Of a stretch of DNA of 64,000 nt, positions 1 through 64,000 are shown piece by piece. The DNA is from Ascidiella aspersa (lineage: Eukaryota), in assembly GCA_963924565.1 (NCBI GenBank), contig OZ004610.1, positions 8,618,001 to 8,682,000 on the forward strand, read 5' to 3'. The translations under genes and the position numbers were made by a program. Below the pieces are notes generated by a model. The model saw nothing but the letters and a program-made list of their open reading frames with translations, did not search any database and was not told the DNA's origin. Position 1 is the first letter of the stretch, and each line of letters opens with the position of its first letter.

Positions 1-471
1 CCTTGTAATCTACAGTTTAGCTATAGTATGACCACAGCATTCAATTTAGCCCTGTGATTTTGACTAACTTAGGCTTGGTATTAAAGGAACACAGTTATTT
101 TGTTTGGTGGAGGTGGAATAAATGTTTCATAAAGGTTTGTAAAGTTGCTCACGATGTAAGTATAAGATCGGCATGTAAATAACGGTTTGTTGCAGGAGTC
201 AAGCCAAAAGATGTTACACGCGCATTTAAAGAGGTAAAACGAATGCCGTTCAATCTTTCTGTTACTATTTGAGTAATTTAACATAACAGTAACAAAACTA
301 TTGAACGACAGTCCATTAGGACACTAATTGTTCGCCAACCCTGCATGTAAAGTAATCAAACAGCAAAAACGTTTTTCAACATTTGCAGAGCTAGTATCTT
401 TGTTTAATCTGAGGCACACATTGCAAATCCGTTTAGGCAAATTGTCTTAAAACACAATAAGCATTTCTTAC

Positions 472-795
472 GTTCAGTATGCATGACCTTCGCGACTCCT
501 GGATACAGTGCTTCCCGCAAGTTCCAACATCGACCCAGGAGCTCCAGAAAAAGGTGCAGGTTGCCAGGTCGAGGCAGTGTTCCGACTTGTGGCAGTAGAT
601 TTGGCCTCTGGTTAGAGTACGACAGAGGCCGTAGTTGGTTCTTACAGCCAGGTGGCAAGTTTGACCGAAGCCGACGTTAGAAGTACACGGCGTCCAAGTT
701 CCCGGTACGTATTGCCCATCGCAGAAGCAAGACTGCTGAGCTGATGATTGCCCTACCAAAGACAGTAGAACTAGCACGACTGCAGAAGTCAACAT
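472..795 (-). CDS. First coding exon of a Cys-rich + thrombospondin type-1 repeat (TSR) protein, paralogue 1; the rest lies beyond the window start
   Basis: Signal peptide MLTSAVVLVLLSLVGQSSA, an 8-Cys domain, then the TSR motif WSSWVDVGTCGKHC..Q.SRRSC. Phase-0 donor AAC|GTAAGA at 471, the same position and phase as in the paralogue exon 7749-8069. Upstream acceptor ttttcttctag at ~834; candidate 5'UTR donor GTAAGT at 1010-1015. Confidence 0.85.
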
Positions 796-1828
796 TTAGC
801 CCTGTGCGTTTTTGCCTAACCTATAGGCCTCGTCTAGAAGAAAAAGAGGTATTTTGTTAGACGCTAAACGAAAGCGGGATTTACTATCGATAGAAAATTG
901 GCAAACTTTGAAACGGTGCTGAAGATGTTTAAAGTTGCGCACAATGAGTAGCCTAGCTACAACCACATTTAAATTACATTCGACAAATCAGCTAACTACG
1001 TTATAATCGACTTACGAAAGTAAAGTGTTTATCAGACAAGATAGTTGAGTGCATAATTTACTAATAAAAGCCATTTTTTAAACGATGATAAAGATATTTA
1101 GAGTTGACAACGAAAGTACAAGCAATAGTTTATCAAAATTTAAAATAACCAAGGACAATATGCTTCAATGACATACTTAATCCAGGTTACAGACAAGGAG
1201 ATTGGTTAAGTGCAAACTTTTGTAATAAAACCGCAAACACTGAACTTTCGACTAAACGCATTTACAACGAAATTACAAGTGAAACATTTACAAAAAATCT
1301 CAATTAAAATCATTTACAGAAAAGCTACAAACAAAAAAAAGCAAATAAAAATGTTGCTAATGGCTTAGCATTTGGCCTGTGAATAATTTTTTTAAATTAA
1401 TGAATACTTGGCTTTGTACGAAATGTATTTTATCAAATGTTTGTTATAGTATCATATTCATTAAAGGCATGTACAATATTTACAAACACAACCTAAACCA
1501 AAAATACCACTTTAATTAAAATTTACATTGGCATATTTCAAACTATTCAAATACTTTTCGACACAGTTGACAACCACACACATAAGGTATAGGCTTCATG
1601 TAACTTAAATACTATTGTACTAAATACATAGCATGGCTTATTTAAAACTCATTTTATTCTTAGTGTAAAGTGGCCCTTTTTATTATTAAAGACTCACAAA
1701 TTGGCCAAGTATATTCCTTGGTATAGTCAAAACCATATTTAAACAAAAGTACAGTAAACAAATTACAAACAACAAGCGTAAAATAAAAATATGCAAATAT
1801 AATGCCCAATCAAACAATTTCGTTTAAT

Positions 1829-4800
1829 TCAATGGTGATGCCCTTCCAACGAGAAATAAACAGGCTCAGGGATGGCGGTGGCTGAAGGGGTCAAGGGCTG
1901 AAGGTACCCCGTCCCATCTGCTGCTAGTCCGTTGTACGCTGGGGCAACAATGCAAAAGATTACCAAGCTTTGTTGAACAAATGCCAAATCGGTAAGAGTG
2001 TATGAACGTTTTTTGTCGCAGTTAAAAATTTAAGTTAACAATACAAAAGGAATGTCGCAACCGAAATATTGTAAACATATTTGAATTTTCGTAAAACCTG
2101 TTTTGCTTTGATAAAGTTATCTGTAAGAACTAATAAGTAAAGGGGAAAACCATACAAAATCGTACGGTAATCTATAAACAATTAAGTTAAGTTATTGAAG
2201 GTAATGGCCTGACACTTTTGACAAAACGTTTGTTGCTTTTAAAATAAAAATAAAAAATTTTTAAATCAGTGTATAGACATGTGTTCACCTATAGAAGTTT
2301 GTGTATGATTAAACATCAACAAAACAATAATTTATTTAAGTTTTTACTTTAAATTCAACCTAAAAGATCAAAAATAACCCAAACAAAGACTTCATTCCAA
2401 AACCAACATCACAATCCCTACTATTACGTCACAATGACAATGTTCGCTCACCTTCTTCAACAGACGGAGTTGTGTCCATCTTTCTGGGGTCAATGGACTC
2501 GTACAGGGGATTTCCCTCCTCGTCCGTGTTGGATCCGAGGCCCTGGGGCCGGTGGGGTAAAGGAGGACCCCCCGGTTCCTCGTAGTTGGGGTTCTGGCCC
2601 TCTGAACGAAAAACGTGGTCGGCGCTGGTAGGCATTCGTCGGATCGCAAGACTGTCCATACTGTAAAAGTTAGAAAACTTAAATTAAAGCTTAAAGCACT
2701 TGTTTGGTTTTCAAACTTTTTAAGTCATAGATCCATTTGAGACATTATCAAGCTTATGGATCTTTAATTAATGTAACACGTAAATTTTAAAACGCATTGA
2801 TCAAACTAATTAAATAGTTATCAACATTATACCTAAAACAAATTTATATTTAAATACAAACTATATTTATAAAAAAAATTGTCATTTTTAGAGTAGTGTA
2901 GTGCACGTACAGGCCCCTGTAGTCATTTTGCAGACCACTGTATTTGGGAAGCACTGACATCAGTCTTAATATTTCATTTTGTGATTTAATTAAAATAGTT
3001 CTTACAGTGTAGTCACAAACATTTTTATAAGCCAAGTAGCTTTAAAAAACAGCAGGCAAGTGTTTTTTCACTGGAATTTAACGTAAGAACGAAGTAAGTC
3101 ATTTTGAAAGAGTGATGCCTGATCGATCTTGCTTGAATTGTCGTTAAGTCCCTTGTTATGAGGTAAGTGATTGTTTCGCATTTCAGCATTTGCTGCCCTT
3201 GCTTAAAGTAACTTGTAACCGGAAATCCTGTATGTCACATGGGCCACGAAAACTGTCACAATGTTTTTGTTCATAACTAGACGCAATTATTTAAAAAAAC
3301 GCATTGTTCGCTGTAAGTCGTGTTTGTTTAAGGGAACTTTTTTATTTTTATGTGAATTGAACTTCGCATTTTGGTAAATCGTTGATTTGAGTTTTGAAGA
3401 CAGTGATTTGATTGAGCAGTGTTTTGTTTGTTACGTACAATCAAGTGCTTTACGTACGATCAAGTGCTGCAGACGAAGTTTTGTACAATTTTGTGCAAAA
3501 TATATCTACTCCAAGTTTGTTCATCCAAAGTGAGCAATGGTATGGTTTGTTGTAAAATACACCGGCAACAGTGCTAACGATTTTTCTTGAAAATTTGTAT
3601 TCGTTTTAAATTCCATGTTTGACCAGATCTGCATATTGATTACGCCACTGTCAATGACGTATGCCCATAGTTATCCTTTATTTGAACTATACATAAGCAC
3701 ACCTCCGGTGTTCAACACTCACCCCGACGATTTTTTTCTTCTTGACACCAAGCATGCGATCACAACGATACAAATGCACAGGATTCCAACAGAACCGAGG
3801 ATGGCCGCTAAAAGAGTGACGTCAACCGGTGCCGGCGGCGCCAACTTGGCCGGGGTGTTGGCTTCGGTTTGAGGGGAAGTACCGCCCGCACCGAGTGATG
3901 AGTTTGCTGTAAAAATCGGAAAGACTTGTAACTAGGAAATTTTTTTATGACCAATAAAAATGATTTATTTTCACCTATAAAATTAAAATATTGATAAATT
4001 TTGACCTATAAAACTAAAATTTTGAAATTGACCTAAAAATTGCCTAACCGTTATTACTTGTTTTTGGTGTTTTAGTGACCGCCAGAAAATCAGTTATTTT
4101 TCGGGTTTTTCAAAACTCTTGAAAATGCTTAGTTAATATGTTTGCATATCAAAACGACAAAGATCTATAAAAACATGCAGTAAAACCAAGACAGTTGGCT
4201 ATTTGAGAAAATGTTGTATAAACAGCCTATTAGTTGAAATTAAAAAAGAAATTCTAAAATGAACAAAGACCTATTATCGAAATGGCACTGAAAAAAGACA
4301 CAGCAAATCTTGATGAATAAGTTTGTCTGAATCAGAGATACACAACTATCTAAAGTTCGAGCTGAACTGAATGCGTTCTTTTTTGCTCCAACGAAGTTCA
4401 AATATAAGCTAAAAACATTCCTTTAGGTATCATTTTTAATCAAATTCAGTATTAAATTAGCGGGTAGCAATCATCCTAACAGTGTGTAACGATTTAGATC
4501 ATATTATGCAAATTGCCAGTGTGCTGTGAACCTATGCATATCGTTTGTCTCTCATGAATTTCCAGATTAACGAGAAAAAAATAATAGGAAAGCCTTCTGG
4601 AGTTTGTTCAACGTCATTGTTTCGAAAAAAAGTCAAGTCGGTGTCTTTTGTCTGGAGTTATTGGTGAACCCCTCTAGCACAGGAAAAGCTAGGCTGTCAA
4701 ATGGAATCAAACAAAACTGAAAATAGTCTCGTTTTGGGTGCGACGTGAAACACCGGTAAAAGTCAAATCGTGGTAAAAATTTATAGCTAGGTGAAACGGT

Positions 4801-7800
4801 AAATTGGCGAAAAATACCATTTTGTCGGAGATTAGGTGGGTTGAAGGGGTTAATTGGGTTCAAAACTCCTATAACCTCTTTCAAGAATGGTTAAATTGTT
4901 GCTGTTCAACGGGATTCGTTTGATTGCGTTTGTAAAAGTTGCTGCTAAATTTGTAACGTCTTAGCTCGTCTTAAAGTTCCAACCACGCAGTTAGACGAAG
5001 AAACAAAGTCGTGCGTTTAGTTGTAACTGACCAACGCGGATTCGAGGCCGCCTCGTGTGCTGTTTTGGGCTTAGCGTAATGCAGCGACGCTTTAGTCAGA
5101 AAACGACTTCAGCAGTATCGTCATGACATAGTGTTATTCATGGAGAGACCGTGTAAAGTATTTGCTCGCTTCTCAGAAGCCTCTTAGTCAAAACGCAAAA
5201 ACGGCACATGGTATGGTGAGATATTCCATCTGTCAAACGTTGACATACTTTGCGTTAGGCTTTAATTAGATATTAATTGAGTATTTGCATTGCGATCCAA
5301 CGGATGCATGCGTAATATTTGATATTCTTTCACAAAGCACAAATGACGTATAAGCGGGTAAATACAATTTGACAGTGCAAGCAATGAATTTTGCTTTCAA
5401 AGTACACTCATCAGTAAGCCCTAAAAGTTGCTCAAAATAGTTAAGTAAAGCATTACTGGAAAAATGAACTTGAAGTTGATTGTTGTTTTATATGTGGCCC
5501 TTAAACAACTTAATAAACCGCAGGCTCTTAAACTAAGATTTTGCGTGTTCAAACTGTTGATTCAAACTCAAAAATTGATAAACCAAGTTTTATTTCAGTC
5601 TTCAATTGCTTGCATCTTTAAAGAGCGCACTTACTTGTAAAACTTTCTCGAAATTCAAACTGAGAACCACAATCTAAGAACTTTTTTCCCGACAGTTTAC
5701 ATAAATATGTCAGTAAGATATTAACATACGAGTCATTTTCAAACAATTAATGTGACTTTGATTTCGGTAAGCCTCTCCGAAGGCATCTTGTGTAGATGGC
5801 ATACGATCCGGAAATGTGATGTAATAGTGACAAACGTGACGTCACATATTTCAAACACTTTAAGGTACTTTTAATATAGTTTCGTCTTTCAATCAAAATG
5901 TATTTTACCTTGAGTCGAGAACGGAAGTCCATCGGAAATTCTAGGGTCAGTCGAGATAGGGTTGTTTCTTGTTGATCCATGAGGTTTATTTGGTCTGTTC
6001 GGTGTGGTTCCAAAAGGCGGCGTGTTATTGATCGGTCTCGTTCTTATTCTGTTTACATGGTCGGTTGCTATCGTTGTCGTTTTTGCTGTTGATTTTGTTG
6101 TTTTTGTTGTAGTCGGCCTTTTCGTTGTGGGTGCTACTATAGTTGTTGTTGTTGTTCTTGGTATGTAATAAAAGCAGAATAAGATGGTACAGTTGTAACC
6201 TACGGGGTTGGCGAGATGTATAATCAATCTAGGTGAAAAGATAACAGTGGTAGATTTTCCACTTTAATCCTATTCCCTAGACGTTTTGGTTAAAAAATAT
6301 ATAATATATTACCATGGGGTCAACCTATGTACAACACGAACCGACATAAATCAACCTTACCAAAAGTTTGACTTATTTGAATGACTGAAAGTAAATTTAT
6401 TTTAAAACTAATCGTAATTGGTATATAAAAGTCAAACATTTGCACTTACTGTAGTAAACTGATTTGATTTGATTACCATTAGTATTTTGTAAAGCAAACA
6501 TCAAAAATAATGTCAATAAATTTCCACCAAAGAAACAATCGAAGCCAAACCTTTTAGAAAGAATGAGATAATTCCATTTTAGTTAAGTCTTGAACTAAGT
6601 GATTACATGGCTTCTGTTTTGGGAGCCTAACTGAAATAAGCTCCATCCAAACAAAGTTTAAAGGAAACCCCAAAACTAGCATTCCTAACATTAAAACTGT
6701 CTTACCTGACACAACTCAATCGGCTCAAGCATGTTACGTTCCTCGTTTCTTCTGATTTTCCATTGCTTCCCAGACAAGAGGTTACGCGCACATTTCCCTG
6801 GGTGAAAGCAAAAACAAGGAGTCAATAACACTGTTCTAAAGTCATTTTAGAATGACTAAGTCCCAGTAAGTCATTTAAAAAATAACCTCAAGTCCAAGTC
6901 AAGTCGTTTGCAACCAATAAGAAGTCAAATCTCTCCAAATCATTATGAGAGCAAACCAACTTTAAGTCAAGTCATTCACAATAAAATAAAACAATTAACT
7001 AATAAAGTTGGTAAACTTGTCCGATAATTATGAGAGATCCCCAAATAATAACAAAAACGCAATATATAGCAAGACAATTGTTTTACGTGCAACAATTAAG
7101 AAAAACAAAAAAAAAATTAATAAAAACACATCATTTTAACCCAAGTTATATGACAAAAGACTTAAATCACAAGTCAAGTCATTTGTCAAAAATACTTGAG
7201 GCAAGTCAAGTCATTTTGACAAAGAACAATTTAAGTCATACTCTAAATTTTAAATAAAAAAAATGGTTTTAAATTGCTAAAATTGATGATTTTATCCGTC
7301 ACCAACATTTGATGTCCATCACATCGCAACCAATGTAAAACTGTTTGACGCGTTAACTTGAATTAAATATCTAAATTATAAGAAGGATGTAATAACAATA
7401 AACACGCTGAGTTCAAGTCATTTGCATAAATATATCGTAAAAGCCGAATCATCTGGTAAAAGTAGAAAAGGTTACATTTAGCTATAATGAATATCAGCCC
7501 AAAAACAACGAGTAAACAGACATCATCTTGATAAAGATTTCAGTCACATTATCTGATGATGAAACAAGTGCGTAAACGTCTTTATCAAAATGGTGTCGAT
7601 TTATTCGACATTTTTGCCTTTGACGTTCATCCCAAGCTACATTACAGTTCCGTGCATAATGTACCATGTTTAAATAAATAAATAAAATACGAACTTAAGT
7701 TTACTAATTTACGAAACGATTGAAACACTGGCTTAAAATTACACTCACCTGCCGATAGCAGTATCTTGCCGAGGGCTGGACGCCAACACCACATCGAGTA

Positions 7801-8069
7801 CTGCATCTTCCAACACTCGACCATTGACTCCAAGAACCAAGGCAGGTCGACCTGTCCAAGCACCTCACTGAGTCTTTACAGCGCACTCCGGACTTGCAAA
7901 GCACTGTTCGTTGGCGTGTGGCCTGGTCGCAAACCTGTCCTAACCTTTCGTTTGACCTGCACCCAGTTGTCTTTACCCTTAGGCTTTTGCAAGTGCATCT
8001 TTGGGCGTATCCGCTTGATATTGACAGTAGCGTTGCTATGAGTATTATTGCAAATGGCTTTAAATTCAT
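1829..8069 (-). CDS. Type-I transmembrane receptor: signal peptide, 8-Cys domain, TSR, Thr/Pro-rich stalk, TM helix, tyrosine-motif tail (387 aa, 6 coding exons)
   Basis: Exons 8069-7749, 6797-6706, 6156-5909, 3906-3723, 2660-2452 and 1938-1829 join with GT-AG boundaries and matching phases (0,2,1,2,1) into 1164 nt ending in TGA. TSR: WSQWSSVGRCSTRCGVGVQPSARYC...C...C...C. Stalk: TTTTTIVAPTTKRPTTTKTTK. TM: LLAAILGSVGILCICIVVIACLV, followed by SRRKK. Tail: NPNYEEP, NPLYESI, AYNGL, GYLQP, PVYFSL. Confidence 0.85.
6830..7250. repeat. Dispersed repeat (probable MITE) rich in AAGTCAAGTCATT motifs
   Basis: Many CAAGTCAAGTCATT units. Related patches occur at ~10240-10320, ~22120-22240 and ~27866-28230. 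Boundaries are approximate. Confidence 0.55.
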
Positions 8070-9344
8070 ATTTCAGATAAGTGCTAATTGTTTTAAAAAG
8101 GGTTGCTGAGAGAGCTGAAATTATTTGTTAGAACAGTTTATGAGAATGCTATAGCCAGGCAGTGGTTCTCAAACAGAAGTTGGGGGTTCGCGGAGAAGGG
8201 TTAAGCGGCCAGCATAACATCTTTAAAGTCAATGACTGATCAATGGTATTAGTCGGAACTCCTCCTTTTTAGTTCCAGTTTTTAGGTAGAGTAAAAGTAG
8301 CTGGTATGAGGACTGTTTATTATTTCAAGAATGGCAAATCGGTCTAAGTATGTAAACTATTTTAGAATAAATATTATTTTTGCTGCGATAATTATCAATA
8401 TTAAGTTTCAGTGTTCACTTGTGATAGTTGCTACAACTGAAACGTTCAATTGCTAAACAAGCCCTAAATATTCATAGCTATCATTTTCGATTTTAAACTA
8501 TATTGTCAACTGAGTTTATGCATTTATTTTGTTTTGAAATTATATAAAGATAACATTTATTGTGGTTTGTCCTATTGCAATTTACAACCTTTTAGAGGTG
8601 CATAATTGAATCCAGTGGTTAAAAGTTTTTTTTCGCGGCGACACAAATGCTAATAACTAGTTCGAATTAAATTAATATAAGCCAGGTTATCCACGTTTTC
8701 GCTTTGCTCTCGCCAAGTATTATTCAGCCCAATCCCAATAAATCTAATCAATGTACAATAGTAGTACATTGAACCTCAGCCAAATCAAACAGCCTGCCAA
8801 AAGCAACCTATTGGTAGAAAAACACTGATTTAATCAACTTCAAATTATTCTGATAGAAAGCATAGGTTAATACAGTATTACAGCTGAACTAGCCGTTTTA
8901 AACGTCTACTGGACTTTTCTGAATCGAACGAATTTATTTCGCTTGTCAGATGAGTTGTCATAACAAAGGTATTTATACAACTTATTAAATCACAGAAACC
9001 ATCACCTCTATCAATCAATTGTTATTTGTCTCAATACAATTACGATGACACTGTTTAAGAGCAGTTACGTTGAATCACAGCCTTAAGTTCCTTCACTTTT
9101 AAGGTCAAATTCGTTTAAAATGCCTAAACTAGACAAAAGACAGCGCAGGCAAGTAATTATTTTATCGTCGGTAAATATTTGGTTTGGTGGTGGCAAATTT
9201 CCAAGAATAAATTCGCCACTTTTACAACGTTTCTAAAAAAGTTTTTTGTCCATTGTGCATGAACTTCCGGAATCTGCTTCAATCAATACATTGATTTTCG
9301 GTTTAAAACATTTGAAAACTTTCTGCATAACCTATTCGCCAATA

Positions 9345-9515
9345 ACTTACAATTTTAAACACGGAAAAATCTCCAGCTGATGTATGCGTTCACATTGGCT
9401 GGCGTGTAAAAGCGTTGTGAAAAGTCAAATTAGCGTTGTAATTACGCCAGTCCGCGCGACAAAATGCAACTGTCACGATTTCATTTTCCTGTTGTCAGAA
9501 GCTGTGACGTCACAG
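9345..9515 (-). promoter_or_regulatory. Candidate promoter / non-coding first exon of the TSR receptor
   Basis: Minus-strand donor GTAAGT at 9345-9350 could splice to the acceptor tttcag at 8115-8120, just upstream of the ATG. A 14-bp CRE palindrome CTGTGACGTCACAG lies at 9502-9515. Confidence 0.35.
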
Positions 9516-9807
9516 GCACGTTGTGTGACAACATAAAGCGCCAGAGATTTTAAACATACCTACACCAAGAAAGTTTCTGTTTTTTCCACTCGATATCTTA
9601 CTATTGTAAATTATTATTCTAAGGCTCAAACGGGTTTATATTTAAGTAGTTTCATATATATGTGCTATTTCTATCACGTCATGGTACGGAATTATCTAAA
9701 TTCTAATTATTCAAAAAAATACTGTAAAATGTTAGCGACGCTGCTTTCGTTAGAAGAGCATTATTAGTCAAAAAAGGTTAGTTTCCCTGAAAAGAGTTTA
9801 ACGAGCT

Positions 9808-10111
9808 GTAGAGTGATCAAAGTTGGCCCGCGAGTTCAGCTTTTATGGCGCGCGAACTGATAGTCAGCTTTGGTTCAATCTGGCAATATCACTTCAATTT
9901 TTGTTTTTTTAATTTTTTGTGTTGTAATTATTTCATAACTACCGTAACTGAACAAAGGTATACATTCAATAAAGTTGGTATATATGCCATAGAATAGACT
10001 ATGTATAATTTGCCAGCAATAAGCCTAAGAATCGCAATTTAAAAACATTAGCCCGCAAGATAAAATAAACCTTGTTTTTGGCCCGCGATGAAAAGAAGTT
10101 GGACCAGCCTG
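9808..10111. mobile_element. Degenerate non-autonomous hAT (Charlie-like) MITE
   Basis: GGCCCGCG subterminal motifs at both ends and terminus ..AAGTTGGACCAGCCTG; same family style as the elements at 30341 and 31483. Confidence 0.5.
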
Positions 10112-13100
10112 TTCTATTATATTCTTGACACAATACCTTGCTCAGTAGCACCCCCGTCCGGTGACAGTTATTCGATATTTTCAAGGCTAGATGAGACAAA
10201 GAGCTATGTGGGAAATGTGGTGTTGAAACACCAGTCTTCTAATGACTTTAGTCTATGACTTGTCACTGTTTTCAAATGACTTAACTTGATTTTAGTCTTT
10301 CGGAAAAATGTCTAGAGTTAAAATTAAGTGTTTTCACCCAGCAATTTGTTTATAAAATTCGGTTATTAATCTCAGTTTTTGCACGTAAAACAATTTGCTT
10401 GCTATAGACAATAAATACTGTTACGGATGGCAGCGCAAAGTTACGTAATACCGTAAGAATAAAAAACAACTATTCTAAATAAACCTGAACCAGTACACAA
10501 AAATGTAGGTGAATCTCAGGCATTTCCGTAGGCAAAGTTGGCGAAAAATATGTTTTTGACGAAACCACGGCCTTGTTTACCCCTTTCTTCCTATGGACCC
10601 TCCCTAGCACAGGATAACACCCAGAACCGCAAAGGCATTTCTACCACGACATAGTTCCTGCATGATTACCGCACGATAACATCAAGCACTAAATTGACTG
10701 CTGAGTGACTCATTTTAGCAAGAACCTTGGTGCAGTTTATCGCCTGCGATTTGCGGACGATTAAATGTGGCCTTGGTGCTTTGTAAATACCAGGATGAAA
10801 TTAACTGCATTAGGAAAACGTAAAATCCTTAACTGAATGACCATATGATCTTGTATTTCAGGTTTTTAAAGGCCAATCGGGAAACCTCATGTTGTAGCTC
10901 CTATCAATATTACGCAATCTTAAATAAAAACTTGCTTTAAAAAGTAGAGGATTGAAGAAAAGTATTATAAGGAACCTTAAACAAATTACAGCTTTAGATT
11001 TTAAAACATAAATTGGCCTTATTGTTGTAAAATGCTTACGTAGAAACTTGTGTGGTACAACCCAAAAATATATATTTAAGAAAAACGTTATTTAAAAAAA
11101 AATTAAAAAATTAAAAAAATCTATATATTTAAAAAGTCTTAGCAAGGACTAGTATTTATTTTTGAACTTGAAATGTTTTCCCATATCACTTTAAAGGGTA
11201 AACGAAAAAATACACCTGTAAGTGAATCGCCCTTGCATTATACGGTTGAACTTTAACGTCAAACAGAAGCAAAAGTTGAAGAGCAAGTATAGTGGCGTGA
11301 AATTTCGCAGCAACCTTATCTCCCCTCCAACCATCTTAAATCCCCTGATTGTACCTTATGACGCCCGTATCGCAATGTGGTCTTGCTTGCGCGACATTTC
11401 CTACCACAAAGTCGTTCCCACGATTTTTAGCAAATACAAGTCTTGGGTGTTATGCGTTCATGGGCATTTTTAGCCATTGGTTTTGGTGGTATTACTTGAA
11501 GGACGTCGTCTTGCTTTAAATTGACTTCACAGAGAACATAGACATCATATAAACTATATAAATGATGAGCAAATGAACGTTAGCACAGTTATCTTTTAAG
11601 TTTAGTCGGAAATAGGGCTCGATGGGACAGAACACTCGATTTAAATTCAACTAACGTATGTTTAATTCCAGCAGTTCAATTAAAACAGACTTATTTAGTC
11701 TATTAATTCGAATAGTAATCCTTGTTTGACAATGTTTTACAACAAATAGTAAAACGCCAAAGACAGAAAAACCGTTTGTAAAAAAATTTAATAGTATGAC
11801 ACAAAAAAAAATTAATCACATAGGAAAATGGCTGCAGCATTATACTTAGAACTTTCCCCAATTATTTGGCCATATTTCGAAATAAGCTTCTCAAAATTAG
11901 TTAAAATTACCAGTGGGTCCAAAGTGGTCTTCTAAAAAGTCAAGCTCTTTTAATTTTCTTTACTGGTAAAATGCTGCATGCAATTTCGGGTCTTCGGGCT
12001 AAATTTTTGCGCGGTTTGCTAAAATGCGCAACGCGTCGAAAATGTGCTGCAGTCTATTTGGAGTTCGAAAGTTTTCTGCTTGCAAAATAAACGCCGGAAA
12101 ACAATGCGTTCGGCACATTTAAGGTGGATATTGTTGTATATAAATGTAAATCATATTTGAAAATAGCAATACAAGGGAAAAAGTTTAACATTTAAAAGTA
12201 AGAGTTTACTGTGAACACCTGATAAAATAAAGAGGTTTAGCAGGTTGTGCGCGAGTGCGTTGCGTAACCTGTGAGAAACGTAACACGTTTGCAAGACAAC
12301 GATCTCAGGTTTGTCGCCGACACGCGATATAGAGATTACATGATAGACAAAGTCATACAGGAATGTATCAAAAAGCTGCAGAACAGGCCAACGCACCTGC
12401 TCAAGGAACCTGTATCCTAAAATCACATTTGAAAAGTTTTTTTTGCTATTTTAATAGCCTAGGGCAGGGGTCACCAAACGTCCATAAGGGGGCTGGATAA
12501 CTGTAAGACCTGGTCATGGCGGGTCGGCTAACTGTAAGTTTTGTTGGGTTAGCATCGTTGCTGCAAGACTGAGCTCAATGGGTTTGCCCTTTGCCACATA
12601 TTATTAACAAATAATGATGTTTGTTAGATTCTTAGATTGGTGCAAGTTTATAAATCGGTACCAACAGCAATAGCAAAATAAACTATAAATTATTTACCCT
12701 TCTCTCGATTTTTCGCCCTTGCAAAAATCATATGTACCCTGGGGACGGTGGACCATTCGCCGATTGAAGAAACATTGGCCAATAAGGGACAGAACGCTAG
12801 CGTCTTAAATCACAATTACAGTCGGGAAATGTAGAGAACTGTAATGATTGCGGTGTATGAAAAAAAAACGTAATGTTTACACTTAAACATTACATTTGGC
12901 GATATTTTTTTCTTTTACGTAATTCGGTAATAGGAGGGAATTTAAGATCACTGTCGGAAACGTAAGATCAAAAACATTTTATTTGTACTCTGAACTATTA
13001 AAAGTTCCAATTAAATGATTGAAAACAGTAAAAAATAATAGTTGTTGATTTGTCGAAAGATCTTTTGATTTTTTTGAAGACTAAAGATAAAAGATTTTTT

Positions 13101-14124
13101 TCTGGAAAGTTTGTTTAACGATTTAAAAATTGTTTAACGATTTAAAAAAACTTGCCCGAAAGAGTATTTTGCCAGATATAGTTTTTAACACAGTGATTTT
13201 CTGAATGCGCTGTTGGAGACACAATTAACGTCCTTGTTTCGCAGGTCGCCTACCAATTCAAAAAATAAGAATTCGGATTTGTGGCGAAATAGATCTCAGC
13301 AAGTCGTGAGTGTCGCACGCGGAGGCCTGTTTTGCCGAAAATAAATGCACTTTAAAACACCGCAGCGTTTCTCTCTAAACGCAAGAGTCTCGCGACGGCC
13401 ATGGTTGTTTGCTCGAAAAACCGCATCGTGTTATGCCACAAGCGAGCAAGGCTTAGATCCCAAATCCAGAAGTAATTGCCTTTCGACGAATTTCCTCGTC
13501 GGGGAAACGTAAGGCTTGATTAACCGACCGACGGTAAACTTACAAGGCGAACAAGCTTAAATCGGGGCTTGGTTTGTGGCTTTCAAACAGGCGGGAACCA
13601 GGGACGTCATTTGGCTTCGCACGCATCCAATTATTATTATTGTTTTGTCGGCCAGAAAATCGTTTAAAAAAAGAGCGTTTTACAGCCTGATACTGCTGTG
13701 CTGGAAAATATGCCTATAAGTAATTCAAAACTCTGTCCCAATAGTTTGGAAAACAAACTATTTGTATTAAGTAGTTATGCAGACAAGCATGCAAGACTGT
13801 CACATTAACAAACAACTTATATAATATTGCCTAACACCTTGAAATCTTGTGAAGGGCAATCGTCAAGCTTTAAAACTGACGTTTTTTATAGTGTTTCTCC
13901 TATTTTTTTGGAGTTTTTTAGCGTACGGAAAGCTAAAAAAGAAGCACTACATAAGGTGCGTATGGAACGGAAACTGCCCACAGCCGATGCATACAAACTC
14001 GTTGTTTAGAGCGTTTTAAAGCGGCTTCTTGAAAGGCGCCGCCCACCGTTCTCAATTCGGAGTTCAAGGCGACCCATCGCGTGCAAAAGCTGCTTTGAAA
14101 TTGCTAGCAGTCTCAGCCGCTGGC

Positions 14125-14137
14125 GGGGACTTTCCCC
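14125..14137 (+). promoter_or_regulatory. Canonical NF-kB/Rel site GGGGACTTTCCCC
   Basis: Contains the exact kB decamer GGGACTTTCC within a CpG-rich non-coding block. Motif match only. Confidence 0.3.
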
Positions 14138-17100
14138 TTTCCGAGACAGATGAGGGATGGTCTGGTTATTTGCGATTCGAACGAGATGAGATTGGAATAG
14201 CTGCGGTCCATTTGGGAGTGAGTCCTTGCGAGAACTAACCTTGTTGGCCCCGAAAGGCGCAGCTAAGAAGCCGAAAATACCAAGTCCAAAGAGCCTGGAA
14301 TAGAAACGCTTCCATCACGAGTTTAATTACTTGTCGAAATGCAATTTATCTGCGCGGAACGGTTTTTAATGGCGAAATGGCCTGACGCCTGATAAATTGG
14401 GAATTTTTCTCGATGCCACACGAACTTTGGATTAATATTGAAAAGAGAAAATGGTTGAATCGTGAAACCATATTTGTTATTTCATTTGGGCTTGGCACAA
14501 TATTTGAATTAATATTTATTTTCTTAAATTTTTTTTATAGTTTCAAAGAAAAATTTGCGAAAATGGAAATACTTTATTTTGAGTAAAAATTAGGACTTTG
14601 ATTATATCTCAAATTGCACACGCCATTTAGATGTTGACCTGTTTAAGGACGGGAATACAGAAGTTGCATAGCAAGTTGTAACCTTTATAAATCTTTATAT
14701 GTCTAATTTCTGGACAAAGAATAGGCCAGGTCGCAATTCGGTGAAGTCAGAGAAAGGTTAACAATGTGTTTTTCAGCTAATTTCTCTTTAAACAGCGATA
14801 TTTTTTAATGACAAAATAGGAAGCAGAAATACAATCAAGGCAAATCTTCTCGCTGACGACAAATAAGGACTCCTCTGAAACCTCAAATTAATTTCACCTA
14901 CTTCCGTGTGGGCTTGATATGTATTCCACTCCTCAGCACACCCCTTGCAAGCATTTAACCTCAAAGCGAGAAGAATTGCGTGCAAACACGATTTATCATC
15001 GGGGCCCGGCACGATATTTCTCAAAGCGCACTTAAAATGCCTCGGTGATTTTAAAGCAAAAACACGAAGGATTCGTTCTTTGTACCGCGCCGTTCTACAA
15101 TTAGGCCGAGGTCTTTGAGGTCACTATACTTGCTACGGCTCCTTTGGACGGACGAAGAGGCCAGGCGACGCCGCGAGCCAACGTGCAATTATAGCCGAGA
15201 GAATTACAACCCCCCCAAAGCTAAATTAAAAAGCTTACAAAAAATTGCGTTCCCCTTTAGATGAACTGAGTGCAAAAGTTCAAATCCGTTTTTTCGCGGA
15301 AGGACTTTTAATAAAAACGTTTGATTGAAATTAATTAGGCTTTCGGGGCCAACGCCCAATGAGTTCGCAAAATGGCTACCACGCCTGTACGTCGATAAAA
15401 AGTGCTTTTGACTGTAGGTAAAATATGGTCGTAATCGCCGCAATTAGCAGGCAAGAATCGATGGGAACGGGTTAAAATTTGGTGAGCGTGCGACCAATAA
15501 GAAACGGCTGTGGGTTTCGGGTGTTGAAGGGCGTTTATTTGCTAATTGGAATGACGCAAATCGGTTAAACCTTCACACGTATTTTGGGTGTTGTTGGGTG
15601 CGTTAGTTCAGACCTGTCTGTAGGGGCGGGAGTACAGTCATTGTATAATGTAGGCTGCAACCTCTATAACCCATATTTGGAAGGTTTTTTAAGGTAGAGT
15701 GTAGGAAAGGCAGCAATTCGCTTGCGGTAGCACGAGTTACGCCATTATTTATGCGACGAAGTTACATCATGGGACTACAACTTTAATGGTTATGGGCCAA
15801 CCAAAGTCAATAAATTATGTGAAATTTGTCCTTTGCGAAATGATTAGGCAATGTTTTGTTTTACCACATTACTACACATTTAAAATTATTTGATAACCTA
15901 TTAATCATTTTGTACTCGAAATGTGGTTTGAACTGTAAAGTGTTGGGACCGCGAGTTCTAAAAGATTGCTTTAAAGATTTTTCTTTCTTATTTCAACATT
16001 TAAAAGATGGTTTGAGATGCATTACTTTGATATGCTTTAACGTTTGTATAATAATTGTTTATAAAATACATACAGATTGTGGGTGTTACAATCAACTGAA
16101 CAAAACCCGAAAAACGTAAATGGGCGCTACTGGATGTAGTAGCGTTACTCAACTTTTGGCCTTTCGAAAAACTCCACAAATCTTAGTCACGTTTTTCACA
16201 TAAAGTAATCAATTTTGAAACGGCACGCGCGTCAGCAAAATCTCATTTCCAGTTCGTTGCAAAGAAATCGGCAATTATACGACGCGTTAAAGTATCTGCA
16301 AATTAGATCTCCGTTGAGCCTAATGTATTTTTAGAATAACTATAAACCGTTTCCTTTAACGTTCAAGAAATACGTGTTTATATAGATCGTGATTTAAACG
16401 TTGTTTGGAAGATGTCACTATAAAGTTTTTACTTTTAAAAAGGTAGACTAACTTGTTGTTTCTGATTAGGAAAATGTGGCAATTGTTATATGTAAAAATA
16501 AGCTTTGGCAAAATTAGAACTAGAATGTTAACAACAAACCCAGGGCTCAGGACACGAGACTCGAGCTAATTTTCTATTGGCCGTGGATATATTTTTTTTT
16601 TCTATAGGCCGTCGAGTTGTTTGAAACCGATTGTGTAACAAACAAACCAAAGCAGTCCATAAAAGTCACACGCATACAGCTTCGGTGCAAAGAAATAATG
16701 GGTAACAGAAAACATTGGAAATAGTTCAACCCGAGGAGTGTAGAAGGTCTGTAAAACATGTTTGACCCATTATACCTCGCTTTGGTGTGATTTAACGAAC
16801 ATGATTTACGGCCTAAGCATCTAGCAATATACAGCCCACATGAAAGTTCCTGATGTAATCTATCAAAGTCTGAAGGTTTGAAAAGCCCCGTGAAACCAAA
16901 GCTCGCATACAGAGCAGTTGTAAAGCAATTTTGTGTGAGCCTATTGGGGCAGAGGCGCGGCATACAACTGTAGCTACCCAAATTTTTTGGTCACTTTACT
17001 TTTATTACGCTGTTTAAACCTGCTGTTCTGATGGATCGATTGCTTTTGGCAGATCATGATTTAGACTTGTCGGTCAATGCGCTAATAACCTACACAGAGA

Positions 17101-19039
17101 CTAGAAGTACATTAAAATCCAACCTGCACGTTTTACAAGACAACCGTTTCGTTTTTTGCCGTCCTTACTTTTAATTGTTTTTATTTTTATTTACACAAAT
17201 CAAATGTTTAAAGCATACGTTTTTTTTCCTAGTTTGAAAACATATCATCAAACTATATACCAAACTTTCAATAAAACTATTTCACGAATTTCAATAAAAC
17301 TATTTATGCAATAACTTTGTTTAGTAGGTCCCAAAGTACTGGCTTACTGTCAAAAGCCGATGGATACGTTATATGAATAATAAATATTGCTATATACTTA
17401 CAGTCTATGTTAAACACGACAAATCTTCTACAAGTTTGAAAATTCGCCCAAACTAAACGGCTCGACCTTTAAACCGGCAGACTCAAGCAAGAAAACTTTT
17501 ACGTCAAAACCTTTCGCAGCGGCGCTATATGTCGTCACAAGGGACCTGCACAAATCGCAAAACATGACGTAACAACCTTTCAACATATTTCTTTTACAAA
17601 TTCATCATAACTTGGGGTTAATTAACGTTTTTCATACAGCCCTAATTTGCGTGTTTGGTATTTCGCAGACGTTTTGACCAAAGTTCAAAATCAAGCTGAC
17701 TGCAACGTCACAATATACCTTGGGTGACGTCATTGCATATGCTTTGGCGTAGATAATTGGTAAAAACTAATAAGAAGCTTGTTTTGCGTGACAAAAGCAA
17801 ATTAATCCGTTCCTACTTTCAGTGAATGCGCATTAATTATAATTATCGCTTATCCATTTGCTGCAAAAATTGAAAATGCAACAATATAAAGTTAAAAAAA
17901 CAACTTTTATGGCTATACGATGACGTTAATTGGGATAATTGTAAAATATTGTGGGCGTACATAATACAAGTTTATGCCTCGAGATGACAAGCGTGCAAAA
18001 ATTTACTTCCCAAAACGATTTTTCTCATAATAGCCACTTAAAGAGCAGATAAATGTCAAATGAGCATTGCGACTTTACATTTAGTAGGTCGCTTCAAATA
18101 GCAGTTCAACGACCAGCATGCTTATAGGCCTTGTTGCGATTTTAAAAGCAGCGATTAAATAAGGCCTCCAACCGCTAAAACTATAATATTCATTTTGCAT
18201 CCTTATAAAGGAGTTTTGCTTTGTGATGTGATCTTGAAATTTTTTTTTTTTTTTTTTTTTTGTGATGTGATCTTGAATTTTTTTCTGTTGCATTAGCATG
18301 TTCAGCTGACCAAGAGGTAGATAAAATAGATGAACACCAATGGCCGGGAAAAACAACGACTCAGTAGTGGCTTAAATTGATTTTATCTCAATTAATACAA
18401 CTGACAACCAATATGCAAGTAAAAAGGTGTTTGAAGCTTTATTCAAATTTAAATACGCTGTTTTCAACATTTAAAGCTTTTTAAAGACTATGAATGCTCG
18501 TCGTCATTCAACCTGAAGACCAGGTTAGCGTAACGTTGGAGCAGAAATATATCTGCCAAAGAAGCTGTTTTTTTATTCAAGTTTTTTTTTAAATGCGCAG
18601 TTGTAACGAATTTTGTGAACTTATGTCGCTTTTTGACAGACGTTTTTGTTTTATCAAGACATAAAAAATGTTAGAATTCTTGGTAAATTTATGAAGACTC
18701 GTTCACGTAATGACGGGGCAAGTAAATCAGTTTCTCATTTTATTGTTTGTGCAAAGTAAATAGGATTTAAGCAGATCATGTGCTATCACACTTAAAAATC
18801 ATTGTTGGTGAAATTTATAGCAAGGCTAAACAGAGTGTTTACGCATTAACGGGACATTTACTAGAGCCTCGGAATCGTTTTAACTGCGCAGTTTCAACGG
18901 GATTCGAATATCGCATTTAAATTCCGACAAAAAGCGCTTTCGGCGAATTATCTCACAGAGGTTTTGGAGAAACGGCCATTTATAGTTTCGCTTAGGTCCA
19001 TCCCTATATCACATACTCACGCAATCGCGACATGGCAGC

Positions 19040-19480
19040 GCTATAAAAGGGCAAGCCTGAAGAGAATTAAGTTGTGGCCATTAAAATGGCAACTTAATCA
19101 ATCTTACCTTTTGTCGCGTGCGCACAAAAAATCACGTGATGTGTAATGTTTAAATGACTCTTCGGCACGCATTGTGAGGATTTTAAAGCAAATTTAGCAA
19201 AGCGTACGTGACCATTCAAGAATCAGCGGGTATTTTCGCAAGTTAAAAGACTAATCCACATACAACTTGATTATCACTTCAACAAACGTGCCTGCGTAAA
19301 AGTCACAAGGCCACGTCGCAAAGGTCACCCGAAAAGCACGTGGTTCACGGTCTCCGATTTTTTGTCTTTTTTCATCGCTTTTTTTTCGAGACCGCTTACC
19401 ACCGCCTCAGCCCGATTTTCTTTTTTCGCGCTGTGACGAAGACATAAATACCACGAGCGTTTGCGATTTACCAGCAGTAG
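19040..19480 (+). promoter_or_regulatory. Candidate promoter region of the lectin gene
   Basis: TATAAAAG at 19042; nuclear-receptor-like half sites AAGTCAcaAGGCCA (19300-19313) and AAGGTCA (19321); E-box CACGTG (19337); TATA-like CATAAATA (19443). Lies ~2 kb upstream of the first coding exon acceptor at 21517. Confidence 0.3.
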
Positions 19481-21560
19481 CGCGGAGAGTTGAGCCGATT
19501 CCTTGACTTCCTCCCTCCCACTGACTTTTGCAGAGTGACGTGAATCGTGTCTGCTCTCGCGAAAATCTGTATTTCTTAGGGGAAGTTTTTCTGTAAAAAT
19601 GCTAGAGAGTAATTTAAAAGAAAAAAGTTCGATTTAGGTCGCAAAATATGAACAATAATTCGAGGAAAATGGATTTTTTTATTTTGAGTCTTTTTTGCTA
19701 TGAGTGATCTGTGGTTTCGTCATTAAATGCCACTTGGGGCGTGAGCGTTAAAGTTAATTTTTAAGTAATTGTGGGTGGAAATGACGTAACTCTGTTCCAA
19801 AAGTCTGGTTAAAAACAGATTATAACTTACGTAAGAATGGTGTCTGCGTATGTCAAAAAAATGCAATGTAATATAAGATATTCTAAAACCTGAGGTGTTC
19901 TAACTACATTTTTTTAGTTCGGTCTCTGTGTAATTTACGTGCCTACTTCGAATATGTAGGATGTTAGTTAATTCTTAAGAAGTTTGATTTTGGGTTGAAA
20001 AGTTTAGAACCTGTTGAGTCGTTGTATTTCTAAACATCTTTACTGTCTAAAATTTTGGTGTTGAGACTCGTGTTGTGTTCCTTCTCACTTTTCCTACGAT
20101 TTGATGTCTGACATTTTGCTGCTTGAGACTTTTCAATCCGTGACGCAATAATATTGCGAGAGCCAAAACAATAGTTTAACCTATCGTGTTATATGCCCAG
20201 CAAGGCAACTTGTACGAAATTGTAAAGGAACAAAACACATGGAATAACCATGAGAAATAACCGATCGTATCGGGATGCGGTATTGAGCTTTGAGATTTCC
20301 CAAAATATTTTTAGCCTGTGGCTTTTCATTGGTTCCGCTTCCAGTGTTGGTTCCTGATAGAAAGTGGTAGACCATCAGGGATTGTGCAACTTTGTAGCGA
20401 TATCCTAAGAGATGGTTGCTAAGTGATATTTCTGATTTTGCTTCTGTTCGTTATTCTAAACGTACTATATATTATGTTTGCGTTTTGTGTTGTAAAGCAC
20501 GAATGTTTTTAACCTTATAGCAAGGTAGTTCCCCTACATTTTATAAAAATGGCTAATATTGTCATGATATACAATTAGTCTCGCCTGGGACGCTTTTGTT
20601 TGTCATATACCATTAAACAAAGGTTTACTAGCTGTTCTTGGTATTTATTGATTGGGCGAATATAATAACCTTAAAATTATAATTATTATATTGTCTAATT
20701 AGGATTAAGGCATAAATTTTATATCATCCACAAGAAAAGAGTATAATTGCGAAATAGCTATTCTGTTAAATTTAACTTTCACGAAACTTAAGAATAGCAC
20801 TATTGGTTCCACAAGTGTAAGCTAGGTCTGGAAATCTTAAATCTTAGCACGTAACCCAGTGTTTCTCCTTTCTTCGCCGCGACCAAAATTCTAAGCGTAG
20901 ACATAACGAAACTTTGGCAACCCTATTCTCTTCACTGAGATTTTTGTAAGCTTAAAGCGAACAAAACACATACAGGACAATAGCATAAAAAGGTTCGATT
21001 TGGATAAAAAAAACGACTTTGTATTGCCGATAGGCTACATTCGGCGATCAAACTAAATCCAACAGGGATCAAACCTTTGGTCGATGTCCATAAATATGGG
21101 ATCAGGGCCGATACGAGATGCCAAGCGACAGTACCGCTACTGGTCGGATACCTGGGTGGTATCGGTGCAGGTCCGATACTCAGTTAATACAATAATTTCA
21201 GGCATGATTTGCGATCCGATGAAGCGATTTAACCTTTTATTGAATCTTTTTTTTAAATTAACATGTTGGTAACTAAAGTCCTTAACGCTGAAGCAAATTT
21301 GTGCGCAACGACAAAAAAAAATACCTTTAAACGTTTGAATTTCATTTATTTTGCTTATTGAAGCATAGGAATGAAGTTTTCTTTGGTATCGGATCGAATA
21401 GCGATACTTTTTGTCTAGAATATCGGTTATGAAAAAGTATCCGAGAATCGAACATTTCTAGTCGCGACGTATCGTTTGAAAACCACTAACATAACCGCTC
21501 GGATGTTTTTGTTCCAGATTTCACGCTAAGGTGGTCCCCTAACTTTAACAAACCTTTGAA

Positions 21561-24500
21561 ATGCACAAATCAACCCTGTTGGCGCTAGTTTTGGCCGGTC
21601 ACTGCCTAATTTGCGCAGCCATCAGCGAGTTATCCGACCCCTGCCTCAACAAACAACTGTGCTACTGGTCGTGCAAGGTCGTCCACACCGTGTGCAGTCA
21701 AGCAAAGGACTGTGACACGTCAGGCGTGGCCAGGCTGGAAAAGCGGGTCGAAAGATTGTCAGGTTGGAAAAACTAGTTTTAACACACTGGAAACGAAGTG
21801 GTAAACAAACTATTAAAAAATGCTATTAAATTATAGCTATTAAAAATCATATATATTTATGCAAACCGTACAAATAGCGTGAGGCCGACGAATTTTGCGT
21901 AACTGTGCTTACTTAGAATAAGCTAATCGAGAGCAATTTTATAATCAGGATAAGATTTATTTTGTAAAAATATTAGACTTTTTATGCAATTTCCAAGTTA
22001 TAAGTGTTGTTACCTTTTAACACGAATTATTAAAAAACAGTTAACTCTTTTAATAAGGGCTGGTATCAATAGACTTCTTACATATGGTGTAAACAAATCA
22101 CTGTAGAAGACCTATACCCCAATCAAGTCATTTGATACATAGCTTAAGTAAATAACTCAAATCCTAAAACTCAAATAAGTCGACTCCAAGTCAAGTCATT
22201 GACAATAAGTAAAACGTTAAACTATTAAAGTTGGTAAACTCGCCATAACACTGTCAGTAGATGATAGATAGTTTATTTTTGCAAAGTTGAGAAACTTTTT
22301 ATTGTCAATAGTCATGACGCAACAACAATAAGTGACGCAACTGCTTTACGTCGAACATGTGACAATGATTGAAATTTATAGTTTTTAACAAATGGCAGAC
22401 GTAACAGGCGACCTTTTCACTCCGCGTTTCGCATACATTTTAGGTTTCCACTTCCCGGCAAATGTTCTGACTATAAATGCTGAAAACGTTTTTATATTTT
22501 TAGAGGCTCTGCGAAAAGTGAAGACGGAAACGAAAGGTAAGAAAACGTTTAAAAGTTAAACGCCGGATGGAAACTAAGCCGTATAATCCACATGGGCATG
22601 TACTGTGATCGCTAACGTAGTAGCGACAGATGATTATACGGAATAATCTTCAACCAGGATGTCCGATAGTATCGTATCGCAGCCGACGGCAAATGATAGT
22701 ATCGCTACTCGTCCCATACTAGGTGCCAAGCCGATACTAAATTAGTATAGCATTTCAGACTTGATATACGGTCCAGGTTTTAAACTTGAAACGTAAATTT
22801 ATTATGAAATGGCTGGTTCACAACTTAAGGTAACTTAATTGCCTAATATTTTGCTTATTTTTAAATCATAGTAATGACGTCATTTGGTATCGGATCTGAT
22901 CGCGATATTTTTTGTCGATAATATCGGGTATCGGTTTTCGAATAAATGTCAAGTATATCAGACATGTCTCTAGACATAATTATAACCCATGCGCCTTCGG
23001 AAAGGCTATTGCCGAAATTAGTTGATTTCATTAGGATTGTAGTGCAAGGAAAGCAAGGCCAATTTTAACAAATTATTTCAAAACGACACATTTAAAAAAT
23101 AAACAATTCAGCACTTAAAATAGGCAACACGACTAGCAGCCAAGTTTAAATCTAGCCCCAAATGATAAAAACGTGGACACTAATTTACATTTATGTATAG
23201 GATACCTCGTTTACCCTTGTTCACGTCGGACAGTTTTAATGTTCCTGTTAAGTTTGGAACCCTCCTTCCAGTTATGTCATTTCAGAGAAATTCCCGTCAC
23301 CACCTGCCTAATGGGGTCGGGGCAGTTCGTTCTTCGAAAGTCGTGCCTCGTTAATTTGCCAGCAAACGATCGTCTCACACAAAAAAAACTGGCCTGAATT
23401 CGCAAGTTGAAAGCACTAACTTGTTTTTTTGAAAGCACGTTTAAAAATAATAATAATCAACTCTTTTGATAATTGTAATTGCAATACCTATCCGGTATTA
23501 GCGTTTTATAAGATTGGCAAAATCTGTCCTTCACAATAACACTGTCGTTGTCGTAAACGTTCGTTAAACCGCTACAAGGAACTAAACTTTTCAAAAACAG
23601 TCCGTCCTGTCAGTGTTTAAGGGCTTTTTCACCGATTGAAAAACCTCACAAAGAGGTAAAAATAATAAAAATTGCATTGCGAATATTTTATCATTATCCT
23701 AAACCAAACCTTTGAAAACCTACAAAAAAAGCAAAGTTGTTACTCAATCATAAAAAAAAATCATTAATGGTCCCAATAAATTGCAAACCTTTTTTGAAAG
23801 GCGTAGAGCGTAAATACAGTTGGTTAGCTAAGCAATTTATGTCCCTTAAATATTACAAAAACGTGTGAAACAGGTATGTTTAATAGAAAAACATTACTAC
23901 CTGTTTATACACGTAAAACAGGCGATCGTATACGGCCTTTACCCCTACTGCTCAAGGATATGCCATCGCGGATATTATGTTGGTATAGCTAATTAACTTG
24001 TTGTGATGCTTAAGGAATTTAAGAAACACATCCCAGCAACATGTCAGAGTAACCGCAACTTCCGACACGATCCTTTTAAGGCGGCGACGAAACGTCAGTA
24101 ATTAGGCCGTTTCTGCCCGCAATGCTGCGCGTTATGTTCGAAGATCAAAAGGTGCATGACACTGCAATCTGAGGAATGCCCGATCAATTAATTGTCGACT
24201 GCGTGCGAACGCTGTTTAGTGTTTCATGTGAACGCCCTGCTTTCGATTCAAGCATACGCCAACTAATACATCAGGAACACGCCCACTTATACGCTCCACT
24301 TTGACACACTTAAGAAAACAGCCGGTCTTCTTTTAATTTCTCAACCTTGGTGAAACGAATTAAACCGCCTGTTTTTGAAGGATGTTCACTAGGAAATGAG
24401 ATGGAAAAGCGAAAAAAAAATAGTGGTTTAAACCTTAGGTAAAAGTAGAATGCTTTTCTTACCGTAGCGATCAATATTTTCAGTGGTGACGTCACAAAGT

Positions 24501-27184
24501 TACGTCATCGCGGGGCGTATAAAACAAGTAACGTTAGGAAAGCTGTGGTCATAGTTCGATGTCGTGCACAAGTACGCAACTAACATTAAATCGTCGTTTA
24601 ACATCTTTAGTGGAAAAGCCTGGTAAAAAAAATACTTTTTTTTTACATTTGAAAACTTTTTTACCGTAACGCCGTTCCGGGTCGTGCCAACTTACTTTCA
24701 CAACTGTTTTTTCACGACTGGTAGGCCTGATGCCTTAAAAATGTATAGCATGTTAAAAAAAACACTGCTAGACGCCCAACTATATATATTCCACTTTTGG
24801 ACACTTTTAAATCAGCCAACACATTTTGTTAATTTGTTTTTACGTGGCCTTTTTCCACCTTCATCAGGGTGGCAAAATAAAGGTGTCGCCTAATATTGAC
24901 GCCTTTAAACTAGCTAAGGGTTTGACAAACGGCCTAAAATAGATATATTGAAATGTATGCTTATTATAGCTTTAGAGGTGATAAGTATGAAAAAGAGCCC
25001 GCTGCTATTTTGGCATTAGGGCGTGATTATAGGTAATTGGTTTTAAGCTCCTTTCGCCACTGAGATCTACGCCACCTGGAGCGGTTTGTTTCTCGCGTGA
25101 GATAAACATCGAGAGATAGATCTAGCTGATAAATATTTTCTTAGAAATTAGGACTGTAGCATTCGCCGTTGCCATTACAAGAAGCATGCCTTATTGTGTT
25201 TGTGTCTTTCAATAATAGTTGCAACCTGTTTAGAAAATTAATTTTTTCAATTAGTATTACCAAATAAGTACTAAACGTTTGTGAATAAAAGGTTTTCCAA
25301 AAAACTTTTAATTTTTGTTAAAGCTGATCATTAGAAGGCCGTTTCTTGAATTGGTTGATTGTCGGAGTCTGTTTTTTTGTGACTTCTATCAATCTTTAGG
25401 CAAGTTTTTATTTTTATTTATTTTTTTTACCTACGTTTGAAACGATATTTCAAACTTACCTAGTTTAAATTTTAACGGGAAAAGTATTGTGTTACGATTT
25501 TCCAAATCAATTTGCATAGTTTGCAAACTTTTCAAACCCAGGTTTCAAGCGCTTATCCGGCGACCATAACAGGGTTAGATGAAGGTCAAGCAGCTGTTTG
25601 TTAAGTGGCCCGTACAAACCGGTTAACGTATACCAGTCGTGTCGGAACTTAATATCGCGTGACAGCACTTGAAAGTGACTCGCATTTCACGGAAACGAGG
25701 TCAAGGTTGCTTCGCACGCTTCTACTTGAGCTACTCTACTTTAAGGCGGCCACAAGAAAAGAGAGCGCTTTTAATCCGGGTCGACGCCGGGCAATTATTC
25801 CGCGGCGGCACACGAGCAATATGTTTCGGCGGTTTTGTTTGCGCGTAGGTCGCGGGCAAGAAACTGCGTCGAAATTGTTTCGCCACCGCGAACAGATGCG
25901 CTTGCGAAAGGTTGGAAATTTGGAATTCCAGTTGCGGTGACATGAGAAATGTCTCATTTTGAACATTTTTCTTCACCTTTTCTTTAAGTTCGACGATTCA
26001 AAGTAAACCTTCTTGAAACTGTAGCGAAAAAATGTTGCGGACTGAAAGATGTTTTCCAAGCTCAGATTACGTGATATTCACCAACCAAGAGATCAATCAG
26101 GAAACCATGCGGTGGTTTAAGACGGGTCAAAGAAGTGTTTCCGGGCTTAACAGGCAAAACTTTGAGATTAAGAACATAGTACCTTTGTTGCTAACAATTA
26201 TGGATAGAGTGCGGAGTCCTCGCCTTTATACTCAAAATACAACGAAGAGTTACATAAAACTTTAAAGCATAGTGGTTGGTGGTTGTGATTAGTAGGAACG
26301 TCAAAGCCCATGTAGAAGAAGCTTATAGGCAGGGATGGGGGGCGATTAAACGCACTCCATAACCCAATTTCGGCGGAAAAATAAACTCCTGAGACGAGAG
26401 TCAGACTCCGGCCAACTTTGCCGACTTCAAGTTCCCAATCAGGCTCCGACTTAACAAACTTGTATTCCACCGACTCACGTGGCTAATATAGGGTGAATAT
26501 GCAGCAATCCACTCGAGAGGGGTCATGTAACTTATCCATATAACCCATGTTAAGAAGCTGAAATAATGTTCTTAAAATATATTTTTTTTTACTTAAAAAT
26601 AAAACGCAACATAAAAATTAAACGAAACAAGCCAAATATATCAAACACGTGTAGTGTGTAAAAAGCCTGGACGGTGTTTAAATATCCACACTTTTCACCT
26701 ACAGACTGCAGTGGGGTGGAAGCAAATGGGCGTTGTTTCTTCCTGATGGATGACGAGGGAAAAAAAGACATGCTGCCTTACCACGAGGCCATGGTGGCCT
26801 GTACCCGGCGCAAGGCGCACCTGGCCCACCTGGACAGCGCCAGCGTGTACAACCGGGTGTACAAGTACATCGAGCGGAACGCCAACGACTTTCTGCACTC
26901 GGAAAAGCAATACGTCATCACATGGACGGGAGCGTCGTACGAGGTGAGAATAGAACAAGATGTAGCACAGACACACAGACACATATATACACACATGTAT
27001 AGAAGTAAACTGACCAACAGTACACGCATACGAACAAAGACAGACAAACTACGCACAAACACGCACACATACCCATACATATGCACATATAAATAGATAT
27101 ATACAGATAAACATATACACTCACCCATACGCCGTAGGAAAACACACAGACTACAGAGGTACATACAAACAAACATACACACAC

Positions 27185-27224
<40 letters not shown>

Positions 27225-30003
27225 GCATGCATAAAAGTTACCGGACAAACCGGTTCACGAAAACAAAAAAGAAAAAAAATGAACCTCAAACAGGAACATA
27301 CATTAGCTCACTTTAAGACAAGCTCGGAAGTCGATTAATTTCAACTTTTAAAACGTCTAAAGCTGTTAATCCAATAAGTAAAATATCAGAAGAACTTTGC
27401 CAATCAGATTTCCAACAGTGTTGGCGCATTATATTTTGACTTGGCTATTTTCGACAGAACTCCACGGTTTTCATGGGCAAGCGAGCCTCCAGCTTCGTAC
27501 ACTGGGCCAAGCATCATCCGTTCAACATCCCACAGCGGAACAAGATAGCCCTGGCCGTTTCATTAAAGGGTGGTCAGAAGCATATGCTCGATGTGATGCC
27601 AAATTCTAGCTTTTACCCTCTCTGCGAGCAACAACTGAGAGGTAAAGAACCTAGGGGCTCACTGTACGTCGGTCCCATAGCTGTAAGAAATAAATGAGTG
27701 CGGGTTGCGAGCGCTGGGATCGAACCAGCAACCTCATGCATGCGCCGAGTTAGGTTACGATCTGATGTCGCTGCTGCGATATCCGGATTTCGAACTGTTT
27801 GGCATTTTTCTTGGAAACACTGCTTCTGTATTATGGAAAGTAACATAATTGAGCCATGTTACAGCAGTGTTGTAAACAAGTCTTTTTAAAATGGCTCCCA
27901 GCAGTCAGGTCATTCGTGAAATAATTCAAGTCCATGTCAAATCCTTTCAAACAATAACTTGAAGTCAAATCACTGCTATAAAAATACAACGATAAATTTG
28001 TAAAATTAGTAAACTCGGTCGATAATGAGCAATACGCCAACTACAAAATAACGAAAACGCAACATAAAGCAAGCAAATTGTTTTGTGTGCAAAAATTAAT
28101 ATAGATAGCTCAGTTTTATAATGAAATGTTAAATGATAACACTTAATTTCAACCCAGGTTTTGACTCTAAGATGTATTGCCAAGTCAAGTCATTTGCAAA
28201 AAGACTTGAGTCAAGTCATTGAAATCATTAGTGACAGGCCGCTGAGCTGGACTATTAAAACTCTTGGATGGCTTTTTGGACTTAAGTGCACGTGCAATCA
28301 AGCCCGCAATTGTTTTGCAAGCATTCGTACAAGTAGCGACATATACAACCACGGAAGTAATCGCTGCTCTTATTGGAACCGACTTTTTCTAGTCATTATT
28401 TCTCAGAAAAAAACATTTATTGCCCTTTATAGTAAACGTGGTAATTTTCGAGAAAATAGTTGTGCGTTCCTACTAAGTAAAAGGGCGCACAGTTTCTTTC
28501 TAAATGCCCCTTTTTTCGGGTATTAGTGAAAACAAAAGTTGTAGCATTCAACGAAATTTAAATGAAATATGTTTTTAGATAATCACAGTTTTTAGTGTTT
28601 AAAGTCCAATTTGTTTCCTGTGTGACCAAGTTTCTTAAAAACTAACCATGTCAAACTTTATTGCCGAACATAGAAAAAAATCTAAAAATGTTTTACTTCA
28701 AGGAAAGCTCACAGTTTAAATACAAGCCTTTAATTACGTCTCACCTCGTTTCGCGAGAGACGGCTTTTCCGAATGAAGCGCCGAATGTTGTTCCAAAACG
28801 ATTGCTACGTTTTTACCCACTGTACAATATTAACCACTTGCTACTTTTTGTAACGCTTTTTGCCCTTTAGCATGCTGATGCGTTGTCACACCAGTCGCGA
28901 TCCCTTTGCGTTTTGAACAGCGCCCCTGTTGAAAAGTATCTAAGAGTGTGTGTTAAAAAATATTCGTGCTATAAAGCTTTGAGTGTAATGTCAAAACAAT
29001 TACTACAAGCTTTTAAAATACAGGTTTAAAACACAGGTTTAAAACACAACCCTGAAATGAACCATGTGTAGCTGTTTTCCAAATCGCATTTTTTTCCATA
29101 TTTTAGTTTGCGAAGGCGTCCTCTACCTGTCGCGCTGCTTTTTCCTGCTGGATTCCCGCGGCATCCCGGACATGAAGACCTTCAGCAACGCCCAACAGGC
29201 CTGTCGGGCCAAGCAGGGTAAACTGGCCCTTATGGACAGCGCCGTGGTGTACGACACCGTGTACGAGTTCGTACTCAACAACTCGCACGATTTTCTGCAC
29301 ACACAGCATGAGTTTGTTGTCGCCTGGACAGGAGCTCTGTATACGGTGAGTTACAAAGTCTTGCGATTGTAATGGTTTAATTAGGTCATGGGTCACCAAA
29401 TACGACTCGTAGCATGTCTTAGCCCATTTTTTTTTTGGTAACGATATAAAGGCGTTTTGCGCTTTTCAAGAAATAATATTTTCTTTGTAATATAGCCTTT
29501 GTATTGAAAGCAAGACCTCTCCAACCTAAAACTTCAACAAAATATACGAACTGTGTGGTGTTCTTAAGGTTAGTTTTTGTAACGCCACGTTGGACTTAAC
29601 TTTGTGACGTCAACTTTTGACGTTACTTTATTACGTCACGTTACACGTAACTTTGTGACGTTATCTCCAAAAACACGTCATGCCCCCCCCCCCCCCAACA
29701 AAGATGTCCCAAATCCGCCTAACATTTACTTGCATTGCACAAAGATAGGTTCCCACACTGATAGGATATCGAATAAAATGTATACACTCGCATAACACAA
29801 TCCAAAACTTGACGCAGAACTCAACTCTCTACCTCGGCGAGCGAGTTTCTCCCTTCGTACGTTGGGCCAAGTACCTCCCGGTCCAGTCGCCAAGCAACAC
29901 GCGCGTTGCCATGGCAGTGGCGCTGGAGCCAGACCGCCGGGACATGATTAACGCACGTCCGACTTCCAAGTTTTATCCGCTGTGCGAGAAGACGGTGCGG
30001 TAA
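21561..30003 (+). CDS. Secreted lectin: signal peptide, Cys-rich N-terminus, coiled-coil neck and two tandem C-type lectin-like domains (360 aa, 6 coding exons)
   Basis: Exons 21561-21762, 22504-22536, 26705-26943, 27458-27641, 29107-29345 and 29818-30003 join in phase (1,1,0,1,0) into 1083 nt. Signal MHKSTLLALVLAGHCLICAA; neck VARLEKRVERLSEALRKVKTETK. CTLD pattern C..GRCFF..A..AC....AHLA..WTG...W......YPLCE occurs twice. AATAAA at 30259. Confidence 0.85.
26960..27230. repeat. CA/TA-rich low-complexity tract with a (TA)n microsatellite, in a lectin intron
   Basis: acacacat/atatatat runs; (TA)n at ~27188-27218. Source of the spurious ORFs 26778-27248 and 26918-27289. Confidence 0.9.
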
Positions 30004-30340
30004 GAGGCGGAAACGAGGATTTTGAAAGAGTAATTTGCGGAAAACGGACGAAGGGCGTTTAAAGACGACGCTCGCCTGAAGAAAGGTTCCGAACAAAAAC
30101 GATTGTTTACCGGAAAAGTTTTTTTTTTTTTTTTTATTTGTATGTGTTTTTGTGTGAGCAGTTCGACTGTATCGTTGTAAGTATTCTATGCGTGTCAAGA
30201 ATTTTTTTCTTTTTTTATACTGTATTTATTGAGTTGACATTTGCGATCGCAAAGCTAAAATAAACGCACTTTCATATGAATTTTTATTTTAGCTGAGCCA
30301 AATTAAACCTTTCAAAAATATAACTTGGAATAGTTTAAAG

Positions 30341-31474
30341 CAAGGGTCTCAAACACGCGGCCCGCGAGAACATTTTGTGCGGCCCATGTCGAAGTTTTGG
30401 ATTTTCAAGTATTTGACAATACTCAAGTGCCACATATCTTTTTTCAGTTTTGAAAAGTTAAAGTTCCCTCTAAAAATGCCCCAAAAAACTGAAACTAATC
30501 ATTAAACTTCACCATCCATTCTCCATTAAACGTTAACATTTATGCGGTGAAAGATCTGCTATTACGTCACATTGCCTATTCACATCTGTAAAGTTGTCAC
30601 AATAACGTTGGAAACTGCGCCGGCCAGGTGTTAGTCAAAATGGTCATAATGTTCAAATTGATTGTCGAGGTGTAGGCTAGCCTAGTATTGAATTAACCTT
30701 GTCTTCTGCTTCGAAAATGAGTGAAATCACAGACGAAAATAAAGTTTTTTAAGATAAAAGTAGGAGGAGTTATATTTTGTCACCGCGGTCAGAGATACTA
30801 GTCATTGCCTTATTTGCCAGCAAAAAATAACGGCGCTCTTTCACTATTGTATGTAAAAATTTTTTTTCAAATACCGCATACCACAACACGTATTGTTTGG
30901 GTTAGGGTGCGGGTTAGCGTTTGGTTGAGGGTGGGTCAAGTTATTATTAATAATAAACATAATATTACTTGACCCACCCTCACCCAAACGCTAACCCGCA
31001 CCCTAACCCAAACAATATTCGTTGTGGTATGCGGTATTATTATTTTTTTTTTCCATAACTTTTCACGTACAATAGTGAAAGAGCGCCAAAATAACTGTGA
31101 TGAAGGAGTACAGTAAAACATGTGTCGGCACTTCGAAACAATGCACCGCGATAAATATGATGCTTACCAGGACAAAGTAAGAGACAGAGACAACTAGAAC
31201 CAGCATTTTGCAAACAAAAAGGTTTCTTGGCCAATATTAGGCAGTCCACATCTACAAGCAACTCTGAGGTTAGTTTCTGCTGACAAGTTGAAGGCCCAAT
31301 ATCGAGGTCCTTGTCCATGAAAAAGCTGCCAGTTATAGCCAGAACAAACAAAAAACTAGTCTAAATCATCAGCCTATTGTTCTTGTTGGTTGACATTTCA
31401 TTGTAAATTGCGGCCCTTGGGCATTTTGCACGTCCTCATTTGGCCCCCAGAGCAATTTGAGTTTGAGACCCTTG
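30341..31474 (+). mobile_element. Internally deleted hAT (Charlie/Spin-type) transposon with transposase remnants
   Basis: TIRs CAAGGGTCTCAAAC / GTTTGAGACCCTTG; 8-bp TSD GTTTAAAG at 30333-30340 and 31475-31482. Decayed coding remnants: BED-finger-like CLICQQKITVMKEY..NMCRHFETMH (after removing the nested MITE) and a C-terminal-like PNIEVLVHEK..CQL. Confidence 0.85.
30832..31087. mobile_element. Fold-back palindromic MITE nested inside the hAT element
   Basis: Almost the entire 256 bp is an inverted repeat (GGCGCTCTTTCACTATTGTA...TACAATAGTGAAAGAGCGCC) with internal GGGTTAGGG-like motifs. Perfect 8-bp TSD AAAATAAC at 30824-30831 and 31088-31095. Confidence 0.9.
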
Positions 31475-31482
31475 GTTTAAAG

Positions 31483-31819
31483 CAAGAGTCACCAAACTAC
31501 GGCCCGCCGGTTTAATTATTCCGGCCCGCGGGATATTTCCGAAAACACAGTTATTAGTAGTTTTAGCAGAAATGTTTGATACAAGCCAAACTATAGTTTT
31601 AATTTTGGTGAAATGTCAACTGAGTCAAGATTTCATAAAGCTTACTCTCTACTTTGGTGAATAATTGTGTATGTTTTCTTCCTTTAGTAATTATCAAGTG
31701 AAATAGGTTAGAACGTTTATATCCCACCCGCGACCTTCAATATCTACAGTTATCCGGCCCGCTTTTGCCAATTTTTAAAGTTATCCGGCCCTTTGCGAAG
31801 AAAAGTATGGTGAACTCTG
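31483..31819. mobile_element. Second hAT MITE inserted in the same target site
   Basis: Ends CAAGAGTCACCAAAC / GTATGGTGAACTCTG, with CCGGCCCG subterminal motifs. Flanked by GTTTAAAG (31475-31482) and GTTTAAGG (31820-31827). Confidence 0.8.
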
Positions 31820-33784
31820 GTTTAAGGTAACACTGTTAAAATATTTTCCTAAATTTTAGAACAAGAAATTAATTTTAGAACAAGAATTAAATGTTAACTA
31901 AAAATCGAAAGAACTGACGTCGTTAACACTAGAGCAAAGGTCATTAACATAAACGCACGATTCACGTGGATAATTGCGTTAATTGCTATGTGGAAGCAAG
32001 ACTTCGCTCCAGTATCGGCTTCCCATATTTAACCGCAACGTATTGACCAAATCCTGGTAGTCAACCACGCTAGTCCGGTAATTGTGTGTGAATTAGGGTC
32101 AGAATGACTTTCTCTATATCGTGGGAACAAATTTCGAATGACGTCAGGATTTTAAAACAGGGTTTGGTTGGATCATAACGTTTTGACGTAAGATAGGCTA
32201 CAATCGCTACATGAATATGCTGATGCTGCCAGGCATTATTTCAATTCAATTGCTCTTCCAGGAAAATTTAATTAAAGTGCCAACGCCTCGACCACCTATT
32301 CCGTAAGAAGATTGCCCAAATATTGGTAGTCGAAACGTTGGCACTTATTGTACAATAGGCTACATATCATTAAAAGTTGTATAGGGCACGAAATTTATGT
32401 TCATTGGTAACAGTTTGGGATTTTAAGGTTTGGTTTATGACTAGTAACTTGTTTGTGACAACGCGGATAATAATTTCAGCCAAGTGATAAGCAGTGTTTT
32501 TCACTTTCCCAATAAGGCGTTAGTACATCGGAGGTGTCCTGATCAACCGTTAAAAGAATATCGGAGATCATTTGTTACCGTTTCGCAAAACACCTTAGAA
32601 AACACTCGGAACAAAATATAAACAATGTTTTTTAAATTCAAAAAAATGGTTTCCCCCACAAAGCGGTCAACTAATAACATACTTTCAGGAAAAATTGTTT
32701 CCGTTGTTCGTGTTTTTGGCTTTATTTGTAATGTTCGTTGTTGTGGCTGTTTTTGGTCGTTTTATACTTTTGTGTTTTGTTACGTATTAATTTTAAATTT
32801 GTCGTGTAAAATAGACGAGCTAAAAAAAAAAAATAAGTAAGCTTAATTTTAAAACCGCTTGGAAATTCCCCATATCAGTTTGTAAAACTTTTTAACGACA
32901 AAAATAAAGCATTACCCCAAAAGGTCAGATATTCAGCCGTCTGTTTCCAGGCCGTTAGACTACACATTGCGATGGAGGCAGATGTGGAATCAGGTTGCAC
33001 AATCTTTATACAAACATAAGTCAAGGATTTAGATAAGCCCACGTTTACTGAGCTGACACACCTGAAATAAAGCATGTTAAACCTGGCCATCGGGCTTGGT
33101 AAGCCGGAGCATTTAAGATTTAAAAATCTTTGTGCTATATCCACAAGAGAGACAATTATTTATTAAAATAAACAAAAAACAACAGCAATCCAGTATTTAT
33201 GACTGTACTTATGAAATGACGAATTTAAAACGAATTTACCCGACTCTAAACAGAATGACGACTGCCTTATTTCGACATAAAATACAGGCGCTTACACAGC
33301 ACGTATCAGGTAACAATTTTATTTTTTTACTGACAATTATTCCTACTTTTTTTACTGAAAATATTACTAATCAATTGTCAGAAATATACCTGTAAAAATT
33401 CTGCAAAAACCAGTAAGGCCAAATAGATAACGAAATGACCAGTTTTTCAAAGTATATTTATTCAAAGAGTTTGCGCCCAGTTTTCCTGTCCCAAACTTAC
33501 CTTACATTTGACTTTAAAGGCTTACGTCATGCACTGTTGTAAGACAGAATATATGCGTCGTAAAATGTCACAATTCGGCAAGTTCTAGAGGCATTGTCCC
33601 CAACTTTGGTTATTATCTGCAAGCAACAGATTCTTAATTTAACGAAGGATAAAAAAGGGATGAACGACAATGAATCCTAATTATCTTTGCAAGATACTAT
33701 CAATCTGTAAGGTTAGACAATAATGTGTTATTGTGCTAGTATTCAAAACATATTAAATTTAAGCTCGTTAGCAGTTGATGTTAG

Positions 33785-33945
33785 ATCTACCTAAGCAATT
33801 GCTATCCTGGTTGTTTGTCGACGTGCTCCCTTTTGAGCTTGTGTAGTTCAGTTGATGGAGCGACGTTCCCGATATCACCGAGGTCGTGAGTTCGAACCTC
33901 ACCGCCAGATAGTTGTTTTTCTAGCCTTCCTTGCTTCATGATCGA
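33785..33945 (+). mobile_element. tRNA-derived repeat (SINE-like), degenerate copy
   Basis: A-box-like TAGTTCAGTTGATGG, T-arm GTGAGTTCGAACCTCAC, then GTTGTTTTTC. Homologous, including its flanks, to the copy at 53087-53289. Confidence 0.7.
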
Positions 33946-34898
33946 CTGGTCCGGATAACAAGTCAAAGGCATCCGGTGTGGATTTACTTACTAACATTTT
34001 CGAAAGGGGTGTTAAAAACTCTGCCTTTTTCCACATCATAGATTTGTGGACGTTTTCTATCAGCCGTGCTTTTCTGATCTTCCAATGCAAAATTTTCAAC
34101 CCATAGGTCGCAAACCAAAATTGTGTGACCTTTTGATTTAGTTGAGTCGCAGACTGCAGTGATTTTTATGGTTTGAATTATTAAGATTGGTCCAATGTAA
34201 GATTTATTCAAAATTTGAGATAATTGTGGAAAAGAACGAAGGCATGGCTTATTATAATTAAATTCAAATTGTTTTATGCTATATTTGATATAATATTTAT
34301 CCTCTTATAAAAAGTCCAGTTAAAGAATTGTGTCGCCAAAGCTTCGCTCTCATATTTACGTTAAGTATTTGGGTCGCTGAGCGAAAAAGGGTCGAGAAAC
34401 AATGTTTTAATGAGACGAGCAAGTTTTCCGTTGAACTTTATGTCACCATGCAATATTTATTGCAAATTGTCCTCGTTTCGTTTTATTTCAATACGAAGCA
34501 GTTGGAAAAACGAGGTCTCGGAAACTATGCGTTTATTGCTTGGTTTTTCTGCGTATTGGTAATGATAATGGAAAATGGGCGCGGCGAAAGCAAAAGTGCA
34601 CAGCAACGCGAAAAACGAAACAGTGATAACAATCCAAGACTGGTTGCTGTTTTCGGGATAAAAATAGGACTTACAGGCGTTACTCAAGCTGATGTTGACA
34701 CGAAAAATCAGAAACATGGCAGGAATTATGGATACAATTGTTCGGCCGACAAATATTTTTACGTGTTGCTAGTGTATGTAGTTTTCGCCGAGTTGCAAGG
34801 TAATTGTCTTTACGAAGATTAGCTGAATAGGTCACCGAAACGTTGGACAATTAATAAAAAAGTATTTGTCGAACAAACAATTGTCTAATAGATACAAT

Positions 34899-35194
34899 CA
34901 GGGCTGCGGAGTCGAGTAAGACTGCGTAAAACCACCGAGTTCAAAGAGTCCCGACTACAAGGTGGGTGTGCACATTACTAATTTTCGAAACTGCAAACTG
35001 TAAATTGTTGTAAAAGTGTAACAGCAAATGGTGGAATATTTTCCAACCATGTATTGTGGGTGGATAAACTATATGACACCTTTAAATGCGGATTGCTTAC
35101 TATCCACCTTATTTTGATTACGTAAATAGGTGAAATACAGGCTATAGAGTCGGAGCCGAACTCGGGTTATTTTTTTACCGACTTCGCAGCCCTG
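34899..35194. mobile_element. hAT-type MITE inserted in the TM5 region of the GPCR relic
   Basis: TIRs CAGGGCTGCGGAGTCG / CGACTTCGCAGCCCTG; perfect 8-bp TSD GATACAAT at 34891-34898 and 35195-35202. Confidence 0.9.
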
Positions 35195-35945
35195 GATACA
35201 ATGCCTGACACCGACAGTATATTCATGGCAGGAATTACACGCATATACAACATATTTTACTAAACAGTAGCATACACACAATAATACATTGTTTAAAGGA
35301 TATATAAAACAGTAACAGTTGGATGATTCGTTTGTTATGTTGGCTACGATTCAGATAGAAAATAAAGTATGTGCACTTTTGACGCCACACAATCTAACGC
35401 GATTATTGAACAAAACATGGCGGCCAAACACGGTGTCCAGTGGGTGTGACAACTTATGGAGAGGTACCGCTGAAAAAACGACGGTAGAAAAAATTTAAGT
35501 GCGTCGATGGGTGAAAAATTTGGGAAACGCGAACGGCGTAAAACATGGCAACGGAAGAAAAAATCGGTCGAATATGCGTTGGTATAACAGCATACAACAT
35601 GGATCATAATATTTCAAAGCCTACGGTCAGGTTATTATAGGCCTTGTAACAACACTATAACAAAACGGTGTTTTAAAGCAATCAAAGCGTGCAAACCATT
35701 GCTTACGATTTAAAACAAACTTTACTACGGCGATTTAAAGTTAAGTTAGTTTCGGCTGGCAAGTCGCTATTTTCTAAAACAAAATTCCACCAATACCACG
35801 ACTTTAAACCGGGTATCTGCTACGAGCCAGATAATATCGGAAATACTAGTGTGAATTGATAAAATTGATAGAAAAATAGGTAGAGGCAGCAAACAGAACG
35901 TTCACTTTAATCACATGCTAACGGGTTTTGGAGTGGATTGTTTAG

Positions 35946-36404
35946 CAGTGGTTTTCAATTGTTCTAGTGCCGTTAACCAACATTTTAGTCTGTAACTGAA
36001 CACTAAAATTTACTCTATTAGAAAGCTGGATACAATTTTTCGCTTCTCAGCTGTCAAATTGAAGTAGGGATATTTGCTTTTCAGCTGTCAAATTGAAGTA
36101 GGGATGACCGATAATATCGTACCGAAGCAAATACCTGATTTCAAGTGGTAGTACCGGTACTCGCCCGATACTTGGGTGTATTGGTGCCCACCCGATGCAA
36201 AATTGCTATGGGAAATTTAGCCTTTATTTACTATCCAACAAAGTAATTCTACCCTTAAAGGTAAATTCATCAAAAATAGTAGGTTACCAATTTGGGGGAA
36301 CTAAACTTGTAACGCTAAAGCAAAGTTTCACCAAATAACCTGCAAATCAACAAAACATCTAATATCGTTTTTAAAATTTCCAGTCATAGTTTTAAGAACC
36401 ACTG
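35946..36404. mobile_element. Old hAT MITE with a nested CCGATA-family fragment
   Basis: Ends CAGTGGTTTTCAA / TTAAGAACCACTG; TSD is degenerate. Internal TAGGGATGACCGATA...CCGATAC motifs. Confidence 0.55.
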
Positions 36405-36810
36405 CTGTATGGGATAAAATCCCACACAATTTGAGTTGAAACCAGAAATGGTTACAACTCTTTGCACTGCCATCGTAAGACCAGCAACTAAATACATTTT
36501 AGAGTCGCTTCATGCATTTAAAACCATACAAAAGTTGAAGCGACAAGTTTTTAAAGGTCTTACGGCTGCTTTAACTTTTACGCGAAAAAATCGCAAGAAA
36601 ACAAGAAAGGCGCTTACGAAAAGGGCATACTGAAGACGTCGAAATGACTGGAACTAAACGCGAAAACAAAAAACTGCAAATTTGCGAGAAAATCGTGTAA
36701 CAAAGCAAAAACCGTCGCAAAACAGCGGAGAACTTTACGATAAGAGCTGCGAATTACGAAGGTGTTAAACTTGAACCTTCACACATCTTCTACTGAACCT
36801 TATTGTTACG

Positions 36811-39800
36811 TCACAACGAAAGGGTTTGAATTTGATCGAGAATCATTCTGCGATGCGCCTGATTGGTCACTCCGGCGTCGTTCAAATCTTCCTCTGTCAT
36901 GTCACTGAAGAAGTTCAAAACACAATTGTTTTAAAGGGAATGGTTTAATATTCAGAGACAAAAGATAAACAAGATCTTGTATTAAGTCTCATTATAATCG
37001 TGGGTTAAATCAAATGTATTTGGTTGCATTAGACATTGGGTTCTTACACTAGTGTCCGTAGCCCCCATGGGATGTACGTTGACTAGTTATAGGGGAACTA
37101 GTTATATAATTGAAATCTTGGTGTATACTTGGAAAAATGAAATGATTTATTTTCGAAAGTAAAGCGTTAAAAAAAACGTTTTGGCGCCTTATTAAATGTA
37201 TTTAAACTTCATTTTAGTTTCATATCTGTTTCTCATGTTTTAGACATCCAATGTTTTTTTCGTACTCTACAACTGTTTAGTCTTGAGCAAGAAAATACTC
37301 ATCGCGAGAAGAAAAAAAGTAGATTAAAAGAAAATGGTTGAATTTGGGAGACAAAAGCTAAACAAATGTCTGTGCCAGTTGCTAATGCCAATACAGTATT
37401 TTATGAAAAAGTTTTTGGTTTATCGGAAAAAATATATGGAGCTCATAAGTGGTCAAAAACCAATTACAAAACATTTAATTAAAATTAAGGAGTTTTATTG
37501 TCTTAAGTGATTTTAATTTTTTTCGCAAACGTTAACTCAAGTTAAAGTAACTTAAGATGTTGTCACATTGAAATCAAGCATTTGATTTATAAAGTTGATC
37601 ATTTTCTATTTTTGTTCAGCTTTAAATGAAACTGACAATAATTGTTTGTATGAACCAATTCACAACCAACAATACGAAATAAATGAGTTTACCCGAGAAA
37701 TTCGATGCTGTCCCAGCCATTATCGTGCAGAAGTGGGGCATACTGGGGCAAGTTGATCCAGGACAGGAATTCAGCCACTGATGTGGGTACAGGGGGTTTA
37801 CCTGGGATGTAAGTAGATGTGTGAAACCCCTTAAGGGTGTAAGTAGATGTGTGAAATCCCCCAACATTGTAAAGCCCGAGTAGGCATTTAAAATAGCTTC
37901 ACATAAGTTAGGAAAGTTACAAATCAGTAAAGGTAACCAGTTGATTTGTACAACAGCAAAACAAAACAAAGTAATTTTACGACTTCTTGAGACAATCAAA
38001 AGCGCAATAACTTATATTTTTCAGCTTTAAAGGAGTATGAAATATATACCTTGTTTAACAATACAATAACAATACCTAACGACTAGAACAGCCATTCTCA
38101 AATGGTACTAAACTTGAGGAAACTATACAACGTATACGACTTAAAGCGGATCATTCGTTAAAGTAAAAAAAAAGGAAATTGTTGTAGCAAATAAAGTTTA
38201 AAATCAGTTAAAGTACGTGACGCAAGATATGACACTGACCTGCTGTGGACTTTCTCTGACCTGGATGCTGAGGAGCAGATCGAAACTAAAAAATATTAGA
38301 CGTTTACAAGGCAGCAAAAGAACATCAAAATGATTAGCGTATTGCAAACAAGTGTATTTTTTAACATTAGTCAAAAATAGTATTTAAGGTCATCTTTTTC
38401 AGACATGTCATCGCAAAACAACGCAATTATCGAATTACACATCATTCTGTATGAAGAATGGAAACTATGTTTTTATCAAGGAGAAAATGATGTTTAATTT
38501 AGGTCAGAAGTTTCCCAGTTTTACGCAAAATTCGAAAAAGTTTCAAAAACATGTTTATGTATTAAAGTAGTTTTTTTCAACAACAAAAATACAAATTTGG
38601 GGTGGGGGTATTTTGCTAATTGAGGCAAAAAAAAAGTGCGAACAAAGCAGGATTCATACATTTATGTATTTACGGTCGGAAACCAAAACAATTGTGAGGT
38701 TTGGCATGGGAATTCCCCCTTGAACTATAAATTGACATTTTTTGTTTTTCGAGAACTTTTACAGACTTGTAGACAAGACGTCAAAAATAAATTGGATTTA
38801 AACATTCAGGTAGTTCTGGTTGCCCCCCCAAAAGTTGTTTAAGTAGGTATGACCTGGTGCCTCCCTAACCCCCCCCCCCCCCCCACCCCCCGCCCCTATG
38901 TGATGCAACTCACCCGGGGGGTGTCGTATCCAGGGCTTGGTACCCTGTGTTGCGCCACAGAGGAAACTGGGGGTTTCTCAAAGTCGCGAAAAATCCCCTC
39001 AATCTCGTCAAACTCAGCCAGGGTGTCGTCCACCATTCGCTTCTTGGTGGCCACAGAAGGGCGGTAGTGAGCAATCGGTGTCGCCGAGAGGTTGACCGGT
39101 GGTGATGACGTCATGTTGCTGACGGGGGGCGATGACGTCACTCCCCTGGGGTTGGGCGCGGGGCGGGATGGCGCCGGGGTTGGGGCTTAACAAAAAAGTG
39201 GGGACAAATATCGTTAAGGATAATGTTAGATAAATCAGGGCTTGGGTGGGATTTGAACCTTGAACCCTTGGTATTGCGTCCACAGATTCAAGTAGGCGCT
39301 TTTTGTATTTGATGGCGTCTTTTCGCTCGAGACTTTCACACTTTTGTGGAGTAAAACTAATGTTTGGGGCTTAACAGAAAAGTGGAGTCAATAATTGTAA
39401 AAGGTTTATATAAAATAAATAAGGGCTCAGTGAGATTCGAAACCAGAACCCTTGGTATTTGCGTCCAATGATTAAGTAAGCGCTTTGAGTATTTCATTGC
39501 GTCATCCGGTATTTCATTTTCACAAATTAGGCCTTTTAAACTTTGCCCACTGAAAAACACATTTAAAAAATTACAAGGTTAAAAGTTATATCAGTTGGCA
39601 TATCGTACAAAATTTAGAAAGATACCGAAGACAAAAATCCAACTGAAGAATACACAAAGCAAACAATTTTATCCAAAAAACGGTAAAAAACGCAAATAAA
39701 AAAGTTGCACAAATAAAAAATTGTACAATCTATAGAGATAACTGCTCATAACGAATAGAAATAGGGAAGTACCTTGTCTTTGCATGGGTTCTGGTTCGGG

Positions 39801-42800
39801 GGCGGTCTGCTGCTGTTTCACCCAAGGGGGGCGCACCGACTCGGCTGGGGCGTACAATCCCACGCTCTGGTGGTTGCTGAGAACATACAGACAAAACGAG
39901 CACGTAAGGACAGATTATTTAAAAAAATTAGTAAATCATTATTTGAAGTAAATCTCAAAGAAATGTGCACAGACATAGAACTATAAAAGTAATGCGAGGA
40001 TAAATATTTAATTATTTGACATAGATGTAAAAAAAACTCAATCTTGGTTCTATAGCGGGACTTAAAAGTTTTGTCTGAGAGTTTTTTATAACTTATTACA
40101 ACCGCTAGCTTCGCATAGGATATAATGTTAAATTCTTCCCCTTGTGTGCACTATTGAGTTATTGTTAACGTGTATTTCCTAAAAACTGGTGCGTTACTTG
40201 CTGTAAACGGAGTCACGACAAAAGGTATTCTTCAGTTGTAAGACTGATACCTTTGGTATTTTGGTGAGAAATTTTGTATTTCTGCGAGAAATGGCAGTTA
40301 TGAGATTAGTTTGACGTCAGTTTTTGTATTATGGTGCAAAAAAAAGTTTCTTTAGTTTCTGGTAAATGTTTTTCGAATATACCAAAAACTAAAGCCAATC
40401 AAAAAATAAGACGCATTTACGGGTATGGAGCCTCGAAGTATTCTAAAACTATTCAACACCGTGTGCCAAAAAATGTGTTGTTATTTGACTAAAGTTAAAC
40501 TACTATATGTTTTACATATTGGCAACTTAATTATATATATAGTTCGAACCGCCTTATTTACAAAACCCTTTAGAACATTTACATGAAAACAGAATACAAA
40601 CAAGAAAAACCCAAAATATTTTTCCACTCACTTCGACATGACTCTATCGGAAAGCACTGGGAACGTCGGGGAACCCCCTACGGAAGGAATAGTGGGCGGG
40701 GCGGCACCAGGGGACGTGGCACTCAGTTCGTCGGGATTGGCGTAAGTGCCTTCCTCGACTTAACAAGTGGGAATGTATAATTTGAATACACGAACACAAT
40801 CCAATAAACCAATTGCACAGCTGTCAATCTCACAAAGTAGGTATTAAAATGAAAGTTTAAAATCGCATATGTTGCTGTCCTTTTTAAATGTGCTGAATCA
40901 ATTCAACAAACTTAGTGAGAATATTAACGTTGGTAGCATTTTTAATGTTTTGAATATTTCTTTATTAATTTTCAACATCTAATATCAAGTTTTACTACAA
41001 ACTCCAACCATTACGCTCCAAAATCAATTTTTGAAAAGAGCAAATTTTTTTATTACACTTACGCCACAAAATGGAAAGACGGACGAGAAATAAAAATAGC
41101 ACCTATTAAGAAGCGACAGGTTGAGCTGAAGGCAAGCTCACTTAACTTTATGAATTGTAAGATTTTTAGAATTAAAAGCACGATATACTCAGAGTGTTTC
41201 ACTAGCTAACACTTACTTCCAGGCGAATCCACGTAAACAGCGACCTCTGGCGAAATGTTTTTTGTCCCTTTCATGTTGGTAGGTGTCCTAAGAGAGCAAA
41301 ACCGCCAATTGGTCAAAGCCCAACAATTTACAGAAAAATACCAAAAACAAATTGATTAAAAAACATAAGAATTTTACGGGACATCACAAATTAATTTTCC
41401 TCATAGCACCAAGAAAGCGTAATAATCCAAAATAAAAAATAATTACAAATTTTTAAAACACATTTTTAGACAAAAATGCACGTAATGTAGCTTGAAAACG
41501 AATGTCAAAGTCAAATAGGTCTGTAAATCAACACTATCCTAATAAAGCTGAAACACTTTAGAAAAGTAAGTATTTCCCGCGAACAATAAAATGTAAAAGA
41601 AAGATTCTCGTCTTCGTATCCAAAGATCTTAAAACTGTTTACTTATTTTAAAATCTATCCTAATGAAGACGTTCCGAAGCGTATTGACATTAACTGATAA
41701 TGAGACAAGTGCGTACCGAAACGCCATTACCAAGATGTGGTCGATTTACTCAACCTATTCTTTTAATTCTGAGAAAAAGTTAGACTAAAGAACTCACGCT
41801 TGTCTTGCCCTGAATGGCGGTATGTTGATGTTGTTGGTGATAGGAGGTGTAGCTCGATTACTGGAAGTGAGATCTGAAACAGCTCCGTACAATGGGGCCT
41901 CCTCGATCTAAGATAAAATATTCTCGGTTTGTTTTCGCATTTCAATTTATTATCCGTACTTCATTTTGCCATTTTTTTATGTTCAAATAAAAAAAGAGTT
42001 TTACTTTTGATAACAGAAACTTTCTCAATTAATGTTTTGGCAATCTTTGTCGAAAAAGAACACTGTACGTAGAAATTAAAATGTATATTTTCTTCATTTA
42101 TGTTCTACAAATTTTCTGTTACAATCTGTTTTTTCATATGTGTGAAGCTGAATTCGAGAAAAACTAAGAAGATTTAAAAACTTAAAGATAAAGTTCCTTT
42201 TTACAATGTAAAGCTACATGTTAAAAGTTCGCAAACATCAAGCTATTCTTGCTATACAAAAGTGACAATGGTAAAAAATTGTATTGTTAAACAAGCAACA
42301 TTAATATTTTTAGACTAGAATGTAACTTATGGGACAAGAATTCTCTGTGGGACAATCTTCTGCTTAACACAACTTATCAACCATTTAAGCCAGTGGATCC
42401 TAAATTTTAGTAGCTTTATGCCTTAAACCACTAAGTGGAATTTACCTACGTCCTTTTAAATACAAACAAAATTCAACACAAGAATGGCATATTAATATGC
42501 ATGTCAATCGCTCCTTAAAACTGTAACTATTTTTTGGGACCAAGCAATCAAAGAAAGTCTAAGATAATTGTTAAAATTAGCACATACAAATGTTCAAATA
42601 TACTTTTTAGGGCTAATTGTTTTTAATGCCAAACTGTTACATAACACAAGGGTTGAAAATCAAAAGTCACCTAAGCCACTGAACTTGATTTGTCACGTTT
42701 CAAACTATTAACACAGCCCTGTATACACTGTATAATATATATCACGGGGCCTACAGTTCTAAGTACTGTTAAAATACAATACGAACAATATGCGGTTTCT

Positions 42801-45800
42801 GTTTTCCGTCTTCGTCCTTAAAACCTCCAAACTGAATGAAATCGTATGTCTTCTCCTTAATGGCGCGAGACGAAGCTCTGAAAACAATTCAGTTCATAAA
42901 ATGCCAAGTGCGAACTGACAGTGCCTTGCCTAAACTGTTATGCTTTAAAAGAGAAAGAAAGAACAGTACTCATTGTTAGATCACAGTCGATATTTTAAAC
43001 AATGCCGAGAAAAACTTTTGGATTCAAATCTCTATTTGATTGAAAACAGTCCATTGTTAGATAACAATTCAATATTTCAAACAGTGCCAATTTTAACTTT
43101 TCGATTCGAAACTGAGATGGTTGTGTAGAATTGTCTACTATTAGATTTTAGTCGGTATTTTAAATAAATTCTATATTAGGAGTTTTATTTAAAAATGGAC
43201 TAAATTGAAAGAAATGCTTGAAAGTTATAAATGACAATTTTTCATCGATTCTAGTCTAAAAATGACACTTTAGTTATTATCGAACATTAGTTACGAAAAT
43301 AAACATTAAATTGAGGGAGAAATATATTTACCAAATTATTTATATATTCAATGTCAAGAATAAAAAGTTCGCCTTTCGTCTATTGGTTTTCTAAACTATT
43401 TTGAATTCTACTTGAACCTTTCATCATTACCAGGCAGAATGGCTCTGGCGTTCAAAATATCAATGCGAAGCAATTTGTAGAAATAGCAGGTTACTAAGTT
43501 AGCAATGTCATATTGATGGCTTTTAAAGACTTATTAAATATAGCACAGTTTCATTTAATCATAAACCACAATCATTAGCATTAGATTCTTCAATGGTCGT
43601 AAAGGTTTTTCAGGTGTTTGACTTCTGGCAACATATAAGAATGGTTGTTTCCAGAGAAAAACAAAAGAACAACTAAACTAAAAATTAAAATCCGTCATTA
43701 AATATTTTTAATATTTTTTAAAAACAAAAATCAAGTGTTTTTAATCAGGTTTTAATCATAAACCACATGCTTATTAGAATTAGATTCTTTATTGGTAGTA
43801 AAGGTTTTAGATTGACCTATGGCAGCATACAATGATGGCTATTTCCAGACAAAAACTAAAAAACTAAAGACCAATTGAAAATTTGTCAGTGATAATTTTT
43901 ATTTATTTTGTTACAATTCTAAGAAAAACTTTTTCTCATAGAGCGCAGCATAGTACGACCTTACTTATGTTTGTTCCATACAACTGTACTTGTCAGTACT
44001 CACAAACATTGGCTATAGCCTATAGCTAAAACACAACTTCTTTAAAAAAAATATCAACCTTTGGGCCAAGAGGTCTAGAGACTCATTTCACCAAGCAACT
44101 TTACACCGTACTGATTTTCCAAATTGCCTACAAATGGACCGTTTGATTTTCTAAATGGCCAAAGTGACCTTACCCTGGTTTAACAAGCATCCTTCCCTTG
44201 ATCTGCCCAGTGTCGTCACCCTTTCTGGTCAATCTTTCCTCGAACATTTGAGGGTCGGTGCCGATCATTGAGCGGAGTGCAAGGACACACTCGGCTGTAG
44301 AGGAACAAGACAGGTTACTATTTCTCATCTGGTTTTAAATCAATCGTAAAACTGTCCTTTCGAGAAATATTTTTTTATTAAGTGTACCGACGTTTCGATA
44401 ACCTACACAGGAATTCCTTCTAAAGATTTCGTGTATGGGTTATCGAAACCTCGGTACATTAAATAAAAAAAAACATTGGCCGTTTTAATTGGTACAATGC
44501 CTTGCAGCAACAGTATATTCGTTGAATCCAAAGGACTGGTTTTAAATGCCCTTTAGTGTTTTATCGGAGCCAATTCGATATTAAGGGTTAAAGGCATTTT
44601 CAAAGGAATCAGTTAAACGAACCGATTTCTCTTTAAAAAAATAATTCAACTGTCGGAAATGGAACTTTCACAACTAAATGTAACCCAATTATGGCTCAAT
44701 ATCATGGTTATTGGTCAACCTAGTTTTTGCATGCCTGATTAAGAAAATAAGATTTGGACGTTTTTTTTAAAGAAATACCCTAAAAACGACCAACTGTTCA
44801 ACAGACGAGTAATGAACAAGAACAGACATTTCGTTTAAGCAACAAATGGTTTGGCAAAAAATAGAATTCTACCGTTTCAACGAACCAAAAAACATAAAAA
44901 AAATTCCCACTTTCGTAAAAATTAAATTACACCGTTCGCAACAGGAGGAAATGTATGAGGTATCTACGGTGTGGGTGTTTCAAGTCAAAAAGTGTGAATA
45001 ACTGAATAATCTTTAAAAAAATCCCATCTCACCGTGTACTTCATTATCGTCCTCAGCTCTGACAGAGACGAGAATATGTTGATCGACCAGATATTCTCGG
45101 TCGGCGATGATTGGCTTTAGTTGCTGAAGACAGTCCTTGCTCCAACCAATCCTCACGTAATTCTGACCTAAATCCTTTGTCTCAAACCGGTTGCTGCGCT
45201 TGCTCCTGATGTATTCTGCGTGGGGCAAAAACACTTTTGTTGTTTTTTTAGACATTAAATGGCAAAAAAGATTTAAAGACTGACTTACGCTTTACTTCTA
45301 AATCGCAAGGGATACATGCAAATTAGAACCAAATTAAGGTTTAGGAAAAAAATAGAAAAAATATGTTTCGGTTAATTATTACACTTAAATTATAATAAAA
45401 AGCACTTTTTATGCATCTCTTAATATGTATTTTGGTCGTGACAAAGGGTCCTTAATTTTGGTTAGGGTTCCTTCAGTTTAAAATTCGAAAGGCAATGTTT
45501 CACCTTTAAATGCACATGCAGTCATTCATATGGGGAATTAATCACGCTACTTTTCAGAAAAAAATATTATTCTGTTTTTACTCGTGTTTTTCAACTTCAA
45601 TTTTAGTTGTTATTGCACATGCCGTCAATAACAGTCAACAATACATACAACTAAAGGTTTTATAGAACTCACTGGTGAGGCATACTGAGTGGAACTGAAG
45701 ATAGAAGGAACTCTTCCCAGGAGCCTTCAGTATAACTTCAACATTCTCAAAGCTTATAGAAGAACTGTCGGCAGGATAGTCGGGCGATGAGCGCAGACCT

Positions 45801-48800
45801 AAATTTAAATGATGCAAATAACAAACTTCTATATATTACGTCACAATTAATATGTTACGTTCTTTGGTTAACAGCTTAATGTAAGATCATGTAATTATGT
45901 TTATTTTGGAGGAATAACAAAAGTGCACAGTATTTGTAGTAATAGTATAAGTGGTCTGCGATAAGATTCGAACCCACCACCTCGTCCAAATCGGTTTGTT
46001 CGTTCTAATGACTAAGGCTAAGCGACTGTCTTAAGTTCGAATTACATGTTTTTGCTATCTAGTTTGCACTTTTGGAACACTTAATAATCACCTGAGTATA
46101 AAAAATGCAAATTGCTAAATAGATAAAATCAAACCACAGTTCGGAAAAAGATAAAGACAATTTCACCTGCTTTGGAAACGTATTGACCCCTGACCCCGAC
46201 TTGGTAGTTGGAAAACACTGGGGAGTGGTCACTTGTCATTATGTCGTCACTACAACCTGACAATCGACAATAAAAGGTGTTTAAATGTAAACATCACAGG
46301 TAAGTTTTTATTTTATATTGTGAAAGTACAGTGAAATTAATTGCTCATTATAAACAAACTAAATTGAACTTGACTTCGCGCTAGTTTGGACAAACGATTT
46401 AAACTGAATATATGTTATTTTTTAAATATTTTGATAACATAAACTTATTCACCTTATTATGTTTTAATGTGAAGCAGTCTAGTTTTGTATTGTTTTAAAT
46501 TTTAATTCTGCACAATTGTTTAAAATGACTTAACCTGGACTTTAGTTGGATAGCAAATCATTAATATAAAGGGTTACCATTCCGTGCTTGTTTCTAAGAT
46601 TTCTGTTTATTTTTACGAAAAGTACGAAATTCCCGATGTGCATATTTACAAGAAACGTGCTTATTTTTGAGTTGTGCAGCCAACTCATCTTTTTTATATT
46701 GTTTTTCCACAATTATGAAACTTCAACTGAGCAGGGAAAACTCTATTCAACATTCATTCATAACTTCGTTCTTAACGTATTATGACAACATATTTTGAAC
46801 GAAATAAATGTGTTCTATCTCTCCAAAAAGTGTAGCGTTTAACATTCAATAATTACGAGTGGCAAACTACCACGACATCACATCAAATCTGCTTATTTTT
46901 CTCCTTAACAGAGGGTAACCCTGCTCATATCCCATTATCACGAGCAAAGTCACATTCGAAAAGAAATACACTCACCATAAGCAAGACATTGCGAGTGTGT
47001 TTCCGGGTAGGATCTCCACAGTACACGGTCACACCAGGACGGGTTGTTGATTCGGATGCCAGTCTTCTTCACTTTAAGGTGGGAGTAAGTCTCCCTGGTG
47101 CCACGCTCGTACCGGTAGGTGGGGGGAAAGAGCACCTCGTCTTCGCCTAGTTGTACAACGCGTTGGTTAGGGTTTTATGCAACAAACAGACACCATTATT
47201 GAGCTTTAGGTAAGGCCGCATTCAACGATTGAACTCCATTTTGGAATTGTGACGAACTATTTCTATACTATGGTGTGAGGCGTTTGGTACGCTAATAGTA
47301 CAACGTGTTGATTAGGGTTTTATGCAGCAAACAGACTGCATTATTGAGATAAATAAACAAGCTACTATAAACATGTTGGTTGTCCAACGCTTTAGTTAGG
47401 GCCACGTTCAACGATCGAACTCCATTTTGAAACTTGTGACAAACCATTTCGATAACATGGTGTAAAGCGTTGTTTAGGATTTTATGCAACAAATCAACTC
47501 CATTATTGAGCTTGTAAACAAGCTACTAAGGCGACAACCAGTTTATTCAGCGATCAAAACGAAAAAGCAAACGAGCGGTGACAGCGCGCATAAAAACGAG
47601 AGAAGAGAAAATAAGAAAAAGGTTCACTTCGTGTACACGTATGTGGGAAATTACAGGGCCGCTACATGACCCCCTCCCAGAAGTGAACCTATCAAAAACG
47701 ATCAGGGGGGTGAATCACACGACCAGCGCGCGTTTGTACGAATGTTTGCTCCAATTCGTTGGGCAAAGCTGGTGTCGAGATGTTGCGCGAAGGAGGTCTT
47801 CCTCGGCGGGGTGCTTGAGGTACCTCGATCGGTTGTGTCTCGTCGATGTATGCTGGCTTCAAGCGATCAATGGAAATCGTTTGGTTTCGCCCACCTATAT
47901 CCACTGTGAACGTCTTGTCACTGCGCCGAATTACTCGAAATGGCCCGTTGTACGGCGGCGTAAGGGGAGGGCGATGCTTGTCAACTCGTACGAAAACGTA
48001 ATTACTCGTGCCAAGTGATCTAGGAACGTCCGTCTTTGCTCTACCGTGACGCGACATCGGGGTTGGCGCCAGGTGTCGAAAGGAATCTCGCAAAGCTGGT
48101 CACGTCGGGGGTCACCAATAAGGCGACAACCAGTTTATTCAGCAATCAAAACGAAAAAGCAAACGAGCGGTGACAGCGCGCATAAAAACGAGTAGAAGAG
48201 AAAATAAGAAAAAGGTTCACTTCGTGTACACGTATGTGGGAAATTACAGGGCCGCTACACTACTATCAATATGTTGCTTGTATAACGTTTTGTTTGGGGT
48301 TTTTGTTCACAGGCATAAAAACATAGGACGAGCATAAATCAGTTTTAATGTAAAGAATACATCTTCGTATTAGTTTTCGCAATTTTCCCCAAAAATACCA
48401 TCTTACAAGTTAAAGTTTAGGCAAAATATTGTAACAACTCACAGAATCCGGCGAAGACCTTGTTAGAATCCTTTTCCCGTCTCAGCTGATCGACTTTCGA
48501 CAAAGTGCTGAAGTCGTTCCGCTTCACGTACGACAGGATTTCCTGTACGTCCATCTCCAGCCTGCGCCAAAGACTGTGATTTGAACTTTTAACATGGACA
48601 CAACTTTGTTAAATTAGCATTTAATTAAAAAACGCCAATAATTTGCTTGCTTTGTATGCTTGGCAAACGAACATTGCTGGGAATAACAATTACATTTTTC
48701 ATAGCTTAAGCAAAATTAGAGTTGCCTTTCAACTTAATTAGCTTTGCGCATACTTCAAAAAAAACATATTTTCATATTTTAAAAATACCTTGAACTGAAG

Positions 48801-51800
48801 TTTATTTGTAAATGAATTAACTTGGGCTTAAGAAAATTAAAATAATTGTTTCGAAAGTTAACATTTGTGTAAACTACATTTCGAAAGTGAATAAGGAGAT
48901 CTTCGAAACGTTCAACTTGCTACTTCTATGGGCTTTGATACTAATTCTACATCTAACTACGACTTCTCACCATTAAAAAAAAAACTCGGCCTATATTGCA
49001 AAAATATTTGACTTGAAAGCAAAAACAATTAACAACTTGTTTGTGGTGCTACTAGAGCACATAATCTTTCACTTACCTGTAGTTAAGGTCCCCGAGAAAG
49101 TAAAGATGATCAAATCTGTTGCTGAGATCAAAGTCACGGAACCTATCTTCACCGAGGTTCAGTTGTCGCATGATGTCCACGTAGTTGTTGTTGCGCCTAT
49201 GTTGGAAAGTGGACGTGAATCGTTGTGCGTTAAATACAAAAACACTGACTAGACTTTTTAAGGAAAACAGTTTTTATGGTCGTTTAAGATCGTGCTTGGG
49301 ATTATTTTAAATTGGGCAGATCCACAAAAACTACTTTAGGTATTACAAAATACTGAGCGTTTTTTTTTAAATTAACTAGTTTGCTTGAAATGCACATTTA
49401 AGATGGCCATCCTGGTGGTGTAAGGCTAATTACTAATTAGCTTTTTTGGTATGAATAATGAAACAAGTGTAACATCACAATTTAGTATTATCATAGCATT
49501 ACACCATAAAAATCGCTAAAACATTTGACATTTCATACTTTATTTATTATACACCGAAATTGCTAGTAAAGTGTTAGGATTTTAACATTCATTTTGGTCT
49601 CTAGTGTTATACTGAATGGGGATGTATTGGATCGAAGCCCATACCTGATGACAGGTGGTGGTCTCGGTGAATTTCAGTCATAATTTGCGATCAAACGCAG
49701 CGATTCAACTTAAAAAAATTTCCAAAAAATAGTGATAACTATACTGGGAGTAACTAAACTTTTCAAAACTGAAGCAAATTTTGGCCTACAAACCGATAAA
49801 AGCGCCCGCTTTAATATACCCTGATATGCCAGTGTGAGCATAGCTATGACGTGTTTTTTAAGATAACTGTTTCCTTGGCAACAAATCATTGCCCCCAGTT
49901 TAATGACGTCATATAACAATAGCAACGTTCGAAATAAGGAAAAGTCATTTTTCAAATTTTCTCACCTTACGCATTTCTCCGCTCCCGACGTGAGATGGGC
50001 GTTAATGAAGCAGAACGAAGTGCCACCGAACTGGAACGATACGCCAACGGCTCCTTTGTTTCCCAACGCATTAGCGATACCTGTTCAAAGCAGTGTTACG
50101 TCAGGTGTGCAACGAGGTTGAAATTCTAAAAGCCTTCTGCAAAATGGTAAAACCGCATTTATGCAAATGGTAATACTCAGATCCGGTGTCACAGACTAAA
50201 CTAAGTCTAACTTCAGTTTATCGAGACGCGGAATCTAAACATTTCACTTTAATTGGGTTTATTTTAAAATTCTTGGCAACAATGTTACAAGAACAGACCT
50301 GTCTTGACGCTGGACGTCTTGACGTGGCTTATCCTGTTCTTGTGTTCTTCTTTAACAAATATGAGAATCTTTATGTGCCACAAGGCGTCCATGGCAACCT
50401 GGGGTAAAATAATGTCAGCAAATAAGAATGTACCTTTAACATTGTCGTTTTTAGTCTGGGTTTTCGAATCAAAATCAGGTCCAAGTAAATTATTTAAAAA
50501 AATGTATTGTTTCGCCATGCTCCTTTTCCGTCGTACCATTATCTGGTGTTTTTTTATAAATGTAGAGACTATGAACAGTCCAGCAGTTGAACAGATCCAA
50601 TTTTGAATTAGATTTTTTCGTATATTGGCCAGTTCAAAAAAGCAGTCCAAACGTAATCAAACGCTGAGAAACGATCTTGAACTTACAGTTTTATTTCTTT
50701 CACAAACTGACATCACGATCATATGTCGTGGCTTACAAAGCAGATTCGATATCGTAATTCGTAACCACAACATTTTATGTTTATCACGAGCCTGAACATA
50801 CCTGACCCTAAAGTTATCAGTATAAGGCCACAAATTGACGAAGCGCAATCGCATAGTGCCGCTGTATTGCCTCATATGGTGTAATAGAATTTGTTGAAAG
50901 GGCTAAATTTTTCAACTTAACGAAGCTTAATTTCATCATACACGTACATCACTTAAGGTGAATAAAACCAAAACACGGTCCCCAGTTTTACAAACCAACC
51001 AAAACAATATGAAATAGTGAATTGAATAAACACGATTAAAGCCACGAACCATGTGGAAGTTCTTGCCGGTTATTTCTGCCACTGTGTCAATGCATTTGTG
51101 CATCCAGTCCTTTTCAGGCGGCCCAGTTTCCTGTGTTCCCACCACGTAGATGTCGTGCGGGATCGCGCTGACCATGTCGTCCAAGCAGCGTCCGCTTCCC
51201 TGGCACATAAACCAAGAGCTGATGTCGCTAGGGGGGATTGCGTCGCCTGAAAAAATTCGAAAAATTTGTTGATTTAGACTTATGTTAGGGCTGGCAATGG
51301 ATTATGCTTGGTATACTTTACATTGGTTGTTCCATAGTATGGGTAGCGACACAAACATGGATCACAAAGGGTCAGAAAAATCAATCGCGCAATACGATTT
51401 AAATCTGCTGAAATTTGGACTGTTGTAAATTTATCTATGAAGATTTAAAATAGAGATAGACCGATATATCGGTTCACCGATAAAATCGGCTGATATTTGG
51501 CTTTTTTACCGATATATCGTTATGTATGCCGATACTTTGTCCGATATTTTAGTACAAAAGTATGATTGAATTTTTCGTGTACAAAAAACAACTTCTCCAT
51601 TTTTTGATCAAAAATTTGGTTTTTAGCATCAAAAAATCGGTATCGGTATCAGGTATCGGTTGACAAAATTGTAAATAATCGGGTATCGGTATCGGTCCAA
51701 AAAAGTGATTTCGGTCGATCTCTAATTTAAAACTTAAGGAATCGCCGATTTAAACGGATTATTCTTTATGAATGTCAGACACTTATTGTCGTTGCTTTTT

Positions 51801-54800
51801 AGAAACCATGTATTATAGGCAAATAGTACGGCCGTACTTAAAAAAAGTTGACAAAGATATTATAGAGATTATAGGCACGTACGGTAGTTCATTTTTATGT
51901 TTTTTTAACTGGGTCGAAAAGGGAACTTTTTGTAATGGTAAAATGAATCCTGTACACTACAGTAAATAACAAGGTATTAACTGGTAAAACAATGGGCTTA
52001 CATAAGCTTGAGTAGAAATGTACCTAACGTCAAACGCACAAAACGAAAGCTCACGAATCAAAACAAAGTTTTATCAGACTGTTATTTGAAGGCCAAAACC
52101 ATCAAACATTCCCCAAAGAAAAAGTTGCGTGAAAAACAATAAAATAACTCAACACTCACCCATGTTCCAAGTTCCGACGAAGAGTGATACGCAGTCCGGT
52201 TCGGCCGAGGAACTGTGTCGGTTCCTTATGTACTGGAGCAGCTGGCAGAATGCCTCGCGGTGAGCGCTCTGATCAAACGCATACTCGCGTTTCTTATTTC
52301 CCTCGAACACGATCGCCAGCTTCGTCTTCGACTTGTTGTTTTTGATGATCTGAAGTACTGCGAAGAGATTTGATTGATTGATAGAATTTTAGGAGCAAGG
52401 TTACATTTTATATCTACTTCTTTGGGCCTGAACGTAACATGTCAGCTTCGTCTTTTCTAGAGCAGGGGTTCCCAAACTGGGGGCCATGGCCGCAAAAAAC
52501 GTGAGTATCGGTATCAAAATAGCATGTTATTGGACAACCCTAACAAGTGTACAAGAAAAGTAGCAATATATTACTACAAAGTGGGCATTAGAAAGTTATT
52601 GATTACCCTGTGTGTGATCGTATTCATTAGAGGTGCCGTCTCCCTTCATAACATGCAGCCGTCCTTTCGTCACGTCCAACTTTAGTCGTTGCTTCATCGG
52701 CATCTTCAGAGCGCCTTCCTGCTTCACCTGCGAACAACCGTGAAACTTTTTTATTCTCAGTCACATTAACTGATGTTAATACAATTGCGTAATCGAAAAG
52801 TCTTAATTAAGATAATGTCGATCTACTCGACCTTTTTGGCTTTGCAATTCATTATAGAACTATCTAGTTGCCCAAGTCTACCCCTAGGGCTAACAACGCT
52901 TGCGTTTATCGCATAACTTTTATGGGGCTGCAAAAAAGCGATAGTTTTATTTTAAAGTTTATTAGCACTCAATATTTTTTAAACACACACATATTTTTTT
53001 ATATATTTTTTTATGTATTATCCAAACAATATCTGACATTACTAAGTTAATTTTCGGAATCAAATTATAAGTTCTACAGAAATAGTACACCGAAAGCCAT
53101 CGCAGATTCACTGAGTCTGTTGATCTATGATGCAAGCAGGGCAGATTAGAAAAACAACTAGCCTGCAGTGAGGTTCGAACTCACGACCTCCGGTCAAGCC
53201 GGGACCGTCGCTCTACCAACTGAGTTATGCAGGCTCAGAAGGGAACGAGTCGAGAAACAACCATACGCCAATGCTTGCGTATGCAGAAATCTACAGAAAT
53301 AGTTAGCAATTTTTCAGCATTTTTTTACAAAAAAAAACTATTTCTGTCGGAACGACCTTGCGGTAAATAATTTTTGCAGGTATATACACAGGAAAAATAT
53401 GTTCTTGTTTACCAAGCAATCACTCAATCCCCTAAAAAGGTTTCCTAAGGTTGCTTGTTTTAGACATCCAGTTATGGCGTGACTTTGTGACGTCATCTCT
53501 ATTAATTTTCACGACTTTCCGAAAGAAAATTTTTCATCGTTCCGGCAAAAAAATATTCTACTTTCACCCCTGTGTTAAGTCATTTCAGCACTGATATGTT
53601 TTGGAAAGCCTTACCTCAAAAATCCTCTCAGTGAGCGGGGGAACCACCCTGGACTGCTTGCGGGGCAGGTTCACCTTGGGCGTCCCGGTTCCACTCAGGT
53701 CTGCCAGTCTGCCGCAAGCTCTTCGGTTTAGGGACTTCACCACGGCCTGGCAATCGCCCAAACGACCCAGAAAAGTGTCGAGGTCCACGTCTTCTCCATT
53801 CTAAGCAAGCCGAAATAACCAACCAAGAAAAACTGCCAGTGTCGTAGTTTAGTCGAGTAACTCGTGTTGATTATAGCGTAACTATTTGCCATGAAGTAAG
53901 TCGTAATTAAGAGTAACGCGTTTTGCCAAATAACAAGTATTTCAAAATGTCAGGTAACTATTTGCCAAATAACGAGTATTTTTAAATGTCAGGTAACTAT
54001 TTACCAAATAACGAGTATTTTAGAATGCCGGGTAACTATTTACCAAATAACGAGTATTTTAAAATGTCAGGTAACTATTTACCAAATAACGAGTATTTTA
54101 GAATGTCAGGTAACTATTTGCCAAATAACGAGTATTTTAGAATGTCGGGTAACTATTTACCAAATAACGAGTATTCTAGAATGTCGGGTAACTATTTGCC
54201 AAATAACGAGTATTTCAAAATGTCAGGTAACTATTTACCAAATAACGAGTATTTTAGAATGCCGGGTAACTATTTACCAAATAACGAGTATTTTAGAATG
54301 TCGGGTAACTATTTACCAAATAACGAGTATTTTAAAATGTCGGGTAACTATTTGCCAAATAACGAGTATTTCAAAATGTCAGGTAACTATTTACCAAATA
54401 ACGAGTATTTTAGAATGCCGGGTAACTATTTACCAAATAACGAGTATTTTAGAATGTCGGGTAACTCTTTGCCAAATAAAGAGTATTTTAGAATGTCAGG
54501 TAACTATTTACCAAATAACGAGTATTTTAGAATGCCGGGTAACTATTTACCAAATAACGAGTATTTTAGAATGTCGGGTAACTATTTGCCAAATAACGAG
54601 TATTTTAAAATGTCGGGTAACTATTTACCAAAGTACCTCGTATTAAAGAGTATCGCGTTTTGCAAAATGTCGGGTAACTATTTACCAAAGTACCTCGTAT
54701 TAAAGAGTATCGCGTTTTGCAAAATCCAGAGGAATACCAGAGTTTAATCCAGAGGAATACCAGAGTAGCGTAATTACTCGGCCAATCAAAGTACGACTCA

Positions 54801-57800
54801 CTACTTAGGCACAAAGCGTATTACTCACCCTGTTGTAATTGCTTGCTCTTGGCGATGATCCGAAGTCGAAAAGTTGCCGCAAAACGTCGATCTTCATGAG
54901 AAAGTGTTCCATTTCGCTGCAAGCAAAATCGTGGGCTTGTCAAAATCAATTAACCAAGGTTTTAAATAGTTGGTTTCCTACCTGACTTTAAAGGTACAAA
55001 AATTCAGTACCTCAAAAAATGTTAACCTATTTTTGTAAGAATTAAGTTAAGTACATCTTTTTCATAAAAAAGTCATTAATTAAAAAACCTATTAAAGCAA
55101 GTATTGTCCACATCAACAGCTGGAAGACATTCTAAAACAGCAGTTTAAGATTGACACCTAAAAGTAAATTTTGAACTGGCAGTAAAAATAAACCTAATAA
55201 CAAATTACAAAAACGGTACCTTTGAAAAGCGACGGCCTCCTTGGCCAGCAAGGTCTGCAATTCGGCGCACTGGCTTCCTCCCCTCTTAACTGAGGCCAGG
55301 TCGGCCAAAAGACCCCGGTCCGAGGCGTACTGGTGCACGCTGTCGAAGTAGCCCATGCTCATCTCAGGGCTGCAGAAACATGGTTTTATTGTTGGTTATT
55401 AGAGATGTCTTATGCTTCGTTATTTTCTATAATGTCGATTTTTTTTTAGAAATCCTGCGTAAAATGACCAGTGTTGGATCCGATACCAAATCAAGGCATT
55501 ACTGTGACGATAAAGGAAAAAAAGTGAAAGTTTTTTTTAGTGTTGCTGAAACAAATTCTCCGTCCTGAACGCACACTTTTTATTGCATAAACTAATAATA
55601 TCATATAAAGGGTTAATGATGAAAGTGTGCCGTCGTTAGTATAAACGTAAAAGGGAAAAAAAGAAATATATTTACGTGTATTACGCAATGCGCATGTATA
55701 GTATCAAAGATACTGCAATAATTATCATTTTTTATACTATGCATTCTAGTTTAGCCATTATAAAAATAAAGTCAGTTAGTCATTTAGGTATTTCCTTGTT
55801 ATCTTTCGTGAGCTTTGTAACTGTTTAAAAATTAAGAGCCGTCAGTAGACTGTCTACTCAATAAGATTTCCTTTTCGGCATTGAGCAAAGATTTTTGATT
55901 TCGTTGCTTTGTTGTGCCGTTTAAATTTGCAACAATTGACTTCCGGTATATTCATCTATCAATCGGCAAACCTTATTGTCAATATAGGGTTTTGTAAGAA
56001 GGCGAACTGGTCTCAATAAAGAACCTTCGGAACAATGACTGGTTCAACTTTAGCTCCATCCTGCTGTCCTATGGTTAAGTCAGGACAGCAAATAAAATGA
56101 ACGGTGATACCCTATTATTGGTTAGCTGTGCCTTGCAAACTTCTGACGCGATTAAAAAATGCATCAAGTAAAATTATATTTTATTTACAACTCTACCTTC
56201 AGTTGGCTGATGCCTTGCAAACCTTAGATAAGACAAACATACGCGAAATGTGGTTTGTTTTTATGTTATGTTTTGTATGTATGAGTATAGTGTTTGTAAA
56301 GCATGATAACTATTAAACTTTCCTTAAACTTACAAAGTGCGTAACTACGACAGTGAGAAACAATGGCGCCGCAAAATGTTAAATTTTCCAAAAATGGTTA
56401 GTCACCAAACAACACAAGACAAGTCACGCGTGAGATTTTCACGCTCCGCATAGTTTTTAGAGAATTTCCTTGTAATGCCAAGGCAACGTGGTCTATACGC
56501 GAAACCCCAATGCGGCATAAAAAGCAAGTGGCCTTGGCTTGCCAAGTTTCCCCACAACACAACATAATATTTGTCTCTACTTTAACACAATACGGCAGAA
56601 GACACAACTTTTTTGAAAAAATTTGATGAAATTTAACTGCCTAAAGCGTTGACGCCGGTCGCGGGTATTCTAGAAATGTCTAAGGCACCAATCGAAAAAT
56701 TAGTGAAGTCACATGGTAAACAATATTGGTGAGGTTAAAGTATATTTTTTTTATTTTAAACGATTTATTTTCCCTTTTTTCATTGGCTATTTGCAACGCG
56801 CAACCGCTTCGAGAAAAATCAGGCAACATGATTTTAACACTTTCAATTAGTGGTTCCCAACTGGTGCTGTTTCTAACGCTCACGGGTAGCGAGAGATATT
56901 AAAAATCCAAAATGTTTGCTCCATTAGTGAGCTTCTTAATATATTTTTACGTACGATTGAAGTGCAACAAATCAATAATATAATTTCTGCCTTGTGTACA
57001 GTTGATAAGTACAGTTTCACTTAATTGTGACATGACAGTTAACATCTAGGCGAAAATGCTAGCAAGGATGCCGCGAAGCAATTTATATTTTATTGGGGTG
57101 CCGTAAGCCCGAAATAGTTCGAACCCACTGCTTTAAATACTAAAAAATACTAAAATTGAGCATTTTGCTTTACATTGGGGGTCGTTGGTTTTAACTAGAA
57201 CTAAACTACTCTGATACCTTGGGATCGCCAAATTTAAAATCTGTTGTTTTTTTTACTTTACCAAATAGGTTGTTGTTGTCACATGACTGTGGTTGCCAGG
57301 GCTATAACAGTGGCATACTACTATACAAATAACGATGAAATTACTTCACGACAGCGGGTAAATCCTATTAGCTAGCTGTCACATTACTCATACTTTGTTT
57401 CCGTGTTCGATGTGCTGAGCTTTGCATTAAGACTCAAACGTATGGCGAGCAGGGATCGAAAACATGACGATTTTTAGGCGCGGATTTCGAGCACTGTATG
57501 AGGACATTTTTAGCAGATTCTTGCAGTTTGTGTTCGACAAATGTCAAAGCCTATTGTAGAATTAGGTATTATTTTAATCGTTTCAAATATCTCTTGAAAT
57601 AACAATGACTGACGACCACAACACAAAATGCGCTTCACATGCGATGTTAAATCCATGCATTCCTAATAGGTCAAAATTTTGTTTAAAAAAATATTTTAGG
57701 TAAAATTTTGTCAAATTTCTAATTTTTTAGGTCACAAATTTTGCCGGTTGTTAAAAATGAATAACAATATATTTGAAAAGTTTTAAATGTTACCGACTTC

Positions 57801-60800
57801 TATATGGGTTTTGAAATATTTCTACTACGTCTAACTAAAACCTCCAACCATGTTACTCCAAACGACAACAACCGCAAAAAGTTGACAAATTCCATAAATA
57901 AGGCGTTTACATAAACTTCCATGTTAATTACAGTGTAAGTTTGGTGGAGATGAGAGGTATATATCTTGTGCAAATGTTATCGAGCTATAACTGAAAGTGG
58001 TTTTATTGCTTTGCACGAAACAGGAGTTGTAAACTTTAAAGCTGGTTTTATAATCTGGTGCTAGGGCCAGATCCGTCCCGCAGAGTTAATTCTACCGGCT
58101 TATGGCATATTTTCTTAATGGAAATAAATACACTTGAAACGTTTTCGGATGCAATTCTAAACCTAATTTTTCTTTTTTAATTATTAAAGCTTATTGTTCG
58201 TTTGTTTGCATAAAGATATTTATATTTTTTTCGTTTAACGATAATCATGTTGATAAAGTTTATATCTTCAATACCTCTCTCTCTATATATATATATTGTA
58301 TATCCGGCCGGCCTTTCAGTGATTAAGGCCTTTAAGAGAAAAGTTTGGTGACACCTAATCTATTCTAAACAACGTATGTGATTTAGACTCAAAAGCCTAA
58401 AAGACTTTTTCACCTAAAAAACTTATGGCATCCCAAAAAATGAATTATTAAATATATTTTAGATTTTCTGAAAAAAAAATGGACAATTTCGAAGATAAAG
58501 GGTAAAAAACAGCCGAAAACAGATTAAACATTTTTTTTGAACATTTTAGGTTTGGTTTCTAGTTTTTTAATGTAACTTTTTGTGACTTGTATGTGGTAAG
58601 CCTTGTAGTTCGAAATTAGTACGTTTCCAATTAACCTGTGTACAAAAAGTGCGGTTTAGGGATTAAGAAAATCTGACTGAGCTTCTTTAATGTTTCAATT
58701 TGCCTAAAAAGTTGACGAATAGACTTTACACATTTTGAGCCCTGCAGTCCAGCTGTGCAAACATTCTAGTAAAAACGGCTATCTTTAAAGTGATAGTCCT
58801 TGGTCGATAGTAATTTAACTAGAGACTTGCGCCAGTTTCACTTTTAAGCTTACTTTGCAATCCAACGATTTGTAGAAAAGTTTGTTTTCCCGCATAGAGT
58901 TAGCATAAACTGTCAGCAATTTACGGTCATTGCTGATTCGCAAAAGTAGGTATAATTTAAGATGCGCTGCCAAATAATAATTTTTTTTTTCAGGGTAAAT
59001 ATTGCGAATTTTAACCATAATCATTTAGCAATATCCGTTAAAAATGAAGAAGTCTCGATGCTCTTTTGAAGATCTAAGTCGAGGGCTTGGGCCTTATCTG
59101 CTATCAGCGACGTACATTTTGATCGCGTAATACTTATTACCACATCTGTTGAGCTAAGTGATTTTATACTAGTTTTTATATGTACAACATTGAACCAGTG
59201 CTCACTTTGCCTTGTTAAAAATGAACAAAGAATCCTTCTAAGCGTTCACAAAATGCTACCTATACTTCTGTATGGGCTTTGATATTGTCATTCTACGTCT
59301 AACTTCAAACTATAGCCATTATCTTAAGATTCATTCAAAACGTTCACCAAATGCTATTTTAGACGGCTTGATGAAGTTAGACGATTTTTGTTACTTATTT
59401 TTAAACCATTGTAATTTTTCGAGCTCTAAAAAAGCAAACCGTTTGGTTTCAAAGTAGACTGCTGGTTAATTGGTAAAAACCGCAAAAAGCGTGGCGAAAA
59501 AAGGCTAGCGCTTTCAAAACAGTAATCGGGCTCAGAAAATGAAAAAAGAGCAGAAAAATGTGCTTGAAAATATTGCCTGACGTTTATAAAAGACCACGGA
59601 CACGGACAAGGTCTAAAAAAACAAAAGGGGGTTGGTAAAAGAGGGAACCTGGATTTTTAAAGGCTCCATGTAAGGTTGTCCAGGTTGGTGAGAAAGGACA
59701 AAGGTGTAATTTAAAATAGTGACGCGTAATTAAAAAATCATTTACGAACGCCATTCAAACCTGCCTATACAAAAAGGGAAAAAACACGAAAAAACATTCA
59801 TTTTTTTTCAGCTTGGGCACATCATCAATTTGACGCATCCTAACAACAAGAACATTAACCAAAAACTTACCAATGAGCCTTAATCTCGGCCAGTCGGCTC
59901 ACAAACTTGCTTTGTATCTCGGCCTCCTTCGACTTGGGCGATTCGGGTGGGAGGCTCGGTTTCGGGCCCGCTCGAATCATGGGGTTTTCCCGACTAAAAG
60001 TAAACACAAGCGCTATAGAAATGTAAAAGGTTTATTTGCGCGTGGCTTCCAAACAGGCGAGCTACGAGCGGTTTTCTGTTTGACCAGAAACCGGTTTTAG
60101 CGATGAGATAGACACGAAACTGAACTGTGTGAGATGAGAGCGCACTTTTGAAAGGCAAACAATGGCGCAATTATACAATTGCCTTTTGCTTTCGCCTGAA
60201 CGTTTTGCAGCAAGAATTTGTTTTTAAAAAACTACAATTTTTCTTAAGTCGAACAAAAAGCAATGTTTCAACAACACAGTTGACTTAAGTTTCGTCTTAC
60301 ATGTAATCTTACATGATTCATTCGAATTAAGATACTGATGATGCTTTATAGCGAAATATATTTATCTTTTTATAACATACAAACAAACTGATTTTCGGTT
60401 TGCTAAGTTCTATACTTAGTTTAATCTTTACATGTAATCTAGTTAATGTTTCATGTTACCATTTTCGCATATCTCTTAAATTCGGGGTGGGGGTCATAAA
60501 ATTTGTGAATGACTCTTAGGGGAAGAAATAAGAAGTTAAAATTAGATTTACAATTGTTCGTAACGCCAAACAAAGTTTTCTTGCTACTGATATAAGCTTT
60601 AACTTTACAAACTGAAACTGTAGAACGCTCGATTAAGCTTGACCAAAACAACGAGGTGGTTTAAATTAAAAATCTAGAGGTATACCACAGGCCACAGGAG
60701 ATTTCATAAATTTAAAAATAATGTTTATCTGAGAATGGTACAATACATTGGCTGTTATCTTGTAATTATACATTTGGCGACGTCAATTTTCCGTAACCTC

Positions 60801-62230
60801 GTAATTTAAAGGGTTGACATTATTACGGGTAATGATTAGACACAACAGGTTTCAACAAAGACAAGTTTTGAACAATGCTATACTTTGGTATACTAGAGGG
60901 GATATAGTAGCACATTTGGCATTGGAATTTTTAAACACTTGACACAATTGTTTTCGAATTTTAACTTTGTGTTTGCAATAAAGTTTTTACCAGGGTTTTC
61001 TACGCAAGACTTCTGAAGTAGTTATTTTTTTTGTATCAAAAAATTATAAACTATGTGTTTTGCGTTTAGGCAAAAGTATGTATTTTGTGTTGTAACTACA
61101 CGGCCTTTTTATGTCTGAGGCCTGACCGAAACTTAGTAATCGTTTAAGAACTGTAAACGTTGCAAAACGCTCCTTGTGGAAGTTTAACGTTTTCTTGCGA
61201 CGCCTTAATATTTATTGGCCAACAAATATATTAGCCGATAAACATATCAGCCCTGCTCATTGAGTTTCAATGACATACACAACATTCGACAATCGACATC
61301 TTGTGTCCAGTTAGTAATCCGTATGAGTACTAATTTAAATGTTAAAGTAACTACTATTATATGATTTTTTATTTTCATCGTTTTAAAAATGATTAGTACA
61401 TCATCAGTTTTTCCTTTAGAATTTTTTATGAAATGCGCAAATGTGTCTTTTAGTGAACATGAATATATTTGATCGCTGAGTTCACACGGAACTAAAATAT
61501 TAGAAAATGTTCGAATTTGTACAAAAATTTGTAAACTGGAAAATTCGTATAAAAGTTTACCAACGATTCCTCTGTTTAAACACTTGCAATCCAAGTTAAT
61601 AAACAAATTATAATAGTAATCTTAATCTTCAAGTGCGCGAAAGTTATCTTTATTGCGCAAAATTTACGGTGCGCAATTTCGCAGTTGCGCAATTTATACT
61701 ACAGAAAAGTTTTTTTTGGGGTCCATTGACCCTTGGGGCACCGGGATAGTTTTGGGGGTTTCACCAAGACCACTTGAAAATCTTGAAGTGTATACTGAAA
61801 AATATATGTTCGACACAGTGAGCCGGTTTCTGAAGTCTACATGTTTTTTTTGTGATTTTTTAGGTTTTTCACATGTTTTAAAAAAGTTTGGGAGTAGAGA
61901 AAACACTATGCTCCATTATTTCAAGAAAACGCAAAGGGTACTAAAATTAAAGACCACTGTAACAGGCCATCGCACATGTTCTATTCTATATAGTATTTTC
62001 CAGCCATAGTATAAAAGCATATTATGGTTTTTCAAAACCAACCGTCGCACATACTTACTTATTAGGAACTGGCGGTAGGTCTGAGTTTTGGATGCCCGGG
62101 GACATTCGGTGGGGTTCAGTGGGGATCACCTTGACCCCCATGTTTAACCCGACCCTTAGGGGTGCAGTGGAGGCGGCGGCGGCGGGGGGGTATGAAAGGG
62201 GGTCGCTTCGTACCGGTGGGCTGGGTGCAT
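36811..62230 (-). CDS. INPPL1: SHIP-family phosphatidylinositol 3,4,5-trisphosphate 5-phosphatase (INPP5D/INPPL1 homologue with C-terminal SAM domain); 5' SH2 exons are outside the window
   Basis: 26 phase-consistent GT-AG exons (3404 nt): 62230-62059, 59993-59871, 55369-55220, 54916-54829, 53800-53615, 52727-52607, 52357-52160, 51246-51050, 50398-50299, 50080-49966, 49196-49077, 48561-48443, 47146-46976, 46256-46167, 45798-45673, 45215-45033, 44294-44174, 42877-42787, 41907-41798, 41287-41217, 40758-40632, 39876-39773, 39185-38914, 38285-38240, 37801-37693, 36904-36811. 5-phosphatase motifs: FVGTWNMG, DIYVVGTQE, GNKGAVGVSF, FINAHLTSG, FLGDLNYR, PPTYRY, PSWCDRVLW, SDHSPVF. C2-like region ECVLALRSMIG; Pro-rich tail; SAM domain LHDNGWDSIEFLGDMTEEDLNDAGVTNQAHRRMIL. 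Confidence 0.95.
39181..39510. repeat. Tandem duplication (~185-bp unit) containing a tRNA-B-box-like sequence and a copy of the SHIP acceptor
   Basis: GGGGCTTAACA.AAAAGTGG...AGGGCT..GTG.GATT.GAA.C..GAACCCTTGGTATT..GCGTCCA occurs at ~39182 and ~39365. Confidence 0.75.
43550..43870. repeat. Diverged ~200-bp intronic tandem duplication
   Basis: TTTAATCATAAACCACA..TTAG.ATTAGATTCTTT..TGGT.GTAAAGGTTTT...TTTCCAGA.AAAAAC occurs at ~43555 and ~43752. Confidence 0.8.
45955..46030 (-). repeat. tRNA-derived SINE-like fragment
   Basis: Minus-strand A-box-like TAGCCTTAGTCATT and B box GGTTCGAATC. A similar B-box fragment (GGTTCGATCCC) lies at ~27700-27750 on the minus strand. Confidence 0.45.
47150..47526. 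repeat. Diverged tandem repeat into which the LTR element inserted
   Basis: TAGGGTTTTATGCAACAAACAGAC..CATTATTGAG recurs at ~47168, ~47313 and ~47476. The unit resumes after the element at 48260. Confidence 0.75.
47527..48259 (-). mobile_element. Internally deleted Ty3/Gypsy LTR retrotransposon (TRIM-like, 733 bp) in a SHIP intron
   Basis: LTRs at 48259-48119 and 47666-47527 (TG...TA) differ by about one substitution and one indel; 4-bp TSD CTAC. PBS TGGTGACCCCCGACGTGA (48117-48100) matches the tRNA-Trp 3' end apart from one extra base; PPT GGGAGGGG abuts the 3' LTR. The interior encodes only the integrase C-terminus (VFVR..L.PPYNGPFRV...ISIDRLKP, GPY/F motif). Confidence 0.93.
51451..51724. 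mobile_element. hAT-type MITE (ATCGGTATCGG family)
   Basis: TIRs TAGAGATAGACCGA / TCGGTCGATCTCTA; 8-bp TSD ATTTAAAA at 51443-51450 and 51725-51732. Related copies near 21080-21460 and 22650-22970. Confidence 0.85.
53087..53289 (-). mobile_element. tRNA-like (SINE-like) insertion with an intact cloverleaf at 53160-53234
   Basis: Flanking 14-bp direct repeat TCTACAGAAATAGT (53073-53086, 53290-53303). Paired acceptor stem GCCTGCA/TGCAGGC, T-arm GTGAG-TTCGAAC-CTCAC, A box, and TTTTT terminator at 53150-53154. The anticodon arm is non-canonical. Confidence 0.75.
53922..54770. repeat. 39-bp minisatellite (~17 copies) plus two 57-bp variants, filling a SHIP intron
   Basis: Unit ATGTC(A/G)GGTAACTATTT(A/G)CCAAATAACGAGTATTTTA(A/G)A. 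Produces the 253-aa repetitive ORF 53986-54747, antisense to SHIP. Confidence 0.97.
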
Positions 62231-64000
62231 CTGAGTAAGTTGAAACGTAGGATTATAACTATAGGAGATATCTACTGAAAATCAGGTTGTTTTACATGTC
62301 ACTTTCAACCTGAAAACGTAATCAACATCTTGAACATTTTTAAGTTTCTTATGGCCTTCGAAAATGGAGCCCAATTTAAAACAACTAAACTTGTTCAACA
62401 AAACAACGATTGCATTTTTATTTTTTTTTTTATTATTTTTTTTTTTTGCATTCAGAAACTCAACACAATGAACCACCTTGCTTTAAAATTTAGTAGGTTT
62501 ACAAATGTTCCCAAACGAGAATAACGAATCTAATTAAAAGGAAGTCTTTAAAGGCAAGTTACGCGTTTTCAAAAACCGAAAATATGTGGTTAAAAAAGGC
62601 CTAGCAACCCTCCAAAAACACTCTAATGGGTAAAAATACGACACATAGGTTGGCTAGAAACACAGACAGAAGGCAAAGCGAATAGGCAGGGTTTTCGAAA
62701 AAAAGAGATGGGTAGAAACAAAGAAATACAGAAAAAAGAGGACTGAGAGAAAGAAAGAGAAAGAGTGAAATAGAACGAAAAAGGGAAAGAGAGTCTCGAA
62801 TCAAATGGTAGTTTCATAGCTTCTCTAATAAACAACTAGTTACTAGTCGATGTTTTATCCTAAAATACATTTTCAAAATCGGCCTATAACGATTGATAAA
62901 CTTACGAAGATAAAACTTTGAACTGCGCTTCCGAAAATGCTTCTTTAAGGAAAGCGTCTTCTGCGACATTGAAAACAAGCCGGAAAATCAACAACGGATA
63001 GTCTAACGATAATTTCCTAGCACAACTTTAGTTACACGCACCAACGCCACCGTTTTTCTTTAAATAATCATGTTTAAAATCGTATCCCTATTCTTTGTTT
63101 CCTGCTGAATTCAGTTTTAATCCTATTAATATCATGGGGAGATTGCGTGAGTAAATCGCGGAAAACCTTTTTGCGATTTACAGGAAATTTATGTTAAACC
63201 TCTGTAAAGTTAAAAAGGAAGGAAAGGAAATAAACATTCGACAGGAGTGTGTTGCTTTAAACAGGAAACAAATGAGATCTATACAAAACAAGTCAAGCCG
63301 CTTAATTCAAACGTGAATGATAACCAAGTCTGTAATCTAAGTCACTCTATGGCAAACCTAGAATGAAAAGTTAAGCTACTTTAAATATATCGACGTTAAA
63401 CACAAACGGTTTAACACTTAAACTTCAAGTTTTACTAGTTTATATGCGTTTATATGGACAGTGATCGACAAGCAGTAACATGCTGCTAATGGTTTCAGAT
63501 TTCATAAAGATACGCCTTTTTACACACATAGTTTAACGTTTGAACAGAATAATTCACTATTCAACCAATATTAAATATCTCTCTTTAATGCACTGTATTA
63601 TGTTTTAGAGCGCAAATTTATGGTTAACGCTTATTTAGAGAAAAAAAAAACATTGCAAATTTAATAACCGAGATACAAACTGCCTGAATGAACAACGTGC
63701 CGCAAAAAAATGAAGCGAATTTTCCGCGCGAAATATTTGACTTCTTACTTCGTTGTAGTAAACGGAAATACATTTAGTCCCAATTTTAATTGTACATTCG
63801 CGCGACAATTTAACCAGCAGCAAGCACCCTCGTTCAGTTACATGTTCTGTTACGTCACGTCATGACGTATATTCGTGACTTTACTTGATTGATAACAAAA
63901 AATGCTTAATCAGGCTAATGTTTGGAAGCGTCCCAATTCTACGCCTAAATAATATGGTAACCAACAGTAGAACTAGAGTATATCCAAAAATATAGTAAGT

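Follow-up and report, generated by a model that had tools for sequence, protein, structure and literature searches.

Gene organisation at the locus

The analysed window, a stretch of 64,000 nucleotides from Ascidiella aspersa (contig OZ004610.1, positions 8,618,001 to 8,682,000), holds gene A and the first exon of the neighbouring gene B, which is complete left of the window. Both genes were modelled as intact six-exon open reading frames (387 amino acids for A and 371 for B), with canonical GT-AG junctions, open frames and all five intron phases (0,2,1,2,1) in common. In both, the order was signal, eight-cysteine domain (hereafter the tip), TSR, Thr stalk, membrane helix and tyrosine tail, distributed as follows:

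7749..8069, minus strand: gene A exon 1, 107 codons (signal peptide, eight-cysteine domain, first half of the TSR), with a phase-0 GT donor
8004..8069, minus strand: gene A predicted signal peptide, residues 1-22, from the hydrophobic N-terminus
7842..8003, minus strand: gene A eight-cysteine domain, residues 23-76, Cys gaps 1,9,9,10,5,5,5
6706..6797, minus strand: gene A exon 2, second half of the six-Cys TSR, ending in phase 2
5909..6156, minus strand: gene A exon 3, Thr/Pro-rich stalk, ending in phase 1
3723..3906, minus strand: gene A exon 4, stalk end, membrane helix (~3746-3820) and basic stop-transfer, ending in phase 2
2452..2660, minus strand: gene A exon 5, cytoplasmic tail with NPNY and NPLYESI (2492-2512), ending in phase 1
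1829..1938, minus strand: gene A exon 6, tail end and stop codon, with GYLxPLTP and IPExVY motifs common to B
472..795, minus strand: gene B exon 1, 108 codons
556..735, minus strand: gene B eight-cysteine domain, residues 21-80, Cys gaps 1,11,9,10,9,5,5
G000:C4:8617839-8617745, minus strand: gene B exon 2, left of the window
G000:C4:8617292-8617096, minus strand: gene B exon 3, left of the window
G000:C4:8613996-8613825, minus strand: gene B exon 4, left of the window
G000:C4:8613057-8612858, minus strand: gene B exon 5, left of the window
G000:C4:8612092-8611965, minus strand: gene B exon 6, left of the window

In A and B alike, the phase-0 intron fell three codons past the third cysteine of the TSR (between 7748 and 7749 in A, and between 471 and 472 in B), confirming the common position given in the original prediction. 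The tip of A carried a net charge of +9 and no aromatic residue, and that of B a net charge of +1 and six aromatic residues, with W-x-x-C kept. The membrane helix of A had a Cys near its inner end.

Relationship between the two genes and copy number

The eight cysteines of the two tips aligned, with 15 of 46 aligned non-Cys positions identical, and the alignment score (85, against a shuffle mean of 23) was reached by none of 2000 Cys-fixed shuffles. The cysteine motif described as preceding WSxW was present as written in both exon 1 translations, WSxW starting three residues after the eighth Cys. The accompanying statement that the residues between the cysteines had largely diverged was fair in absolute terms, but the tip (23/54 identical) was no more diverged than the TSR (19/58). 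Full-length A found B at 102 bits, and the tip of A alone found it at only 24 bits. Synonymous sites were near saturation (dS 1.5-2.4), with dN/dS below 1 (0.41 in the eight-cysteine domain, 0.21 in the membrane helix). A and B are an old, anciently duplicated pair, and the proposal that they are paralogous surface proteins was supported, the type being type I.

The tandem array envisaged earlier proved to be a pair only. HMMs of six A/B parts run over G000:C4:8518501-8732000 (213.5 kb) recovered A and B and no third copy, and genome-wide protein searches returned at least 47 matches with exon 1 of A, at least 3 with exon 1 of B and at least 3 with the membrane exon, counts that are lower bounds and among which the clear matches were A and B only; with the last exon as query, not even B was retrieved. 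The third membrane-exon match, which sits among cadherin-like exons, was set aside. Leftwards, where a larger array had been expected to continue, only the rest of B was found, followed by a CH-domain gene on the opposite strand.

In the X1 and X2 DNA contigs, which collapse alleles and come from one study possibly including the source of the assembly, exon 1 of A showed 0 differences in the covering X1 contig and 2 over 334 bases of X2, mostly intronic X2 contigs showed 15 differences in 1598 bases and 9 in 700, and an X1 contig of 2665 bases over exons 1-3 of B showed 1 difference. The three amino-acid variants recorded for A were all in exon 3. The notion of a hypervariable recognition locus was not borne out, as exon 1 differed no more than introns in these two DNA runs; together with the near-saturated synonymous sites and dN/dS below 1, this argues against an allorecognition locus.

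The TSR and the eight-cysteine tip

The second module is a TSR, with six Cys, WSxW and R-x-C and two Trp only. It scored 34.2 bits (A) and 23.1 bits (B) on a profile built from 80 of this genome's TSRs, and the hhalign comparison of the A/B module with an ADAMTS-type profile gave a score of 23.3 (probability 97%). In its six Cys, WSxW and R-x-C it resembles group 1, or ADAMTS-type, TSRs (Pfam PF00090, PF19030; PMC2173040), from which the tip differs by its eight Cys, a first Cys loop of 9 residues instead of 3, one Trp or none, and the absence of a Pfam match. The POFUT2 site C-x-x-[ST]-C was absent from the tip and TSR of both genes.

The tip had no match in Pfam at E up to 10 and none among PDB sequences, and it was not among the matches listed for TSP_1, TSP1_ADAMTS and TSP1_spondin (150 candidates scored in each of two listings). 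Its profile had no genuine match among 1.84 billion representatives, in a search insensitive enough that A would have retrieved B only at E 3.9 and so missed it; the sole match (E 8e-4) was a SEA-repeat protein, regarded as spurious. Among public proteins, exon 1 of A as a single-exon query gave 0/18 candidates in longer proteins, alignment A2 gave 0/118 in longer and 0/2 in near ones, and exact look-up gave 0/2. A metagenome scan with 47 pattern matches left one locus, which runs antisense to a bacterial ribosomal-protein operon and is likewise spurious. In the Atlas, exon 1 led to TSR clusters (0.92) and the domain alone to matches of at best 0.80; both match lists included a chordate cluster of 128 aa in which 27% of members carry TSP_1. 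AlphaFold2 reached a pLDDT of 38 on the two sequences and of 49 with 26 TSRs as alignment, the latter being circular by design and without positive control; both models were too poor to show any fold, and three fold searches gave nothing significant, the pLDDT-49 model matching no TSR. The domain thus remained unrecognised, as first noted, in that Pfam, PDB sequences, the Atlas and the 1.84 billion representatives did not name it, in searches that are weak given the mere 24 bits at which the domain of A retrieves B. A record-level literature search found no description of A or B.

A signal came from hhalign, in which the A/B domain scored 18.6 (probability 21%, E 0.001) against 27 ADAMTS-type TSRs of this genome, a score reached by 1/100 and 2/300 Cys-fixed column shuffles; as this profile was the best of eight tried and the register had also been noticed by eye, the corrected p is only about 0.05-0.1. 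The alignment paired W-x-x-C and C-x-x-[GA]-x-R...C, the tip matching the first half of the profile weakly. Shuffles reached the control scores more often (laminin-EGF 37/60, PSI 29/60, somatomedin B 18/60, spondin-type TSR 10/60), and identities as laminin-EGF, PSI or somatomedin B were rejected on Cys spacing and shuffle-level profile matches. With hmmsearch on four TSR profiles, the tip did not rise above Cys-fixed shuffles (best 54/500). At 10 residues, the Cys4-Cys5 gap is as long as the gap between the second and third Cys in the TSR of A itself, and the best exon 1 match among 170 loci was a receptor on C2 that has several worn TSR-like units followed by a stalk, helix and Tyr tail (31.8 bits, reached by 7/500 shuffles). 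Taken singly, A and B aligned to the ADAMTS profile in different registers, and MAFFT paired the last Cys otherwise than the reading by eye. The stacked Trp/Arg layers (WxxWxxW with RxR) that define the TSR fold (PMC2173040, excerpt) were absent from the tip; domain A has no Trp or other aromatic residue to form the layer, and B has one Trp. The original prediction had counted a known Pfam family or a degenerate TSR as evidence against it: no Pfam family matched, and a degenerate TSR became the best-supported origin, at modest significance. From these profile comparisons, the tip is likely a degenerate TSR.

Cytoplasmic tails

All four tail tyrosines of B had counterparts in A (NxLY, YxxP), with spacings of 27, 28 (18+10) and 16 in A and of 27, 27 and 14 in B, and the similarity of exon 6 reached z 7.9. 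A possessed two NPxY and three Yxx-hydrophobic motifs, B an NRLY without Pro, and neither ITIM nor ITAM was found in either tail. These conserved tyrosines, with NxLY and YxxP, point to PTB/SH2 adaptor signalling. The Dok consensus is Y/M-x-x-N-x-L-pY, which the tail of B fits, and we take the best-conserved tail motifs, YE[ST]I and YLxP, to fit the SH2 ligand consensus. PTB domains bind phospho-NPLY/NxxY (PMC4479986, excerpt), and engulfment receptors combine NPxY with YxxL (PMC8092387, excerpt).

Comparison with known systems

SBSPON consists of a somatomedin B domain plus a TSR, and so, like A and B, has an eight-Cys module directly before the TSR. The Cys gaps of somatomedin B (3,9,1,3,5,0,6) differ from those of the tip (1,9-11,9,10,5-9,5,5), and the profile match was at shuffle level. 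A three-finger or activin receptor ectodomain was rejected on the absence of the C-terminal C-C-x4-C-N from both translations; PF01064 matched elsewhere only, not at A or B. The TSR-like domains of midkine and pleiotrophin provide a precedent for the loss of most Trp/Arg layers (PMC2173040, excerpt), but these are secreted factors, unlike A and B, and PF05196 had no match at the locus.

The engulfment receptors CED-1, Draper and MEGF10 resemble A and B in being single-pass, with a Cys-rich N-terminal module and NPxY and YxxL-type tail tyrosines (PMC8092387, excerpt), whereas A and B have no EGF/NIM repeats, ITAM or C-C-x-G. As EMI matches of this genome end in C-C-x-G, and only the NPxY-type motif was shared, an EMI domain and CED-1-MEGF10 membership were rejected; the likeness is a working analogy, not membership. 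Among tunicate surface receptors, the Botryllus fester family co-receptors (PMC12582321, excerpt), which have tyrosine tails, and Ciona Themis (PMC8849226, excerpt) belong to the Ig superfamily or are PKD1-like or fibrinogen-like, and are often highly polymorphic and present in multiple copies, in contrast to two TSR genes without ITIM or excess variation.

Alternative explanations

It is possible, if doubtful, that the receptors are as described and the tip forms an independent small domain rich in disulfides and unrelated to the TSR, such as a hairpin closed by Cys3-Cys4 and clamped by C-x-C. The failure of Pfam and PDB sequences to match it, the Atlas best of 0.80, the shuffle-level TSR HMM scores, the lack of a TSR fold from AlphaFold2 even with a TSR alignment, and conserved SN, GQ and CLD residues outside the TSR consensus are all consistent with such a domain. 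The ADAMTS-type profile match speaks for a degenerate TSR instead, the negative searches carry little weight given the E of 3.9 for B in the 1.84-billion library, and both structure models are too poor to count for any fold.

For the tails, the fit of YE[ST]I and YLxP to SH2 ligands and the NRLY without Pro in B make it unlikely that these are endocytic or sorting receptors whose NPxY and Yxx-hydrophobic motifs drive trafficking and not kinase signalling, although A carries two and three such motifs, respectively, and NPxY is described as mainly a trafficking motif (PMC8007030, excerpt). Highly polymorphic receptors for self/non-self or gamete recognition in an expanding cluster would accord with tandem paralogues, diverged outer parts, differently charged heads and tyrosine tails like those of tunicate allorecognition co-receptors (PMC12582321, excerpt); with two copies only, no excess variation of exon 1 in the allele-collapsed contigs of one study, dS of 1.5-2.4 with dN/dS below 1, and no ITIM or ITAM, this is quite improbable. 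Even less probable, and barely credible, is that one gene or both have become silent relics or that the models are wrong. RNA run X3 (one run without tissue label, about 6% read) gave no spliced reads for A or B and no depth over A exons 2-6 except in repeat-derived bins, its depth of up to ~2, in one orientation, lying at window positions 321-1600 and downstream of B's stop; yet twelve exons have matching phases and no stop codon, and, with synonymous sites close to saturation, dN is still lower than dS.

Proposed function

Beyond the gene structure, domain order, TSR, membrane helix and conserved tail tyrosines, which are established, the reading we favour, at about even probability, is of an anciently duplicated, intact single-pass pair whose tip, likely a degenerate TSR, stands on a recognisable TSR, the whole likely acting as adhesion or uptake receptors that signal via phosphotyrosine adaptors. 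Adhesion or uptake is probably the role of both. In the tip, the TSR scaffold would be built from the last six Cys, its first loop being longer by six residues, and a fourth disulfide would come from the N-terminal C-x-C; the rod made of the two modules would be raised on an O-glycosylated stalk. TSRs bind glycosaminoglycans through basic faces (PMC2173040, excerpt), and the strongly basic head of A may have polyanions, for instance sulfated glycans, as ligands; B, whose head is neutral and aromatic, would have a different ligand. On clustering, NxLY and YxxP could then be phosphorylated by a Src-type kinase and so attract PTB adaptors (Dok, Shc or CED-6/GULP type) and SH2 adaptors, which would remodel actin or internalise cargo.

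A bolder, tentative version is that the tip has a ligand-binding fold not described before, or is a TSR that lacks the tryptophan ladder and has been rewired to hold four disulfides, on a co-expressed receptor pair (one cationic, one aromatic) feeding a PTB-adaptor pathway also used by the CUB receptor arrays of this animal, so that recognition heads would have been exchanged on a common signalling tail. On present evidence the pair does not open the allorecognition question. Should the tip be a worn TSR, it would illustrate the extent to which the module can drift under selection, losing the Trp ladder and gaining a Cys pair, and would caution that hidden TSRs can lie behind 'unknown' cysteine domains in such genomes; should it have its own fold, it would make a small, expressible structure target. 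Either way, the pair joins a set of orphan receptors of this animal whose tails are of PTB type.

Gene structure and domain order of the receptor pair

In this 309-Mb, intron-rich genome, of which the window covers G000:C4:8618001-8682000, the cysteine motif originally noted was matched letter for letter in both minus-strand open reading frames, starting at window position 8069 for gene A and 795 for gene B. The common phase-0 intron noted with it was present in both genes, three codons past the third cysteine of the thrombospondin type 1 repeat (TSR).

7749..8069, minus strand, exon 1 of gene A
472..795, minus strand, exon 1 of gene B

Gene A was modelled as 387 aa and gene B, completed with the left flank of the window, as 371 aa, each over six exons with common intron phases (0,2,1,2,1). 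Both proteins comprised, in order, a putative N-terminal signal peptide, the eight-cysteine domain (the tip), a six-cysteine TSR, a Ser/Thr-rich stalk, a single membrane helix and a roughly 110-residue tail. The eight cysteines of the tip aligned between A and B, with 15 of 46 other aligned positions identical, and none of 2000 shuffles with fixed cysteines attained the alignment score. In the one RNA run (X3; about 6% read, trace depth only), no spliced reads were found over the predicted junctions.

Only about 1 kb (window 796-1828) separates the stop of gene A from the ATG of gene B, and an AG sits 7 bases upstream of that ATG. This gap, covered by a few reads in one orientation, may be a long 3' UTR or a transcript common to both genes. 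In addition, the first intron of gene B holds, about 40 bases ahead of exon 2, an 84-base copy (77% identical) of the gene B start region (L034:7878-7955, in the left flank of the window; G000:C4:8617878-8617955), with no further copies among the loci compared.

Copy number and genomic surroundings

The two genes are a pair rather than the predicted array. Within 213.5 kb around the locus, no other meaningful score was obtained with HMMs of six parts of A and B, and gene B is adjoined on its left, where the array had been expected to continue, by a plus-strand CH-domain gene. Genome-wide searches with exon 1 of A, exon 1 of B and the membrane exon returned A and B, the other matches being weak and mostly ordinary TSR halves; these match counts are lower bounds, and the search with the last exon missed gene B. 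To the right of exon 1 of gene A, the window contained:

26662-29372, plus strand, two similar C-type-lectin-like exons (one weak Pfam match, E 0.065)
45013-45291, minus strand, SHIP1/2 C2 exon (Pfam E 2e-11)
53900-54750, tandem repeat of about 33 bases, giving long open frames

In the left flank, the ORF listing of stretches L026-L028 included retrotransposon-like ORFs, which by their motifs we take to be reverse-transcriptase- and integrase-like. A single ORF lying some 55 kb to the left of the window (L026:4626-5348, plus strand) combined a worn TSR-like unit and a membrane helix with a Cys-rich stretch, and matched neither Pfam nor the A/B profiles. Elsewhere, an intronless 3380-codon ORF of tandem TSRs of alternating types (G000:C3:33861982-33872121, plus strand; L078-L079) contained 53 six-Cys units by pattern count. 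Another family, both dispersed and in tandem (L151-L153, L155-L161), consisted of intronless proteins some 470-560 aa long that carried three TSRs along with Gly/Tyr/Pro/Gln repeats and an N-terminal region containing Cys.

A candidate distant relative was encoded on another contig (L036; G000:C2:10039250-10044790, minus strand). It has about four TSR-like units, most of them worn, together with a Thr stalk and a membrane helix, and its Pro/Tyr tail terminates in a G-x-Y-L-x-P motif. Chosen after the fact, it matched exon 1 better (31.8 bits) than any other locus outside the pair, of 170 compared; when its upstream unit was shuffled with cysteines fixed, 7 of 500 shuffles scored as well as the real one, and its intron position differs from that of A and B.

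Age and variation

The duplication is old, with synonymous divergence between A and B at pS 0.65-0.72 (dS 1.5-2.4); as synonymous sites are near saturation, dN/dS ratios are rough. Non-synonymous divergence (dN) reached 0.74 in the tip and 0.92 in the TSR, whereas the helix and a tail block picked by hand had values of 0.35 and 0.24. Change is faster in the outer parts than in the helix and tail motifs, yet stays below the neutral rate. For exon 1 of gene A, two DNA runs from a single study gave 0 differences (X1) and 2 in 334 bases (X2), not above intronic contigs, and exons 1-3 of gene B showed at most one in X1. Among the variants listed (40 per set, with 76 and 208 more respectively), at least nine were coding: five synonymous, three changes in the A stalk and one in the B tail. 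Since collapsed contigs hide alleles, these data only argue against hypervariability.

Identity of the eight-cysteine domain

The domain, unrecognised at the outset, obtained no name from Pfam, PDB sequences, the Atlas or 1.84 billion representatives; the single match among the latter, a SEA repeat, was rejected. Such blanks say little, because A would find B only at E 3.9 in the 1.84-billion library. Profiles were built of eight cysteine-rich module sets of this genome. Against the ADAMTS-type TSR set (27 sequences), hhalign gave a probability of 21% (E 0.001), placing B's W-x-x-C and the C-x-x-A-x-R...C stretch on the first two TSR strands (A and B) if six residues are inserted; in two rounds of Cys-fixed shuffling, 1 of 100 and then 2 of 300 shuffles attained this score. 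With the pooled TSR set, the score was attained by shuffles 2 times in 100 in local and 8 times in 100 in global mode; for two other TSR sets the probability did not exceed 2%, and hmmsearch with four TSR profiles gave scores not above shuffles. Spondin-type TSR, laminin-EGF, PSI and somatomedin B profiles matched at shuffle level.

The second module of both proteins is a TSR, whereas the tip differs from a strict TSR in having no Pfam match and no Trp layers. Its Trp ladder, the defining feature of the TSR fold (PMC2173040), is gone, which speaks against the TSR reading, as do the hmmsearch scores above, the low pLDDT of the AlphaFold2 models (38 and 49) and fold searches that returned no match. 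Midkine, however, shows that TSR-like domains can lack these layers (PMC2173040). The tip may derive from a TSR, and a degenerate TSR is the somewhat favoured reading. A fold of its own is a less probable alternative; another known fold appears unlikely.

Probable ligands and proposed signalling

Protein A carries a strongly basic head (+9 domain, +6 TSR), its tip without aromatic residues, whereas the tip of protein B has a net charge of +1 and six aromatics. As basic TSR faces bind glycosaminoglycans (PMC2173040), polyanions are the likely ligands of A, and B would bind a different partner.

Each of the four tyrosines of the B tail had a counterpart in A, their order conserved and their spacing nearly equal, with common motifs N-x-L-Y-E-[ST]-I, G-Y-L-x-P-L-T-P and I-P-E-x-V-Y; ITIM, ITSM and ITAM were searched for in both tails and none was found. 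YE[ST]I and YxxP are presumably SH2 ligands. PTB adaptors such as Dok1 bind phospho-NPLY/NxxY (PMC4479986), and engulfment receptors are driven by NPxY plus YxxL (PMC8092387). From this directly read anatomy we infer that ligand would cluster the receptors, with Src-type phosphorylation of the tail and adaptor recruitment then possibly leading to adhesion or uptake. The main rival for the tail is that NPxY serves trafficking, a role described in PMC8007030.

A and B may work like CED-1/MEGF10-type receptors, but are without EMI, EGF repeats and ITAM. Compared to the fester (PMC12582321) and Themis (PMC8849226) loci, they have neither such copy numbers nor, so far, such polymorphism. No description of these genes was found in literature listings, and public-collection searches for relatives took in single exons. 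Overall, A and B are a real and intact pair of receptors, whose unnamed tip is probably TSR-derived.
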